Source of the DNA: an uncultured SAR86 cluster bacterium
GTDB lineage: Bacteria; Pseudomonadota; Gammaproteobacteria; Magnimaribacterales; AG-339-G14
Length of the DNA stretch: 54,559 nucleotides
NCBI GenBank assembly: GCA_902629465.1
Contig: CACOQX010000004.1
Location: 1 to 54,559, forward strand
Reading direction: 5' to 3'
The position numbers and the translations under genes were made by a program. Position 1 is the first letter of the stretch; each line of letters opens with the position of its first letter. Below the pieces are notes generated by a model. It had not been told where the DNA came from, did not search any database, and saw only the letters and a list, made by a program, of their open reading frames with translations. Shown here in pieces: positions 1-54,559 of the stretch.

Positions 1-341
1 TAATGCAAGTTGTCTATAAGATTAAGATGCGGAGTTAACTCAATCTTTTTTGAAAATCCGTTTTTACTTTTAATTTCTGCCAATACATTAAGATATGCGA
101 CAAAGCTTCTTGCTGGAGCAGAAGCGCTATTATCATCAGTCCAATAAGCAAGCATTTCTATATGTATATCAGTATCTTTTTCAGCTAAATGTAAGTCTTT
201 GGGAAAGATAATATCTTTTGGAGCGCCTTCAAAAATTAACTCAATGCCTGGTTGAATTGTTTTTTTGCCAATAATCATTTCTTCACTAAAAAGAGGAATA
301 AAAAATATAGTTAGCAGAAAAAATAAAATTTTATTAGACAT
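1..341 (-). CDS. Partial (runs off the left edge) periplasmic P19/Tp34/FetP-like metal-binding iron-transport family protein
   Basis: Not in the ORF track. Hand translation from ATG 341: MSNKILFFLLTIFFIPLFSEEMIIG...DTDIHIEMLA...FVAYLNV...LTPHLNLIDNLH. Signal peptide plus motifs resembling DIHLE, IPYL and PM..DGPHY of the P19 family. Confidence 0.55.
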   Translation of the reverse strand, partial: MSNKILFFLLTIFFIPLFSEEMIIGKKTIQPGIELIFEGAPKDIIFPKDLHLAEKDTDIHIEMLAYWTDDNSASAPARSFVAYLNVLAEIKSKNGFSKKIELTPHLNLIDNLH

Positions 342-344
342 TTT

Positions 345-2063
345 TTAACTCATAAAACTTTGTAGATCGAAGCAAGCAAAGAATTTTTTTATTTCTTTTT
401 CGTGTTTTGTATTAGTAGTTTTCTCAAGCATTAATTCGGATAAAGTTTTTTTGCCACATAAAACATCAAACCATGAATCTTTGCTTAATGAAATGCTGAG
501 ATCTGAATCTTCAGCCTTCCTTACTAATGCAATTGAATTTCTAATTGAATAAGTTATGGTCTCGCCATCGTCAAAGCTTATTTTTATATTCATATCTATT
601 TCCGAGGCTCTCTCGGGAACCAACAATACTCTTAACAATTTTAGCGAATTAGAAGCTTTACGTCTTTCAAGCTCTCTTTTGTTGAAACGATGACTCCTAA
701 AACGGCTTAAGTTTAAAGTTTGATCAAGTTCCAATGCTCTCGTAATACACCAATTCCTGATATTGGCTGCAGACGTCGAATAAGCTATACCTCTTAAAGC
801 GGCTGCTAGACGTTTTCTGTCTTCAAGTTCTCCCGCATCAGCTATTCCTTGATTGTTTAGGTCTGACCTTACTAGCCATGATGAAAGTTCTAAAGCCCAA
901 CGATAATCATCTTTTTGTAAAGCATCATCGATTATGGTTCTAACTTTTTCTTTCCCTCCGAACCCTACAATGAGTCTTTGAGAACGTTCTGGAGAGGGAA
1001 TTGGAAAAAGATTAGCCTCGTCTTCGTCAAACCAGCCGAATAATCCTGTATAGATCTGTCTGACATGATGTTCTACAACCCCATACAATTGTTGAGTAGT
1101 ATAGTGCTCTTTGAAATGAGAGGGCAATTTGATAATGCTTATAGTTTCGTTTAGTGTCAAACCCTTGTTCGCACATCTAACGGTTTGATCCCATAAAAAT
1201 TGAAGTGAATCTCTATAATTAGTAATAATTTTTTTTATTTCTTTTTTTCCCTTGAAAGGAGGTCCATGCGCGCCAATTAACTTTTCTGCATTAAGATCAG
1301 ACAAATGGTCTAGGCCTCTCATCATAATTCTTGGATCTCTATATTCTTCTCCTCGTATAGCAAAAACATTAAATAAAACCGGCCAAAGAAGATTGTTAAT
1401 TGCCAGTTTCATATCAGGAAACCAAATCGTTATAGAGTCGGTCGCATCAGATGGTGCAGGAAAAAACTCTACTTGTAAGCCTGCAATTGTTGCTTTTGTT
1501 GGTTCATCAAATGAATATTTTGGTGGAATATAGCCATTGGTAAATGGAGCATGTTCAGGATTACGAAAAAAATTTCCTAAGCCTAAATTAACAATACCAT
1601 CAGGGCCTTCTTGAGGCATGGAAGTCGCAAACTGATGAGCTAGGCCTCTCGTTACTCTAGGAGCAACCTCACCACCAAATCTATCTAAATTTGCTTGAAT
1701 TCCTGCATGTCCCCATATATCTAGTTTCTCATTTTCGTCAAGAAGTGTTTGAGTACCGCCAACATAATGAAAGTGAGTATAAATACATGCAACAACCGGT
1801 GCCTGGGTTTCCTTTCTTACTTCTTTTAAGGCTGCAGACATTTCTTGGTTGCTTTCGCCTGTATCAATACAAATTAATCCTTCGGGTCCTTGTACAAAAG
1901 ATTGATTGGACAGTCCATTACCAATTAGTGACCAAGCATTGTCGCCCACTTTATAGAGCTTTTTTTCAAGGCGTTTAGAATGTTCCAAAGTATTGGGATG
2001 AGCCAACTGTCCTTTGGGCCCCGTTTGTGTAGCTCCTGGCTCGAAAGAATCATCTACACTCAT
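345..2063 (-). CDS. Alkyl/aryl-sulfatase (SdsA1/BDS1)-like metallo-beta-lactamase-fold protein with degenerate metal motif
   Basis: GLSN..IDTG, IRGEEYRD, YRDSLQFLWDQT..ANKG, VRQIY..LFGWFD and a C-terminal SCP2-like region. The HxHxDH motif reads THFHYVGG. Confidence 0.75.
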   Translation of the reverse strand: MSVDDSFEPGATQTGPKGQLAHPNTLEHSKRLEKKLYKVGDNAWSLIGNGLSNQSFVQGPEGLICIDTGESNQEMSAALKEVRKETQAPVVACIYTHFHYVGGTQTLLDENEKLDIWGHAGIQANLDRFGGEVAPRVTRGLAHQFATSMPQEGPDGIVNLGLGNFFRNPEHAPFTNGYIPPKYSFDEPTKATIAGLQVEFFPAPSDATDSITIWFPDMKLAINNLLWPVLFNVFAIRGEEYRDPRIMMRGLDHLSDLNAEKLIGAHGPPFKGKKEIKKIITNYRDSLQFLWDQTVRCANKGLTLNETISIIKLPSHFKEHYTTQQLYGVVEHHVRQIYTGLFGWFDEDEANLFPIPSPERSQRLIVGFGGKEKVRTIIDDALQKDDYRWALELSSWLVRSDLNNQGIADAGELEDRKRLAAALRGIAYSTSAANIRNWCITRALELDQTLNLSRFRSHRFNKRELERRKASNSLKLLRVLLVPERASEIDMNIKISFDDGETITYSIRNSIALVRKAEDSDLSISLSKDSWFDVLCGKKTLSELMLEKTTNTKHEKEIKKFFACFDLQSFMS

Positions 2064-2075
2064 TTCAAGTCAAAA

Positions 2076-3974
2076 CTACTTATTGCTTTTTGATATGGAC
2101 GAGCAGCTTGGAGGGAGATTAATAGTAGGATTTTGATCGAAAAACCCAACTGGAATTAGATGAATGCCACAATACTCTACAGGCATTACCGGCCAGTCTT
2201 CTGGGCGTGGAATATGTGTTACTCCAAAAGTAAGCCAGGTAACCAAATCACATTCGCTTATGTTTCTGTCCTTTGCGGTTATCTCTTCTAAACCGCCCTC
2301 GCCAGAATGCATTACAGTATGTCTGCCTCCTCCTGACCTTTCCTCGTTCTGAAATGGTGTTGCCCAAATGTTATGTTTAGCAAAAGCAGCTCTTTTTCCA
2401 GGTGGAGAATCAGGATCTGATAGGAGTGTTGGCGTATTTCCGTAAAGTATCTTATAAGATGTAGGCGCACCAACTTTATTAAGTTTGTTGGGATTTACAA
2501 TTTTCCATGTACGACTTTTTTCTGGAGCGATATTCCTCTGAGCCTCACTCTCTTTAGTTAAATGCGATGAAACAGCTTGAAATTGAGTACCTTCTGGATT
2601 CACGTTATTAATTGGTAAGGGCTCAACATTTGTTTCAAATAACTGATTATCTCCATCATCCAAATCCCAATCAATTCTCACATTGAAAAGATGTTGATGA
2701 ATTGGCGAAGCTAACTCAGGAGAAATTTTAAAATCTTGTCCTGATTTATGGATATCTTCATGATATGCGCTTATTCCAACCACGCCAGTAAGTTTTATTT
2801 CCAATTGAATAGTGCCATCTAGATATAAATACCAAAATATACCGTAATCGTAATTACCTATGGTTGCAAAAGAACTTACCACAAGACGACGTGATCTTCT
2901 TACCTCGTTATATCCCATTTGAGTTGAATCATTGTGTTTCCATTGAACCCCAAAATCTTCTTCATGAATGCATATTGCATTTTCGATTGTTTCGACGGAG
3001 CCATCAAAAGCTAATTTATACGCATCTAAATAATGTATTTCACCTAGGCAGTCGCATCCCAAGGTTAAAGAATTTGTCATAGTACCAAATCCATATTCAG
3101 TGCCATCGTGAACTGCTTTCCACCAATGCATTGGGTCGGATGAGCCATAAGGCACTACCATATCCGATAATCCTGCTCGGTAGAAAATTGGTCTATTATT
3201 TAAAGAGACCTGATGCAAGGCTAAACCTTCAATAGGATCAATAGAAGCTCTTAGTTGCCAACCCTCCCAAGAAATCAAATTATCTTCAACAACAAATCCG
3301 ACTCCTTCTGGTTGAGTGATGGCAATTTCCTTTGGATTGGCTCTCAACGACTCTTGACCATCTTTATCATATCTAGCATGAGCTTCAGGAACTTTTACCA
3401 CTCCATGATCTTCAATTTCGACAACCTTATTTTCAGTAAGATCGATATGTGCAATTAAACCTTGAATAGGTCGAGCATAAGCATTGTCCCTTTCACTTTC
3501 TTTTAAAAATGATATTGCTTTGAGAGCTCTATTACCGTTTTTAATGTTCTTATTGACGAACCCTCCACCGGGCCAGGGATCTATTTGAATGAGACTCAAA
3601 TCTTTAATACCTCTTTTTTCCAATGCCTTTTGATAATTCTCATCGCCCAAAGTTAGCTCAATCGCCTTAAAGATCTCAGCCAACGTGTATGTTGGTCCTG
3701 CCTTATTAGAAATTTTCTCTTCTTTCAAAAGCTCTTTTTTTGAGAGATTTATTTCGGCTTCGAAGCCGACGGATTTTTGGTCTACTCCAACGATTTTTAC
3801 AAACCTTTCTAAGTTAGTGCTTTCCTTGAGTAATTTTTTGTCTGGCTCTTCTAGGGAAATGTAACTAAAGAAAGAATTTTCATGTTCTTTGTTCGATTTT
3901 CTGAGAATAGAGACTGCTTCTCCTATTTCAGATGCACTAAGAGTACTCAAAGGATGATTATAGCTTTGGCTCAT
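2076..3974 (-). CDS. tynA: Copper-containing primary-amine oxidase (TPQ), no signal peptide
   Basis: HPL..L N-terminus, GEYG-like DGTEYG, LGCDCLG, TIGNYDY (TPQ precursor), HQH Cu ligands, THIPRPEDWPVMP. Confidence 0.92.
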   Translation of the reverse strand: MSQSYNHPLSTLSASEIGEAVSILRKSNKEHENSFFSYISLEEPDKKLLKESTNLERFVKIVGVDQKSVGFEAEINLSKKELLKEEKISNKAGPTYTLAEIFKAIELTLGDENYQKALEKRGIKDLSLIQIDPWPGGGFVNKNIKNGNRALKAISFLKESERDNAYARPIQGLIAHIDLTENKVVEIEDHGVVKVPEAHARYDKDGQESLRANPKEIAITQPEGVGFVVEDNLISWEGWQLRASIDPIEGLALHQVSLNNRPIFYRAGLSDMVVPYGSSDPMHWWKAVHDGTEYGFGTMTNSLTLGCDCLGEIHYLDAYKLAFDGSVETIENAICIHEEDFGVQWKHNDSTQMGYNEVRRSRRLVVSSFATIGNYDYGIFWYLYLDGTIQLEIKLTGVVGISAYHEDIHKSGQDFKISPELASPIHQHLFNVRIDWDLDDGDNQLFETNVEPLPINNVNPEGTQFQAVSSHLTKESEAQRNIAPEKSRTWKIVNPNKLNKVGAPTSYKILYGNTPTLLSDPDSPPGKRAAFAKHNIWATPFQNEERSGGGRHTVMHSGEGGLEEITAKDRNISECDLVTWLTFGVTHIPRPEDWPVMPVEYCGIHLIPVGFFDQNPTINLPPSCSSISKSNK

Positions 3975-4003
3975 TATTTAAAGTATATAAGATTGCCTGA
4001 AAA

Positions 4004-4315
4004 TTATTTCTTTTTATTTACTTCGTAGGCTTTAGAATTTTTTGGAAAGGAAGAGCCTTTGATTATCGAAGCACGTTTTAATATTTCATCGTATTTAGTG
4101 CATTCAAACTCCCTAAACTTCATGTAGTCTTTTAACATGTCCTTTAAATTATACCTTATAGGCGCCCTGTAAATTAGGAAGCATGCATCAAACTCTGTTA
4201 ATTCTTTAAATTTAATAGTCTCTTTAACTATTGGCAGGGGCTTTTTTTCTTCCGCAACGAAACTATGAATGCTGAAAAGAAAAAGAACTACAAGGACGAT
4301 TTTTTTAATAAACAT
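4004..4315 (-). CDS. Hypothetical exported protein (103 aa, two Cys)
   Basis: ORF with signal-peptide-like N-terminus; no recognised motif. Confidence 0.55.
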   Translation of the reverse strand: MFIKKIVLVVLFLFSIHSFVAEEKKPLPIVKETIKFKELTEFDACFLIYRAPIRYNLKDMLKDYMKFREFECTKYDEILKRASIIKGSSFPKNSKAYEVNKKK

Positions 4316-4389
4316 TTATTATCACAAAATTTTTTTTAATAATTTTAAAGTAGTAGCTATATCAGTCAAGAATAGCTAATCTTAAATAT

Positions 4390-4551
4390 ATGGATAGAAA
4401 TGAACGGTTAGGCCGGTCAATCCATGCAAGACAAAGAAGGGCTCGTTTGAAGAAAACGCTCTCGCATAGAAGCGAAAATTTATATGCCCATCTTGACAGG
4501 TTGAGACACAAAAAAAGGAAATTCCATATAAAGCATCCTCTAGTTAATTAG
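4390..4551 (+). CDS. Small, highly basic hypothetical protein (53 aa)
   Basis: Hand translation MDRNERLGRSIHARQRRARLKKTLSHRSENLYAHLDRLRHKKRKFHIKHPLVN. Fills a 249-bp gap in an otherwise tightly packed region; TAATCT lies 7 nt upstream of the ATG. Confidence 0.55.
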   Translation: MDRNERLGRSIHARQRRARLKKTLSHRSENLYAHLDRLRHKKRKFHIKHPLVN

Positions 4552-4564
4552 AGAAACAAGAGGA

Positions 4565-5422
4565 TTAAGTTTTATATTTTTTGATCATGCTCGTAAGAGG
4601 CTTTAGGTGCATGGAAACATTTGGTCCAAATACCTCCTCAATATCTCCTTTTTCCTTTTCTCCATAAAAATCTAAAATACCTTTTTTATAACTTTCTCTG
4701 CTCTTCAAAAGCTCCCAATATTTTTTTATATTCGGTAACTCCTCAATCTCTAAAATTTTGTCTAGCCTGACGTCTGACAGTCTATGAAAACAACACATTA
4801 AATTAATATCTATATGAGAAAATTTACCTAAAAAATATGGCCCTGAGTCTTTTAAATTTTTTTCTATATCCATTAAACTTCTCACTAAAACTTTATAACA
4901 CCTAGCTGCTACGGGTTTGTGAATGTTGAAAAATTTCATGGCTAGAAACCCCCACCCTCTTTCTCTTAAAGGGTGCTTCCAAAATACTTTTATGGCCTGA
5001 AAAAAAGATAAATATTTCTTAACCATAAAGTTGATTAAAATAAATGAAAAAGGAGGTATTGCCGTTCCAAGAGTTTTGCCGAAAGGTACGCCATCTGTAA
5101 GAGTCGTATCTTCTACCCAAGAATTTAATTTTTCTTGATCAACATCAACGGGCCATAAGTCAATATCTATCTCACCAGTCAGTTTATTCAGTCTTTTGAT
5201 AATGTTTGTGCTTTCTGTGACAATCTCGCCATCTAAGTCAATGGAAGGAACAACGCCTTTTGGATTTATCGCAAGATATTCCGGAGAAAGGTTTTCTCCT
5301 TTAGGATAATGATCAACAAGTTTGATCAAGTTACTTTCATAAGAAAGCCCTTTTTCTGCCAAGGCAACGCGAACCATTTGACTGCATAAAGACCATCTAG
5401 CGTGATAAAGCTTTAGTTTCAT
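4565..5422 (-). CDS. Glutathione S-transferase family protein with a hydrophobic internal insertion
   Basis: SLCSQMVRVALAEKG, INPKGVVP, ESTNI, C-terminal GPYFLGKFSHID. Confidence 0.85.
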   Translation of the reverse strand: MKLKLYHARWSLCSQMVRVALAEKGLSYESNLIKLVDHYPKGENLSPEYLAINPKGVVPSIDLDGEIVTESTNIIKRLNKLTGEIDIDLWPVDVDQEKLNSWVEDTTLTDGVPFGKTLGTAIPPFSFILINFMVKKYLSFFQAIKVFWKHPLRERGWGFLAMKFFNIHKPVAARCYKVLVRSLMDIEKNLKDSGPYFLGKFSHIDINLMCCFHRLSDVRLDKILEIEELPNIKKYWELLKSRESYKKGILDFYGEKEKGDIEEVFGPNVSMHLKPLTSMIKKYKT

Positions 5423-6210
5423 AGAAAATCTTCTGGAAAATATTTTTTTAGATTTAATCTAACTAGTTTAGTCCAGATTTGATAACCCTTTTCATTCATA
5501 TGAAGCTTATCATCTGAGTAAAGCTCGAGCCTTGGCACATTATTTGGAGACAACATTGGAGAGGACACATCGATATAAATCAAATTTGGATCTGACTTTG
5601 CTAGATTTCTTACAGCGTCATTCCACTCTTGTTGTCTTTGCCTTTGATCTAATCTGCTGGGTGAAGGTTGAATACTTATGGCAAAAACCTTGGTCCTAGG
5701 AAGTTCTTTTTTAACGGAATTAAAAAAAGTTTGAAATTCAGCAAAAACATCCTGAGGAGAATTCAAGCCATTGATATCGTTTGAGCCACAAAAAAATATG
5801 ATTGCCCTAGGCTTATAAGGAAAAACAATTTTGTCTAAATGTCGGTTTATGTGTTTAGTGTGCGCTCCGCCAAAACCCCTATTGATGACCGTTAAGGGTT
5901 TCATGTCCGCTGCCAAAGATTGCCAAAGCCTGATCGAAGAACTTCCTATAAATAGAAATTGATTTATTGGGGGAAAAAAAATCTTATCCTGTTGAACAAA
6001 TTGCTCAATATCTGCATCAAAGCGATTTGGTGAGTTGTAACTTCGAATATTTTGTGTCCAATATTTTAACTCCTCATCATCAAGTTCATAGCCAAGTGCT
6101 TTTGCTTTCTCTATAGCGTAATTCTCCCAATATTTTTCATAGGCAAACCATCCTCCTAAAACAAGTGTTAGTAAAGTACCAATCAAGTAATAGAAAGCTC
6201 TTTTAGTCAT
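5419..6210 (-). CDS. SGNH/GDSL-family hydrolase with N-terminal membrane anchor
   Basis: FIGSSSIRLW, INRGFGG, GSND and DKLH blocks. Confidence 0.88.
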   Translation of the reverse strand: MTKRAFYYLIGTLLTLVLGGWFAYEKYWENYAIEKAKALGYELDDEELKYWTQNIRSYNSPNRFDADIEQFVQQDKIFFPPINQFLFIGSSSIRLWQSLAADMKPLTVINRGFGGAHTKHINRHLDKIVFPYKPRAIIFFCGSNDINGLNSPQDVFAEFQTFFNSVKKELPRTKVFAISIQPSPSRLDQRQRQQEWNDAVRNLAKSDPNLIYIDVSSPMLSPNNVPRLELYSDDKLHMNEKGYQIWTKLVRLNLKKYFPEDFL

Positions 6211-6265
6211 GACGTTATTTATGTGATTAAATAATTACATATGCTATCAAAAAAATTAAAAATCG

Positions 6266-6646
6266 ATGTTAGATAAAGTTTTTCTTTTTATATTTGGTAT
6301 CGAATGGTTCGGTTTTGGAGTTTTAGGACTTTTCTTTCCAGAAGTCATTTCTAATATGATTGGTATTAGTCAAACTTCTGATTTCTTTTTAAGCGAAACC
6401 AGAGCTTGGTATTCTTTTTTCACAATTTTAGGATTGATGTCATTGATTAGTATCTATCGAGTCAGACTCAGAAAAAAAGTTTACTTAACATTCGGTATTT
6501 TAATGGGTAGTTTTTTGATTGGCAGAACTTTAAGTTTTTTTCTCGATAATAGCTTTGGCACAGGTACTGCAATTGCTTTTGCAAATGAATTTATAGTTTT
6601 TGTAATTGCTTACTGGCGATATACGAAAAGAGATTTTATTTTTTAA
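6266..6646 (+). CDS. 4-TM membrane protein (DUF4345-like)
   Basis: Four hydrophobic segments with SETRA.Y and GRTLS..LD motifs. Confidence 0.6.
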   Translation: MLDKVFLFIFGIEWFGFGVLGLFFPEVISNMIGISQTSDFFLSETRAWYSFFTILGLMSLISIYRVRLRKKVYLTFGILMGSFLIGRTLSFFLDNSFGTGTAIAFANEFIVFVIAYWRYTKRDFIF

Positions 6647-6650
6647 AATC

Positions 6651-7589
6651 CTAGAGATTCTTTTTAAAAAAATCTAAAGCGTCTTTTTGACATTGGCGTC
6701 TTATTTGCCAATCGCCTCCAGTGCTTGCGCCAAAATGGATTTCTCCCGATTCAAAAATTTTCAGTCTATCTTCCGGCTGATTCATTCCCAGCTTTTCTCC
6801 AGAGTCAGTTTCATAGGTCATGTTACCGTCCTTAGCAACTGAACAAAATTTCTCAGATACTGCAATAGCATCAGGCCAATGCGTGACAGGATTTATGGAA
6901 TCGAAGCTATGTTCTCCTCCAGGGTAAGATATTACTGAGCTGTTACCGCCAGATGCATTTATGATATCTGACATTTGATGCACCAAGGCTGCTGGAGTGT
7001 AATTATCACTCTCGCCAACAAGATTTAAGATTGGTCCCGTATTCCACCTGTTCTCTTCAGGTTTGATATAAGTCGCTGGATAAAAAGGCAGACAACATTT
7101 GAATCTTTCACCATTGGGAGCTAATTTTTCAGCTAAAGGTTCCCAAAATGAATAAAAACTTACTGTGCCGCCTAAACTCCAGCCAGTAATACCTATTCTT
7201 GAAGAGTCAACATCAGGATGTCTGGATACAATTTTTAGGGCTTCGAAGGTATCTACCATCATCATGGCAGCTGTAACTGACATTTGATCCTCAACGGTAG
7301 ATGCAACACCCCTAGAATCAAAACTATGAACTCTGAAAATCGCAAACCCTGCTTCTAAAAAATTTAATATGTGTTCGTGATGATGCCCTGCCCAATTGTC
7401 ACTACCATGGACGCAAAAAATTACTGGAAAAGGACCTTTACCTTTTTCGGGAAATATTAACCAGCCTTGGGCATCTATTTCTGGAGCTTCATCTAACTCG
7501 TTCAAAATATGATAAAACTCAAAAGGATTTGAAGATTTATATTCTAAATATCCTTGCTGGCCACTTTTAAACTCTATAGTTTCATTCAT
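6651..7589 (-). CDS. Dienelactone hydrolase family alpha/beta hydrolase
   Basis: HGS, GWSLGG nucleophile elbow, GESDNYTP, YPGGEHSFD. Confidence 0.85.
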   Translation of the reverse strand: MNETIEFKSGQQGYLEYKSSNPFEFYHILNELDEAPEIDAQGWLIFPEKGKGPFPVIFCVHGSDNWAGHHHEHILNFLEAGFAIFRVHSFDSRGVASTVEDQMSVTAAMMMVDTFEALKIVSRHPDVDSSRIGITGWSLGGTVSFYSFWEPLAEKLAPNGERFKCCLPFYPATYIKPEENRWNTGPILNLVGESDNYTPAALVHQMSDIINASGGNSSVISYPGGEHSFDSINPVTHWPDAIAVSEKFCSVAKDGNMTYETDSGEKLGMNQPEDRLKIFESGEIHFGASTGGDWQIRRQCQKDALDFFKKNL

Positions 7590-7617
7590 TATAAAATAAG
7601 AACAATTCCCAAGCTCC

Positions 7618-9210
7618 TTGAGAAGTGTTTATGAAGTTTGGCATAATAATCTACCTTTTTTAGAAAATTTACAACCTGGAAAAATTTTGAGTGCTAATTT
7701 ACCAATCGATGAACTTATTAAGATTGCGATCGACAATAAAGAAGGTGTATTAGCGAGTAACGGTGCTTTGGTTGTAACTACGGGGAAAAGAACTGGAAGA
7801 AGCCCTGCAGATAAATTTATTGTAGATGATGCAATTACCCACGAAACAGTCAATTGGAATAAAGACAGCCAACCCATAGAGTCAGAAAAATTTGCTAGGC
7901 TTTGGCAAGATTCAGAAGACTACTTAAAAGGAAAAAATATTTTTACCGCCGACTTGCATGTAGGTGCAAGTGAAGAACACTACCAACCCGTTCACGTTGA
8001 AAACGAACTAGCCTGGCATAATGTTTTTTGTCAGAGCCTGTTCATAAAACCGAATTCTTTTAATCAAAGTAACAAACATGTTTGGACTTTAAGATCTCTA
8101 CCTAATTTTAAGTGTAAGCCTGAATTACATGGTACAAATTCGGATGGAATCATTATAGTTAATTTCACTGATAAGAAAGTTCTAATTCTTGGAATAGCTT
8201 ATGCAGGAGAGATGAAGAAATCTATGTTTGGAGTAATGAATTTTATGTTGCCGGATGCAGATGTTTTGCCGATGCATTGTGCAGCTAATGCTGGAGAAGA
8301 TGGTGATGTCTCATTATTTTTTGGGCTATCTGGAACAGGAAAGACAACACTTTCAGCTGATCCAGAAAGATGGCTAATTGGAGATGATGAGCATGGCTGG
8401 GGTAACGGTATCGTCTTCAATATAGAAGGTGGTTGCTATGCTAAGACAGTAGACTTATCGCAAAAAAACGAACCTGTAATTTGGAATGCCATAAAACATG
8501 GTTCAGTAGTTGAAAACGTTGTTTTCAATCCTTCTACACTAGAAATTGATTACGGCGATCAAACTCTCACAGAAAACACTCGAGCCGTTTATCCTCTTAG
8601 CCATGTGGAGCAACATTTAGAGAAAAATTACGGTGGAGAACCTCAAAACATAATATTTCTAACTTGTGATTTAACGGGCGTAATGCCGCCAGTTTCAATT
8701 TTATCCAAAGAAGCTGCAGCCTATCATTTTCTAAGCGGTTACACTGCCAAAGTAGGCTCTACAGAATTAGGTTCTTCATCAGAAATAGACTCTACCTTTT
8801 CAAATTGCTATGGAGCGCCTTTTTTTCCAAGGCCGGCAAAAGTATATGCAGAATTACTTATGAAAAGAATAGAAGAATTCGGTAGTAAAATTTTTATCGT
8901 TAATTCTGGTTGGACAGGTGGTCCTTATGGAGTAGGGAAACGTTTTGACATACCCGTTACTAGATCCGTAATAAAAGCTATACAAGACGGCTCAATAAAT
9001 GACGTCGAAACAGAAACACTAGATATTATGAACGTAAAAGTGCCTACAAAGCTTAATGATGTTGATACAAAACTATTAAATCCATCTGAAACATGGTCTA
9101 GCAAGGATGATTATGATAATGCAGCTAGGAAATTAGCAGCTAAATTTAAGGAAAACATTGATAAGTTTGATATCTCAGATGAAATAAGACAGGCTGGGCC
9201 AATTATCTAA
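7618..9210 (+). CDS. pckA: Phosphoenolpyruvate carboxykinase (ATP); start codon uncertain
   Basis: [45 protein letters not shown]. Confidence 0.96.
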
Positions 9211-9218
9211 AAAAAATT

Positions 9219-10769
9219 ATGACAAGGTCTTTGGGAGAGGCCTTATCGCTTCTAGCCGATAAGGGTGATATAAACCTAGAAAATTCAATTTCTCGTGGAA
9301 TTGAAAAAGAATCTCTTAGAGTCTCAAAAGACAACACCATTTCTAGTGCCGACCACCCTTCTTCATTAGGTTCGGCTCTTACAAATAAATACATTACAAC
9401 CGATTTTTCTGAAGCTCTATTGGAATTGATAACGCCTACTCATTCCTCTGTAGAAGATGTTCTTAAAAATTTAGATGAAATCTGTAAATTTGTTGTAGAA
9501 GAAACGCCCGAAACCATTTGGCCAAGTAGTATTCCTTGCAAGATAGAGAGCGAAGATTCCATTAGACTCGCTGATTATGGGACTTCAAATTCTGGCCTTC
9601 TTAAAACTTTATATAGGTCAGGATTGAGTTACAGGTATGGTTCGATGATGCAAACTGTCTCTGGCATTCATTATAATTTTTCTTTTAGTGATGCGTTGTT
9701 TGAAAGCTTAAGAGGCGAAGAAGATCTTCAGACTTTCAAAAATAAATCTTATTTGAGTTTAATAAGAAATTTTAGACGAAATGCCTGGATGATTTTATAT
9801 CTGTTTGGATCAAGCCCAGCAGTGCCGAAAACTTTTATCACTGACAGAAAAAATTTCCTTCAAGAATTAAATGAAGAAGATTTGTTTTTGGAATATGCGA
9901 CCTGCCTAAGAATGAGCGAATTAGGTTACATGTCAGAAGCTCAAGATAAACTTTATATTGCTTACAACAATATCGAAGAATATTTGGAAGATTTAAGGCA
10001 TGCTCTTACGAAAGAACACAAAAGATATGGTGAAGTTGGCGTCATCAAAGACGGCAAAAGAATACAAATAAATACTTCCATCATTCAGATTGAAAATGAA
10101 TATTACAGCTCTATTCGGCCTAAAAGAGTCTCGCCTCCTGGCGAGAGACCTATAAACGTTTTGCGAGACCAAGGTATAGACTACTTAGAAATAAGAGCAT
10201 TGGATAATAATTCTTTTTTGCCGACTGGCATTGACGAAGATACAGGCTATTTTTTAGAAGCCTATTTGATAGGCTGTTTTTTTGATGAGGACATAAAAGC
10301 TTCTCAATCAGAAATAAAAGAGCTTTTACTAAATTGGGAAAACGTTGTAAAAGATGGTAGAAATCCTGATCTCAAATTGCATAAAGACAACAAGAGAATC
10401 AGCATCAAAGACTGTGGTATGAAAGTTATTGATGCTCTTAGATCTGTTTTTAAGCAAATGCCCCAAGAAATGAATCTTTTTACAGAAAAGGTTTTTAATT
10501 CTTTAGATGTACAAGAAAAAAAATTGAATGATCCATCTTTAACGCCCTCTGGAAAAATAATTGAAGAATTGCAAAATAATAATAAGACTTGGGAAGAGCT
10601 GAATTTAGAATTGTCCAAAGAACATTCAAATTCACTTAAAAATATTGATACCGATTTAAATTACCTCTCAGAAGAAGCGGAAAGTTCCTTAAGGAAATTT
10701 AAAGAGTTAGAAAAGCTTGAAGAAGAAGATTTTGAGGTTTATCTTGATAAATTCGTAAACGATATATAA
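9219..10769 (+). CDS. gshA: Glutamate-cysteine ligase
   Basis: RGIEKESLRV, ITTDFSEALLELITP, SGIHYNFS, IENEYYSSIRPK, EIRALD. Confidence 0.95.
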   Translation: MTRSLGEALSLLADKGDINLENSISRGIEKESLRVSKDNTISSADHPSSLGSALTNKYITTDFSEALLELITPTHSSVEDVLKNLDEICKFVVEETPETIWPSSIPCKIESEDSIRLADYGTSNSGLLKTLYRSGLSYRYGSMMQTVSGIHYNFSFSDALFESLRGEEDLQTFKNKSYLSLIRNFRRNAWMILYLFGSSPAVPKTFITDRKNFLQELNEEDLFLEYATCLRMSELGYMSEAQDKLYIAYNNIEEYLEDLRHALTKEHKRYGEVGVIKDGKRIQINTSIIQIENEYYSSIRPKRVSPPGERPINVLRDQGIDYLEIRALDNNSFLPTGIDEDTGYFLEAYLIGCFFDEDIKASQSEIKELLLNWENVVKDGRNPDLKLHKDNKRISIKDCGMKVIDALRSVFKQMPQEMNLFTEKVFNSLDVQEKKLNDPSLTPSGKIIEELQNNNKTWEELNLELSKEHSNSLKNIDTDLNYLSEEAESSLRKFKELEKLEEEDFEVYLDKFVNDI

Positions 10770-10815
10770 GGTTTGTTTCTATTAAAAAAATAATTAATTT
10801 AGTTTTAGGAGAAAT

Positions 10816-11787
10816 ATGAAAGCTTATGTCTGTAGAGAATTTGGTCCCGTTGATTCACACAAGGTTGAAGAAATAGAAGATCCTAGAGCAGAACCTGGAA
10901 TGGTTGTGATAGATGTCAAAGCGGCTGGAGTGAGTTTTCCAGATGTTTTAATCGTGCAAGGAAAATATCAATTTCAACCGCCCTTTCCTTTCTCTCCAGG
11001 AGGTGAAATTGCTGGAGTTATTTCTGAAGTTGGCGAAGGTGTCGCTGATTGGAAAGAAGGAGACCGAGTGATTGCAATGGTAGGTAACGGCGGGATAGCA
11101 GAAAAAACTTCTGCCTTTGCAGCAACCTTAATGCCTTTACCCGAGTCGATGGATTTCAAAGATGGAGCTGCATTTCCTCTCAACTACGGAACTACTTATT
11201 ATGCTTTAAAGCAAAGAGGAGAATTAAAGAAAGGTGAGACGCTCTTGGTGACTGGAGCAGGAGGCGGGGTTGGAACTACTGCCATTGAAATCGGGAAAGC
11301 GATGGGCGCTAGAGTCATTGCTGCGGCTAGCAACCAAGAAAAATTAGATATTGCGAAAAGATTAGGTGCTGACGAACTGGTGAACTATGGCGATGGCGAA
11401 CTTAAAGAAAAAGTAAAAGAATTAACCGACGGTTTGGGTGCGGATGTGATTTATGATGCTGTAGGCGGTGATATCTTTCTGCAATGCATGAGATGTGTAA
11501 ATTGGAAAGGCAGAGTATTAGTTATTGGTTTCCCTGCAGGGATTCCAAAAGTTCCAACAAACCTAGCTCTTTTAAAGGGTTGTTCAATAGTAGGTGTTTT
11601 CTGGGGAAGTTTTACCGGCAGAGAACCTGAAGAAAACGCTCAAAACTTTGAAGAATTGTTTGCCTTGCACAGCGAAGGCAAATTAAAACCAGAAATTACC
11701 AAAAGCTATTCTTTAGATCAGGCTGTTGAGGCAATAAAATCTTTGGAAGATAGAACTGCTACTGGAAAGGTCGTAATTGAAATGTAA
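10816..11787 (+). CDS. NADPH:quinone oxidoreductase (MDR/zeta-crystallin family)
   Basis: PFSPGGE, TGAGGGVG, TGKVVI; AGGAGA RBS upstream. Confidence 0.9.
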   Translation: MKAYVCREFGPVDSHKVEEIEDPRAEPGMVVIDVKAAGVSFPDVLIVQGKYQFQPPFPFSPGGEIAGVISEVGEGVADWKEGDRVIAMVGNGGIAEKTSAFAATLMPLPESMDFKDGAAFPLNYGTTYYALKQRGELKKGETLLVTGAGGGVGTTAIEIGKAMGARVIAAASNQEKLDIAKRLGADELVNYGDGELKEKVKELTDGLGADVIYDAVGGDIFLQCMRCVNWKGRVLVIGFPAGIPKVPTNLALLKGCSIVGVFWGSFTGREPEENAQNFEELFALHSEGKLKPEITKSYSLDQAVEAIKSLEDRTATGKVVIEM

Positions 11788-11818
11788 AAAAGAGGAGCTT
11801 ATGAGCTCCTCTTTTTTT
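11786..11818. terminator. Bidirectional intrinsic terminator
   Basis: AAAAAAGAGGAGCT-TATG-AGCTCCTCTTTTTTT between convergent genes. Confidence 0.9.
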
Positions 11819-11827
11819 CTATTTAGT

Positions 11828-12244
11828 TTATTCTTTTGGCTCTGGTGCCATCCATGTAGGCACTAAAAGACTTATCAAGATAACAGTAAAAAATATTATC
11901 GCTATCGGGTCTGCAGGTATGAGTGTGAACTCAGGAAGTTCTGCGCCACCGCCAAAGAAATCCACTAGTTGCTGACTTCCTGGTGAAATTGTCTCCAACT
12001 GGGCTAAATTGTAAGCAGTCGTTTGTTGCAAATTGTTTAGTAAGCCCAAAACAAAAAGATTGAAGTAAACAACTGAAAGTGAAAACAAGGACGATAGAAC
12101 TTTCTGTACAACGTTAGCTCCCATGTCAGTGATTCTATTTACTCCCCTAAAAGCCATCCACAATAGAAACACAAAAGCTGCAAAGTAGATTGCGTTACTT
12201 ATTAATGAGCTATTGAATAAAGCTAGTATTTGATACTCTTCCAT
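11828..12244 (-). CDS. Unknown 3-TM membrane protein, paralog 4 (type B)
   Basis: MEEYQ start, W-M-A-F-R, LIPADPI...WMAPEPKE; AAGGAGG RBS. Confidence 0.85.
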   Translation of the reverse strand: MEEYQILALFNSSLISNAIYFAAFVFLLWMAFRGVNRITDMGANVVQKVLSSLFSLSVVYFNLFVLGLLNNLQQTTAYNLAQLETISPGSQQLVDFFGGGAELPEFTLIPADPIAIIFFTVILISLLVPTWMAPEPKE

Positions 12245-12262
12245 TTTTTCCTCCTTAAGAAA

Positions 12263-12685
12263 TTAAGAGTTATTATTTTTTGGTCCCCAAATTCCAATTA
12301 ATATAATTAGTAAAATTGATAACCACCAAATCATCACTATTGGGTCTCCAACTAATGATGCTTCTGGGTAACTTCCTTCACCGTTATCTGCTATGAAACT
12401 GTTCGCTATAGAAGATATTTCAACGCCAGCATTTTTTAGTTCCGATAAAGTGTAAGCAGCCCCTTGATTTAATACAGATAGGAAAGTTCCAGATCCATAA
12501 CCGAACCAGACAACTCCTATACCAAATATAGAGCCCAGAATTTTTGAGATCATATTTCCGCCCGACTCATTTATGTTTTTAGATACTCTAAAAGCTACCC
12601 AAACTAAAAAAGTCATGGCCAAGAAAAATAACATTACTCCTGCCGACTGAACCGCAAGAAGCATCCAAACTTGATATTCTTCCAT
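12263..12685 (-). CDS. Unknown 3-TM membrane protein, paralog 3 (type A); start revised to MEEYQVW
   Basis: AAGGAGGAAAAAATG at 12685. The longer track ORF runs through the terminator hairpin. Ends IWGPK. Confidence 0.85.
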   Translation of the reverse strand: MEEYQVWMLLAVQSAGVMLFFLAMTFLVWVAFRVSKNINESGGNMISKILGSIFGIGVVWFGYGSGTFLSVLNQGAAYTLSELKNAGVEISSIANSFIADNGEGSYPEASLVGDPIVMIWWLSILLIILIGIWGPKNNNS

Positions 12686-12707
12686 TTTTTCCTCCTTATT
12701 AAAGTTT

Positions 12708-12733
12708 AAAAAAAGGGAGGCTACTGCCTCCCT
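12708..12733 (-). terminator. Intrinsic terminator between paralog pairs
   Basis: AGGGAGGC-TACT-GCCTCCCT stem; the A-tract at 12708-12714 gives a U-tail on the minus strand. Confidence 0.8.
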
Positions 12734-12742
12734 CATGATTGT

Positions 12743-13162
12743 TTATTCTTTAGGGCCTGGTGCGGTCCACATGCCGCCAATTAGACCGACTAAAATTGCT
12801 AAGATGAATACTATTCCAATAGGATCAGCAGGTATTAAACCTGGAGATATATATTGAGTAGCTCCTGTTACATCTACGAAATTTTGTAAACTTCCGTTCA
12901 ATTCTTCTCCTGACTCAGAAAGAGATAAGGCCCAATTATTAAGCAATGAAGCGATAAAAGAATAAGTACCAGATACAAAAGAAACTACACACAGTGAAAT
13001 GACTGTATGCAAAACTTTTCCAAAAGTATTTACTCCATAAATATGTGCATTAGATACGCCTCTAAACATCATCCACAAGAGGATGAAGTATGCAATTAAA
13101 AATAAGCCGCTAAGTTGCATTAAACCTATAAAACTTTGATTTATAAATGCTATTTGTTCCAT
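12743..13162 (-). CDS. Unknown 3-TM membrane protein, paralog 2 (type B)
   Basis: W-M-M-F-R-G-V, NTFGK, LIPADPI...WTAPGPKE; AGGAGA RBS. Confidence 0.85.
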   Translation of the reverse strand: MEQIAFINQSFIGLMQLSGLFLIAYFILLWMMFRGVSNAHIYGVNTFGKVLHTVISLCVVSFVSGTYSFIASLLNNWALSLSESGEELNGSLQNFVDVTGATQYISPGLIPADPIGIVFILAILVGLIGGMWTAPGPKE

Positions 13163-13186
13163 GATTTTTCTCCTAATTAATAGATA

Positions 13187-13582
13187 TTATTTTTTTGGCA
13201 GCCAAATGTTACCTAAAATTATAATTGCTACTATTGCTAATAAAACCATAGCTCCAGTAGTTGGTGTGTTTGTCGGAACGGTTGTGCCAACAAAGTCGAT
13301 AAAACCTTGTGCTGTTTCAGACTTATCTTCCAAAGCATCTAAACTTCTTGCAGTAACGATCCAGTTTGTTACAGCATTTGTCCATTGCATGAAAGTACCT
13401 CCTAGTACAGCTAATCCAAAAGCAGACGAAACCAGTTTTCCAAAAAGGTTTGTTTCATCAGAAGCTCTGGTAGCGGCAGCTACTCTGATCGCAAGCCAAA
13501 TTAAAAGAACTGTGGCTACAAAGTTTAAACCGTCAGCTATCCTGTTAGAACTCCATAAAGTCCATATTTGATATTCTTCCAT
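13187..13582 (-). CDS. Unknown 3-TM membrane protein, paralog 1 (type A); start revised to MEEYQIW
   Basis: GGGAGAAAAAATG at 13582; W-L-A-I-R-V, NLFGK, ends IWLPKK. Confidence 0.85.
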   Translation of the reverse strand: MEEYQIWTLWSSNRIADGLNFVATVLLIWLAIRVAAATRASDETNLFGKLVSSAFGLAVLGGTFMQWTNAVTNWIVTARSLDALEDKSETAQGFIDFVGTTVPTNTPTTGAMVLLAIVAIIILGNIWLPKK

Positions 13583-13608
13583 TTTTTCTCCCAAAAAAAT
13601 TTATTATA

Positions 13609-13623
13609 TGAGAATAATTCTCA
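13609..13623. promoter_or_regulatory. Fur-box-like 7-1-7 operator
   Basis: Perfect palindrome TGAGAAT-A-ATTCTCA 26 bp upstream of paralog 1, adjoining a minus-strand TATAAT (13603-13608). Confidence 0.65.
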
Positions 13624-13671
13624 ATAAGAACTATATCTAATTTTTTTTTATTTTGAAATGAAAATGTTGTG

Positions 13672-14310
13672 TTAGTTAAAGCTTACGATACTTTCTAAAA
13701 CTTGTGCCATCTTTTCAGGGGTATGCGGCGACTTAAAAAAGCCAAAATAGTTTCCATTAGGATCTATTACAGCAAGATTCATACTATGGTCCATATCATA
13801 ATTGGAATTATCAGAACCTACTACTGGAACGAAAGGTAGGGTCAAATCTGTAGCCAATTTATAAATAACTTCGATGTTACCCGTAATTCCTGTGAAATTG
13901 GGATTAAAGGCTTCTGCATATTCTTGCATTTTTTCTGGAGAGTCACGTTCTGGATCAACCGATATCATTCTGAAGTTTACTTTAGAAGATACTTCCTCTG
14001 AAAGATTACTATCAGCCATTGCCATTTTCTTCATTGTCATTGGACACATGTCTGGGCAAGATGCAAAACCAAGAAATAATACATCCCATGCTCCTTTGAG
14101 ATCGTTATTAGAAAACTTATTGCTCCCCTCGATAAGCTCAAAACTGTTTATTTGTCTTGTACGAACAAGTTTGTAAAAACCTATTTGTTTGTATTCAGCT
14201 GCAGTCAATTCTTTTGGTGATACCGTGGTGTAAACAAAAAGTCCTGCAACCATAGAAACAAATAGCAAGCATGAAGCAACGGTTATTCTTATGGATTTGT
14301 TGTTACTCAT
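13672..14310 (-). CDS. SCO1/SenC copper chaperone
   Basis: GFASCPDMCP (CxxxC), ISVDPERD, MDHS. Confidence 0.92.
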   Translation of the reverse strand: MSNNKSIRITVASCLLFVSMVAGLFVYTTVSPKELTAAEYKQIGFYKLVRTRQINSFELIEGSNKFSNNDLKGAWDVLFLGFASCPDMCPMTMKKMAMADSNLSEEVSSKVNFRMISVDPERDSPEKMQEYAEAFNPNFTGITGNIEVIYKLATDLTLPFVPVVGSDNSNYDMDHSMNLAVIDPNGNYFGFFKSPHTPEKMAQVLESIVSFN

Positions 14311-15206
14311 AATTGAATTGGAATCAATTTATCAAGAGCCATGCAGATAAACAATACTGTCAAAAAGACTATAGAGTAGAGAAATAATGGTAAAGCGAGT
14401 TTGTTGTTTTTATCAAAAATTAAGGCGATTGAAAAACCTATGAAAATTGCATTTAAAATAATTGCGCTAAAAAAGTAAAACCCACCCAAATAACCCGTTG
14501 CAAAAGGAAATAGAGAAGAAACAGCTAATAAAAATGAGTAGAGAGCTATTTGGATTTTTGTATACTCTGTACCTTTGACAACCGGCATCATTGGTATTTT
14601 TGCCGCCACGTAATCTTCTTTCCTGTTAATAGATAAAGCCCAAAAATGAGGGGGCGTCCAAATGAAGATTATTAAAACCATCAGCAAAGGTAAAGCATCT
14701 ATGGAATTAGTAATGGCTGTCCAGCCAAGAAGCGGCGGCATAGCTCCGGCAATACCCCCAATCACAATATTTTGAGTGCCGGCAAACTTAAGTATTTTTG
14801 TGTAAAGAAAGGAATAGAAAGCCCAAGTAAAAAGAGTTAATAAAAGGGTTAATAGATTTATAAAGAACAGCAAGATAAATGATCCAAAAATTAGTAGAGC
14901 TGCTGCAAATATCTTTGCATTTGTTACAGAGATTTCTCCTTTTACTATAGGTCTGTTTTTAGTCCTTGCCATCTTGCTGTCAACTTCGACATCAAGAATT
15001 TGATTGATAACGGCGCTTGATGAGGCAATTAATCCTATGCCCACTAATCCGAATACAACTTTCATCAAATTTCCTGAAAACCCATCGGCTAAAAACATTG
15101 CTGTAGCTGAAGTAAGGACAAGTAAATAGATAATTGATGGCTTTGTAAGCTTAAGATAGCCTGATAAAGGAAATCTTTGGGGTTGAGTAATAACTTCAGT
15201 ATTCAC
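14307..15206 (-). CDS. cyoE: Protoheme IX farnesyltransferase (heme O synthase)
   Basis: LTKP, D.KMARTKNRP, QNIVIGG.AGAMPPLLGW, WTPPHFWAL. Confidence 0.95.
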   Translation of the reverse strand: MNTEVITQPQRFPLSGYLKLTKPSIIYLLVLTSATAMFLADGFSGNLMKVVFGLVGIGLIASSSAVINQILDVEVDSKMARTKNRPIVKGEISVTNAKIFAAALLIFGSFILLFFINLLTLLLTLFTWAFYSFLYTKILKFAGTQNIVIGGIAGAMPPLLGWTAITNSIDALPLLMVLIIFIWTPPHFWALSINRKEDYVAAKIPMMPVVKGTEYTKIQIALYSFLLAVSSLFPFATGYLGGFYFFSAIILNAIFIGFSIALIFDKNNKLALPLFLYSIVFLTVLFICMALDKLIPIQL

Positions 15207-16191
15207 GGGACCTTAATCTAGCATAAGATAATCCTAATAATAGGAAAAGAGCACCGAGATTATGAGCTATTGCAACATAAAGTGGAAGTCTATAAATAAT
15301 GTTTGATACACCTAATGCAAGTTGAAAAAAAAGCAAGCCCCCTATAAGACCTGAAATAAAATAATTTTTTTCCTTTGCAAACAAGAAAGCTAAAAACAAA
15401 AAGTACAAAGTCACAATTAGAGCGCCAAATCTATGCACAAGATGGATAGCGACCCTTGATTGATGATCTAATTGGCCGCCTAAATAATCAGGCCCAATTC
15501 TTTGAGCAAAGTTTAGACCCTTCACATAATCAGCATCTGGGAGAATTTGTCCCTTGCATAGCGGGAAATCAGAGCAAGCTAAAGCAGCATAATTTGAACT
15601 GAGCCAAACTCCCATAATGATTTGTGCAATCAGAATTGGAAAAGCGACATTAAGAACTTTTAGAGTATTTTTAGAAACTGAAATATAATTTACTTTTTCT
15701 AAGTTAATTTCTTTTAACTTTAAATATGTCAGAAAAATTAGAGTTGTAGTAGCAAATCCACCAAGTAGATGCGCAGTAACAACCTGAGGCCAAAGTTTCA
15801 AACTAACAGTAAAATAACCAAGCAATGATTGGAATAAGACCAAGGCAGTCATAGTTGCGGTAATTTTTACGATAAAGGAGTTTCTCGGTTTAGAAAAAAC
15901 TGCATATAGAAATAGCCCAATAATAAGTAAGCCTAGCGACCCAGCAAAATACCTATGAACTACTTCAGGAACTGCTTTAGCTATTTCAAACTTTCTCTCA
16001 GGGTAAAGTTCGTTTGCCAACGAAATTTCAGATTCTGACATTGGCCAGATTGCAAAACCATAACAACCAGGCCAGTCGGGGCAACCTAATCCTGCATCTA
16101 CAAGTCTTGTCCAAGCGCCTAACCCCACTACAGTGAAAGCTAGAAAGATTCCTAGCAAAGCAATCAACTGAATTTTCTTTAAATTACCCAA
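15196..16191 (-). CDS. ctaA: Heme A synthase (COX15/CtaA)
   Basis: GAWTRLVDAGLGCPDWPGC, EVVHR, HLLGG, HR, AHN. Confidence 0.93.
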   Translation of the reverse strand: MGNLKKIQLIALLGIFLAFTVVGLGAWTRLVDAGLGCPDWPGCYGFAIWPMSESEISLANELYPERKFEIAKAVPEVVHRYFAGSLGLLIIGLFLYAVFSKPRNSFIVKITATMTALVLFQSLLGYFTVSLKLWPQVVTAHLLGGFATTTLIFLTYLKLKEINLEKVNYISVSKNTLKVLNVAFPILIAQIIMGVWLSSNYAALACSDFPLCKGQILPDADYVKGLNFAQRIGPDYLGGQLDHQSRVAIHLVHRFGALIVTLYFLFLAFLFAKEKNYFISGLIGGLLFFQLALGVSNIIYRLPLYVAIAHNLGALFLLLGLSYARLRSREY

Positions 16192-16765
16192 TTTTTGATG
16201 CCCTTAACAGTTTTTTTATGTCAGATAAGATTTTTTTAGGATCAATATCCCCTTGATATGACAAAATGATATTCCCGAGAGGATCTGCTAAAAGAAATCC
16301 CGGTTGAATGAAAGGGTTTACACCTGCTTCAGTCATTTTTTTTCTTAATAATTTTAAATTTTTAGCCGATATTGCTGTTAAATTTGTTTCATTCTGAAAA
16401 AGCTTTTTTACTTTTTCCTGTGTCTTGAAAGAGGCTACATAAAAACGCTTAACTCTATCTTTTTCCCTTCCAATCGCAGTATTAATTTGCCTAGAAAAAT
16501 AAAAAGCTTCTAAGCAATCTTCGTTACATCGATCGTCTAAAAAATGAATAATCATCCATTTCCTCTCCATTGAGTCGATATTAAGAGGTTGATAGTTCAG
16601 TTCAAGTTCTAGACTTCCTAAGTCAACTGGCGGATCTATCATAGTGCCATAATTAATGGTTGCTTTAGGACCTAGGCCAGCGTAATACCAAAAAGTAGAC
16701 AAGGAAATTACCAAGAAAGGAGTTCCAAAAATTATCAAAGCTATAAGAAAGCCTTTGTTTTTCAT
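16184..16765 (-). CDS. Membrane-anchored thioredoxin/SCO-like protein of cox clusters; start revised to MKNKG
   Basis: N-terminal TM, NYG, CxxxC (CNEDC), DPLGN, DIKKLLRAS; position matches gammaproteobacterial cox clusters. Confidence 0.75.
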   Translation of the reverse strand: MKNKGFLIALIIFGTPFLVISLSTFWYYAGLGPKATINYGTMIDPPVDLGSLELELNYQPLNIDSMERKWMIIHFLDDRCNEDCLEAFYFSRQINTAIGREKDRVKRFYVASFKTQEKVKKLFQNETNLTAISAKNLKLLRKKMTEAGVNPFIQPGFLLADPLGNIILSYQGDIDPKKILSDIKKLLRASKIG

Positions 16766-17451
16766 ATTGCTTTCTTCCTGAATAGATAAAAGCCGCCAAA
16801 TAAAACAACCAAAGCTAGAGCAAACCACTGAATAGCATATCCGAAATGCCTAGTAGATTTTAATGATGTTGGTTGCCAGATAGGCTCAAAACTTAAATTA
16901 GATAAAGCCGATAATTCAAAAACGTAAGGCAATAATTTTTTACCGCTTAATTCTTCTATTAGATCTTTGTCTAGTCCTTGAATTATAAAATTTTCTCCAA
17001 ACTTTTTAGCTTGGTCTTCAAGTACAAAATCCTTGGAAAAAGGTCTAATCATTCCATCTAGTTTTAAATTTTTTTTTGGCAAAGAAAGTTTTGGAAGCGA
17101 ATCTCTTTCTACAGATTCAACCCAGCCTCTTGAAACTAGAATTTTTTCTTTAGTTGCTAGAGTAAACGGGTTGAAAACTACGTAGCCAGCCTTACCATTA
17201 AAAGTTTTATTATCCACAAAAAAAGTTTTTTTACCGAAAACACCCGAAATTTGTATATTCCTATAATATAAATTTTGATTCAGCTCTCCTGGATTTGTCT
17301 CAACTGGAAAAGACTGTCTTTCTGAAAAGGCATTTTCTAATGCTTTTTTGGCATAGCCTCTGTCAATTTGCCATACGCCAAGGGATAATGCTCCGAAAAA
17401 AACGAGAACAAAAATCGTAACAATCAAATATTTAGAAAAATCCATAGCCAA
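16762..17451 (-). CDS. SURF1 family cytochrome oxidase assembly protein (likely ATG start at 17445)
   Basis: LGVWQIDR, LVSRGWV, HFGYAIQWF. Confidence 0.9.
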   Translation of the reverse strand: MAMDFSKYLIVTIFVLVFFGALSLGVWQIDRGYAKKALENAFSERQSFPVETNPGELNQNLYYRNIQISGVFGKKTFFVDNKTFNGKAGYVVFNPFTLATKEKILVSRGWVESVERDSLPKLSLPKKNLKLDGMIRPFSKDFVLEDQAKKFGENFIIQGLDKDLIEELSGKKLLPYVFELSALSNLSFEPIWQPTSLKSTRHFGYAIQWFALALVVLFGGFYLFRKKAI

Positions 17452-17657
17452 TGCTTAAATTTATAATCTCAGTCCTTGCCCTAGCAATGTTGGTGAGTCT
17501 TTTTTCGAGTGCATTTTTTTTGCTCAAAGATAAAGGTAATACGGTGAGAGCTATTTACAGTTTGCGAGTAAGAGTAACAATAGCAATGCTACTTTTATTA
17601 ACTATTGGATATGGATTATTCACTGGACAATTAGGCCTCAATTCCCCTTGGGGTTAA
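17451..17657 (+). CDS. Twin-TM small protein (DUF2909/HIG1-like)
   Basis: SL...FFLLKD.G...SL.RV; antisense between coxIII and SURF1 as in Pseudomonas-type clusters. Confidence 0.75.
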   Translation: MLKFIISVLALAMLVSLFSSAFFLLKDKGNTVRAIYSLRVRVTIAMLLLLTIGYGLFTGQLGLNSPWG

Positions 17658-18556
17658 AATACATAAACAACTAAAACAAGTAGTATCCAGACTACATCTA
17701 CGAAGTGCCAGTACCACGACCCAGCTGCGAGTCCAAAGTGATCGTGTTCAGAAAAAGCTCCGTTAAATCCTCTGATTGTCATTATGGTTAGTATGATTGC
17801 ACCAAGACATACGTGAAAACCATGAAATCCTGTCAGTAAAAAGAATGTTGTCCCGTAAATTCCTGCGCCGAGCGTTAAGCCCATATGTGCATATGCTTCG
17901 TAATATTCTAGCCCTTGTAAAAATACAAAGATAAAACCTAAAGAGATTGTTACCACCATCCAACTCTTGAAAGATGTCCGGTTGCCTTTTTTTAACGCCG
18001 ATTCGGCTAGCGCTATCGTTCCACTTGAGGTAACAAGACAAAGCGTATTCCAGAAAGGCAACCAAGTATGCAGCTTTGTAATTCCTGGAATGTTCATATT
18101 TTTATATGCTCCAGGAAAATTTTCATTATCCGGAGTTTCCATAACTGGCCAAGTCGATTCAAAAGCAGGCCAAAGTATATTTGTAATTCCTTTCTCGCCA
18201 TCGCCTCCAAGCCAAGGGACTGCAAAAAGCCTCACGTATCCTAGAGCTAAGAAGAATGCGAAGAAAAACATGACCTCGGAAAATATGAACCACGCCATAC
18301 CATGAACGAAAGATCTGTTTAACTGATCGCTATAGAGTTTTTGATTGTTTTCGCTGATTACATTACTGAACCAGACAAACATTACACCCCAAATTACAGC
18401 GAAAGAGGCCATAAGCAACAGATACGAATTTGAGCTTTCTTTACCTAAATCATTAATTGTTCCACCAGCTCCCAAGACAAAGAGCAAAAGCCCAAAAGCC
18501 ATAAAAATAGGCAACTTACTACTGTCTGGAACGTAATAAGAAGATTCGGAACTCAT
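17654..18556 (-). CDS. coxC: Cytochrome c oxidase subunit III
   Basis: WFIFSEVMFF, TGFHGFHV, WYWHFVDVVW. Confidence 0.96.
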   Translation of the reverse strand: MSSESSYYVPDSSKLPIFMAFGLLLFVLGAGGTINDLGKESSNSYLLLMASFAVIWGVMFVWFSNVISENNQKLYSDQLNRSFVHGMAWFIFSEVMFFFAFFLALGYVRLFAVPWLGGDGEKGITNILWPAFESTWPVMETPDNENFPGAYKNMNIPGITKLHTWLPFWNTLCLVTSSGTIALAESALKKGNRTSFKSWMVVTISLGFIFVFLQGLEYYEAYAHMGLTLGAGIYGTTFFLLTGFHGFHVCLGAIILTIMTIRGFNGAFSEHDHFGLAAGSWYWHFVDVVWILLVLVVYVF

Positions 18557-18560
18557 CGTA

Positions 18561-19097
18561 TTAATTGCTAGCTTGTTTTTGTATCAAATCTTTTGTTATG
18601 TCGAAAAGAGTATAGCCCAAAGCTAGAGAAGAAATATCTTTTGGCAGGTCTGGATCTATCACAAACTTTAACGGAATCGTTATGCTTTCCCCTGGTTCTA
18701 GGAATTGTTGCTCAAAGCAGAAACACTCCGTCTTGTGGAAATACTGAGCTCCTTTTCCAGGAGACACGCTAGGAATTGCTTGAGCTATCATTGGCTTATT
18801 CGTAGTATTTGTAAAAACATAATTCAAAAGGTTCTGTTCCCCAGTCTTAACTCTCATCTGAGATTTTGAAGAATCAAAAAACCAAGGCATATCATCATTG
18901 TTGGTTGTGGTAAAAATTATTTTAATTTCTCTGTTGCCGACATTTTCGTATTCTGAGAATGTTGGGCCTGTAACTTTCCCGTTTAGACCGGTTATTTCGC
19001 AAAAGACATCGTATAAAGGCACCAAAGCAAAACCAAATAAAAACATTCCTATTGTTGCAAGAAACAGTTTGGAAACACTTTTTCTTATATTAGACAT
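18561..19097 (-). CDS. ctaG: Cytochrome c oxidase assembly protein CtaG/Cox11
   Basis: VPLYDVFC.ITG.NG, KTECFCFEQQ. Confidence 0.95.
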   Translation of the reverse strand: MSNIRKSVSKLFLATIGMFLFGFALVPLYDVFCEITGLNGKVTGPTFSEYENVGNREIKIIFTTTNNDDMPWFFDSSKSQMRVKTGEQNLLNYVFTNTTNKPMIAQAIPSVSPGKGAQYFHKTECFCFEQQFLEPGESITIPLKFVIDPDLPKDISSLALGYTLFDITKDLIQKQASN

Positions 19098-19099
19098 TT

Positions 19100-20704
19100 C
19101 TAAGCTTTGGCTTCTCCTGACTCCAAATTAGGAGGTGTTTCAAAGGTGTGATAAGCAGGCGGAGAATCTAGAGTCCACTCTAGACCTTTAGCTCCTTCCC
19201 AAACTTGTCCGGTAGCTTTCTTACCATAGAAAATTGCTTTGAGTACTACGTATAAAAAGAGTAATTGCGATAAGCCGAATAGGAACGCCCCAACACTTAC
19301 GATCATGTTGTAATCCGCAAATTGCATAGCGTAGTCTGGAATTCTTCTTGGCATTCCAGCTAAGCCGACAAAATGCATCGGGAAGAAAGTTAAATTCACT
19401 GAAACAAAGGAAAGCCAAAAGTGCGTTTTACCCATGAATTCGTCATACATGTAACCCGTCCACTTCGGAAGCCAATAATAAACTCCAGCAATGATAGAAA
19501 ACAGAGCTCCTGGAACTAAAACATAGTGAAAGTGAGCGACTACAAAGTAAGTATCGTGATATTGGAAATCAGCAGGAGCAATCGCAAGCATGATTCCTGA
19601 AAGCCCTCCTATAGTGAAAAGCGCTACAAAGGCAATGGCAAACAGCATAGGTGTTTCAAAAGTTAGTGAGCCTTTGAACATTGTTGATAGCCAATTGAAT
19701 ACTTTAACTCCTGTTGGAATTGCAATTAACATTGTCGAATACATGAAAAACAACTCGCCCGCAATTGGCATCCCAACTGTGAACATGTGGTGAGCCCAAA
19801 CTACAAATGATAACAACGCGATTGATGCGATTGCATAAACCATAGATTCATATCCAAAAATGGGCTTTCTTGAAAAGGTCTCAATAATATGAGACACAAT
19901 TCCGAAGGCAGGCAAAATCATTATATAAACTTCAGGATGTCCAAAAAACCAGAAAACATGTTGGAACAAAACAGGATCTCCGCCTCCTCCGGCTTTGAAG
20001 AAACTCGTTCCAAAATGAATATCCATAAGCATCATGGTTACGGCACCAGCAAGAACTGGCATTACCGCGATCAGTAGGTAAGCAGTAATCAGCCAAGTCC
20101 AGACAAAGAGAGGCATTTTCATTAAAGTCATGCCAGGAGCTCTCATATTTAGAATGGTAGTAATAACGTTGATTGAACCCATAATGGAAGAGGCACCCAT
20201 AATGTGCACTGCAAAAATAAAGTAGGTTACTGTAGGTGGCGCATACTCTGTTGAGAGTGGTGCATAAAAAGTCCATCCAAAGTTCGGAGCGCCGCCTTCC
20301 ATGAAGAAAGTTGCTATCAGAACACCAAAAGCTGCAGGCAATATCCAAAAACTTAAGTTGTTTAACCTTGGCAGAGCCATATCTGGAGCGCCAATTTGCA
20401 TTGGTACCAACCAATTTGCGAAGCCTACGAAAGCTGGCATGATGACACCGAATACCATAATCAATCCATGATTGGTAACCATTTGATTGTAGAACTCAGG
20501 AGAAACAATTTGACTACCTGGTTCAAAGAGCTCAGCTCTGATGACCATAGCCATTGCTCCACCAATAAATAGCATGATGAAACTGAACCATAGGTACAAA
20601 GAACCTATATCTTTATGGTTGGTAGTAAATAACCAGCGGCTTATTCCTTTAGCTGGACCATGGTGATGATGATCGTCGTGATGTCCTTCTATTACTGCGC
20701 TCAT
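19100..20704 (-). CDS. coxA: Cytochrome c oxidase subunit I (A1-type)
   Basis: TNHKDIG, WFFGHPEVY, WAHHM, HFHYV. Confidence 0.98.
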   Translation of the reverse strand: MSAVIEGHHDDHHHHGPAKGISRWLFTTNHKDIGSLYLWFSFIMLFIGGAMAMVIRAELFEPGSQIVSPEFYNQMVTNHGLIMVFGVIMPAFVGFANWLVPMQIGAPDMALPRLNNLSFWILPAAFGVLIATFFMEGGAPNFGWTFYAPLSTEYAPPTVTYFIFAVHIMGASSIMGSINVITTILNMRAPGMTLMKMPLFVWTWLITAYLLIAVMPVLAGAVTMMLMDIHFGTSFFKAGGGGDPVLFQHVFWFFGHPEVYIMILPAFGIVSHIIETFSRKPIFGYESMVYAIASIALLSFVVWAHHMFTVGMPIAGELFFMYSTMLIAIPTGVKVFNWLSTMFKGSLTFETPMLFAIAFVALFTIGGLSGIMLAIAPADFQYHDTYFVVAHFHYVLVPGALFSIIAGVYYWLPKWTGYMYDEFMGKTHFWLSFVSVNLTFFPMHFVGLAGMPRRIPDYAMQFADYNMIVSVGAFLFGLSQLLFLYVVLKAIFYGKKATGQVWEGAKGLEWTLDSPPAYHTFETPPNLESGEAKA

Positions 20705-20722
20705 GTTTAACAGCTCCTTCTT

Positions 20723-21856
20723 TTATAGTTTGTTATTTTTATAATCTAAAATTTCTTTAGGCACGACAATTTCGCCATCGCCTCCAGCATCGTTGCCCCA
20801 TGCCTTTCGGGTATAGGTAATAACTGCTGCGATCTCTACTTCGGTAAGTTGTTCCGCGTAAGATTGCATTGCTGCACCTTGAACTCCTTCCATTAAGATT
20901 TCTACTTGTCTGCCTTTGTCGTTCATGACAATCTCACTTCCAGCCAAAGCTGGGAATACCGGTGGAATTCCTGCACCATTAACTTGATGACAGGCAACAC
21001 AATTTTTCAAGTAAACCTCTTCGCCGATTGCAAAAAGCTCATCTGTTTCCCAGAGCTTCTCGGTAAGCAAGGCTTGTTGAGCTTTCAAATCTCTTTTGCC
21101 TTGAATGAAATCTTTATAATCTGAATCTGAAACTGCCTTTACAACAATTGGCATGTAACCATGATAGACGCCGCATAATTCGGTACATTGTCCGCGATAG
21201 ACTCCCGGCTCATCAACGAATGTCCAAGCTGTGTTTATAAATCCAGGAATGGCATCTTGCTTCACAGCAAAGTCTGGTACCCACCAAGAATGAATTACGT
21301 CATTTGCAGTAATTAAAAATCTTACTCTTTTGTTCACAGGGATTACGAGAGGCTCATCAACCTCTAACAGATAAGTTTCTGTTTTAGGAGCAATGTTGTT
21401 TCTGGCGTCTAAAGATGTTGTTAAGTTACTGAAAAAACTTACTTCGTCTTCCATGTATTCGTACTGCCATTTCCACTGATGTCCTGTAATCAGAATGTTA
21501 ATGTCCCCTTCTTCATCATCGTATGCTTTTATCATGGTTGAAGTCGCAGGAATTGCCATACCCACTAGAATCAAAGCAAACAATATTGTCCAAGTTAGTT
21601 CTAGTTTTGGATTGTCATCAAAATCAGCAGGTTCCACGCCCTCTTTCTTGCGGTACTTAATGATCAGAAAAACCATGAAGCCCAGAACCAATGTACCGAT
21701 GACGACACAAATCCAAAAAATGGTCATGTGCAAGCCAAAGATTTCTTGGGCAATGGCGTTAACACCAGGGGTCATATTGATGTCGTCCCAGGCCGAAAAA
21801 GACAGAGGCGCTAAGAACAATGCCGTGAGGCACAGAATAAGTTTTTTCAAATACAT
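20723..21856 (-). CDS. coxB: Cytochrome c oxidase subunit II with fused C-terminal cytochrome c; start revised to MYLKK
   Basis: DVIHSW, CTELCGVYHGYM (CuA), CVACH heme motif. The track start at 22030 overlaps aroE. Confidence 0.95.
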   Translation of the reverse strand: MYLKKLILCLTALFLAPLSFSAWDDINMTPGVNAIAQEIFGLHMTIFWICVVIGTLVLGFMVFLIIKYRKKEGVEPADFDDNPKLELTWTILFALILVGMAIPATSTMIKAYDDEEGDINILITGHQWKWQYEYMEDEVSFFSNLTTSLDARNNIAPKTETYLLEVDEPLVIPVNKRVRFLITANDVIHSWWVPDFAVKQDAIPGFINTAWTFVDEPGVYRGQCTELCGVYHGYMPIVVKAVSDSDYKDFIQGKRDLKAQQALLTEKLWETDELFAIGEEVYLKNCVACHQVNGAGIPPVFPALAGSEIVMNDKGRQVEILMEGVQGAAMQSYAEQLTEVEIAAVITYTRKAWGNDAGGDGEIVVPKEILDYKNNKL

Positions 21857-21908
21857 CTCAAAAAGTTTTTTGTGGGCGTTACGTGCAAGAATTATATATG
21901 AATAACCC

Positions 21909-22757
21909 TTAATCAATAGGCTTTTCCAGCAATCTAGAAGTATCTGGAATAAGATTAGTCCATAATTTAAAAGACTCTGCGCCCTGCTCAACCAACATGC
22001 CCCAGCCATCCGATATTTTTTCAGCTCCACCTGCTAAGGCCTCCTGCATAAAAGCTGTCTTTTCTGCAGCATAAAAGAGATCGTAAGCAAGCTTTGTCCC
22101 AGTAAATAAGGCTTTTGGCAGCCCTATGGATTCTCCAGTTTGCGTTGAAATTGAAGTTGAGTTGATAACAATATCGTAGGAATCATCCAACAAAAAGTCA
22201 TCCGAAAGGTCTCCGGCTTCAAATATTGTATTTTTTTCTTTTAGATCAACTTTTCCTTCTAAGTCTTTTTTTAGTAAAAGAACTTTGCTTTTAGTTCTGT
22301 TAGCTACTTTCAGCTTCGCAGGTTTTTTTTCGATAATGGAGGGAATAATTCCACGCGCAGCCCCTCCGGCTCCCAAAATCAATATTTTCTTATCCTTCAA
22401 AGTGACCTTTAAGTTATTTTCTAAGTCTGTTATCAAACCGTGACCATCTGTATTATCCCCGAATAATTTTTTATCTTTCGCATAAACGACATTGCATGCT
22501 GAGGCAAGTCTGGCTCGATCAGAAATTTCATCTGCATAATTTAAGGCTGCTTCTTTGAGTGGAAGTGTTATGGAAACTCCTTTACCGCCATTTTTAAAAA
22601 AGTCAGTAAGCCATGTTTCTAAGGTATCTGGTGTAACTTCATCTTTTCCGAATTCAATTTTTGCATTAAATTGATTGGCAAAGTTTTGATGAATATCAGG
22701 AGACTTTGAGTGAGTTATTGGCTTGCCAATTACAGCGAGTTTTAATTTCTTATCCAT
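21909..22757 (-). CDS. aroE: Shikimate dehydrogenase
   Basis: HSKSP, TLPLK, DNTDG, GAGGAA, NRT, GMLVEQ. Confidence 0.95.
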   Translation of the reverse strand: MDKKLKLAVIGKPITHSKSPDIHQNFANQFNAKIEFGKDEVTPDTLETWLTDFFKNGGKGVSITLPLKEAALNYADEISDRARLASACNVVYAKDKKLFGDNTDGHGLITDLENNLKVTLKDKKILILGAGGAARGIIPSIIEKKPAKLKVANRTKSKVLLLKKDLEGKVDLKEKNTIFEAGDLSDDFLLDDSYDIVINSTSISTQTGESIGLPKALFTGTKLAYDLFYAAEKTAFMQEALAGGAEKISDGWGMLVEQGAESFKLWTNLIPDTSRLLEKPID

Positions 22758-23245
22758 TCATCAGTTATTAAATTTTGTATTGGAGTAGGTTTGTCTGCTC
22801 CGCCAAGCTCTCCATCCAATATAGATACCTCATCACCAAATAAGTTCCTAACTTCTTTAGCATTTTTTGCTGGAGGTTCTGACGAAATGTTCGCTGAAGT
22901 AGATGTGATAACACTATTTAACTTTTCAGAGAGCTCAATAATTGAAGGATGAACGCTTTGCCTCAAAGCGACAAAATCGCTGTTGCCTTTTATCCAAGGA
23001 GGAACGTTATCGTTTGCAGGAACTAACCAAGTATGAGCTCCAGGCCATTTACTTTTTGTTTTGTTTATCAGATCTTCAGACAAGTGAGATAGGTAGGCAT
23101 CAAAATGGGAAAAATGTCCTGAAACTAAAATTAATCCTTTGTCCAAGGTTCTTTGTTTAAGGAAACAAATTTTTTTTACATCTTCTTCTGAATCAGGTAG
23201 ACAGCCCAGACCCCAAACTCCCTCAGTTGGGTATGCGTAAATCAT
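22742..23245 (-). CDS. tsaC: Threonylcarbamoyl-AMP synthase
   Basis: AYPTEGVWGLGC, K.R...KGLIL, STSAN. Confidence 0.92.
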   Translation of the reverse strand: MIYAYPTEGVWGLGCLPDSEEDVKKICFLKQRTLDKGLILVSGHFSHFDAYLSHLSEDLINKTKSKWPGAHTWLVPANDNVPPWIKGNSDFVALRQSVHPSIIELSEKLNSVITSTSANISSEPPAKNAKEVRNLFGDEVSILDGELGGADKPTPIQNLITDEWIRN

Positions 23246-23258
23246 TTTCCTTGATAAT

Positions 23259-23744
23259 TTAGCTTTGAAGCTCCTCGTTTTCTTTTTTTAAGGCCTCTTT
23301 TTGCTCTTCTCTGAGGTTTTTTACCTTTTTAGCGAGTTCATCATTGCCTGTGGATAACATTTGAGCAGCTAAGTATCCAGCATTAATAGCTCCTGCCTTA
23401 CCTATAGCAACTGTTGCTACAGGTACACCTTTTGGCATCTGTACAGTTGAAAGAAGAGCATCAAAACCATTCAAAGGTCCACCGTCTCCAGGCACACCGA
23501 TGACTGGCAGAGTAGTTTTGGAAGCAACATTTCCAGCCAAGTGAGCAGCCAAACCTGCAATGCCGATAAAAACTCTCACTCCATCTGCTACAGCCTCATC
23601 TATATGAGCATGCAATAGCTCTGGTGTTCGGTGCGCACTTAAAATATTTATTGTGTATGGAACGTCGAGTGTATCGAGAATTTCTCCCGCAGCTTTTGCT
23701 AAATCTAAATCTGATTTTGAACCCATGACAATTGAAACTTTCAT
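23259..23744 (-). CDS. purE: N5-CAIR mutase
   Basis: MGSKSD, SAHRTP, AGLAAHL, LPVIGVP, QMPKGVPVATV. Confidence 0.96.
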   Translation of the reverse strand: MKVSIVMGSKSDLDLAKAAGEILDTLDVPYTINILSAHRTPELLHAHIDEAVADGVRVFIGIAGLAAHLAGNVASKTTLPVIGVPGDGGPLNGFDALLSTVQMPKGVPVATVAIGKAGAINAGYLAAQMLSTGNDELAKKVKNLREEQKEALKKENEELQS

Positions 23745-23805
23745 TTTTGATCTCCTTAACTAATATGTTATTTTACAGATGATAAAAATAAATTGAATAA
23801 CAAAC

Positions 23806-24303
23806 GTGGCAATTAGAAAAATTTTAAGATTTCCTGATCAAGATTTGCGTATTAAAGCAAAGCCTGTTGTAACTTTTGATGACGAGTTGAAAACTTTAAC
23901 GGACGATATGTTCGAAACCATGCACTCCGTGAATGGAATTGGATTGGCAGCTACTCAAATTGGCGTTGCTAAACAAGTAGCTGTTATCGACATCAGTCCG
24001 GAAAAAAATGAACCTTTCGTAATCATCAATCCTTCAATTCAAATTTTGGACCCTTCCAAAAAAGAAGATTACGATGAAGGCTGTTTAAGTGTCCCTGGTT
24101 TTTTTGAGACTATTTCTAGGCCATCAGATATTAGACTCTCATATCAAGATCTAAATGGACAAAAAAAAGAAATTAAACCCGAAGGACTATTGACCAAAGT
24201 TATCCAGCATGAACTTGATCACCTCAACGGCAGATTATTCGTAGATCATATTTCTGAACTGAAAAGAAGAAGAATCCGAAATAAAATTGTTAAACAGAAA
24301 TAA
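23806..24303 (+). CDS. def: Peptide deformylase
   Basis: GIGLAATQ, EGCLS, QHELDH. Confidence 0.97.
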   Translation: MAIRKILRFPDQDLRIKAKPVVTFDDELKTLTDDMFETMHSVNGIGLAATQIGVAKQVAVIDISPEKNEPFVIINPSIQILDPSKKEDYDEGCLSVPGFFETISRPSDIRLSYQDLNGQKKEIKPEGLLTKVIQHELDHLNGRLFVDHISELKRRRIRNKIVKQK

Positions 24304-25235
24304 TGAATATTTTATTTGCTGCTACGCCGAGGATTGCTCTTAAAACTCTTGAAACCATCTATGAGTCAAAACACGATTTGGTTGGAGTGATTTGTGCAGA
24401 AGAAAAGCGTTCGGGCAGAGGTTTAAAATTTGTTAAAAGCCCAATCAAAGTTTTTGCGGAAGAGAAAAAAATTAAAATTTTTTCATACGATGAAATCAAA
24501 GATAGAAAGTTCAGACCTACCTTGGAAAAACTCAATATTGATCTTCTTCTTGTCTTTGCTTTTGGGCACATAATTAGTGAAGATTTTTTGAATGTGGCAA
24601 AACATGGAAGCTTTAACATTCACACATCTTTATTACCTAAGTACAGAGGTGCAGCTCCAATTCAAAGAAGCATAATTAATTGCGACCGAGAAACAGGAAT
24701 TACATTCATGAAAATGGATGCCGGTCTAGATACGGGTCCAATTGTAAACAGCATAAAATTTCCTATTGAGGAAGGGGCGAATACCGAAGATATAGAAGTA
24801 ATCATGAGCGATATTTCATCTAGAAATATATTACAAATTATTGATTCTATTGAGGAAAATACTTTTTCTCTCACAGAACAAAATGAAAATGAATCTTCCT
24901 ATGCTCCTAAAGTTACCAAAGATGAAGCCAGAATAGATTGGACAAAATCAGCACAAGAAATAGTTGGCAAAATTAACGGTCTTTGTCCTAATCCTTGTGC
25001 ATTTTCAGAATATAAAAATGAAAGAATTATTATTCACCGTGCAAAAATAAATGCCCTGCCCGCTTCGGATCCTGGAAAAGTTATTAAGGCTGATAAAAAC
25101 GAATTTTTAGTCTCTGGAAAAGATCAGTGTGTCGAGATTAAAGAGCTAGCTAGACAGAATAAAAAACGAATGGAATACAGAAGTTTCTACAATGGATCAA
25201 AAGATTTTTTTAACTCCGATGAAAGCTTTAAATAG
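24303..25235 (+). CDS. fmt: Methionyl-tRNA formyltransferase
   Basis: NIHTSLLPKYRGAAPIQ, MDAGLDTG; follows def. Confidence 0.95.
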   Translation: MNILFAATPRIALKTLETIYESKHDLVGVICAEEKRSGRGLKFVKSPIKVFAEEKKIKIFSYDEIKDRKFRPTLEKLNIDLLLVFAFGHIISEDFLNVAKHGSFNIHTSLLPKYRGAAPIQRSIINCDRETGITFMKMDAGLDTGPIVNSIKFPIEEGANTEDIEVIMSDISSRNILQIIDSIEENTFSLTEQNENESSYAPKVTKDEARIDWTKSAQEIVGKINGLCPNPCAFSEYKNERIIIHRAKINALPASDPGKVIKADKNEFLVSGKDQCVEIKELARQNKKRMEYRSFYNGSKDFFNSDESFK

Positions 25236-25293
25236 TGATAATCAAGTTCACAATATTATTTTTCTGAGAGTATAATTTTTGTTGGAGTAATAA

Positions 25294-26658
25294 TTGAACA
25301 TCTTAATATTAGGTGCAGGCCAAGTTGGATCGGAATTAACCGAAATTCTATCTGAAGATGGTCACAGCATAACCCTCGTCGATCTTAACGAAGAAAAACT
25401 CGAAAAAGAATCGGAACAACACGATATAAGAATTGTGTGCGGAAATTGTTGCTATCCACAAACCCTTGAAGACGCCAACATTCAAGATACAGAGCTTGCT
25501 ATTGCAATGACCGAACGAGACGAGGTCAATTTGGTTGCTTGTCAGATGATTAAACATCTTAATAAAAAAACTAAAACTATGGCTCGGATTCGAGCAAGAG
25601 AATATCTTAAAGGCAAGGGTAGTCAGATATTTGAAAATGGAGAATATTCAATAGATGTTTTAATTTCCCCAGAAACTCTCATTACTGAATACATTTCAAA
25701 ACTTGTACAACTCCCTGGAGCACTTCAAGTTTTAGATTTTGGTGATGGAAGAGCTTCAATGGTAAGTGTAAAGGCTGTAGAGGGCGCTCCCATAACAGGC
25801 CATAAAGTATCTGAATTAAGAGAGCATATCCCTAATGCAGATACTAGAGTTGCAGCTATTTACAGAGAAGAGGAGATTATTATTCCGAGCGGAGAAGATT
25901 ATATAAAAGATGGTGATGAAGTATTCTTTATCTCTGCTAAAGGAAATATTAAGAAAGTAATGTCAGAAATAAGACCGAGAGATTCTAAATATAAAAACAT
26001 AATGATTGCAGGCGGTGGAAAGATTGGAAGAAGGCTCGCAAAAATACTTGAAGATAAATTTAGCGTTGTAAAGATTATAGAAAAAAGTAAAAAGAGAGGA
26101 GATTACTTATCTGAAACTTTAGATTCTGCTCTTGTGCTTAATGGTGATGCCACAGAAGAAGACTTGCTGATAGAAGAAGGTATTGAATCGATTGATATGT
26201 TTTGTTCAGTAACTGACAGTGACGAGGCAAATGTAATGTCGTCATTGTTGGCAAAAAAACTTGGAGCGAAAAAGGTACTCTCTTTGATGAATAAACAATC
26301 TTTTCTAGATCTGATACATCAAGGAGAAGTTGACATTACAGTAGTGCCAAATGAAATTACTATTGGTGTTGTTTTGCAAAATATTACAAAAGCAAAAATA
26401 GAAAGGGCTCATACATTTAAAAGAGGTAAATCTGAAGCATTAGAACTAATAGCAAGCCCTGAAATAACTCCAAAGATTATTGGTCAGGGAATAGACGATA
26501 TAAAACTACCAAACGGATGTACAATAAGTGCCGTAATTCGAGGAAAAGAAGTGAAAATAGCTCATCATGACGTTAAAATACATGAAAATGACCACATAAT
26601 TATTTTCTTGTCTGATAAAAAATTATTCTCGGCACTAGAAACAAGTTTAATGAGTTAA
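25294..26658 (+). CDS. trkA: Trk potassium uptake NAD-binding subunit
   Basis: Two RCK domains, GAGQVG and GGGKIG; TTG start with GGAG RBS. Confidence 0.95.
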   Translation: MNILILGAGQVGSELTEILSEDGHSITLVDLNEEKLEKESEQHDIRIVCGNCCYPQTLEDANIQDTELAIAMTERDEVNLVACQMIKHLNKKTKTMARIRAREYLKGKGSQIFENGEYSIDVLISPETLITEYISKLVQLPGALQVLDFGDGRASMVSVKAVEGAPITGHKVSELREHIPNADTRVAAIYREEEIIIPSGEDYIKDGDEVFFISAKGNIKKVMSEIRPRDSKYKNIMIAGGGKIGRRLAKILEDKFSVVKIIEKSKKRGDYLSETLDSALVLNGDATEEDLLIEEGIESIDMFCSVTDSDEANVMSSLLAKKLGAKKVLSLMNKQSFLDLIHQGEVDITVVPNEITIGVVLQNITKAKIERAHTFKRGKSEALELIASPEITPKIIGQGIDDIKLPNGCTISAVIRGKEVKIAHHDVKIHENDHIIIFLSDKKLFSALETSLMS

Positions 26659-26689
26659 GAAGATATTAGATGCTTTTTAAGAAATTTAA

Positions 26690-28141
26690 ATGAAGTTTAG
26701 ATTAATTTCTAGGGTTTTGGGAATAGGTTTGATCGCCTTTTCTTTTTTACAGCTAACGCCAATTATAGTTTCAATTATCTATAACGAAGATAATATTATA
26801 GCTTTTGCCTATTCCTTCCTGATTACCCTTGCATTTGGCTCATTTCTTTATTTGGTTAATTTTGAAAAAAAATATGACGGGGTAAGAGTTAAAGAGGGTT
26901 TTTTGTTAACCGTTCTGCTTTGGATATTCTTTACCATTTTCGCAACTTTACCCTTAATATTAGGAAATAATAGCGATTTATCTATAGTAAGTGCTTACTT
27001 TGAAGCAACTTCAGGCTTAACAACTACAGGTGCAACGATATTTTCTGACCTATCCGGAGAATATTACTCTATTCTGTTTTATAGAGGCTTGCTCCAATGG
27101 ATAGGTGGTCTTGGCATTATTGTATTAGCCATTGCCTTGATGCCTCTATTGGGGGTTGGTGGAATGCAACTATATAGGGGTGAGACGCAAGGACCTATAA
27201 ATCAAAGCAAGTTAAGGCCGAAAATAGCTGAAACCGCTATGGTTTTGGTGTACATATATCTAATTCTTACCTTCCTTTGTTTCATCTCATATTTTATGGC
27301 CGGTATGGGATATTTCGACGCGGTAGTTCACTCTTTTACAACGATTGCAATTGGGGGTTTTTCTAATTACAACGAGAGTTTTGCCTTCTTCAACAACAAC
27401 ACAATTTATATTTTGGCTGTTGTTTTTATGTTCATTTCAGGCATAAGTTTTTCTCTGCATTACCTTTCCTTTTCAAATTTTAAATTATTCAATTATGTAA
27501 AAGATCCTGAATTCGGATTTTATTGGAAAATGCTTTTTCTTGCTTTTGTTGTTTTCTTGATAACTATCTGGTTAAGCAGTGCTGAGATTTCTTCGAGTCT
27601 AATAGTGTCTTCATTATTCACTGTCACTTCATTTGCGACAACTACAGGATTTACCGTTTTGGATCATACTGCATTTCCTACTTACCTCCCTCAACTTCTA
27701 ATTTTTATTGGGATGATTGGTGCTTGTGCAGGATCAACTGCGGGAGGCTTTAAAGCGATAAGAGGCTTGGTACTTTTGAATCATGCGAGAAGAGAGCTTA
27801 AAAAACTTATACACCCTAATCTTGTCTTACCTTTAAAGATTGGCAAAAAGAAAATCAATAGTGAAGTTGCTGATTCCGTATGGGGATTTTTAACAGTTTA
27901 CTTGCTTACTTTTTTGGTTGGATCTTTCGTCTTAATGGGGCAGGGGATAGATACAGAAACTGCTTTTTCTGCGATAGCAGCATGTCTAAATAATTTAGGT
28001 CCAGGACTAGGTGAAGTAGCTTATAATTACGCAGGAATGGATGCGTTTACAAAAGTCCTGTTGGCTTTAGTAATGATACTTGGAAGATTAGAAATCTATA
28101 CTTTACTGGTATTGTTTACAGCATTCTTCTGGAAAGAATAG
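26690..28141 (+). CDS. trkH: Trk potassium uptake membrane subunit
   Basis: Four pore loops: TTTGAT, IAIGGFS, TTTGF, NNLGPG; GRLE. Confidence 0.95.
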   Translation: MKFRLISRVLGIGLIAFSFLQLTPIIVSIIYNEDNIIAFAYSFLITLAFGSFLYLVNFEKKYDGVRVKEGFLLTVLLWIFFTIFATLPLILGNNSDLSIVSAYFEATSGLTTTGATIFSDLSGEYYSILFYRGLLQWIGGLGIIVLAIALMPLLGVGGMQLYRGETQGPINQSKLRPKIAETAMVLVYIYLILTFLCFISYFMAGMGYFDAVVHSFTTIAIGGFSNYNESFAFFNNNTIYILAVVFMFISGISFSLHYLSFSNFKLFNYVKDPEFGFYWKMLFLAFVVFLITIWLSSAEISSSLIVSSLFTVTSFATTTGFTVLDHTAFPTYLPQLLIFIGMIGACAGSTAGGFKAIRGLVLLNHARRELKKLIHPNLVLPLKIGKKKINSEVADSVWGFLTVYLLTFLVGSFVLMGQGIDTETAFSAIAACLNNLGPGLGEVAYNYAGMDAFTKVLLALVMILGRLEIYTLLVLFTAFFWKE

Positions 28142-28170
28142 TAAGTACTTACTTCTAATAAGATACAAGA

Positions 28171-29532
28171 ATGGCTGAAAATAAAATGGATAAAATTGTT
28201 TCTCTTTGTAAGAGAAGGGGTTTTATTTTTCAAACCGCAGAGATATATGGAGGAATGCAGGGCGTTTATGATTATGGGCCGCTAGGCGTTGAGCTTGCCA
28301 ACAACATTAAGCGAGCTTGGTGGGAATCTATGATTTATCAAAGAGATGATATAGAAGGCTTGGATTCTTCAATTTTGGGCAGCCAAAATATCTTTATACA
28401 GTCAGGTCATGAAGACACATTCACTGATCCTCTAGTTGATTGCAAAGATTGTAAATTCAGAATGCGAGCAGATACTTTAGACGAAATGAAGTGTCCAAAT
28501 TGTGGGTCAACAAATTTAACCGAGCCTAGAGACTTTAATCTGATGTTTAAAACTAATATCGGGCCGGTAGACGATGGCTCTTCCATTGCCTATCTTCGCC
28601 CAGAAACAGCTCAGCATATTTTTATTAATTTTAAGAATGTTTTAGACAGCACTTCTAGAACGCTACCTTTTGGAATTGCGCAAATTGGTAAAGCATTTAG
28701 AAATGAAATAACTGCCAGAAATTTTATCTTTAGGAAAAGAGAATTTGAGCAAATGGAAATGGAGTATTTTGTAGAGCCGAAAGATGATGAAAAATTTCAT
28801 GAATATTGGATTAAAGAAAGAATGAAATGGTGGATAGAACAGGGCTTAAATGAGGAAAGTTTAGAAATTTTCAATGTTCCCAAGAAGGAATTATCCCATT
28901 ACTCAAAGGCAACTGCAGATATTATGTATAAATTTCCTCATGGAACAGAGGAGCTAGAAGGGATAGCAAATAGAACAGATTTTGATTTGGGCTCTCATAC
29001 TAAATCACAAGAAGAATTCAACATACAGGCGAAAACAAAGGAAAATAAAACTTCAAAAGCAAAACTTGCTTTCCAAGATAAAATATCAAATAAATGGCTT
29101 GTACCCTATGTAATTGAACCAAGCGCTGGAGTCGAAAGAGCGTTTTTGGCAATTCTAAACGACGCATATAAGGAAGAAAATCTTGAAAATGATACGAAAA
29201 GGGTAGTATTGACTTTGAAAAAGCACCTATCTCCTATAAAAGTCGCTGTTATTCCACTAAAAAAGAACGTAGAGGAAATAGTAAACGCTTCAGTAGAAAT
29301 TAAAAACAGGCTTTTAAAACTAAATATTGGAAGGGTTGCGGTTGAAAATACTGGAAATATAGGAAAGAGTTATCGCAAACATGATGAAATTGGTACCCCA
29401 ATTTGTATAACAGTTGACTATGACACCATAGAAAAAAACAAAGTTACCTTTAGAGATAGAGATACTATGGAGCAAGAAGTAATTGACTTAAGCGACATAG
29501 AGAAAAGCATTCTAAAGTTATTTAAGGGTTAG
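28171..29532 (+). CDS. glyQS: Glycine-tRNA ligase, homodimeric alpha2 type
   Basis: CKRRGF, YDYGPLG, LRPETAQ, FRNEI, FEQME, EPSAG, C-terminal anticodon-binding domain. Confidence 0.95.
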
Positions 29533-29534
29533 GA

Positions 29535-30074
29535 ATGTCAGACCAAAAGTACATTATTCTTGATAGAGATGGCGTTATTAACGTTGATCTCTTTGATTAT
29601 GTTACAAAGCCAGCAGATTTTAAATTCGAGGATGGAAGCCTAGAAGCATTATCTATATTGTCTGACAATAATTTTAAAATTATTGTTGCCACAAATCAGG
29701 CCTGCATTAGCCTTGGGATAGCTTCTAAAGATCAAATTGATAAAGTCAATTCTCACATGAAACAAAAAGTTAGAGAACACGGATCGGATATTATTTATGT
29801 AGAAGTTTGTCCCCATAGACCTGAAGATGGTTGTGAATGCAGAAAACCAAAAACCGGTCTTTTGCTTCAAGCAGAAAAAGCTCTAGGTATTAATCTTAAA
29901 GGAAGTTATTTTGTTGGAGATAAATTTTCTGATGTTCAATGTGCTCTCGCTCATGAGTGCAAACCTTTGTTGGTTAAAACTGGTTACGGAGAGATCACCT
30001 TGAAAAATCACGATACTTCTCAAGCTCAAGTTTTTGAAAATCTATTATCAGCAACAAAATTTATATGCCAATGA
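29535..30074 (+). CDS. gmhB: D-glycero-beta-D-manno-heptose 1,7-bisphosphate phosphatase (HAD)
   Basis: LDRDGVIN, TNQ, CPH...CECRKP, VGD. Confidence 0.9.
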   Translation: MSDQKYIILDRDGVINVDLFDYVTKPADFKFEDGSLEALSILSDNNFKIIVATNQACISLGIASKDQIDKVNSHMKQKVREHGSDIIYVEVCPHRPEDGCECRKPKTGLLLQAEKALGINLKGSYFVGDKFSDVQCALAHECKPLLVKTGYGEITLKNHDTSQAQVFENLLSATKFICQ

Positions 30075-30781
30075 TTTCATACTTAAGATCTTTTCTTTTT
30101 TATGTGATTTTAAGTTTTTCTTTAATCATCATATCTTTAACCTTCCCGGCTTGTATTTTTATTGATAGAAAATTCAGACAAAAAATTATTCTTTCCTGGG
30201 TTGCTTTCTTTCGTTGGTGGATAAGAATTTGTTGCGGAGTGAAGATTGTTTTTAAGGGAAATGTTGATGTCATAAATTCTCCAAGAAAAAAAATTTTTTT
30301 TCCTAACCATCAAGGTTTTATAGAAACTTTGGTTTTGTATGAAAGATTTGTTCCTACTGCAACCATCCTGAAAGATGTTTTGTTATCATGGCCAATTATT
30401 GGCTGGGCTTTGAGATTGCTTAGTTCAATTCCAATTGATAGAGGCAAGGGCTCGGAAGCTGTAAAAAAGATTTTTTCTATGGGTAAGGAATTATTAGATT
30501 CTGGCTTTTCTTTAATCTATTACCCAGAAGGCACTAGAAGAAAACCAGGAGACCTTGGTATCTACAAAAAAACGGGTGCGGAATTAGCTTTGCAAACAGA
30601 TAGTGAAATTATCCCTATTGTCCATAATGCAGGAGAATGTTGGTATGGTGGGGATTTTGTCATAACGCCAGGTGAGGTAATTTTTTTTATTGGAGACCCC
30701 ATTCAACCAACAGAAAATTCATCTGAAACAACAAAAATAGTAAGAGACTGGACGGAAAATAAATATTCGGAACTTTTTTGA
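30065..30781 (+). CDS. plsC: 1-acyl-sn-glycerol-3-phosphate acyltransferase
   Basis: NHQ...E, IDR, YPEGTR, PIVHN; conserved position before gyrB. Confidence 0.85.
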   Translation: MPMISYLRSFLFYVILSFSLIIISLTFPACIFIDRKFRQKIILSWVAFFRWWIRICCGVKIVFKGNVDVINSPRKKIFFPNHQGFIETLVLYERFVPTATILKDVLLSWPIIGWALRLLSSIPIDRGKGSEAVKKIFSMGKELLDSGFSLIYYPEGTRRKPGDLGIYKKTGAELALQTDSEIIPIVHNAGECWYGGDFVITPGEVIFFIGDPIQPTENSSETTKIVRDWTENKYSELF

Positions 30782-30782
30782 G

Positions 30783-33203
<2,421 letters not shown>

Positions 33204-34217
33204 TTATAAATCAATTACAAAATCAAACTCATATTTTTCTAAGTTTTCCAAAGAAGTTATAAATAATTGACAATCAGCATCTTGAAGAAGATTTAGTGCC
33301 AAGTCCAAATTTTTGTCATCAAGCTCAGAAGGCAGGTCGTCAAGCAAGAAAATTGTTTTGTTTGGCCTAAGATCGTTGTAAGCTTTTATAAAAAATAAAT
33401 ATATCAATAAAATCAATATCTTTTGCTCGCCTCTTGATAAAATATTTCCAGAATCTTGTTTATTTATTTTCACGCTTAAATCAGAAGTTTGCGGCCCCAG
33501 AGAGGTAAATCCTCTTGACTGATCCTTAACAAAAGACTCCCTTAACTCCTCTAATAAGTCATCTTTCCAGCCTTTGTCGTAAGTAATTGAGATCTCCTTA
33601 AACTTATCTTTTAGGTTTTCAGGCATAGACAAGGAATCTACAAAAGACGGAAAGCTTTTTAAAAAAGAATCTACAAACTGAAGCTTCTTTTTGGTTAGTT
33701 TCTGTGACAAATCAATAAATACTTTTGTCCAAGATTTAAGCTCAGAAGAAGAGCTTTTTTTCAGCGCCCTATTTCTTTGGGCGAGGGCTTTTTTAAACTT
33801 CAAGTGATCTATTTTGTAGTCGTGTTCCACGTGAAACATTAGGTAATCTATAAATGACCTTCTGTTCTCCTTTGGTGCTTCCAAAAGATTCAAAGAAAAA
33901 TTATTAAGCACCAGGGGCAGAAAGTCGTTTTGAAAATTTACTGATTTAGATTTTACAGAGGATGATAATTCTTTTGTTAAAGAAAATTTTTCTCCATTTA
34001 AGATCGCATCAATATTAAAAAAATTTGATCCAAAATTAATCATTGCATTTGCAGAGGATGTTCTGAAAGACTTTTTAGATAGAATGAAAAAAATCGCCTC
34101 TAAAAAAGAAGACTTCCCTGCCCCATTTTTTCCAAGAATTAAATTCTTTTTTGAAAGATCAAAAGAAGAGTTTTTAAAAGATCTGAAATTGTTTAAATTT
34201 ATTTTTGATAGCAGCAT
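33204..34217 (-). CDS. recF: DNA replication/repair protein RecF (divergent)
   Basis: NFR, GKNGAGKS, SRGEQK, LLDDLPSELD; between dnaN and gyrB. Confidence 0.92.
   Translation of the reverse strand: MLLSKINLNNFRSFKNSSFDLSKKNLILGKNGAGKSSFLEAIFFILSKKSFRTSSANAMINFGSNFFNIDAILNGEKFSLTKELSSSVKSKSVNFQNDFLPLVLNNFSLNLLEAPKENRRSFIDYLMFHVEHDYKIDHLKFKKALAQRNRALKKSSSSELKSWTKVFIDLSQKLTKKKLQFVDSFLKSFPSFVDSLSMPENLKDKFKEISITYDKGWKDDLLEELRESFVKDQSRGFTSLGPQTSDLSVKINKQDSGNILSRGEQKILILLIYLFFIKAYNDLRPNKTIFLLDDLPSELDDKNLDLALNLLQDADCQLFITSLENLEKYEFDFVIDL
33823..33838. promoter_or_regulatory. parS centromere site inside recF
   Basis: TGTTCCACGTGAAACA matches the TGTTNCACGTGAAACA consensus and encodes MFHVEH on the minus strand. 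Confidence 0.88.
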
Positions 34218-34221
34218 TTCA

Positions 34222-35322
34222 TCATAACCTCATCGGCATGATTACGTGTACTAAATCATCACTGGAAGAATTTTTAACTAAGCAGGAATTTTCCGAACCA
34301 AAAAAGACAAATTCAATATCATCACCCGGAAGATAATTTAAAGATTCTTGAACATAATTTATATTGAAGCCTATTTCCAAATCTTGTCCAGAATAATCTA
34401 CATTCAACTCTTCTTCTGCACTTTCTTTGTTTGGATTATTAGCAAGGATTTTTAATTTGTCTTTGCTAAGTTCAAATTTAACACCTCTAAATTTTTCATT
34501 AGAAAGAACTGCTGATCTCGACAGCGCGGTAAGGATGGGAGACTTAGAAGTTGCAAGAGATTGTTCCTCCCCAGAGGGAAAGACTTTTTTATAGTCAGGA
34601 TAGGCTCCTTCAATTAATTTGCTTATAAAAGTAAAATTATCAGATTCAATTTTTAATTGAGAGTTATTTGAAGAGAAAGAAATTTCCTCAGGAAATAAAT
34701 TTAAAATTCTTTGTAACTCTAGAGCAGTAGATCTAGGAATGATTAATTTTTTTTCTTCCAAATCTTCAGAATGTGAATAACATCCCCAAGCAAGTCTGTG
34801 ACCATCAGTAGCAACCATGTTTATTTTCTTTTGAGCAGTTTCAAATAACAACCCATTTAGATAATATCTAACGTCTGCTGATGCCATAGCAAAACTAGTG
34901 CTTTCTAGAACCTTTCCAAATTTATTGCCATCCAAAGCAATATTAAAATTATGGTCTTCTAAGTCCACGAATGGAAAATCCTGAACAGGTAAAACAGCCA
35001 AGTCCGCTTGGAAACTTAATGCTGAGATTTCAAGCTGGTTTTCAATAACTTCAAAATTTAACTCTGTATCATCTGGAACAGACCTTATGAGCTCAAATAG
35101 CTTTCTTGCTGATACAGTAGTTTCTCCATCATCCGCGATCGAGCAATCTGAAACAATAAGAGACAGTTGTCTTTCTAAATCAGTAGCAACAATCGTTAAA
35201 CTTCCATTATTTGTCTTCAATAAAACATTTGAAAGTATAGGAATTGTTTGTCTTTTCTCTGCAATTGACGAACATAATGAAAGTTTGTCCGCCAAAGACT
35301 CTTTTTTTGCTGAAAATTTCAT
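34222..35322 (-). CDS. dnaN: DNA polymerase III beta clamp
   Basis: IPILSNV, ATDGHRL, LIEG.YPDY, IGFN, IMPMRL. Confidence 0.97.
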   Translation of the reverse strand: MKFSAKKESLADKLSLCSSIAEKRQTIPILSNVLLKTNNGSLTIVATDLERQLSLIVSDCSIADDGETTVSARKLFELIRSVPDDTELNFEVIENQLEISALSFQADLAVLPVQDFPFVDLEDHNFNIALDGNKFGKVLESTSFAMASADVRYYLNGLLFETAQKKINMVATDGHRLAWGCYSHSEDLEEKKLIIPRSTALELQRILNLFPEEISFSSNNSQLKIESDNFTFISKLIEGAYPDYKKVFPSGEEQSLATSKSPILTALSRSAVLSNEKFRGVKFELSKDKLKILANNPNKESAEEELNVDYSGQDLEIGFNINYVQESLNYLPGDDIEFVFFGSENSCLVKNSSSDDLVHVIMPMRL

Positions 35323-36650
35323 GCTGTCAAGGTTCTTATTAATTTAGTGTAATCTTCTGCTATATCAGCATCCTCTTCTCTAAGTGCTGTAATTCTTCTG
35401 CATGCGTGCAATACTGTCGTATGATCCCTGCCGCCAAAAGAATCTCCTATTTCCGGCAAACTATGATTAGTTAGCTCTTTTGATAAACACATGGAAACTT
35501 GTCTAGGCCTTGCTAAAGAGCGCGTTCTTTTGCTTGATAAAAGATCAGAAACTCTTATGTTGTAGTAATCAGAAACGGTTTTTTGTATATTTTCTATACT
35601 TATTTGTCTTTGCTGAATAGCAAGTAAATCTTTTAGCGACTCTTTAATCAAATTTACATCAATTTCTCTATTTGTAAATTTTGCATTAGCACCAACTCTT
35701 CTTAAAGCCCCTTCAAGCTCTCTAACATTAGATCTAATTTTTTCAGCAATATAAAAAGCTGAGTCTTCTGAGAGGTTTAAGTCCATTTCTGAAGCCTTAG
35801 TTAGCAAAATTGCAACTCTTGTTTCTAATTCAGGCGGCTCTATGCTTACTGGAAGGCCCCATCCCAGCCTTGATTTGAGCCTCTCTTCTAAACCATCTAT
35901 TTCTTTGGGATATTTATCACAAGTTAGAATCATTTGTTGGCCGCCCTCTAATAAAGTGTTGAAAGTGTGGAAAAGCTCTTCCTGAGATTGTTCTTTGCCA
36001 GCAAAAAATTGAATATCATCAATTAAAAGAGCATCAACAGACCTATAAAAATTTTTAAAATCGTTTATTGACCCTAGTTGCAAGCACTTCACCATATCAC
36101 TTACAAACCTTTCTGAATGAACATAGACAATATTTTTTGACTTTTCCTGCTCTTTAAGCCTATTCCCAACAGCATGCATTAGATGGGTCTTCCCCAGTCC
36201 AACACCTCCATAAATAAAGAGTGGGTTATAAGCTGCATTTTTCGACTCTGAAACCTGTTTTGCAGCTGCAAGAGCTATGTTATTAGATTTACCCTCAACA
36301 AATGTTTCGAAAGTGTAATCGTCATTAAGCGTGTTCTCTTTGTTAAGAAAAAGACTTAAATTTTTATTATTTTCCTTATTAATCAATGGCTTACGCACAG
36401 ATATAAGTTCATATACAATAGGCAAATCTGATAGATCTTCTTTTAGGAGGTGTTTTCTAATGATTTCGTCGTAATTTTCTCTCACATGTTCTTTAATGAA
36501 AGCGTTGGGAGCGAGAATAAAAAGATCCTTGCTTCCTGATGGAGACTTATTTACGGAAAACTCTAAAGGATTAATCCAGGCATTAAATTCTTCCTGAGAC
36601 ATTTCCTTTTGAAGGGCTTTTTTACATTTTTTCCAAGATTTGATCATCAT
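35319..36650 (-). CDS. dnaA: Chromosomal replication initiator; start revised (the track start lies among DnaA boxes)
   Basis: NPLFIYGGVGLGKTHL, IDDIQF, RELEGAL, GGRDHTTV. Confidence 0.98.
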   Translation of the reverse strand: MMIKSWKKCKKALQKEMSQEEFNAWINPLEFSVNKSPSGSKDLFILAPNAFIKEHVRENYDEIIRKHLLKEDLSDLPIVYELISVRKPLINKENNKNLSLFLNKENTLNDDYTFETFVEGKSNNIALAAAKQVSESKNAAYNPLFIYGGVGLGKTHLMHAVGNRLKEQEKSKNIVYVHSERFVSDMVKCLQLGSINDFKNFYRSVDALLIDDIQFFAGKEQSQEELFHTFNTLLEGGQQMILTCDKYPKEIDGLEERLKSRLGWGLPVSIEPPELETRVAILLTKASEMDLNLSEDSAFYIAEKIRSNVRELEGALRRVGANAKFTNREIDVNLIKESLKDLLAIQQRQISIENIQKTVSDYYNIRVSDLLSSKRTRSLARPRQVSMCLSKELTNHSLPEIGDSFGGRDHTTVLHACRRITALREEDADIAEDYTKLIRTLTA

Positions 36651-36673
36651 GATAGATACAAAGATAATATACC

Positions 36674-36790
36674 TTATACACAAAGTTATCCACAGGATAT
36701 GCTATTAATTTTCTGTGGATAACTTGTTAGTTCTTACTTTTTTTTATTTTTTTCTATTTATTTTTTCTTGCTTTTATCTTTTCTATCTAT
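36674..36790. promoter_or_regulatory. DnaA-box cluster / candidate oriC (dnaA-rpmH intergenic)
   Basis: TTATACACA 36674-36682, TTATCCACA 36686-36694, TGTGGATAA 36714-36722, followed by a T-rich tract. Confidence 0.8.
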
Positions 36791-36822
36791 ATTATTCTTT
36801 TGCTCAATCTAATCTTTAAAAA

Positions 36823-36957
36823 ATGAAAAGAACGTATCAACCCAGCAAGATAAAAAGAAAAAGAACTCATGGTTTCAGGGCGAGAAATTCTAGCGTTTCA
36901 GGAAAACAGGTTTTAAAAAGCAGAAGAAATAAGGGAAGAAAGTCTCTTACAGTTTAA
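36823..36957 (+). CDS. rpmH: 50S ribosomal protein L34 (below ORF track cutoff)
   Basis: Hand translation [44 protein letters not shown]. Confidence 0.97.
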
Positions 36958-36958
36958 G

Positions 36959-37315
36959 TTGTCTTATAAGCCTTTAGTGGGAAAGGATGACTTCGACGAA
37001 GTCTTTAATAATTCCAGCCAAAATGTAAGTTCAGAAAATTTTAGAGCTTTAATATTAATAACAAACAACAATTTTAGGCTGGGCATGATTCTTCCTAAAA
37101 AAAATATTAAACTTGCGGTTCACAGAAATTATTTAAAGAGAATTATTAGGAATTTATCTATCGATATCTTTGAGGAATCTAAAGTATCATTAGTTGTGGT
37201 TTCAAAAAAAAGAATTTTAGATTTTAAAAAAGAAAAATTAAGGAAAGAAATAAAGACTCTGCTTTTTAATTTAACTAAGAAATTGAATGAAAAAAATAAT
37301 TATATATTTAATTAA
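36959..37315 (+). CDS. rnpA: Ribonuclease P protein component
   Basis: RLG....[11 protein letters not shown] (RNR-like motif); follows rpmH. Confidence 0.88.
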
Positions 37316-37508
37316 ATTTTATCAAATTACATTAAGCCCCTTTTTAGGTTCAAATTGCAGATTTCAGCCGACATGCAGTCAATATATGATAGAAGCTATA
37401 AACCTTCATGGGGTTTTAAAAGGATTAAATTTAGGATTCAAAAGGATTTCTAAGTGTCATCCTTTGGGGTCCAAAGGATATGATCCGGTTCCAGGAAAAA
37501 AAGAATAA
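37287..37508 (+). CDS. yidD: Membrane protein insertion efficiency factor
   Basis: YQ..LSP...[16 protein letters not shown]...GYDPVP. Confidence 0.95.
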
Positions 37509-39148
37509 TGGAAAATTTTCAAAGATATTTTCTAATAGCTTGTGTATTCATTATGAGCTATTTCCTAGTTATTAGATGGGATCCACCGTCTAGCGCGCCA
37601 GTAGTACAAGCAATTAAAAACGAAGTAAGTACTTACTCACCTACAGAAGACTTTGGCTTTATTGATGAAAACATAAAAAATGAGTCTGAAGAATTGATTA
37701 CAAATTCCGTATCAACATCCTGTGCTTCAGACGGAGACTACGAAATAGATTCCAACAATTGGAAAATTTCTCTTGACTTAATAGACGGTTCTTTGAAAAA
37801 AGCTGAATTAAAAAACTATCCAGACGAAATAGGCTCAAATAAAAACAAACTAATGTTTGATGCTTGTGGTAGAAACGAATACTCGCAATTATCTGGATTC
37901 GTATTTGGAAATAATGTTAACCAAGATTTTTCTTCCTTCAAGATTGAAGATATAAAAAGGAGTTCCGATGCAAATAGCTACACGTTTGTGAGAGAGTCTG
38001 CTTCTGTTGAAGAATCAAAGATTATATCTTTTCAACCTGAAAATTATTTTGTAGAAGTTAAACACATCATTAGAAACTTATCTGCAGAAGTTATAAATTC
38101 TTCGTCTTATTCAAAAATAGAAAGAAACTCCCTTAAGCCTCCTGGAACTGAAGGCACATTTTTTGGAGACCCTGCAAACTTTGCTTACCTTGGTCCGGTT
38201 TTTTCTACTGAGTCTGATAATTATCAAAAAATTAATCTGGGAGAGCTAGAAGAAAACGATTTTAAAGAAAATTCTATAAAAGGTTGGACTGCTTTTTTAG
38301 AACACTATTTCATAACCGCTATTATTCCTGACCAAGAAAACATAAATGTTTTTGTTGGGAAAAAAAACAAGACAAACGAGAAGTTTTCGGTTGGAATTGT
38401 TGGAAGGCCAATAAAAATTCAGCCTTTTGAAGAGACCTCTTTCAGTTATTCACTGTATTTTGGTCCAAAAGTTCAGTCAGAGTTATCCAAAGCGAACCAA
38501 GACCTCCCTTTGGCGGTAGATTATGGTTTTTTATACTGGATAGGGCAGCCAATGTTTCTGGCTATGCAATTCTTCTATGATATGGTTGGAAATTGGGGAT
38601 GGGCTATTGTTTTAGTTACTTTGCTAATTAAAGTGATTTTATGGCCGCTATCTTACGTTTCATATAAATCTATGGGCAAAATGAGGCAAATTCAGCCTCA
38701 ACTAAAAGATCTTCAGGAAAGACATTCTGGAGACCGTCAGGCGATGTCACAAGCAATGATGAAGCTTTATAAGGATGAGAAAGTTAATCCGGCGCTTGGA
38801 TGTCTGCCGATGTTGCTTCAAATGCCCTTTTTTCTAGCTTTTTATTGGGTTTTAATTGAAACCGTTGAGCTAAGATATGCTCCTTTTTTGATTTGGATTA
38901 CAGATTTATCATCAAGAGACCCCCTTTTTATACTGCCTATTCTAAATATTGGGGCCATGTGGGCTATGCAAATGCTTCAGCCGCAGCCTGCTGGGATAGA
39001 CCCAATGCAAGCCAGGATATTTAAGTTCATGCCACTAATTTTTGGTGTAATGTTTGCTTTCTTCCCTGCGGGCCTAGTTTTGTATTGGCTCATTAACTCT
39101 CTGGTGTCTGCAATACAAATGCTTATGCATTCTCCTAGAAGTGCTTAG
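37508..39148 (+). CDS. yidC: Membrane protein insertase
   Basis: YFGPK, VDYG, NWGWAI, NP..GCLPMLLQMP, PAGLVLYW. Confidence 0.96.
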   Translation: MENFQRYFLIACVFIMSYFLVIRWDPPSSAPVVQAIKNEVSTYSPTEDFGFIDENIKNESEELITNSVSTSCASDGDYEIDSNNWKISLDLIDGSLKKAELKNYPDEIGSNKNKLMFDACGRNEYSQLSGFVFGNNVNQDFSSFKIEDIKRSSDANSYTFVRESASVEESKIISFQPENYFVEVKHIIRNLSAEVINSSSYSKIERNSLKPPGTEGTFFGDPANFAYLGPVFSTESDNYQKINLGELEENDFKENSIKGWTAFLEHYFITAIIPDQENINVFVGKKNKTNEKFSVGIVGRPIKIQPFEETSFSYSLYFGPKVQSELSKANQDLPLAVDYGFLYWIGQPMFLAMQFFYDMVGNWGWAIVLVTLLIKVILWPLSYVSYKSMGKMRQIQPQLKDLQERHSGDRQAMSQAMMKLYKDEKVNPALGCLPMLLQMPFFLAFYWVLIETVELRYAPFLIWITDLSSRDPLFILPILNIGAMWAMQMLQPQPAGIDPMQARIFKFMPLIFGVMFAFFPAGLVLYWLINSLVSAIQMLMHSPRSA

Positions 39149-40442
39149 TGAAAGAGATACTATAGTAGCTTGTTCAACTCCACCTGGAAGAGGGGCTATT
39201 TCTTTAGTAAGGATGTCAGGCGACAAGGCCTTATCTATTATTCAAAAAATAACAAAAAATAAGCTTAAAAAACAGATATCTGTGGTTAAGTTTCCTTTAA
39301 ATGCTGGTTTAATTGAGAAGTGTGTGCTTACTATCTTTAGGGCTCCTAATTCTTATACAGGGGAAGATATTGTAGAAATTTCAACTCACGGAAATCCTTA
39401 CATTGTGGAAGAAGTGATCAAGAAATGCTTAGATTTAGGGGCAAAAATAGCTAATCCTGGTGAATTTACTTTAAGAGCTTTTTTAAATAACAAACTTTCC
39501 CTTGATCAATCTGAGGCTGTAAAAGAGGTTATAAATGCTAATTCAAAAGCTTCTTTGAAAGCAGCACAGAATAGCCTTGAAGGCGGGCTAAGAGTAAAAA
39601 TATCAGAGGTACAAGATAAGCTGAGAGAGACGCGGGTTCTAGTTGAAACATTAATTGACTTCTCGGATGAAGATGTGAATGTTTATATCGAAGAAGTTAT
39701 AAGTAAAATTAGTGAATTTAAACAGTTTTTCGCTTCATTTAAAGAGGATATGAAGGCATATGGCTCAATTTCTAACGATGTAAAAGTTGTTGTTATTGGA
39801 CCTCCAAATTCAGGGAAATCCACACTAATTAACGCTATAATCGGAAAAAAAATATCTATTGTTAGCGAAAAACAAGGAACTACCAGAGATGTGGTTACTT
39901 CCTCTTGCCTAATTGATGGAATAAGGTTTGTTTTCAATGATACTGCTGGAATTAGAAAAACTAAAGATAAAATCGAAAAAGAAGGCATAAATTTATCAAA
40001 AAAAGCACTTAAAAACGCTGACATCGTGATTTACTTAGCTGATAAAGAAAATGATTTTGATAAATTGCCAATTACAAAGAATAAAAAAAATATTTTTGTA
40101 TTAAACAAGATTGATCTTACTAAAAAGGATGCTCCTGTTGGAGGGTTTGCAATTTCTGCAAAAACGAAAAAAAACCTTAAGTTACTTAAAAAAGCCCTTG
40201 CTCATAATTTTTTGAAACTTAACCAAGAAGAGCTCTTGTCAATAAATATTAGACATTTAGATTTAATAAAAAAAGCATACAAGAATATAGCTTTAATTTC
40301 CCCTGCCTTAGTTAGTTCTAATTTAGAACTAGTGGCTGAAAATTTAAGAAACTGCGATGAGCTTTTGGGAGAGATATATGATCCTATCTCTTCTGACGAT
40401 ATGCTAGGAAAGATATTTAATAAATTTTGCATTGGTAAATAA
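39141..40442 (+). CDS. mnmE: tRNA modification GTPase
   Basis: DTIVA, PNSYTGED, GEFTLRAFLN, GPPNSGKS, GTTRD, DTAG, FCIGK. Confidence 0.96.
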   Translation: MLSERDTIVACSTPPGRGAISLVRMSGDKALSIIQKITKNKLKKQISVVKFPLNAGLIEKCVLTIFRAPNSYTGEDIVEISTHGNPYIVEEVIKKCLDLGAKIANPGEFTLRAFLNNKLSLDQSEAVKEVINANSKASLKAAQNSLEGGLRVKISEVQDKLRETRVLVETLIDFSDEDVNVYIEEVISKISEFKQFFASFKEDMKAYGSISNDVKVVVIGPPNSGKSTLINAIIGKKISIVSEKQGTTRDVVTSSCLIDGIRFVFNDTAGIRKTKDKIEKEGINLSKKALKNADIVIYLADKENDFDKLPITKNKKNIFVLNKIDLTKKDAPVGGFAISAKTKKNLKLLKKALAHNFLKLNQEELLSINIRHLDLIKKAYKNIALISPALVSSNLELVAENLRNCDELLGEIYDPISSDDMLGKIFNKFCIGK

Positions 40443-40445
40443 TGC

Positions 40446-40678
40446 TGTTGATAAGAGTGTATAAATTGTTAAAGGTTTTGAAGCTAATTTTTAAGCTTAT
40501 CTTTACTCACAAGTAATACAGTTTTTTTCTCAAAATATATACAGACTATTTAAGAAGATATCCTTAGCTCCAATGCTTTAAATTACTAACATAGGCAGTT
40601 TATCAACAGAATATGCGCTGCCTTATAACAATAACAATATAAACTAATTAATATAAATAATTTATATAATATTTATTT
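40446..40678. promoter_or_regulatory. Second origin-like region (mnmE-mnmG intergenic): degenerate DnaA boxes plus AT-rich tract
   Basis: TGTTGATAA 40446, AGTGTATAA 40456, TTACTCACA 40503 and TTATCAACA 40600 (one mismatch each), then a nearly pure A/T stretch at 40623-40678. Confidence 0.6.
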
Positions 40679-42532
40679 ATGAGTGTGGATATCATTGTAA
40701 TCGGAGGAGGGCATGCCGGATGTGAAGCTGCCTATGCCGCCTCTAGATTTAAAAAGAAAGTTTTGCTTGTTACTCACGATGTTTCAACAATAGGACAGAT
40801 GTCTTGTAATCCTGCCATTGGGGGCTTAGGTAAAAGCCATCTTGTTCGAGAAATAGATGCTATGGGTGGGCTGATGGGAGTTTGTGCTGATAAAGCAGGT
40901 ATTCACTTCAAGGTCTTGAATGCCTCTAAAGGACCAGCTGTTAGGGCTACCAGATCTCAGTCAGATAGGATTTTGTATAGTAATGCAGTAAAGTCTTTAA
41001 TTGATAGTGAGGACTTACTAACATCTGTATCTGATGAGGTGGTTGATATAGAAGTAAAAAACGGCAAGGCCACTGGGGTAAAGCTAAAAAACGGAGAAAT
41101 AATAAGTGCAAAAAAAATTATTTTAACCGCAGGGACATTTTTAAATGGAAAGTTGTTCACTGGAGAAGACGAAGAAGAAGGGGGAAGAAAGAAATCAAAA
41201 TCATCAAAAATACTTGCAAACTGTTTGAGGTCTTTAGACTTAGGAGATGCAAGATTAAAAACAGGCACCCCTCCCAGGATACTCACATCTTCAATAGATT
41301 TTTCAGCATTAGAAGTTCAACCTGGAGATTCGCCAAGACCATGTATGTCTTTCATAGGCTCGTCTGATATGCACCCTAAACAAATGAATTGCTTTATCAC
41401 ACGTACGAACAAAAAAACCCATGATTTTATAAGATCAGGACTCGATAGATCTCCGATGTTTTCAGGAAGAATTGATGGGGTTGGGCCAAGATATTGTCCT
41501 TCAATAGAAGATAAGATTCATAGATTTGCTGACAAAGAATCACACCAAATATTTATAGAGCCCGAAGGCCTTACATCTGATGAAGTTTATCCAAACGGCA
41601 TATCAACAAGCATGCCAAAAGATATTCAAGAAAAAATGGTTAAAAGCATTTTGGGATTTGAAAAGGCTAAGATCAGTCAATTTGGATATGCTGTTGAATA
41701 TGATTTTTTCGATCCAAGAAACCTTTCTCAAACCTTGGAGACTAAGAGTATCGAAAATCTTTACTTTGCTGGACAAATAAACGGCACTACTGGTTATGAA
41801 GAGGCAGCAGCGCAAGGGTTGGTGGCCGGAATAAATGCTGCGCTGAGTTTAGACGACAAAGATCCTTGGATAGAATCTAGAGGTAACAGTTACATAGGGG
41901 TTTTGGTAGACGATCTAATAACTCTTGGCACAAAAGAACCATACAGGATGTTTACAAGCAGAGCAGAGCACAGGCTTCTTCTCAGGGAAGATAACGCCGA
42001 TCAAAGAATGACTCCTTATGCACATGCATTAGGAATTATAAGTAATGACAGGTGGGATATTTTTCAAAAGAAAATGTCCAGTATAGACGCAGAAACACAA
42101 GAACTAGAAAAAATTAAAATTGACCCTTCTGCATTTGGAGGAAAAAACAAATCAAAACAACATGTTCTTACTGTTTTGAAAAGGCCGGAAGCAAAGTTAG
42201 AGGATATTTACAACTTAATAAAAAGACCGCTTCCAGACAAAGGCGTGCTTTTAGATATAGAGACAACAAAAAAATATGCTGGTTATATTGAAAGACAAAA
42301 CAAAGAAATAAAAAAAATAAAGAAATACGAAAACGCAAAAATTCCAAGAGAGATTATTTTTTCTGAAATAACAGGGCTTTCTAATGAGGTAAAGCAAAAG
42401 TTGGAAAAGGTTTTGCCCAAAACCATAGCTCATGCTCAGAGAATCCCAGGAATTACACCTGCTGCCATTTCTCTTTTATTAGTCCATATCAAAAAAGAAC
42501 AAAGCGTGTTTAAAGAAAAAATTGGATCTTAA
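40679..42532 (+). CDS. mnmG: tRNA uridine 5-carboxymethylaminomethyl modification enzyme
   Basis: [51 protein letters not shown]. Confidence 0.97.
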
Positions 42533-43118
42533 AGACCTGGTTGCTGCATCAACCCTAAATCTAACTGACACTCAAGTCAGTATAGCCGACAAGTATTTGA
42601 ACCAAATTTTGAAATGGAACAAAACACGAAATTTAGTATCCAGAAATTTGAAAAAGAATGATTTAGCAGAGCATTTTCTGGACTGTGCTGTTTTGCAAAA
42701 ACATCTTTTGCCTGGATCGGTAATAGACCTGGGTTCGGGATCGGGTTTTCCAGGAATGTGCCTGGGGATTATAGACCCCAATAGAGATCTAACCCTGTTA
42801 GATTCAAACAGAAAAAAAACTTCCTTTTTAGTAAATGTAAAAAACGAGCTTGGGTTGAATTCAGTCTCGATAAAGAATGCGAGGGTGGAGGAAATTAAAC
42901 AGATAAACGAAATAAATATCGTATGCAGGGCATTTAAAGAGCCGGCTGCCTTGTTAAAAACATTGGAAAACAAAATCTCGAAGAAGAACAAAATAATTTT
43001 AATGGTTTCTGAGAAGAAAACCCTTTCTGCTGCGGGTTTTGATATTGCCTATAAAGAGTCAGAAGCATCTAAAATTCTTGGAAAAAAAAGAGGTTTCTTG
43101 GAAATTCAAATGTCCTAA
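42522..43118 (+). CDS. rsmG: 16S rRNA m7G527 methyltransferase
   Basis: WN...[19 protein letters not shown]; follows mnmG. Confidence 0.92.
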
Positions 43119-43136
43119 AACTGCTATAGTAAGCTT

Positions 43137-43913
43137 GTGAAAATTCTTGTTGTAGCAAACCAAAAAGGGGGCGTAGGAAAAACCACTACAACTTTAAATT
43201 TAGCTGCAAGCTTGGCAGCAGCAGGAAGAAAAATTCTTTTATTGGACATAGATTCACAGGCCAACTTAACGACTGGGCTTGGCGGAAAGAAGACATACGA
43301 AGAAACTACCATCACCGATGTGCTGCTTGAAGATGCTTCCTTAGAAAGCTTAATTCAAAGAAAGCCTGAGTTTAATTTTGACGTAATTCCAGGCAGCCCA
43401 GATCTTATATCTGCAGAGCTAGAAATGGCAAGGGTTCCAGACCCAACTTCAATTTTGAAAGGAAAACTTAACTCATTGGTACACAAATATGATTATTGCC
43501 TGATAGATAGTCCGCCATCATTAGGTATGCTGTCAGTTAGCGCTTTGAGAGCAGCAGACAAAATAATCGTCCCATTGCAATGTGAGCACTTTTCAATTGA
43601 GGGTTTGGCTGCAATGCAGAAGACAATAATCGAAATAAATGAAGCCACAGGCAGCAATCTAAAGATTGATGGAATTTTAAGAACCATGTTTGATCAAGAA
43701 AAAGAAAGGGCCAGAGAAATATCTGAAAAGCTGGAAAAGTCTCTTTCTCAAGAGGTATTTAGCACCATAATCCCTAGATGCGACCTGCTTGCCGAAGCTC
43801 CTTCCGAGGGAAAACCAATTATGTACATTGACCCAGATGCCAAAGGAACATTGGCATATTTTGCGCTTGCTGGAGAAATAATAATGAAGTTTGAGGATAA
43901 AGATGTCGCCTGA
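43137..43913 (+). CDS. parA: Chromosome partitioning ATPase ParA/Soj (divergent C-terminus)
   Basis: NQKGGVGKTT, DIDSQAN, IDSPPS, AEAPS.GKP. Confidence 0.94.
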   Translation: MKILVVANQKGGVGKTTTTLNLAASLAAAGRKILLLDIDSQANLTTGLGGKKTYEETTITDVLLEDASLESLIQRKPEFNFDVIPGSPDLISAELEMARVPDPTSILKGKLNSLVHKYDYCLIDSPPSLGMLSVSALRAADKIIVPLQCEHFSIEGLAAMQKTIIEINEATGSNLKIDGILRTMFDQEKERAREISEKLEKSLSQEVFSTIIPRCDLLAEAPSEGKPIMYIDPDAKGTLAYFALAGEIIMKFEDKDVA

Positions 43914-44823
43914 AAAAAAGAAAAGAGGGCTTTCAGCTTTTTTGTCTCCTGAGCAAGAAAAGAAAAAAAACAGAGGCATGGGCGCCTTTGTTGGCTCTGA
44001 AGAAACCTTGCCTAGCAAAAAAGCAGAGGCAACCAACAGTCCCAGCCTTGGCATTACTCAAGCTGAAATTAACAGCATTAAACCAAGCAGGTTCCAAGCA
44101 AGAAAAAACATCCCGCCAGAAAGCATTAAAGAGCTCTGCGACTCAATAAAAACTCAAGGCGTAATTCAGCCCCTAATTGTCAGAAAGCTTGCTAAGGGGT
44201 ATGAGCTGGTTGCAGGAGAAAGAAGGCTGAGAGCATCAAAACTAGCCGGCTTGAACTCTGTTCCTGTTCTCATAAGAGAAGACTCTGAGGAATCGGCTTT
44301 GACTGTAGGCTTGATAGAAAACTTGCAAAGAGAGGATTTGAATCCGCTTGAAGAGGCAGAAGGAATTTTGAGGTTACAAAAGGAATTTGGTCTGACTCAA
44401 CAATCCATGGGAGAGGCATTAGGAAAATCAAGATCGGCTATTGCAAACTCTTTGCGGCTTTTGCAGCTTCCAAAACCAATTCAAAAGATGCTTTTTGATG
44501 GCCAGATAACCATGGGACACGCTAGAGCCTTGTTGCCTCTTCCCCCAGCTTATCAAGAACAAATAGGAAAAAAAATAATTTCTTCTGGTCTTTCTGTTAG
44601 GCAAGCCGAAAAGTTAGCGAGCTCGTACTTAAACAAAAAAACTGGTAGAGCAAGAAGCTCTTCCAAAGACCCAAACATTGTGGCCTTAGAGAATTCGATT
44701 AGCGATGCAGTTAATTCGCAAGTAATAATTTCTCACAAAAAGAACGGCAGTGGAAAAATTTCTTTTTCTTATAAAGATCTCGACCAGCTCGAACAAATCA
44801 TCAAGCCTTTTAAAAAAGAATAA
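43903..44823 (+). CDS. parB: Chromosome partitioning protein ParB (ATG at 43903 with GAGGA RBS)
   Basis: QPLIVR, AGERRLRA, ENLQREDL, HTH GKSRSAIAN.LRLL, GHARALL. Confidence 0.95.
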   Translation: MSPEKKKRGLSAFLSPEQEKKKNRGMGAFVGSEETLPSKKAEATNSPSLGITQAEINSIKPSRFQARKNIPPESIKELCDSIKTQGVIQPLIVRKLAKGYELVAGERRLRASKLAGLNSVPVLIREDSEESALTVGLIENLQREDLNPLEEAEGILRLQKEFGLTQQSMGEALGKSRSAIANSLRLLQLPKPIQKMLFDGQITMGHARALLPLPPAYQEQIGKKIISSGLSVRQAEKLASSYLNKKTGRARSSSKDPNIVALENSISDAVNSQVIISHKKNGSGKISFSYKDLDQLEQIIKPFKKE

Positions 44824-44847
44824 CGGCAAATAAATTGCATCTAAGCC

Positions 44848-45776
<929 letters not shown>

Positions 45777-45796
45777 CTAAAAATTAGGAGACTAAT

Positions 45797-46024
45797 ATGG
45801 AAGTAGAAGTAGGTAGATTAATAGCAGGAGCACTGCTTACCGGTCTTGGTGCCTTAGGTGCCGGGATAGGTATCGGAAGTCTAACTTCAAAATATATTGA
45901 AGCTGTGGCAAGACAGCCCGAGCTTCAAGGTCAATTGTTTGCGCAGGTTTTGATTGCTCTTGGGCTTACAGATGCATTGCCAATTATTTCTTTGGCTGTA
46001 GGGCTACTATTCTTGTTCACCTAA
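45797..46024 (+). CDS. atpE: ATP synthase subunit c (H+-type Asp)
   Basis: GALGAGIGIG, ARQPE, GLTDA. Confidence 0.96.
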   Translation: MEVEVGRLIAGALLTGLGALGAGIGIGSLTSKYIEAVARQPELQGQLFAQVLIALGLTDALPIISLAVGLLFLFT

Positions 46025-46028
46025 AAAC

Positions 46029-46499
46029 ATGAATATAAACGCTACTTTTTTTGCAGAGCTTCTAGCTTTTTGTATCTTTGTGTTCATCACTTACAGATAC
46101 ATCTGGCCTAGTATGGAAAACCTTCTTGAGGACAGAAGGAAAGAAATTTCTGATGGTCTCGAGGCCGCCAGCCAGTCTCAAAGAAAACTCGAAGAAGCAA
46201 ATAAGGAGTCGGCTGTGATATTAGATGGAGCGAAGGCGGAAGCTTCCTCCCTAATTAATCAGGCAAACTCCAGAGCAGATCAAATTATCGATGAGGCGAA
46301 AGATCAAGCCGTGGAAGAAGCAAAGAAAATAAAACTCTCAGCAGAAGCGGATATTGAGCAAAGCACTAATAAGGCTAAGGATGGCTTAAGAGACGAAGTT
46401 GCTGCACTTGTAATTGCCGGCGCTCAGAAGATCTTAGATAAAGAGATAAACGCCAAGGCCAATAAAGACATCATCGATTCGTTGATTAAAAAGATTTAA
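46029..46499 (+). CDS. atpF: ATP synthase subunit b
   Basis: MNINAT, IWP...E.R.KEI.DGL. Confidence 0.95.
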   Translation: MNINATFFAELLAFCIFVFITYRYIWPSMENLLEDRRKEISDGLEAASQSQRKLEEANKESAVILDGAKAEASSLINQANSRADQIIDEAKDQAVEEAKKIKLSAEADIEQSTNKAKDGLRDEVAALVIAGAQKILDKEINAKANKDIIDSLIKKI

Positions 46500-47035
46500 T
46501 GTCAGAAATAAGAACACAATCTAGACCTTATGCTGAAGCAGCCTTTGAAGTTGCTTTAGCGGATGAAACTCTGGATGCGTGGACAGCAGATTTTTCTTTG
46601 ATAGAGCTTGCTCTTGAAAATCAAAAAATATCTCAACTAGTAGAAACTCCAAGCATTTCACAAAGTGAAAAAACAAATATTTTTTGTGATTTATTCAGAG
46701 ACGAAGTTCAGGACAAATTTGTAAATTTTCTTTCTGTCGCGGGAAGCGCGAACAGGCTGAGGCTTTTGACTGACATTAGCAAAAACTTTAAGGAACTTGT
46801 CGCCAAGGAAAAAAATCTAAAGAACATTACCGTTGCTTCCTCGTACAGAATTGACAAAGAACAATTGAAACAAATCGAAGCAGCATTAAAGAAAAGAATG
46901 AAAGCTGAAGTAAGCATTGTTACAGAAATAGACAAAAGCCTTATCGGCGGCCTAAAGATTTCTTATGACGATCAAGTAATTGATTTGTCGATAAAAAACA
47001 AACTAGAAAAGTTGAAAACTCAACTTAGAACTTAA
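46499..47035 (+). CDS. atpH: ATP synthase subunit delta
   Basis: [19 protein letters not shown]; operon position. Confidence 0.94.
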
Positions 47036-47045
47036 GAGGTTACAA

Positions 47046-48590
47046 ATGGAAGATTTAAACCCATCAGAAATTAGCAAGATTATAAAAGACCGAATTAATA
47101 AATTGGATGTTTCTGCTGAAGAATCTAATGAAGGTACGATTGTATTTCTAGCTGATGGAATTGCCAGAGTTCACGGACTAAGTGAAGCTATGTATGGAGA
47201 GCTAATCGAATTCACCGGCGGAGTATTTGGCATGGCTCTGAACTTGGAACGCGACTCTGTGGGAGTAGTAATTTTTGGTGATTACAAACTGCTTTCTGAA
47301 GGAGATACCGCAAAATGTACTGGCAGAATTCTAGAAGTCCCAGTTGGTGATGAGCTTGTCGGTAGAGTAGTAGATGCGCTAGGAAATCCAATCGATGGTA
47401 AAGGCGACATTGGTTCAAAGTTAACTTCGCCAGTTGAGAAAGTTGCTCCCGGGGTAATGTTTAGAAAGCCAGTTGATCAGCCAGTTCAAATCGGACTGAA
47501 GGCGGTAGATAGCATGGTGCCTATTGGGCGAGGCCAAAGAGAGTTGATTATTGGCGACAGACAGACAGGAAAAACTGCTATCGCCATTGACGCGATCATC
47601 AACCAAAAAGGCAAGAACATGACTTGCATTTATGTGGCAATTGGCCAGAAACAATCCTCAATTGCTGCAACAGTAAGAAAGTTGGAAGAATTTGGCGCAA
47701 TGGATCACACTATTGTTGTAGCTGCAGCATCAGCTGACCCAGCGCCTATGCAATTCTTGGCTCCATATTCTGCTTGTTCAATGGGAGAGTACTTTAGAGA
47801 TAGAGGTGAAGATGCTTTGATCATTTATGATGACTTATCTAAACAAGCGGTTGCTTACAGACAAATTTCATTGCTTTTAAAAAGACCGCCAGGAAGAGAG
47901 GCATATCCAGGTGATATTTTTTATCTTCACTCAAGATTGCTTGAAAGAGCCTCACGAGTTAACGAAGAATATGTTGAACAAGAAACCGGTGGAAAAGTAA
48001 AAGGCAAAACGGGTTCTTTGACTGCGCTTCCTATTATTGAAACTCAGGCAGGAGACGTATCGGCCTTCGTGCCCACGAATGTGATTTCAATTACTGACGG
48101 ACAAATTTTCTTGGATACGTCTTATTTCAACAAAGGTATTTTGCCTGCTATGGATCCAGGTATTTCAGTATCAAGAGTAGGTGGAGCAGCTCAATTGCCA
48201 TCGATTAGAAAGCTTGGCGGAGGAGTAAGAATAGCTTTGGCCCAATTTAGAGAGCTCGAAGCATTTGCGCAATTTGCCTCAGACTTGGATGACGCTTCTC
48301 GAGAACAGCTGGAACAAGGACAAAAAGTAACTGAAGTTATGAAACAAAAACAGTATTCACCAATGTCAGTTGGGGAAATGTCTGTAATGCTTTTTGCCGT
48401 TAACGAAGGTTATATGAAGGATGTAGACCTCAACAAAGTAGCTGATTTTGAGTCTGCCTTGTTATCTTTCATGGCTTCTGAATACAAGGAACTTATGGCC
48501 AACTTAGACAAAACCGGAGAATATTCCGATGAAGTACTAACTAGTTTCAAAGAAGCACTGGAAAAATTCAAATCAACACAAACTTGGTAG
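47046..48590 (+). CDS. atpA: ATP synthase subunit alpha
   Basis: [26 protein letters not shown]. Confidence 0.98.
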
Positions 48591-48591
48591 C

Positions 48592-49452
48592 ATGGCAAAT
48601 ACAAAAGAAATAAGAAAACAAATTTCCAGTATTTCGAATACGCAAAAAATTACGAGCGCCATGGAAATGGTCGCTTCTAGTAAGATGCGCAAAACCCAAG
48701 ACAGAATGGAAATGGGTAGACCATATGCAGATCGCATGCTCTCCGTTATCGGTCATTTGGCTAATTCAAATCCTGAATATAAGCCTCTATATATGACTGA
48801 AAGAGAAACTAAGAACATTGGCATCATTGTCGTGAGTTCTGACAAAGGCTTGTGTGGCGGTTTAAACATAAACTTGTTTAGAAGTCTGGTCGGCTTTTTA
48901 AAAGAACAAGCTGATCAAGGAATTGGTCAACAGTTTTGTTCGGTTGGCACAAAGGCAAAGGTATTCTTTAACTCTTATGGTGGTAACGTTGTTGCGGCTG
49001 CTGAAAAGCTTGGAGACGTTCCAGCTTTAGAGGACTTGATTGGCTCAATAAAAATCTTGCTGGAAAAATTCGAAGCAGGAGAGATAGACAAGGTTTATCT
49101 AGCTAGCAATAAGTTTGAAAACACGATGACTCAACAGCCAGAAATCAAACAACTTCTGCCGCTTTTAGCAGAAGACACACCTGAACTAAAACACAGATGG
49201 GACTACATCTATGAGCCAGATGCGAAAGAATTGTTAGATGGTTTAATGCAGCGTTATATTGAATCTTTGGTCTATCAAGCCGTGATTGAAAATATAGCCT
49301 GTGAGCAAGCGGCAAAAATGATTGCGATGAAAAATGCTACCGAGAATGCCGGCACTTTAATCGACGAATTACAACTTATTTACAACAATGCCAGACAAGC
49401 GGCAATTACTCAGGAACTTTCTGAAATTGTCGGTGGAGCTGCAGCACTATAA
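48592..49452 (+). CDS. atpG: ATP synthase subunit gamma
   Basis: [29 protein letters not shown]. Confidence 0.97.
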
Positions 49453-49462
49453 TAATTTTTGA

Positions 49463-50848
<1,386 letters not shown>

Positions 50849-50850
50849 TC

Positions 50851-51264
50851 ATGTCGACAATTCTTTGTAACATCGTAAGTGCGGAGTCAGAAATTTTTTC
50901 TGGCCAAGTTGAAATGGTGGTTGCAACCGGAACACTGGGAGAACTTGGCATAACGCCAGGACACTCACAACTCCTAACGGGAATTAAAGCAGGTCCGGTG
51001 AAGGTAATTTTAGAGGGCGGTGAAGAAAAAGTGTTTTTTCTGTCTGGCGGATTCATTGAAGTTCAGCCAGATGCAGTAACCTTGCTTTCTGATGTTGCTG
51101 AAAGAGCGGAAGATATTGATGAGGCAGAGGCAGAGAGAGCCAGAGAGTTGGCAGAAAGGGCAAGAGATAATGCTAGTTCGGATGTGGATTTTTCCAAAGC
51201 CAAAGCTGAGCTTGCTGAAGTTGCTGCGAGATTGCAAACGCTTCGCAAAATGCGAAAGAAATAG
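50851..51264 (+). CDS. atpC: ATP synthase subunit epsilon
   Basis: IVSAE, GELGITPGH, GGFIEVQP. Confidence 0.96.
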   Translation: MSTILCNIVSAESEIFSGQVEMVVATGTLGELGITPGHSQLLTGIKAGPVKVILEGGEEKVFFLSGGFIEVQPDAVTLLSDVAERAEDIDEAEAERARELAERARDNASSDVDFSKAKAELAEVAARLQTLRKMRKK

Positions 51265-51311
51265 TCAAAAGCTCCTTAAAAATCTAGAATACGCTCTAAT
51301 CTGGGCTGTTC

Positions 51312-52658
51312 ATGAAAATCGACGCAATTATTTTAGCTGCCGGCAAAGGCAAGAGAATGCAATCTGCCTCGCCAAAAGTATTGCAACAAGTTGCCGGAAA
51401 AGCTTTGCTGCAGCATGTTTTAGATACTTCTCTCGAATTAGGAAGTTGCCAGCCTCACATTGTTGTTGGCGATCAAGCCTCTTTGGTAAAAGCTTCTGTA
51501 TCTGCTCCTAAAAACAGCAAATGGTCCAAACAAGCAAAACAATTGGGCACAGGACATGCGGTAAAACAATCCTTAAAAAGCTTAAGAGCGGGATCGATAG
51601 CCCTTATTCTTTATGGCGATGTTCCATTAGTGAAAAGTTCTACATTGAACAACTTAGTTAAGGCAGCTGGAAAAAGCAGTCTCGCCCTGCTTTCTTTTGA
51701 GCAACAAACACCAAAAGGCTATGGCAGAATTATTAGAAGTCCCAGAGGCAAAGTACTTGGAATTGTTGAAGAGAAAGATACAACGTCAGAGCAAAAGAAA
51801 ATCACTGAAGTAAATTCTGGAATTATGGCAGTTGCTTCAAATAAGCTTGAAGAGCTTCTTAAGGGCTTGAAAAATAAAAATGCTGCAAAAGAATATTATT
51901 TAACCGATATTGTAAGCCTAGCAAATGAGAACAAAATACCAGTAAAAGCTGTCAAACTTGATAGTAAGGAGGAAGTTTTGGGAGCAAACAATCTAGAAGA
52001 GCTCAATCAACTTGAGCGAAACTATCAACTTTTGAAAGCCAAGGAGTTTACAAAAAAAGGAGTGATTATCTCTGATCCGGCTAGAGTGGATTTTAGAGGC
52101 GAGGTCAAAATTCAAAAAGGCACCAGTATAGACATCAATTGTATATTTGAGGGAAAAGTTGAGATTGGAAAAAACGTCATCATTGGTCCAGGCGCGATCG
52201 TAAGAAACTCCAAGATAGGGAATGGCTCAAGAATTGAACCTTACACCCTTATTGAAAACGCGATTTTAGAAAAAAATGTCTCTGCTGGTCCTTACGCGCA
52301 CATCGGACCCGATGCTCACCTTGAAGAAAATTCCGAGATTGGAAACTTTGTTGAAGTAAAACGCAGCAAAATTGGCAAAGGCACGAAAGCCAAGCACTTG
52401 GCTTATATTGGCGATGGGCAAGTTGCAGAAAAGGTAAATGTTGGGGCGGGGACCATTTTTGTAAATTACGACGGTAAAAATAAAAACAAAACTAAAGTGG
52501 GCAAAGGCGCTTTTATTGGCTCCAATAGTTCTTTGATAGCTCCAATAAGGATAGGACAAAATAGTATGATTGGTGCTGGATCCGTTGTGACGAGCGACGT
52601 TCCAGCTGAAAGACTGGCTTTGAGTAGATCAAGACAAAGGAATATAAAGAAAAAATAA
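51312..52658 (+). CDS. glmU: Bifunctional UDP-GlcNAc pyrophosphorylase/acetyltransferase
   Basis: LAAGKGKRM...PKVL, QLGTGHA, YGDVP, EYYLTD, hexapeptide repeats, NYDG. Confidence 0.96.
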   Translation: MKIDAIILAAGKGKRMQSASPKVLQQVAGKALLQHVLDTSLELGSCQPHIVVGDQASLVKASVSAPKNSKWSKQAKQLGTGHAVKQSLKSLRAGSIALILYGDVPLVKSSTLNNLVKAAGKSSLALLSFEQQTPKGYGRIIRSPRGKVLGIVEEKDTTSEQKKITEVNSGIMAVASNKLEELLKGLKNKNAAKEYYLTDIVSLANENKIPVKAVKLDSKEEVLGANNLEELNQLERNYQLLKAKEFTKKGVIISDPARVDFRGEVKIQKGTSIDINCIFEGKVEIGKNVIIGPGAIVRNSKIGNGSRIEPYTLIENAILEKNVSAGPYAHIGPDAHLEENSEIGNFVEVKRSKIGKGTKAKHLAYIGDGQVAEKVNVGAGTIFVNYDGKNKNKTKVGKGAFIGSNSSLIAPIRIGQNSMIGAGSVVTSDVPAERLALSRSRQRNIKKK

Positions 52659-54484
52659 TGTGCGGAATAATTGCAGCAGCTACTGAAAAAAGCGTTGGCA
52701 AACTCTTAGTACAGGGTTTGTACAAGATGGAATATCGGGGCTATGATTCTGCGGGTGTGGCTTTGCATCAAGTAGACGATATTGCACACCTAAGATCTTT
52801 AGGCAAAGTCAAAAAGCTCGAATCCAAAATGGTCAAAGAAAAGCCTAAGGGTAAAATTGGGATTGCCCATACTAGGTGGGCTACCCATGGCAAACCTTCT
52901 GAAGAGAACGCCCATCCACACGTCTCTAATAACAGAGTGTTTATCGTGCACAACGGGATAATTGAGAATTATGTTACCTTGAAAAAACAACTCGAAAAAA
53001 AAGGCTACCAGTTTAATTCACAAACCGACTCAGAGTTGATAGCTCACCAACTAGATTTTTTCTTAAACCAAGGAAGTGAGATGCTGGAAGCCATGTCTTT
53101 ATTGAAAGAAAAACTAGAGGGCGCTTACGCAGTTGCAGCCATCGATTTGAAGAACGAATCCCATTTTTATCTTATGAGAAATAAATCGCCGCTGCTTTTG
53201 GGTCAATCCGATTCAGGCATGTTCGCTGCATCTGATCCTTTGGCGCTTGCTGATCTAACTAATGAATTTGTCTTCTTAGAAGATGGCGATGTCGCAGAGG
53301 TATCTGCAAAAGAGTACAAGATTTTAGATAAGAACCAAAAAAGAGCCATTAGAAAAATTACAAATATAGATCTTTCAGGTGAGGCGATGGGCAAAAACGG
53401 CTATCGCCATTTCATGGAAAAAGAAATTTATGAACAGCCAACCGCGATTTTAAATACTCTAGACGGCAGGATTGGAGGCGAAGACGTGCTCGAAAATATT
53501 TTCGGTGAAGGTTCTAATGAGTTGCTTTCAAAAGTAGAAAGAATCCAAATCGTTGCTGCAGGTACAAGTCTGCATGCAGGCAGAGTAGCAGCCAATTGGT
53601 TTTCAGCAATAGCAAATCTGCCTACGCAAATAGATTATGCAAGCGAATATCGCTATAAAAATCCGTATGTAGATGAAAACACCCTGCTATTAACTATTTC
53701 TCAATCGGGAGAAACTGCGGATACTTTAGGCGCATTAAGATATGCCAAAGAAAGAAGCTATTTAGGCTCTCTTACTATTTGCAACGTTCCTACAAGTTCG
53801 CTTGCTAGAGAATCTGATTTTGTTTTATTGACCAATGCGGGCCCTGAAATAGGCGTAGCATCTACTAAAGCTTTTACGACGCAACTAACCGCTTTGATGT
53901 TACTCACTTTGTCATTGGCAAAAGCCAGAAACCTAAACCCAAGATTAAGAGGGAGAGTGGTTGGTGCTTTACGAGCCCTACCAGAGAAAATAACTGAATC
54001 GCTTGAGTTGAAATCTAAAATAGTAAAAATTGCTAAAGAAATAGCTAAAAAAGATAACGCTTTGTTTTTAGGAAGAGGTATTTTTTATCCAATAGCCAAA
54101 GAAGGCTCTTTAAAACTCAAAGAAATTTCTTATATCCATGCCGAAGCATATCCTGCAGGAGAGCTCAAACATGGCCCGCTTGCTTTAATAGATAAGAATA
54201 TGCCTGTTATTGCATTGGCGCCCGAAAACGAATTGGCAGAAAAATTGATTTCAAACCTAGAGGAAGTTAAAGCCAGGGGTGGCAAATTGTTTGTAGTTGG
54301 TAATGCCGCAGGCAATATGAAATTGAAACAAAAGAACCTCATAAATTTGCCTGAATGCGATTTCTTGCTATCACCAATTTTGTATACAGTGCCTTTGCAA
54401 ATTCTCTCTTACGAAGTAGCACTGCTTAGGGGTACAGACATCGATCAGCCGAGAAACTTAGCCAAGTCTGTCACGGTAGAGTAG
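52658..54484 (+). CDS. glmS: Glutamine-fructose-6-phosphate aminotransferase
   Basis: MCGI, EYRGYDSAG, HTRWATHG, SQSGET, ELKHGP, PRNLAKSVTVE. Confidence 0.98.
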   Translation: MCGIIAAATEKSVGKLLVQGLYKMEYRGYDSAGVALHQVDDIAHLRSLGKVKKLESKMVKEKPKGKIGIAHTRWATHGKPSEENAHPHVSNNRVFIVHNGIIENYVTLKKQLEKKGYQFNSQTDSELIAHQLDFFLNQGSEMLEAMSLLKEKLEGAYAVAAIDLKNESHFYLMRNKSPLLLGQSDSGMFAASDPLALADLTNEFVFLEDGDVAEVSAKEYKILDKNQKRAIRKITNIDLSGEAMGKNGYRHFMEKEIYEQPTAILNTLDGRIGGEDVLENIFGEGSNELLSKVERIQIVAAGTSLHAGRVAANWFSAIANLPTQIDYASEYRYKNPYVDENTLLLTISQSGETADTLGALRYAKERSYLGSLTICNVPTSSLARESDFVLLTNAGPEIGVASTKAFTTQLTALMLLTLSLAKARNLNPRLRGRVVGALRALPEKITESLELKSKIVKIAKEIAKKDNALFLGRGIFYPIAKEGSLKLKEISYIHAEAYPAGELKHGPLALIDKNMPVIALAPENELAEKLISNLEEVKARGGKLFVVGNAAGNMKLKQKNLINLPECDFLLSPILYTVPLQILSYEVALLRGTDIDQPRNLAKSVTVE

Positions 54485-54512
54485 GCGAAAGCAGTGATTT
54501 AACATTACTCAA
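54449..54512 (+). other. attTn7-type site (3' end of glmS)
   Basis: Conserved PRNLAKSVTVE coding sequence, the known TnsD recognition region; Tn7 inserts about 25 bp past the stop. Confidence 0.55.
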
Positions 54513-54559
54513 AAAACACCACTGTCTAGTTTTCAAACTTTATTGTCGAAGTAACAATC

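Follow-up and report, generated by a model that had tools for sequence, protein, structure and literature searches.

A tandem array of small membrane proteins with a candidate Fur operator, from a family found in one order of marine bacteria

Four short genes lie in tandem in the window analysed here, a stretch of DNA 54,559 nucleotides in length, and an earlier note had described them as co-directional paralogs of 131-140 aa encoding three-helix membrane proteins that could be assigned to no family. The question they raise is what such proteins do for the cell, and what governs their expression. From first to last the genes are:

13187..13582, minus strand: paralog A, first gene of the array, an ORF of 131 aa with its translation
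12743..13162, minus strand: paralog B, an ORF of 139 aa
12263..12685, minus strand: paralog C, an ORF of 140 aa
11828..12244, minus strand: paralog D, last gene of the array, an ORF of 138 aa

For paralog C a longer ORF extends to 12736, and the MEEYQ start is preferred, having an AAGGAGG site. The description of the four as paralogs is borne out by the ORFs, by BLASTP and by alignment. Mutual similarity, on which the earlier reading depended, was detected by BLASTP in five of the six pairs, with E-values of 1e-6 to 1e-18 (at a nominal database size of 1e6); A and B gave no direct match, and are linked only via C and D. The four-way alignment has 15 invariant columns, and the W..R, N...K and terminal W.PK motifs singled out earlier are among them. 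The strong SD site attributed to each gene was likewise found: GGAG-type sites precede A and B, all four sites are strong, and the string AAGGAGGAAAAAATGGAAGA.TATCAA stands ahead of both C and D. Many neighbouring genes had been said to lack an SD, and of the genome's 876 genes, as crudely called, a GGAG-or-better site indeed precedes no more than 16% if the longest-ORF start is taken and 22% with the best alternative start, so that its occurrence at 4/4 array genes is unusual for this genome.

Two hairpins located by a terminator scan divide and close the array:

12713..12734, minus strand: G+C-rich hairpin with a T-run between B and C, a candidate internal terminator or attenuator
11786..11817, no strand assigned (scanned on the plus strand): hairpin with an A-run and a T-run, common to D and the convergent Zn-ADH gene

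The first consists of 9 pairs, 6 of them G-C, and five relatives (L006, L007, L010, L014 and L015) carry the same GGGAGGC...GCCTCCC stem, with varying loops, 3' of their B-type gene. The second consists of 14 pairs when scanned on the plus strand and also has a T-run after the stem when read on the minus strand, and it is here that the array transcript is predicted to end.

The claim of three membrane helices stood up in models and less well in hydropathy. Helices 1 and 3 of each of the four proteins exceed 1.5 in a Kyte-Doolittle window, but helix 2 does so in B and D only, the corresponding helix of A and C being weakly hydrophobic. The AlphaFold2 models of A (pLDDT 93.3, pTM 0.82; helices 3-40, 46-82, 89-98 and 109-127) and of D (pLDDT 94.3, pTM 0.82; helices 3-41, 45-81, 88-97 and 113-131) contain the same four helices, three of which are long enough for a membrane span, and the prediction that A-D are three-helix membrane proteins has high confidence. 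Averaged over 110 members of the family, the net charge is -1.9 for the N-terminus, +1.5 for loop 1, -3.0 for loop 2 and +1.1 for the C-terminus, and this distribution predicts that the basic loop 1 and the C-terminus face inward, with the N-terminus and the acidic loop 2, of about 40 residues, exposed on the outer side. W29, R33, K49, S/T53 and W127 (A numbering) are nearly invariant; they fall at predicted helix ends bordering basic loop 1 and the C-terminus, and therefore probably sit on the inner face of the membrane. The loop that faces outward varies across the family. Dual topology is known from small multidrug or fluoride channels, and dual-topology pairs were considered by analogy and rejected, since the four paralogs agree in the sign of their charge pattern, with one another and with the average over the family. 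Prediction of an A+B complex, run without controls on alignments of 110-112 rows, gave scores of 0.06 and 0.02 against a mark of 0.32, a result that speaks neither for nor against binding. The diversified membrane complex that had been envisaged is unlikely to be an obligate four-part one, because close relatives carry differing subsets of the genes (A+B, C+D, C alone, and A+B+E).

That no known family could be assigned has been upheld by wider searches. A-D gave no match at curated cut-offs (0/4 each) in Pfam, NCBIfam, PHROGs or PADLOC, and searches of PDB, BFVD and the ESM Atlas also yielded no family. Over the 110 members the commonest Pfam rows were Colicin_V (6/110, best E 0.0013) and T4SS_pilin (5/110, best E 0.00049), for which A-D themselves score 12.6-17.3 bits against cut-offs of 26.6-29.3. 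The best profile match among PDB sequences, a photosystem I fragment (E 0.0061), was rejected, being judged a chance similarity of helices. The ESM Atlas returned unnamed clusters only, with no usable match among named entries, and a single family protein searched against genome contigs and viral contigs found no close relative. At the level of structure, Foldseek comparison of the models of A and D with the PDB gave no match at E<=0.001, and neither did BFVD. The best Foldseek rows for both models were the transmembrane part of the type VII ABC transporter proteins LolC and FtsX, which likewise have long paired helices reaching past the membrane; the match is not significant (E 0.17-0.94, TM-score to query 0.31-0.36, rmsd 8.6-10.5 A), and LolC and FtsX differ from the array proteins in their four helices and large periplasmic domain. 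A wider VIA-align search gave a best Z of 8.7, over 77 residues of a designed helical hairpin, in a range common for helical models. PF01618 (MotA/ExbB/TolQ) gave no match at E<=1 in the 110 members, and the idea that the family replaces these proteins was rejected because canonical PF01618 genes are already there, in 3-4 copies in each of the five genomes checked.

A profile search of 1.84 billion (1.84e9) protein representatives recovered 379 clusters at E<=0.001, all of similar size. Within the order the family is present in 78/104 genomes of at least 85% completeness, and outside the order, within the class, in 0/297. By bacterial family, it was found in 25/25 genomes of the window's own family (f1), 7/15 of the sister family (f2), and 37/48 and 8/15 of the order's other two families (f3 and f4, respectively). 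On this genome survey the family appears restricted to one order of small-genome marine bacteria; and it is dispensable, since 26/104 genomes of the order are without a match. Where present it is maintained by purifying selection: dN/dS, which the earlier note had set against a value near 1, is 0.02-0.30 in 14/14 ortholog pairs, namely 0.02-0.27 for A (3 orthologs), 0.02-0.21 for B (6 orthologs), 0.09-0.30 for C (4 orthologs) and 0.03 for D (1 ortholog).

The spacer between SCO and A contains two further elements:

13609..13623, no strand assigned: 15-bp palindrome TGAGAATnATTCTCA, a candidate operator resembling a Fur box, 26 nt ahead of the A start codon (ATG)
13630..13657, minus strand: sigma-70-like promoter TTCAAA-16 nt-TATAGT (consensus scan, 9/12 matches)

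The predicted promoter ends 6 nt upstream of the palindrome. In an alignment of 13 orthologous upstream regions both the palindrome and a -10-like ATATAG block are conserved, the palindrome standing out as a block in an otherwise diverged spacer, and its sequence has no other exact copy in the 944-kb assembly. This conserved putative iron-regulon operator, the best clue to function, had been missed in the earlier note. Scored with a matrix trained on 13 f1/f2 sites upstream of TonB-receptor and Fe-ABC genes, from which the arrays were excluded, the array palindrome reaches 19.9 bits, as against 8.8 bits at the 99th percentile of 888 upstream regions used as controls. Just five sites in this genome, all intergenic, reach at least 19 bits. 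TonB-receptor and FbpABC-like genes account for three, which belong to the training set; a fourth, not used in training, separates DUF6607 from a siderophore-interacting protein; and the fifth is the array's own operator. The degenerate pattern was also counted in three near-complete relatives, where it appears 8-11 times on each strand and its reversed control 2-3 times, and of the 8 zero-mismatch sites 6 are at TonB-receptor/Fe-SBP promoters, 1 is at the array and 1 elsewhere, counts that are non-independent as these genomes are kin. The genome encodes Fur (PF01475, G000:C37:1812-2186, E 1.3e-42). In PMC4506495 the Fur box is given as 5'-GATAATGATAATCATTATC-3', of 19 bp, with the core GATAAT-C-ATTATC, from which the core of the palindrome departs by one symmetric substitution.

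Because its operator matches that at TonB receptors, at an Fe(III)-type ABC transporter and at the siderophore-interacting protein, membership of the Fur (iron-starvation) regulon is the likeliest reading of the array, as far as sequence comparison can indicate. The operator was found, at 11-21 bits, upstream of 11/12 f1 arrays and in 2/4 f2 genomes, and it precedes the first gene of the array whichever paralog leads. It was not found by the matrix at the remaining f1 array (1/12), in the remaining f2 genomes (2/4), at any of 13 f3/f4 members, or at either of two copies of the divergent fifth paralog type, so that either iron control is lineage-specific or a matrix trained on f1 and f2 misses other forms of the operator.

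Contigs from 4/4 marine RNA libraries, from four studies, cover parts of the array. One contig spans A and B (12775-13580), B is covered in runs X2, X3 and X5, and run X1 has two contigs on C, 12253-12401 with 2 differences and 12450-12692 with none; no contig bridges the B-C hairpin at 12713-12734. Between 10000 and 16000, contigs of the four runs are absent from 10000-12119 and match SCO and ctaB only in short pieces of 90-95% identity, but the runs were picked using the array, and uncovered stretches are not evidence. Such libraries can contain DNA, and the contigs are therefore no proof of transcription. Nor can the contigs rank expression.

Taken together, we consider it probable that the array is a tandem expansion of an undescribed, order-restricted family of small inner-membrane proteins, forming a transcription unit that is repressed by Fur and released under iron starvation. 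Fur carrying iron would bind the palindrome and shut the promoter; in iron starvation A and B would be strongly transcribed, with a fraction of transcripts reading through the internal hairpin into C and D, and the strong ribosome-binding sites would ensure a high yield of protein. More tentatively, the proteins may act at the inner membrane or in the periplasm in iron acquisition or in adaptation to iron stress, and the paralogs may be alternative or additive isoforms that have diverged in their variable periplasmic loop. The arrangement resembles Fur-repressed iron operons of Gammaproteobacteria in having a palindromic operator over the promoter, of a type common to iron-uptake genes, in a genome that encodes Fur; it differs in that the products are no known iron-uptake component, and in the half-site GAGAAT instead of GATAAT.

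Small helical membrane proteins under nutrient control have precedents. DUF3325 (PF11804) sits in iron-uptake clusters beside PepSY-type membrane proteins, and like the array it consists of small multi-helix inner-membrane proteins tied genomically or by regulation to iron uptake. No Pfam match to it was obtained for any of the 110 members; and as a remote relative it was rejected, an hhalign comparison of the family profile with the one DUF3325 protein found, in 1/151 genomes, giving a probability of 0.2% (E 0.28). PsiE, phosphate-starvation-inducible protein E, is a small inner-membrane protein with four helices. It too is a helical inner-membrane protein of about 135 aa under a nutrient-starvation regulon, but that regulon is Pho and not Fur, the helices are four and not three, and there is no sequence match. 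A genuine PsiE gene lies two genes from a family member in relative L022.

The neighbours of the family are of little help in narrowing its role: in 21 loci, taking the two nearest neighbours on each side, no conserved partner gene was found and none tying the family to a specific iron pathway. The ~245-aa secreted proteins adjoining f2 and f3 members fall into two groups with no mutual BLAST match at E<=0.001, and the siderophore-interacting protein was dropped as a co-occurring partner, only one (G000) of 5 genomes having it.

The same operator evidence would serve a reading, which we regard as unlikely, in which the proteins are Fur-controlled and abundant but serve, under iron scarcity, to stabilise or remodel the inner membrane or the complexes in it, and play no part in uptake, much like other small membrane proteins induced by starvation. 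The conserved residues are interfacial aromatic and basic ones, typical of contacts with lipid headgroups and unlike a polar pore lining; His and Cys amount to only 0.27% and 0.54% of residues and no metal-binding motif is recognisable, which also tells against the main reading; and the varying copy number, with 26/104 genomes lacking a match, would suit a dispensable modulator. On the other hand a specific interaction in the periplasm is suggested by the acidic periplasmic surfaces, by the retention of E3 in 94/110 members and by a short periplasmic helix that is conserved. A more radical departure would have the palindrome read by a regulator other than Fur, or serving merely as a conserved promoter element, with the array unrelated to iron. 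It is true that the GAGAAT half-site departs at one position from the Fur consensus as given in PMC4506495, and that the motif is A+T-rich in an A+T-rich genome. We nevertheless judge this distinctly improbable: GAGAAT and GATAAT half-sites are mixed within single sites at TonB-receptor and Fe-SBP genes of the same genomes, for which a single regulator is the simplest explanation, the array-free matrix ranks the arrays above 99% of control upstream regions, and the four top-scoring genome sites outside the array, intergenic like the array's own, all lie at iron-uptake genes.

Two other proposals start from the location and the form of the array. The cox cluster reported upstream was confirmed by Pfam (COX2, COX1, CtaG, COX3, SURF1, CtaA, CtaB and SCO1), and the array follows this complete cluster in the same direction, 89 nt downstream of SCO1, with no terminator-like site between SCO and A in the scan, so that read-through is possible; the position between SCO and the Zn-ADH gene recurs in another f1 genus (L035). 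This might suggest a role in the aa3-type cytochrome c oxidase, as accessory subunits or as factors in its assembly, co-expressed with cox, ctaA, ctaB and SCO, and subunit IV of bacterial heme-copper oxidases (CyoD/COX4_pro) is similarly a small membrane protein of three-helix layout encoded beside oxidase genes. The respiratory link proposed earlier is unsupported, however, since adjacency to SCO/ctaB is confined to family f1: f2 members adjoin genes of the GST, Zn-ADH and PhoD-like types, cox genes being absent from the two nearest positions to either side, and the neighbours of f3 and f4 members vary. Moreover, the array has a promoter-like site of its own and the operator common to iron-uptake genes; Pfam oxidase subunit IV gave no match at E<=1 in the 110 members, and no oxidase subunit did better than E 2.5 in Foldseek. 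Lastly, 26/104 genomes, counted irrespective of their cox content, have no family match. An oxidase role is on these grounds very improbable. Tandem arrays in which small multi-helix proteins have diverged and copy number varies are characteristic of immunity genes, and a three-helix N-out/C-in layout is found in class I holins; with a copy number that varies, subsets that differ among close relatives and a variable outward loop, the array might be taken for holin-like, bacteriocin-immunity or other conflict-related proteins. Sub-threshold matches to a putative holin family (2/110, best E 0.032) and to a colicin N-terminal domain (1/110) point the same way, but this we regard as extremely improbable given that PHROGs and PADLOC gave nothing (0/4 each), that BFVD gave no match at E<=0.001 and viral contigs no close relative, that the neighbours are of a housekeeping kind, with no phage, toxin or secretion genes among them, and that the array genes are under strong purifying selection, keep one chromosomal position across genera and are probably co-regulated with iron uptake.

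Returning to the Fur-controlled iron-starvation unit, it is tempting to go further and to suggest that the family supplies a step, at the inner membrane or in the periplasm, that is missing from TonB-dependent iron acquisition in this order, although we hold this stronger version to be doubtful. Homo- or hetero-oligomers assembled under iron starvation would use their acidic periplasmic caps to capture or release ferric iron brought in by TonB-dependent receptors, and would pass it to the FbpABC-like transporter or conduct it themselves, the paralogs being tuned to different iron sources. A FecCD-type permease was found in only 8/104 genomes of the order.

Existing iron-addition metatranscriptomes offer a cheap and direct test of the predicted iron response; in one such study the differentially expressed genes are described as 'primarily of unknown function' (PMC11069385). 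What is new here is the protein family and what it does; as a regulatory circuit the arrangement is ordinary. If the genomes represent, as we presume from their size, their base composition and the four-family structure of the order, an abundant uncultured clade of the surface ocean, then this would be a lineage-specific, well-translated and iron-regulated family in organisms that help to shape marine iron recycling.

Open reading frames A to D lie co-directionally on the minus strand of 11828-13582. Their coordinates, with those of two hairpins and an upstream palindrome, are:

13609-13623: palindrome TGAGAATnATTCTCA, 6 nt beyond a sigma-70-like promoter
13187-13582, minus strand: gene A, open reading frame of 131 aa
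12743-13162, minus strand: gene B, open reading frame of 139 aa
12713-12734: conserved G+C-rich hairpin after B
12263-12685, minus strand: gene C, open reading frame of 140 aa
11828-12244, minus strand: gene D, open reading frame of 138 aa
11786-11817: hairpin common to D and the convergent Zn-ADH gene, at the predicted end of the array transcript

The four genes are real. BLASTP of the proteins against each other (nominal database size 1e6) linked five of the six pairs with E values of 1e-6 to 1e-18, A and B being joined only via C and D, and the motifs described in the earlier note fall among the 15 invariant columns of the four-way alignment. Selection is evident from dN/dS values of 0.02-0.30 in all 14 ortholog pairs with related genomes. 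A GGAG-type ribosome-binding site precedes each gene, and the string ending in TATCAA that was said to be common to the upstream regions of C and D is present in both. The remark that Shine-Dalgarno use is uneven was right, because only 16-22% of 876 genes, from a crude gene call over the whole 944-kb assembly, have a GGAG-or-better site. Such selective use, in about one-sixth to one-fifth of genes, may mark those that are highly translated. Pfam confirms the upstream cox cluster (COX2, COX1, CtaG, COX3, SURF1, CtaA, CtaB and SCO1). The observation of a four-gene array is confirmed. Contigs from four marine RNA libraries, from four studies, overlie the array, a single 828-nt contig spanning A and B and another bridging the D/C junction; they establish presence in RNA libraries, neither proving transcription nor allowing the abundance of expression to be ranked.

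The family is undescribed, as the earlier note had suspected. Proteins A-D scored nowhere near any cut-off in Pfam or NCBIfam and gave no match (0/4) in either PHROGs or PADLOC; a profile search of PDB sequences gave no credible match, and the ESM Atlas returned unnamed clusters only. No Pfam family recurs among 110 members, the commonest being Colicin_V (6/110) and T4SS_pilin (5/110), for which the window's own proteins score well under the curated cut-offs. AlphaFold2 models of D (pLDDT 94.3, pTM 0.82, 41 alignment rows) and A (pLDDT 93.3, pTM 0.82, 110 rows) share one layout, in which a long helical hairpin (helices at about residues 3-41 and 45-81) is followed by a loop of about 40 residues that includes a short helix (about 88-97), and then by a third helix (about 110-130). 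Foldseek searches of the models against PDB and BFVD gave no match at E<=0.001, and the best hits of exhaustive structural alignment (Z 8.7) were to designed helical hairpins only, rated as background for helical models. The mean charges over the 110 members (N-terminus -1.9, loop 1 +1.5, loop 2 -3.0, C-terminus +1.1) fit an inner-membrane topology with the N-terminus out, the C-terminus in and acidic periplasmic surfaces, a prediction to be read with the caveat that the second helix has only weak hydrophobicity in A and C. The near-invariant residues W29, R33, K49, S/T53 and W127 (numbering of A) sit at those helix ends that adjoin loop 1 and the C-terminus. Another conserved residue is E3 (94 of 110 members), and the variable part is the periplasmic loop.

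Searched with a profile, 1.84 billion representative proteins yielded 379 clusters at E<=0.001, the best 150 of which are 56-203 aa long (95 of them 120-150 aa). The family is restricted to the order, where 78 of 104 genomes at least 85% complete have a match; there was none in 297 genomes sampled across the class outside it. Every such genome of the window's own bacterial family, f1, has a match (25/25, with 1-4 copies each), and presence is patchier in its sister family f2 (7/15), in f3 (37/48) and in f4 (8/15). The window's genome, 60% complete, holds these four copies only. The paralog types are ancient according to a tree built from 50 members, and the subset retained differs between close relatives (A+B; C+D; C alone; A+B with a fifth type), so that an obligate four-subunit complex is unlikely. 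A further, very divergent type occupies a separate locus beside alpha/beta-hydrolase and metallo-beta-lactamase genes in same-genus genomes (L033:7205-7633, L034:7315-7731, G005, G007 and G016), lacks the palindrome, and was not found in the window's genome.

The respiratory role suggested from the cox cluster is not supported: the array lies between SCO/ctaB and the Zn-ADH gene in f1 (the window and locus L035), its neighbours in f2 are GST, Zn-ADH and PhoD-like genes, those in f3 and f4 vary, and no conserved partner gene accompanies the family. Secreted proteins of about 245 aa adjoin the three-helix gene in f2 and f3, one group belonging to each (L017:7584-8327, L018:6307-7050 and L019:6554-7294; L021:7975-8709, L022:6312-7049 and L024:6279-7010); both have signal-peptide-like N-termini and lack a Pfam match, and BLAST does not connect the two groups. 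Pfam gives nothing at E<=1e-4 for a 214-aa open reading frame that lies within the cox cluster, between SURF1 and CtaA (16184-16828, minus strand).

The best-supported statement about the array is that, in two of the four families in the order, it is a putative member of the Fur regulon. The 89-nt SCO-A spacer holds the sigma-70-like promoter (TTCAAA, 16 nt, TATAGT) and the sole exact copy of TGAGAATnATTCTCA in the assembly. In relatives the palindrome precedes the first gene by 22-35 nt, whichever paralog type leads, and is one of few conserved blocks among 13 aligned array-upstream spacers. To avoid circularity, a matrix was trained without array sites; its 13 training sites all precede genes for TonB-dependent receptors or Fe(III)-type ABC transporters in four genomes. 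With this matrix 11 of 12 f1 arrays and two of four f2 genomes have a site of 11-21 bits, against a 99th percentile of 8.8 bits in 888 control upstream regions; no site came up at any of 13 f3/f4 members or at two of the divergent type. Upstream of three of the four f4 members (L029, L030, L031) a CTACCCT-containing stretch, seen by eye, replaces the palindrome and may be a different control element.

Only five sites in the window's assembly (G000) reach at least 19 bits, all intergenic: three training sites (two TonB receptors and an FbpABC-like operon), an untrained one between DUF6607 and siderophore-interacting protein genes, and the array itself. The untrained one, a top-scoring Fur-box-like site (TGATAACGATTATCA), is at L140 (G000:C18:1071-3281), where the DUF6607 gene diverges from that for a 368-aa siderophore-interacting (SIP/FAD_binding_9) protein; the latter gene was found in only one of five genomes checked. 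The degenerate pattern is enriched in three near-complete relatives (8-11 per strand against 2-3 for the reversed control), and of their eight perfect sites six belong to promoters of TonB receptors or Fe-binding proteins, one belongs to the array and one lies elsewhere. What the data show is the operator, where it sits, that it is conserved and that iron-uptake genes share it. Single sites mix GAGAAT and GATAAT half-sites, the core differs by one symmetric change from that of the published Fur box (PMC4506495), and the genome encodes a Fur protein.

In the mechanism we propose, iron-loaded Fur would occlude the array promoter, and iron starvation would release an A-B transcript ending largely at the hairpin 12713-12734, a fraction continuing into C-D as far as that at 11786-11817. 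The post-B hairpin (intergenic region 12703-12742) has the look of an element under selection (an internal terminator, an attenuator or an RNA stabiliser) that splits the array into two expression classes; in five relatives (L006, L007, L010, L014, L015) a B-type gene is followed by the same GGGAGGC/GCCTCCC stem with a different loop.

Canonical ExbB/TolQ genes are present, and the family is therefore no replacement for them. Fur-box TonB-dependent receptors occur in all four genomes examined, and FecCD-type ABC permeases were found in only eight of the order's 104 genomes. There is no obvious route by which iron complexes brought in by the receptors would cross the inner membrane or unload there. 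Iron-responsive genes whose function is unknown are listed in the supplements of PMC11069385 and may be relevant to the array. With FecCD so scarce, an unconventional step at the inner membrane is conceivable, though the scarcity is not itself evidence for one; more tentatively than their regulation, the proteins themselves may serve at the inner membrane in acquiring iron or in adapting to iron stress.
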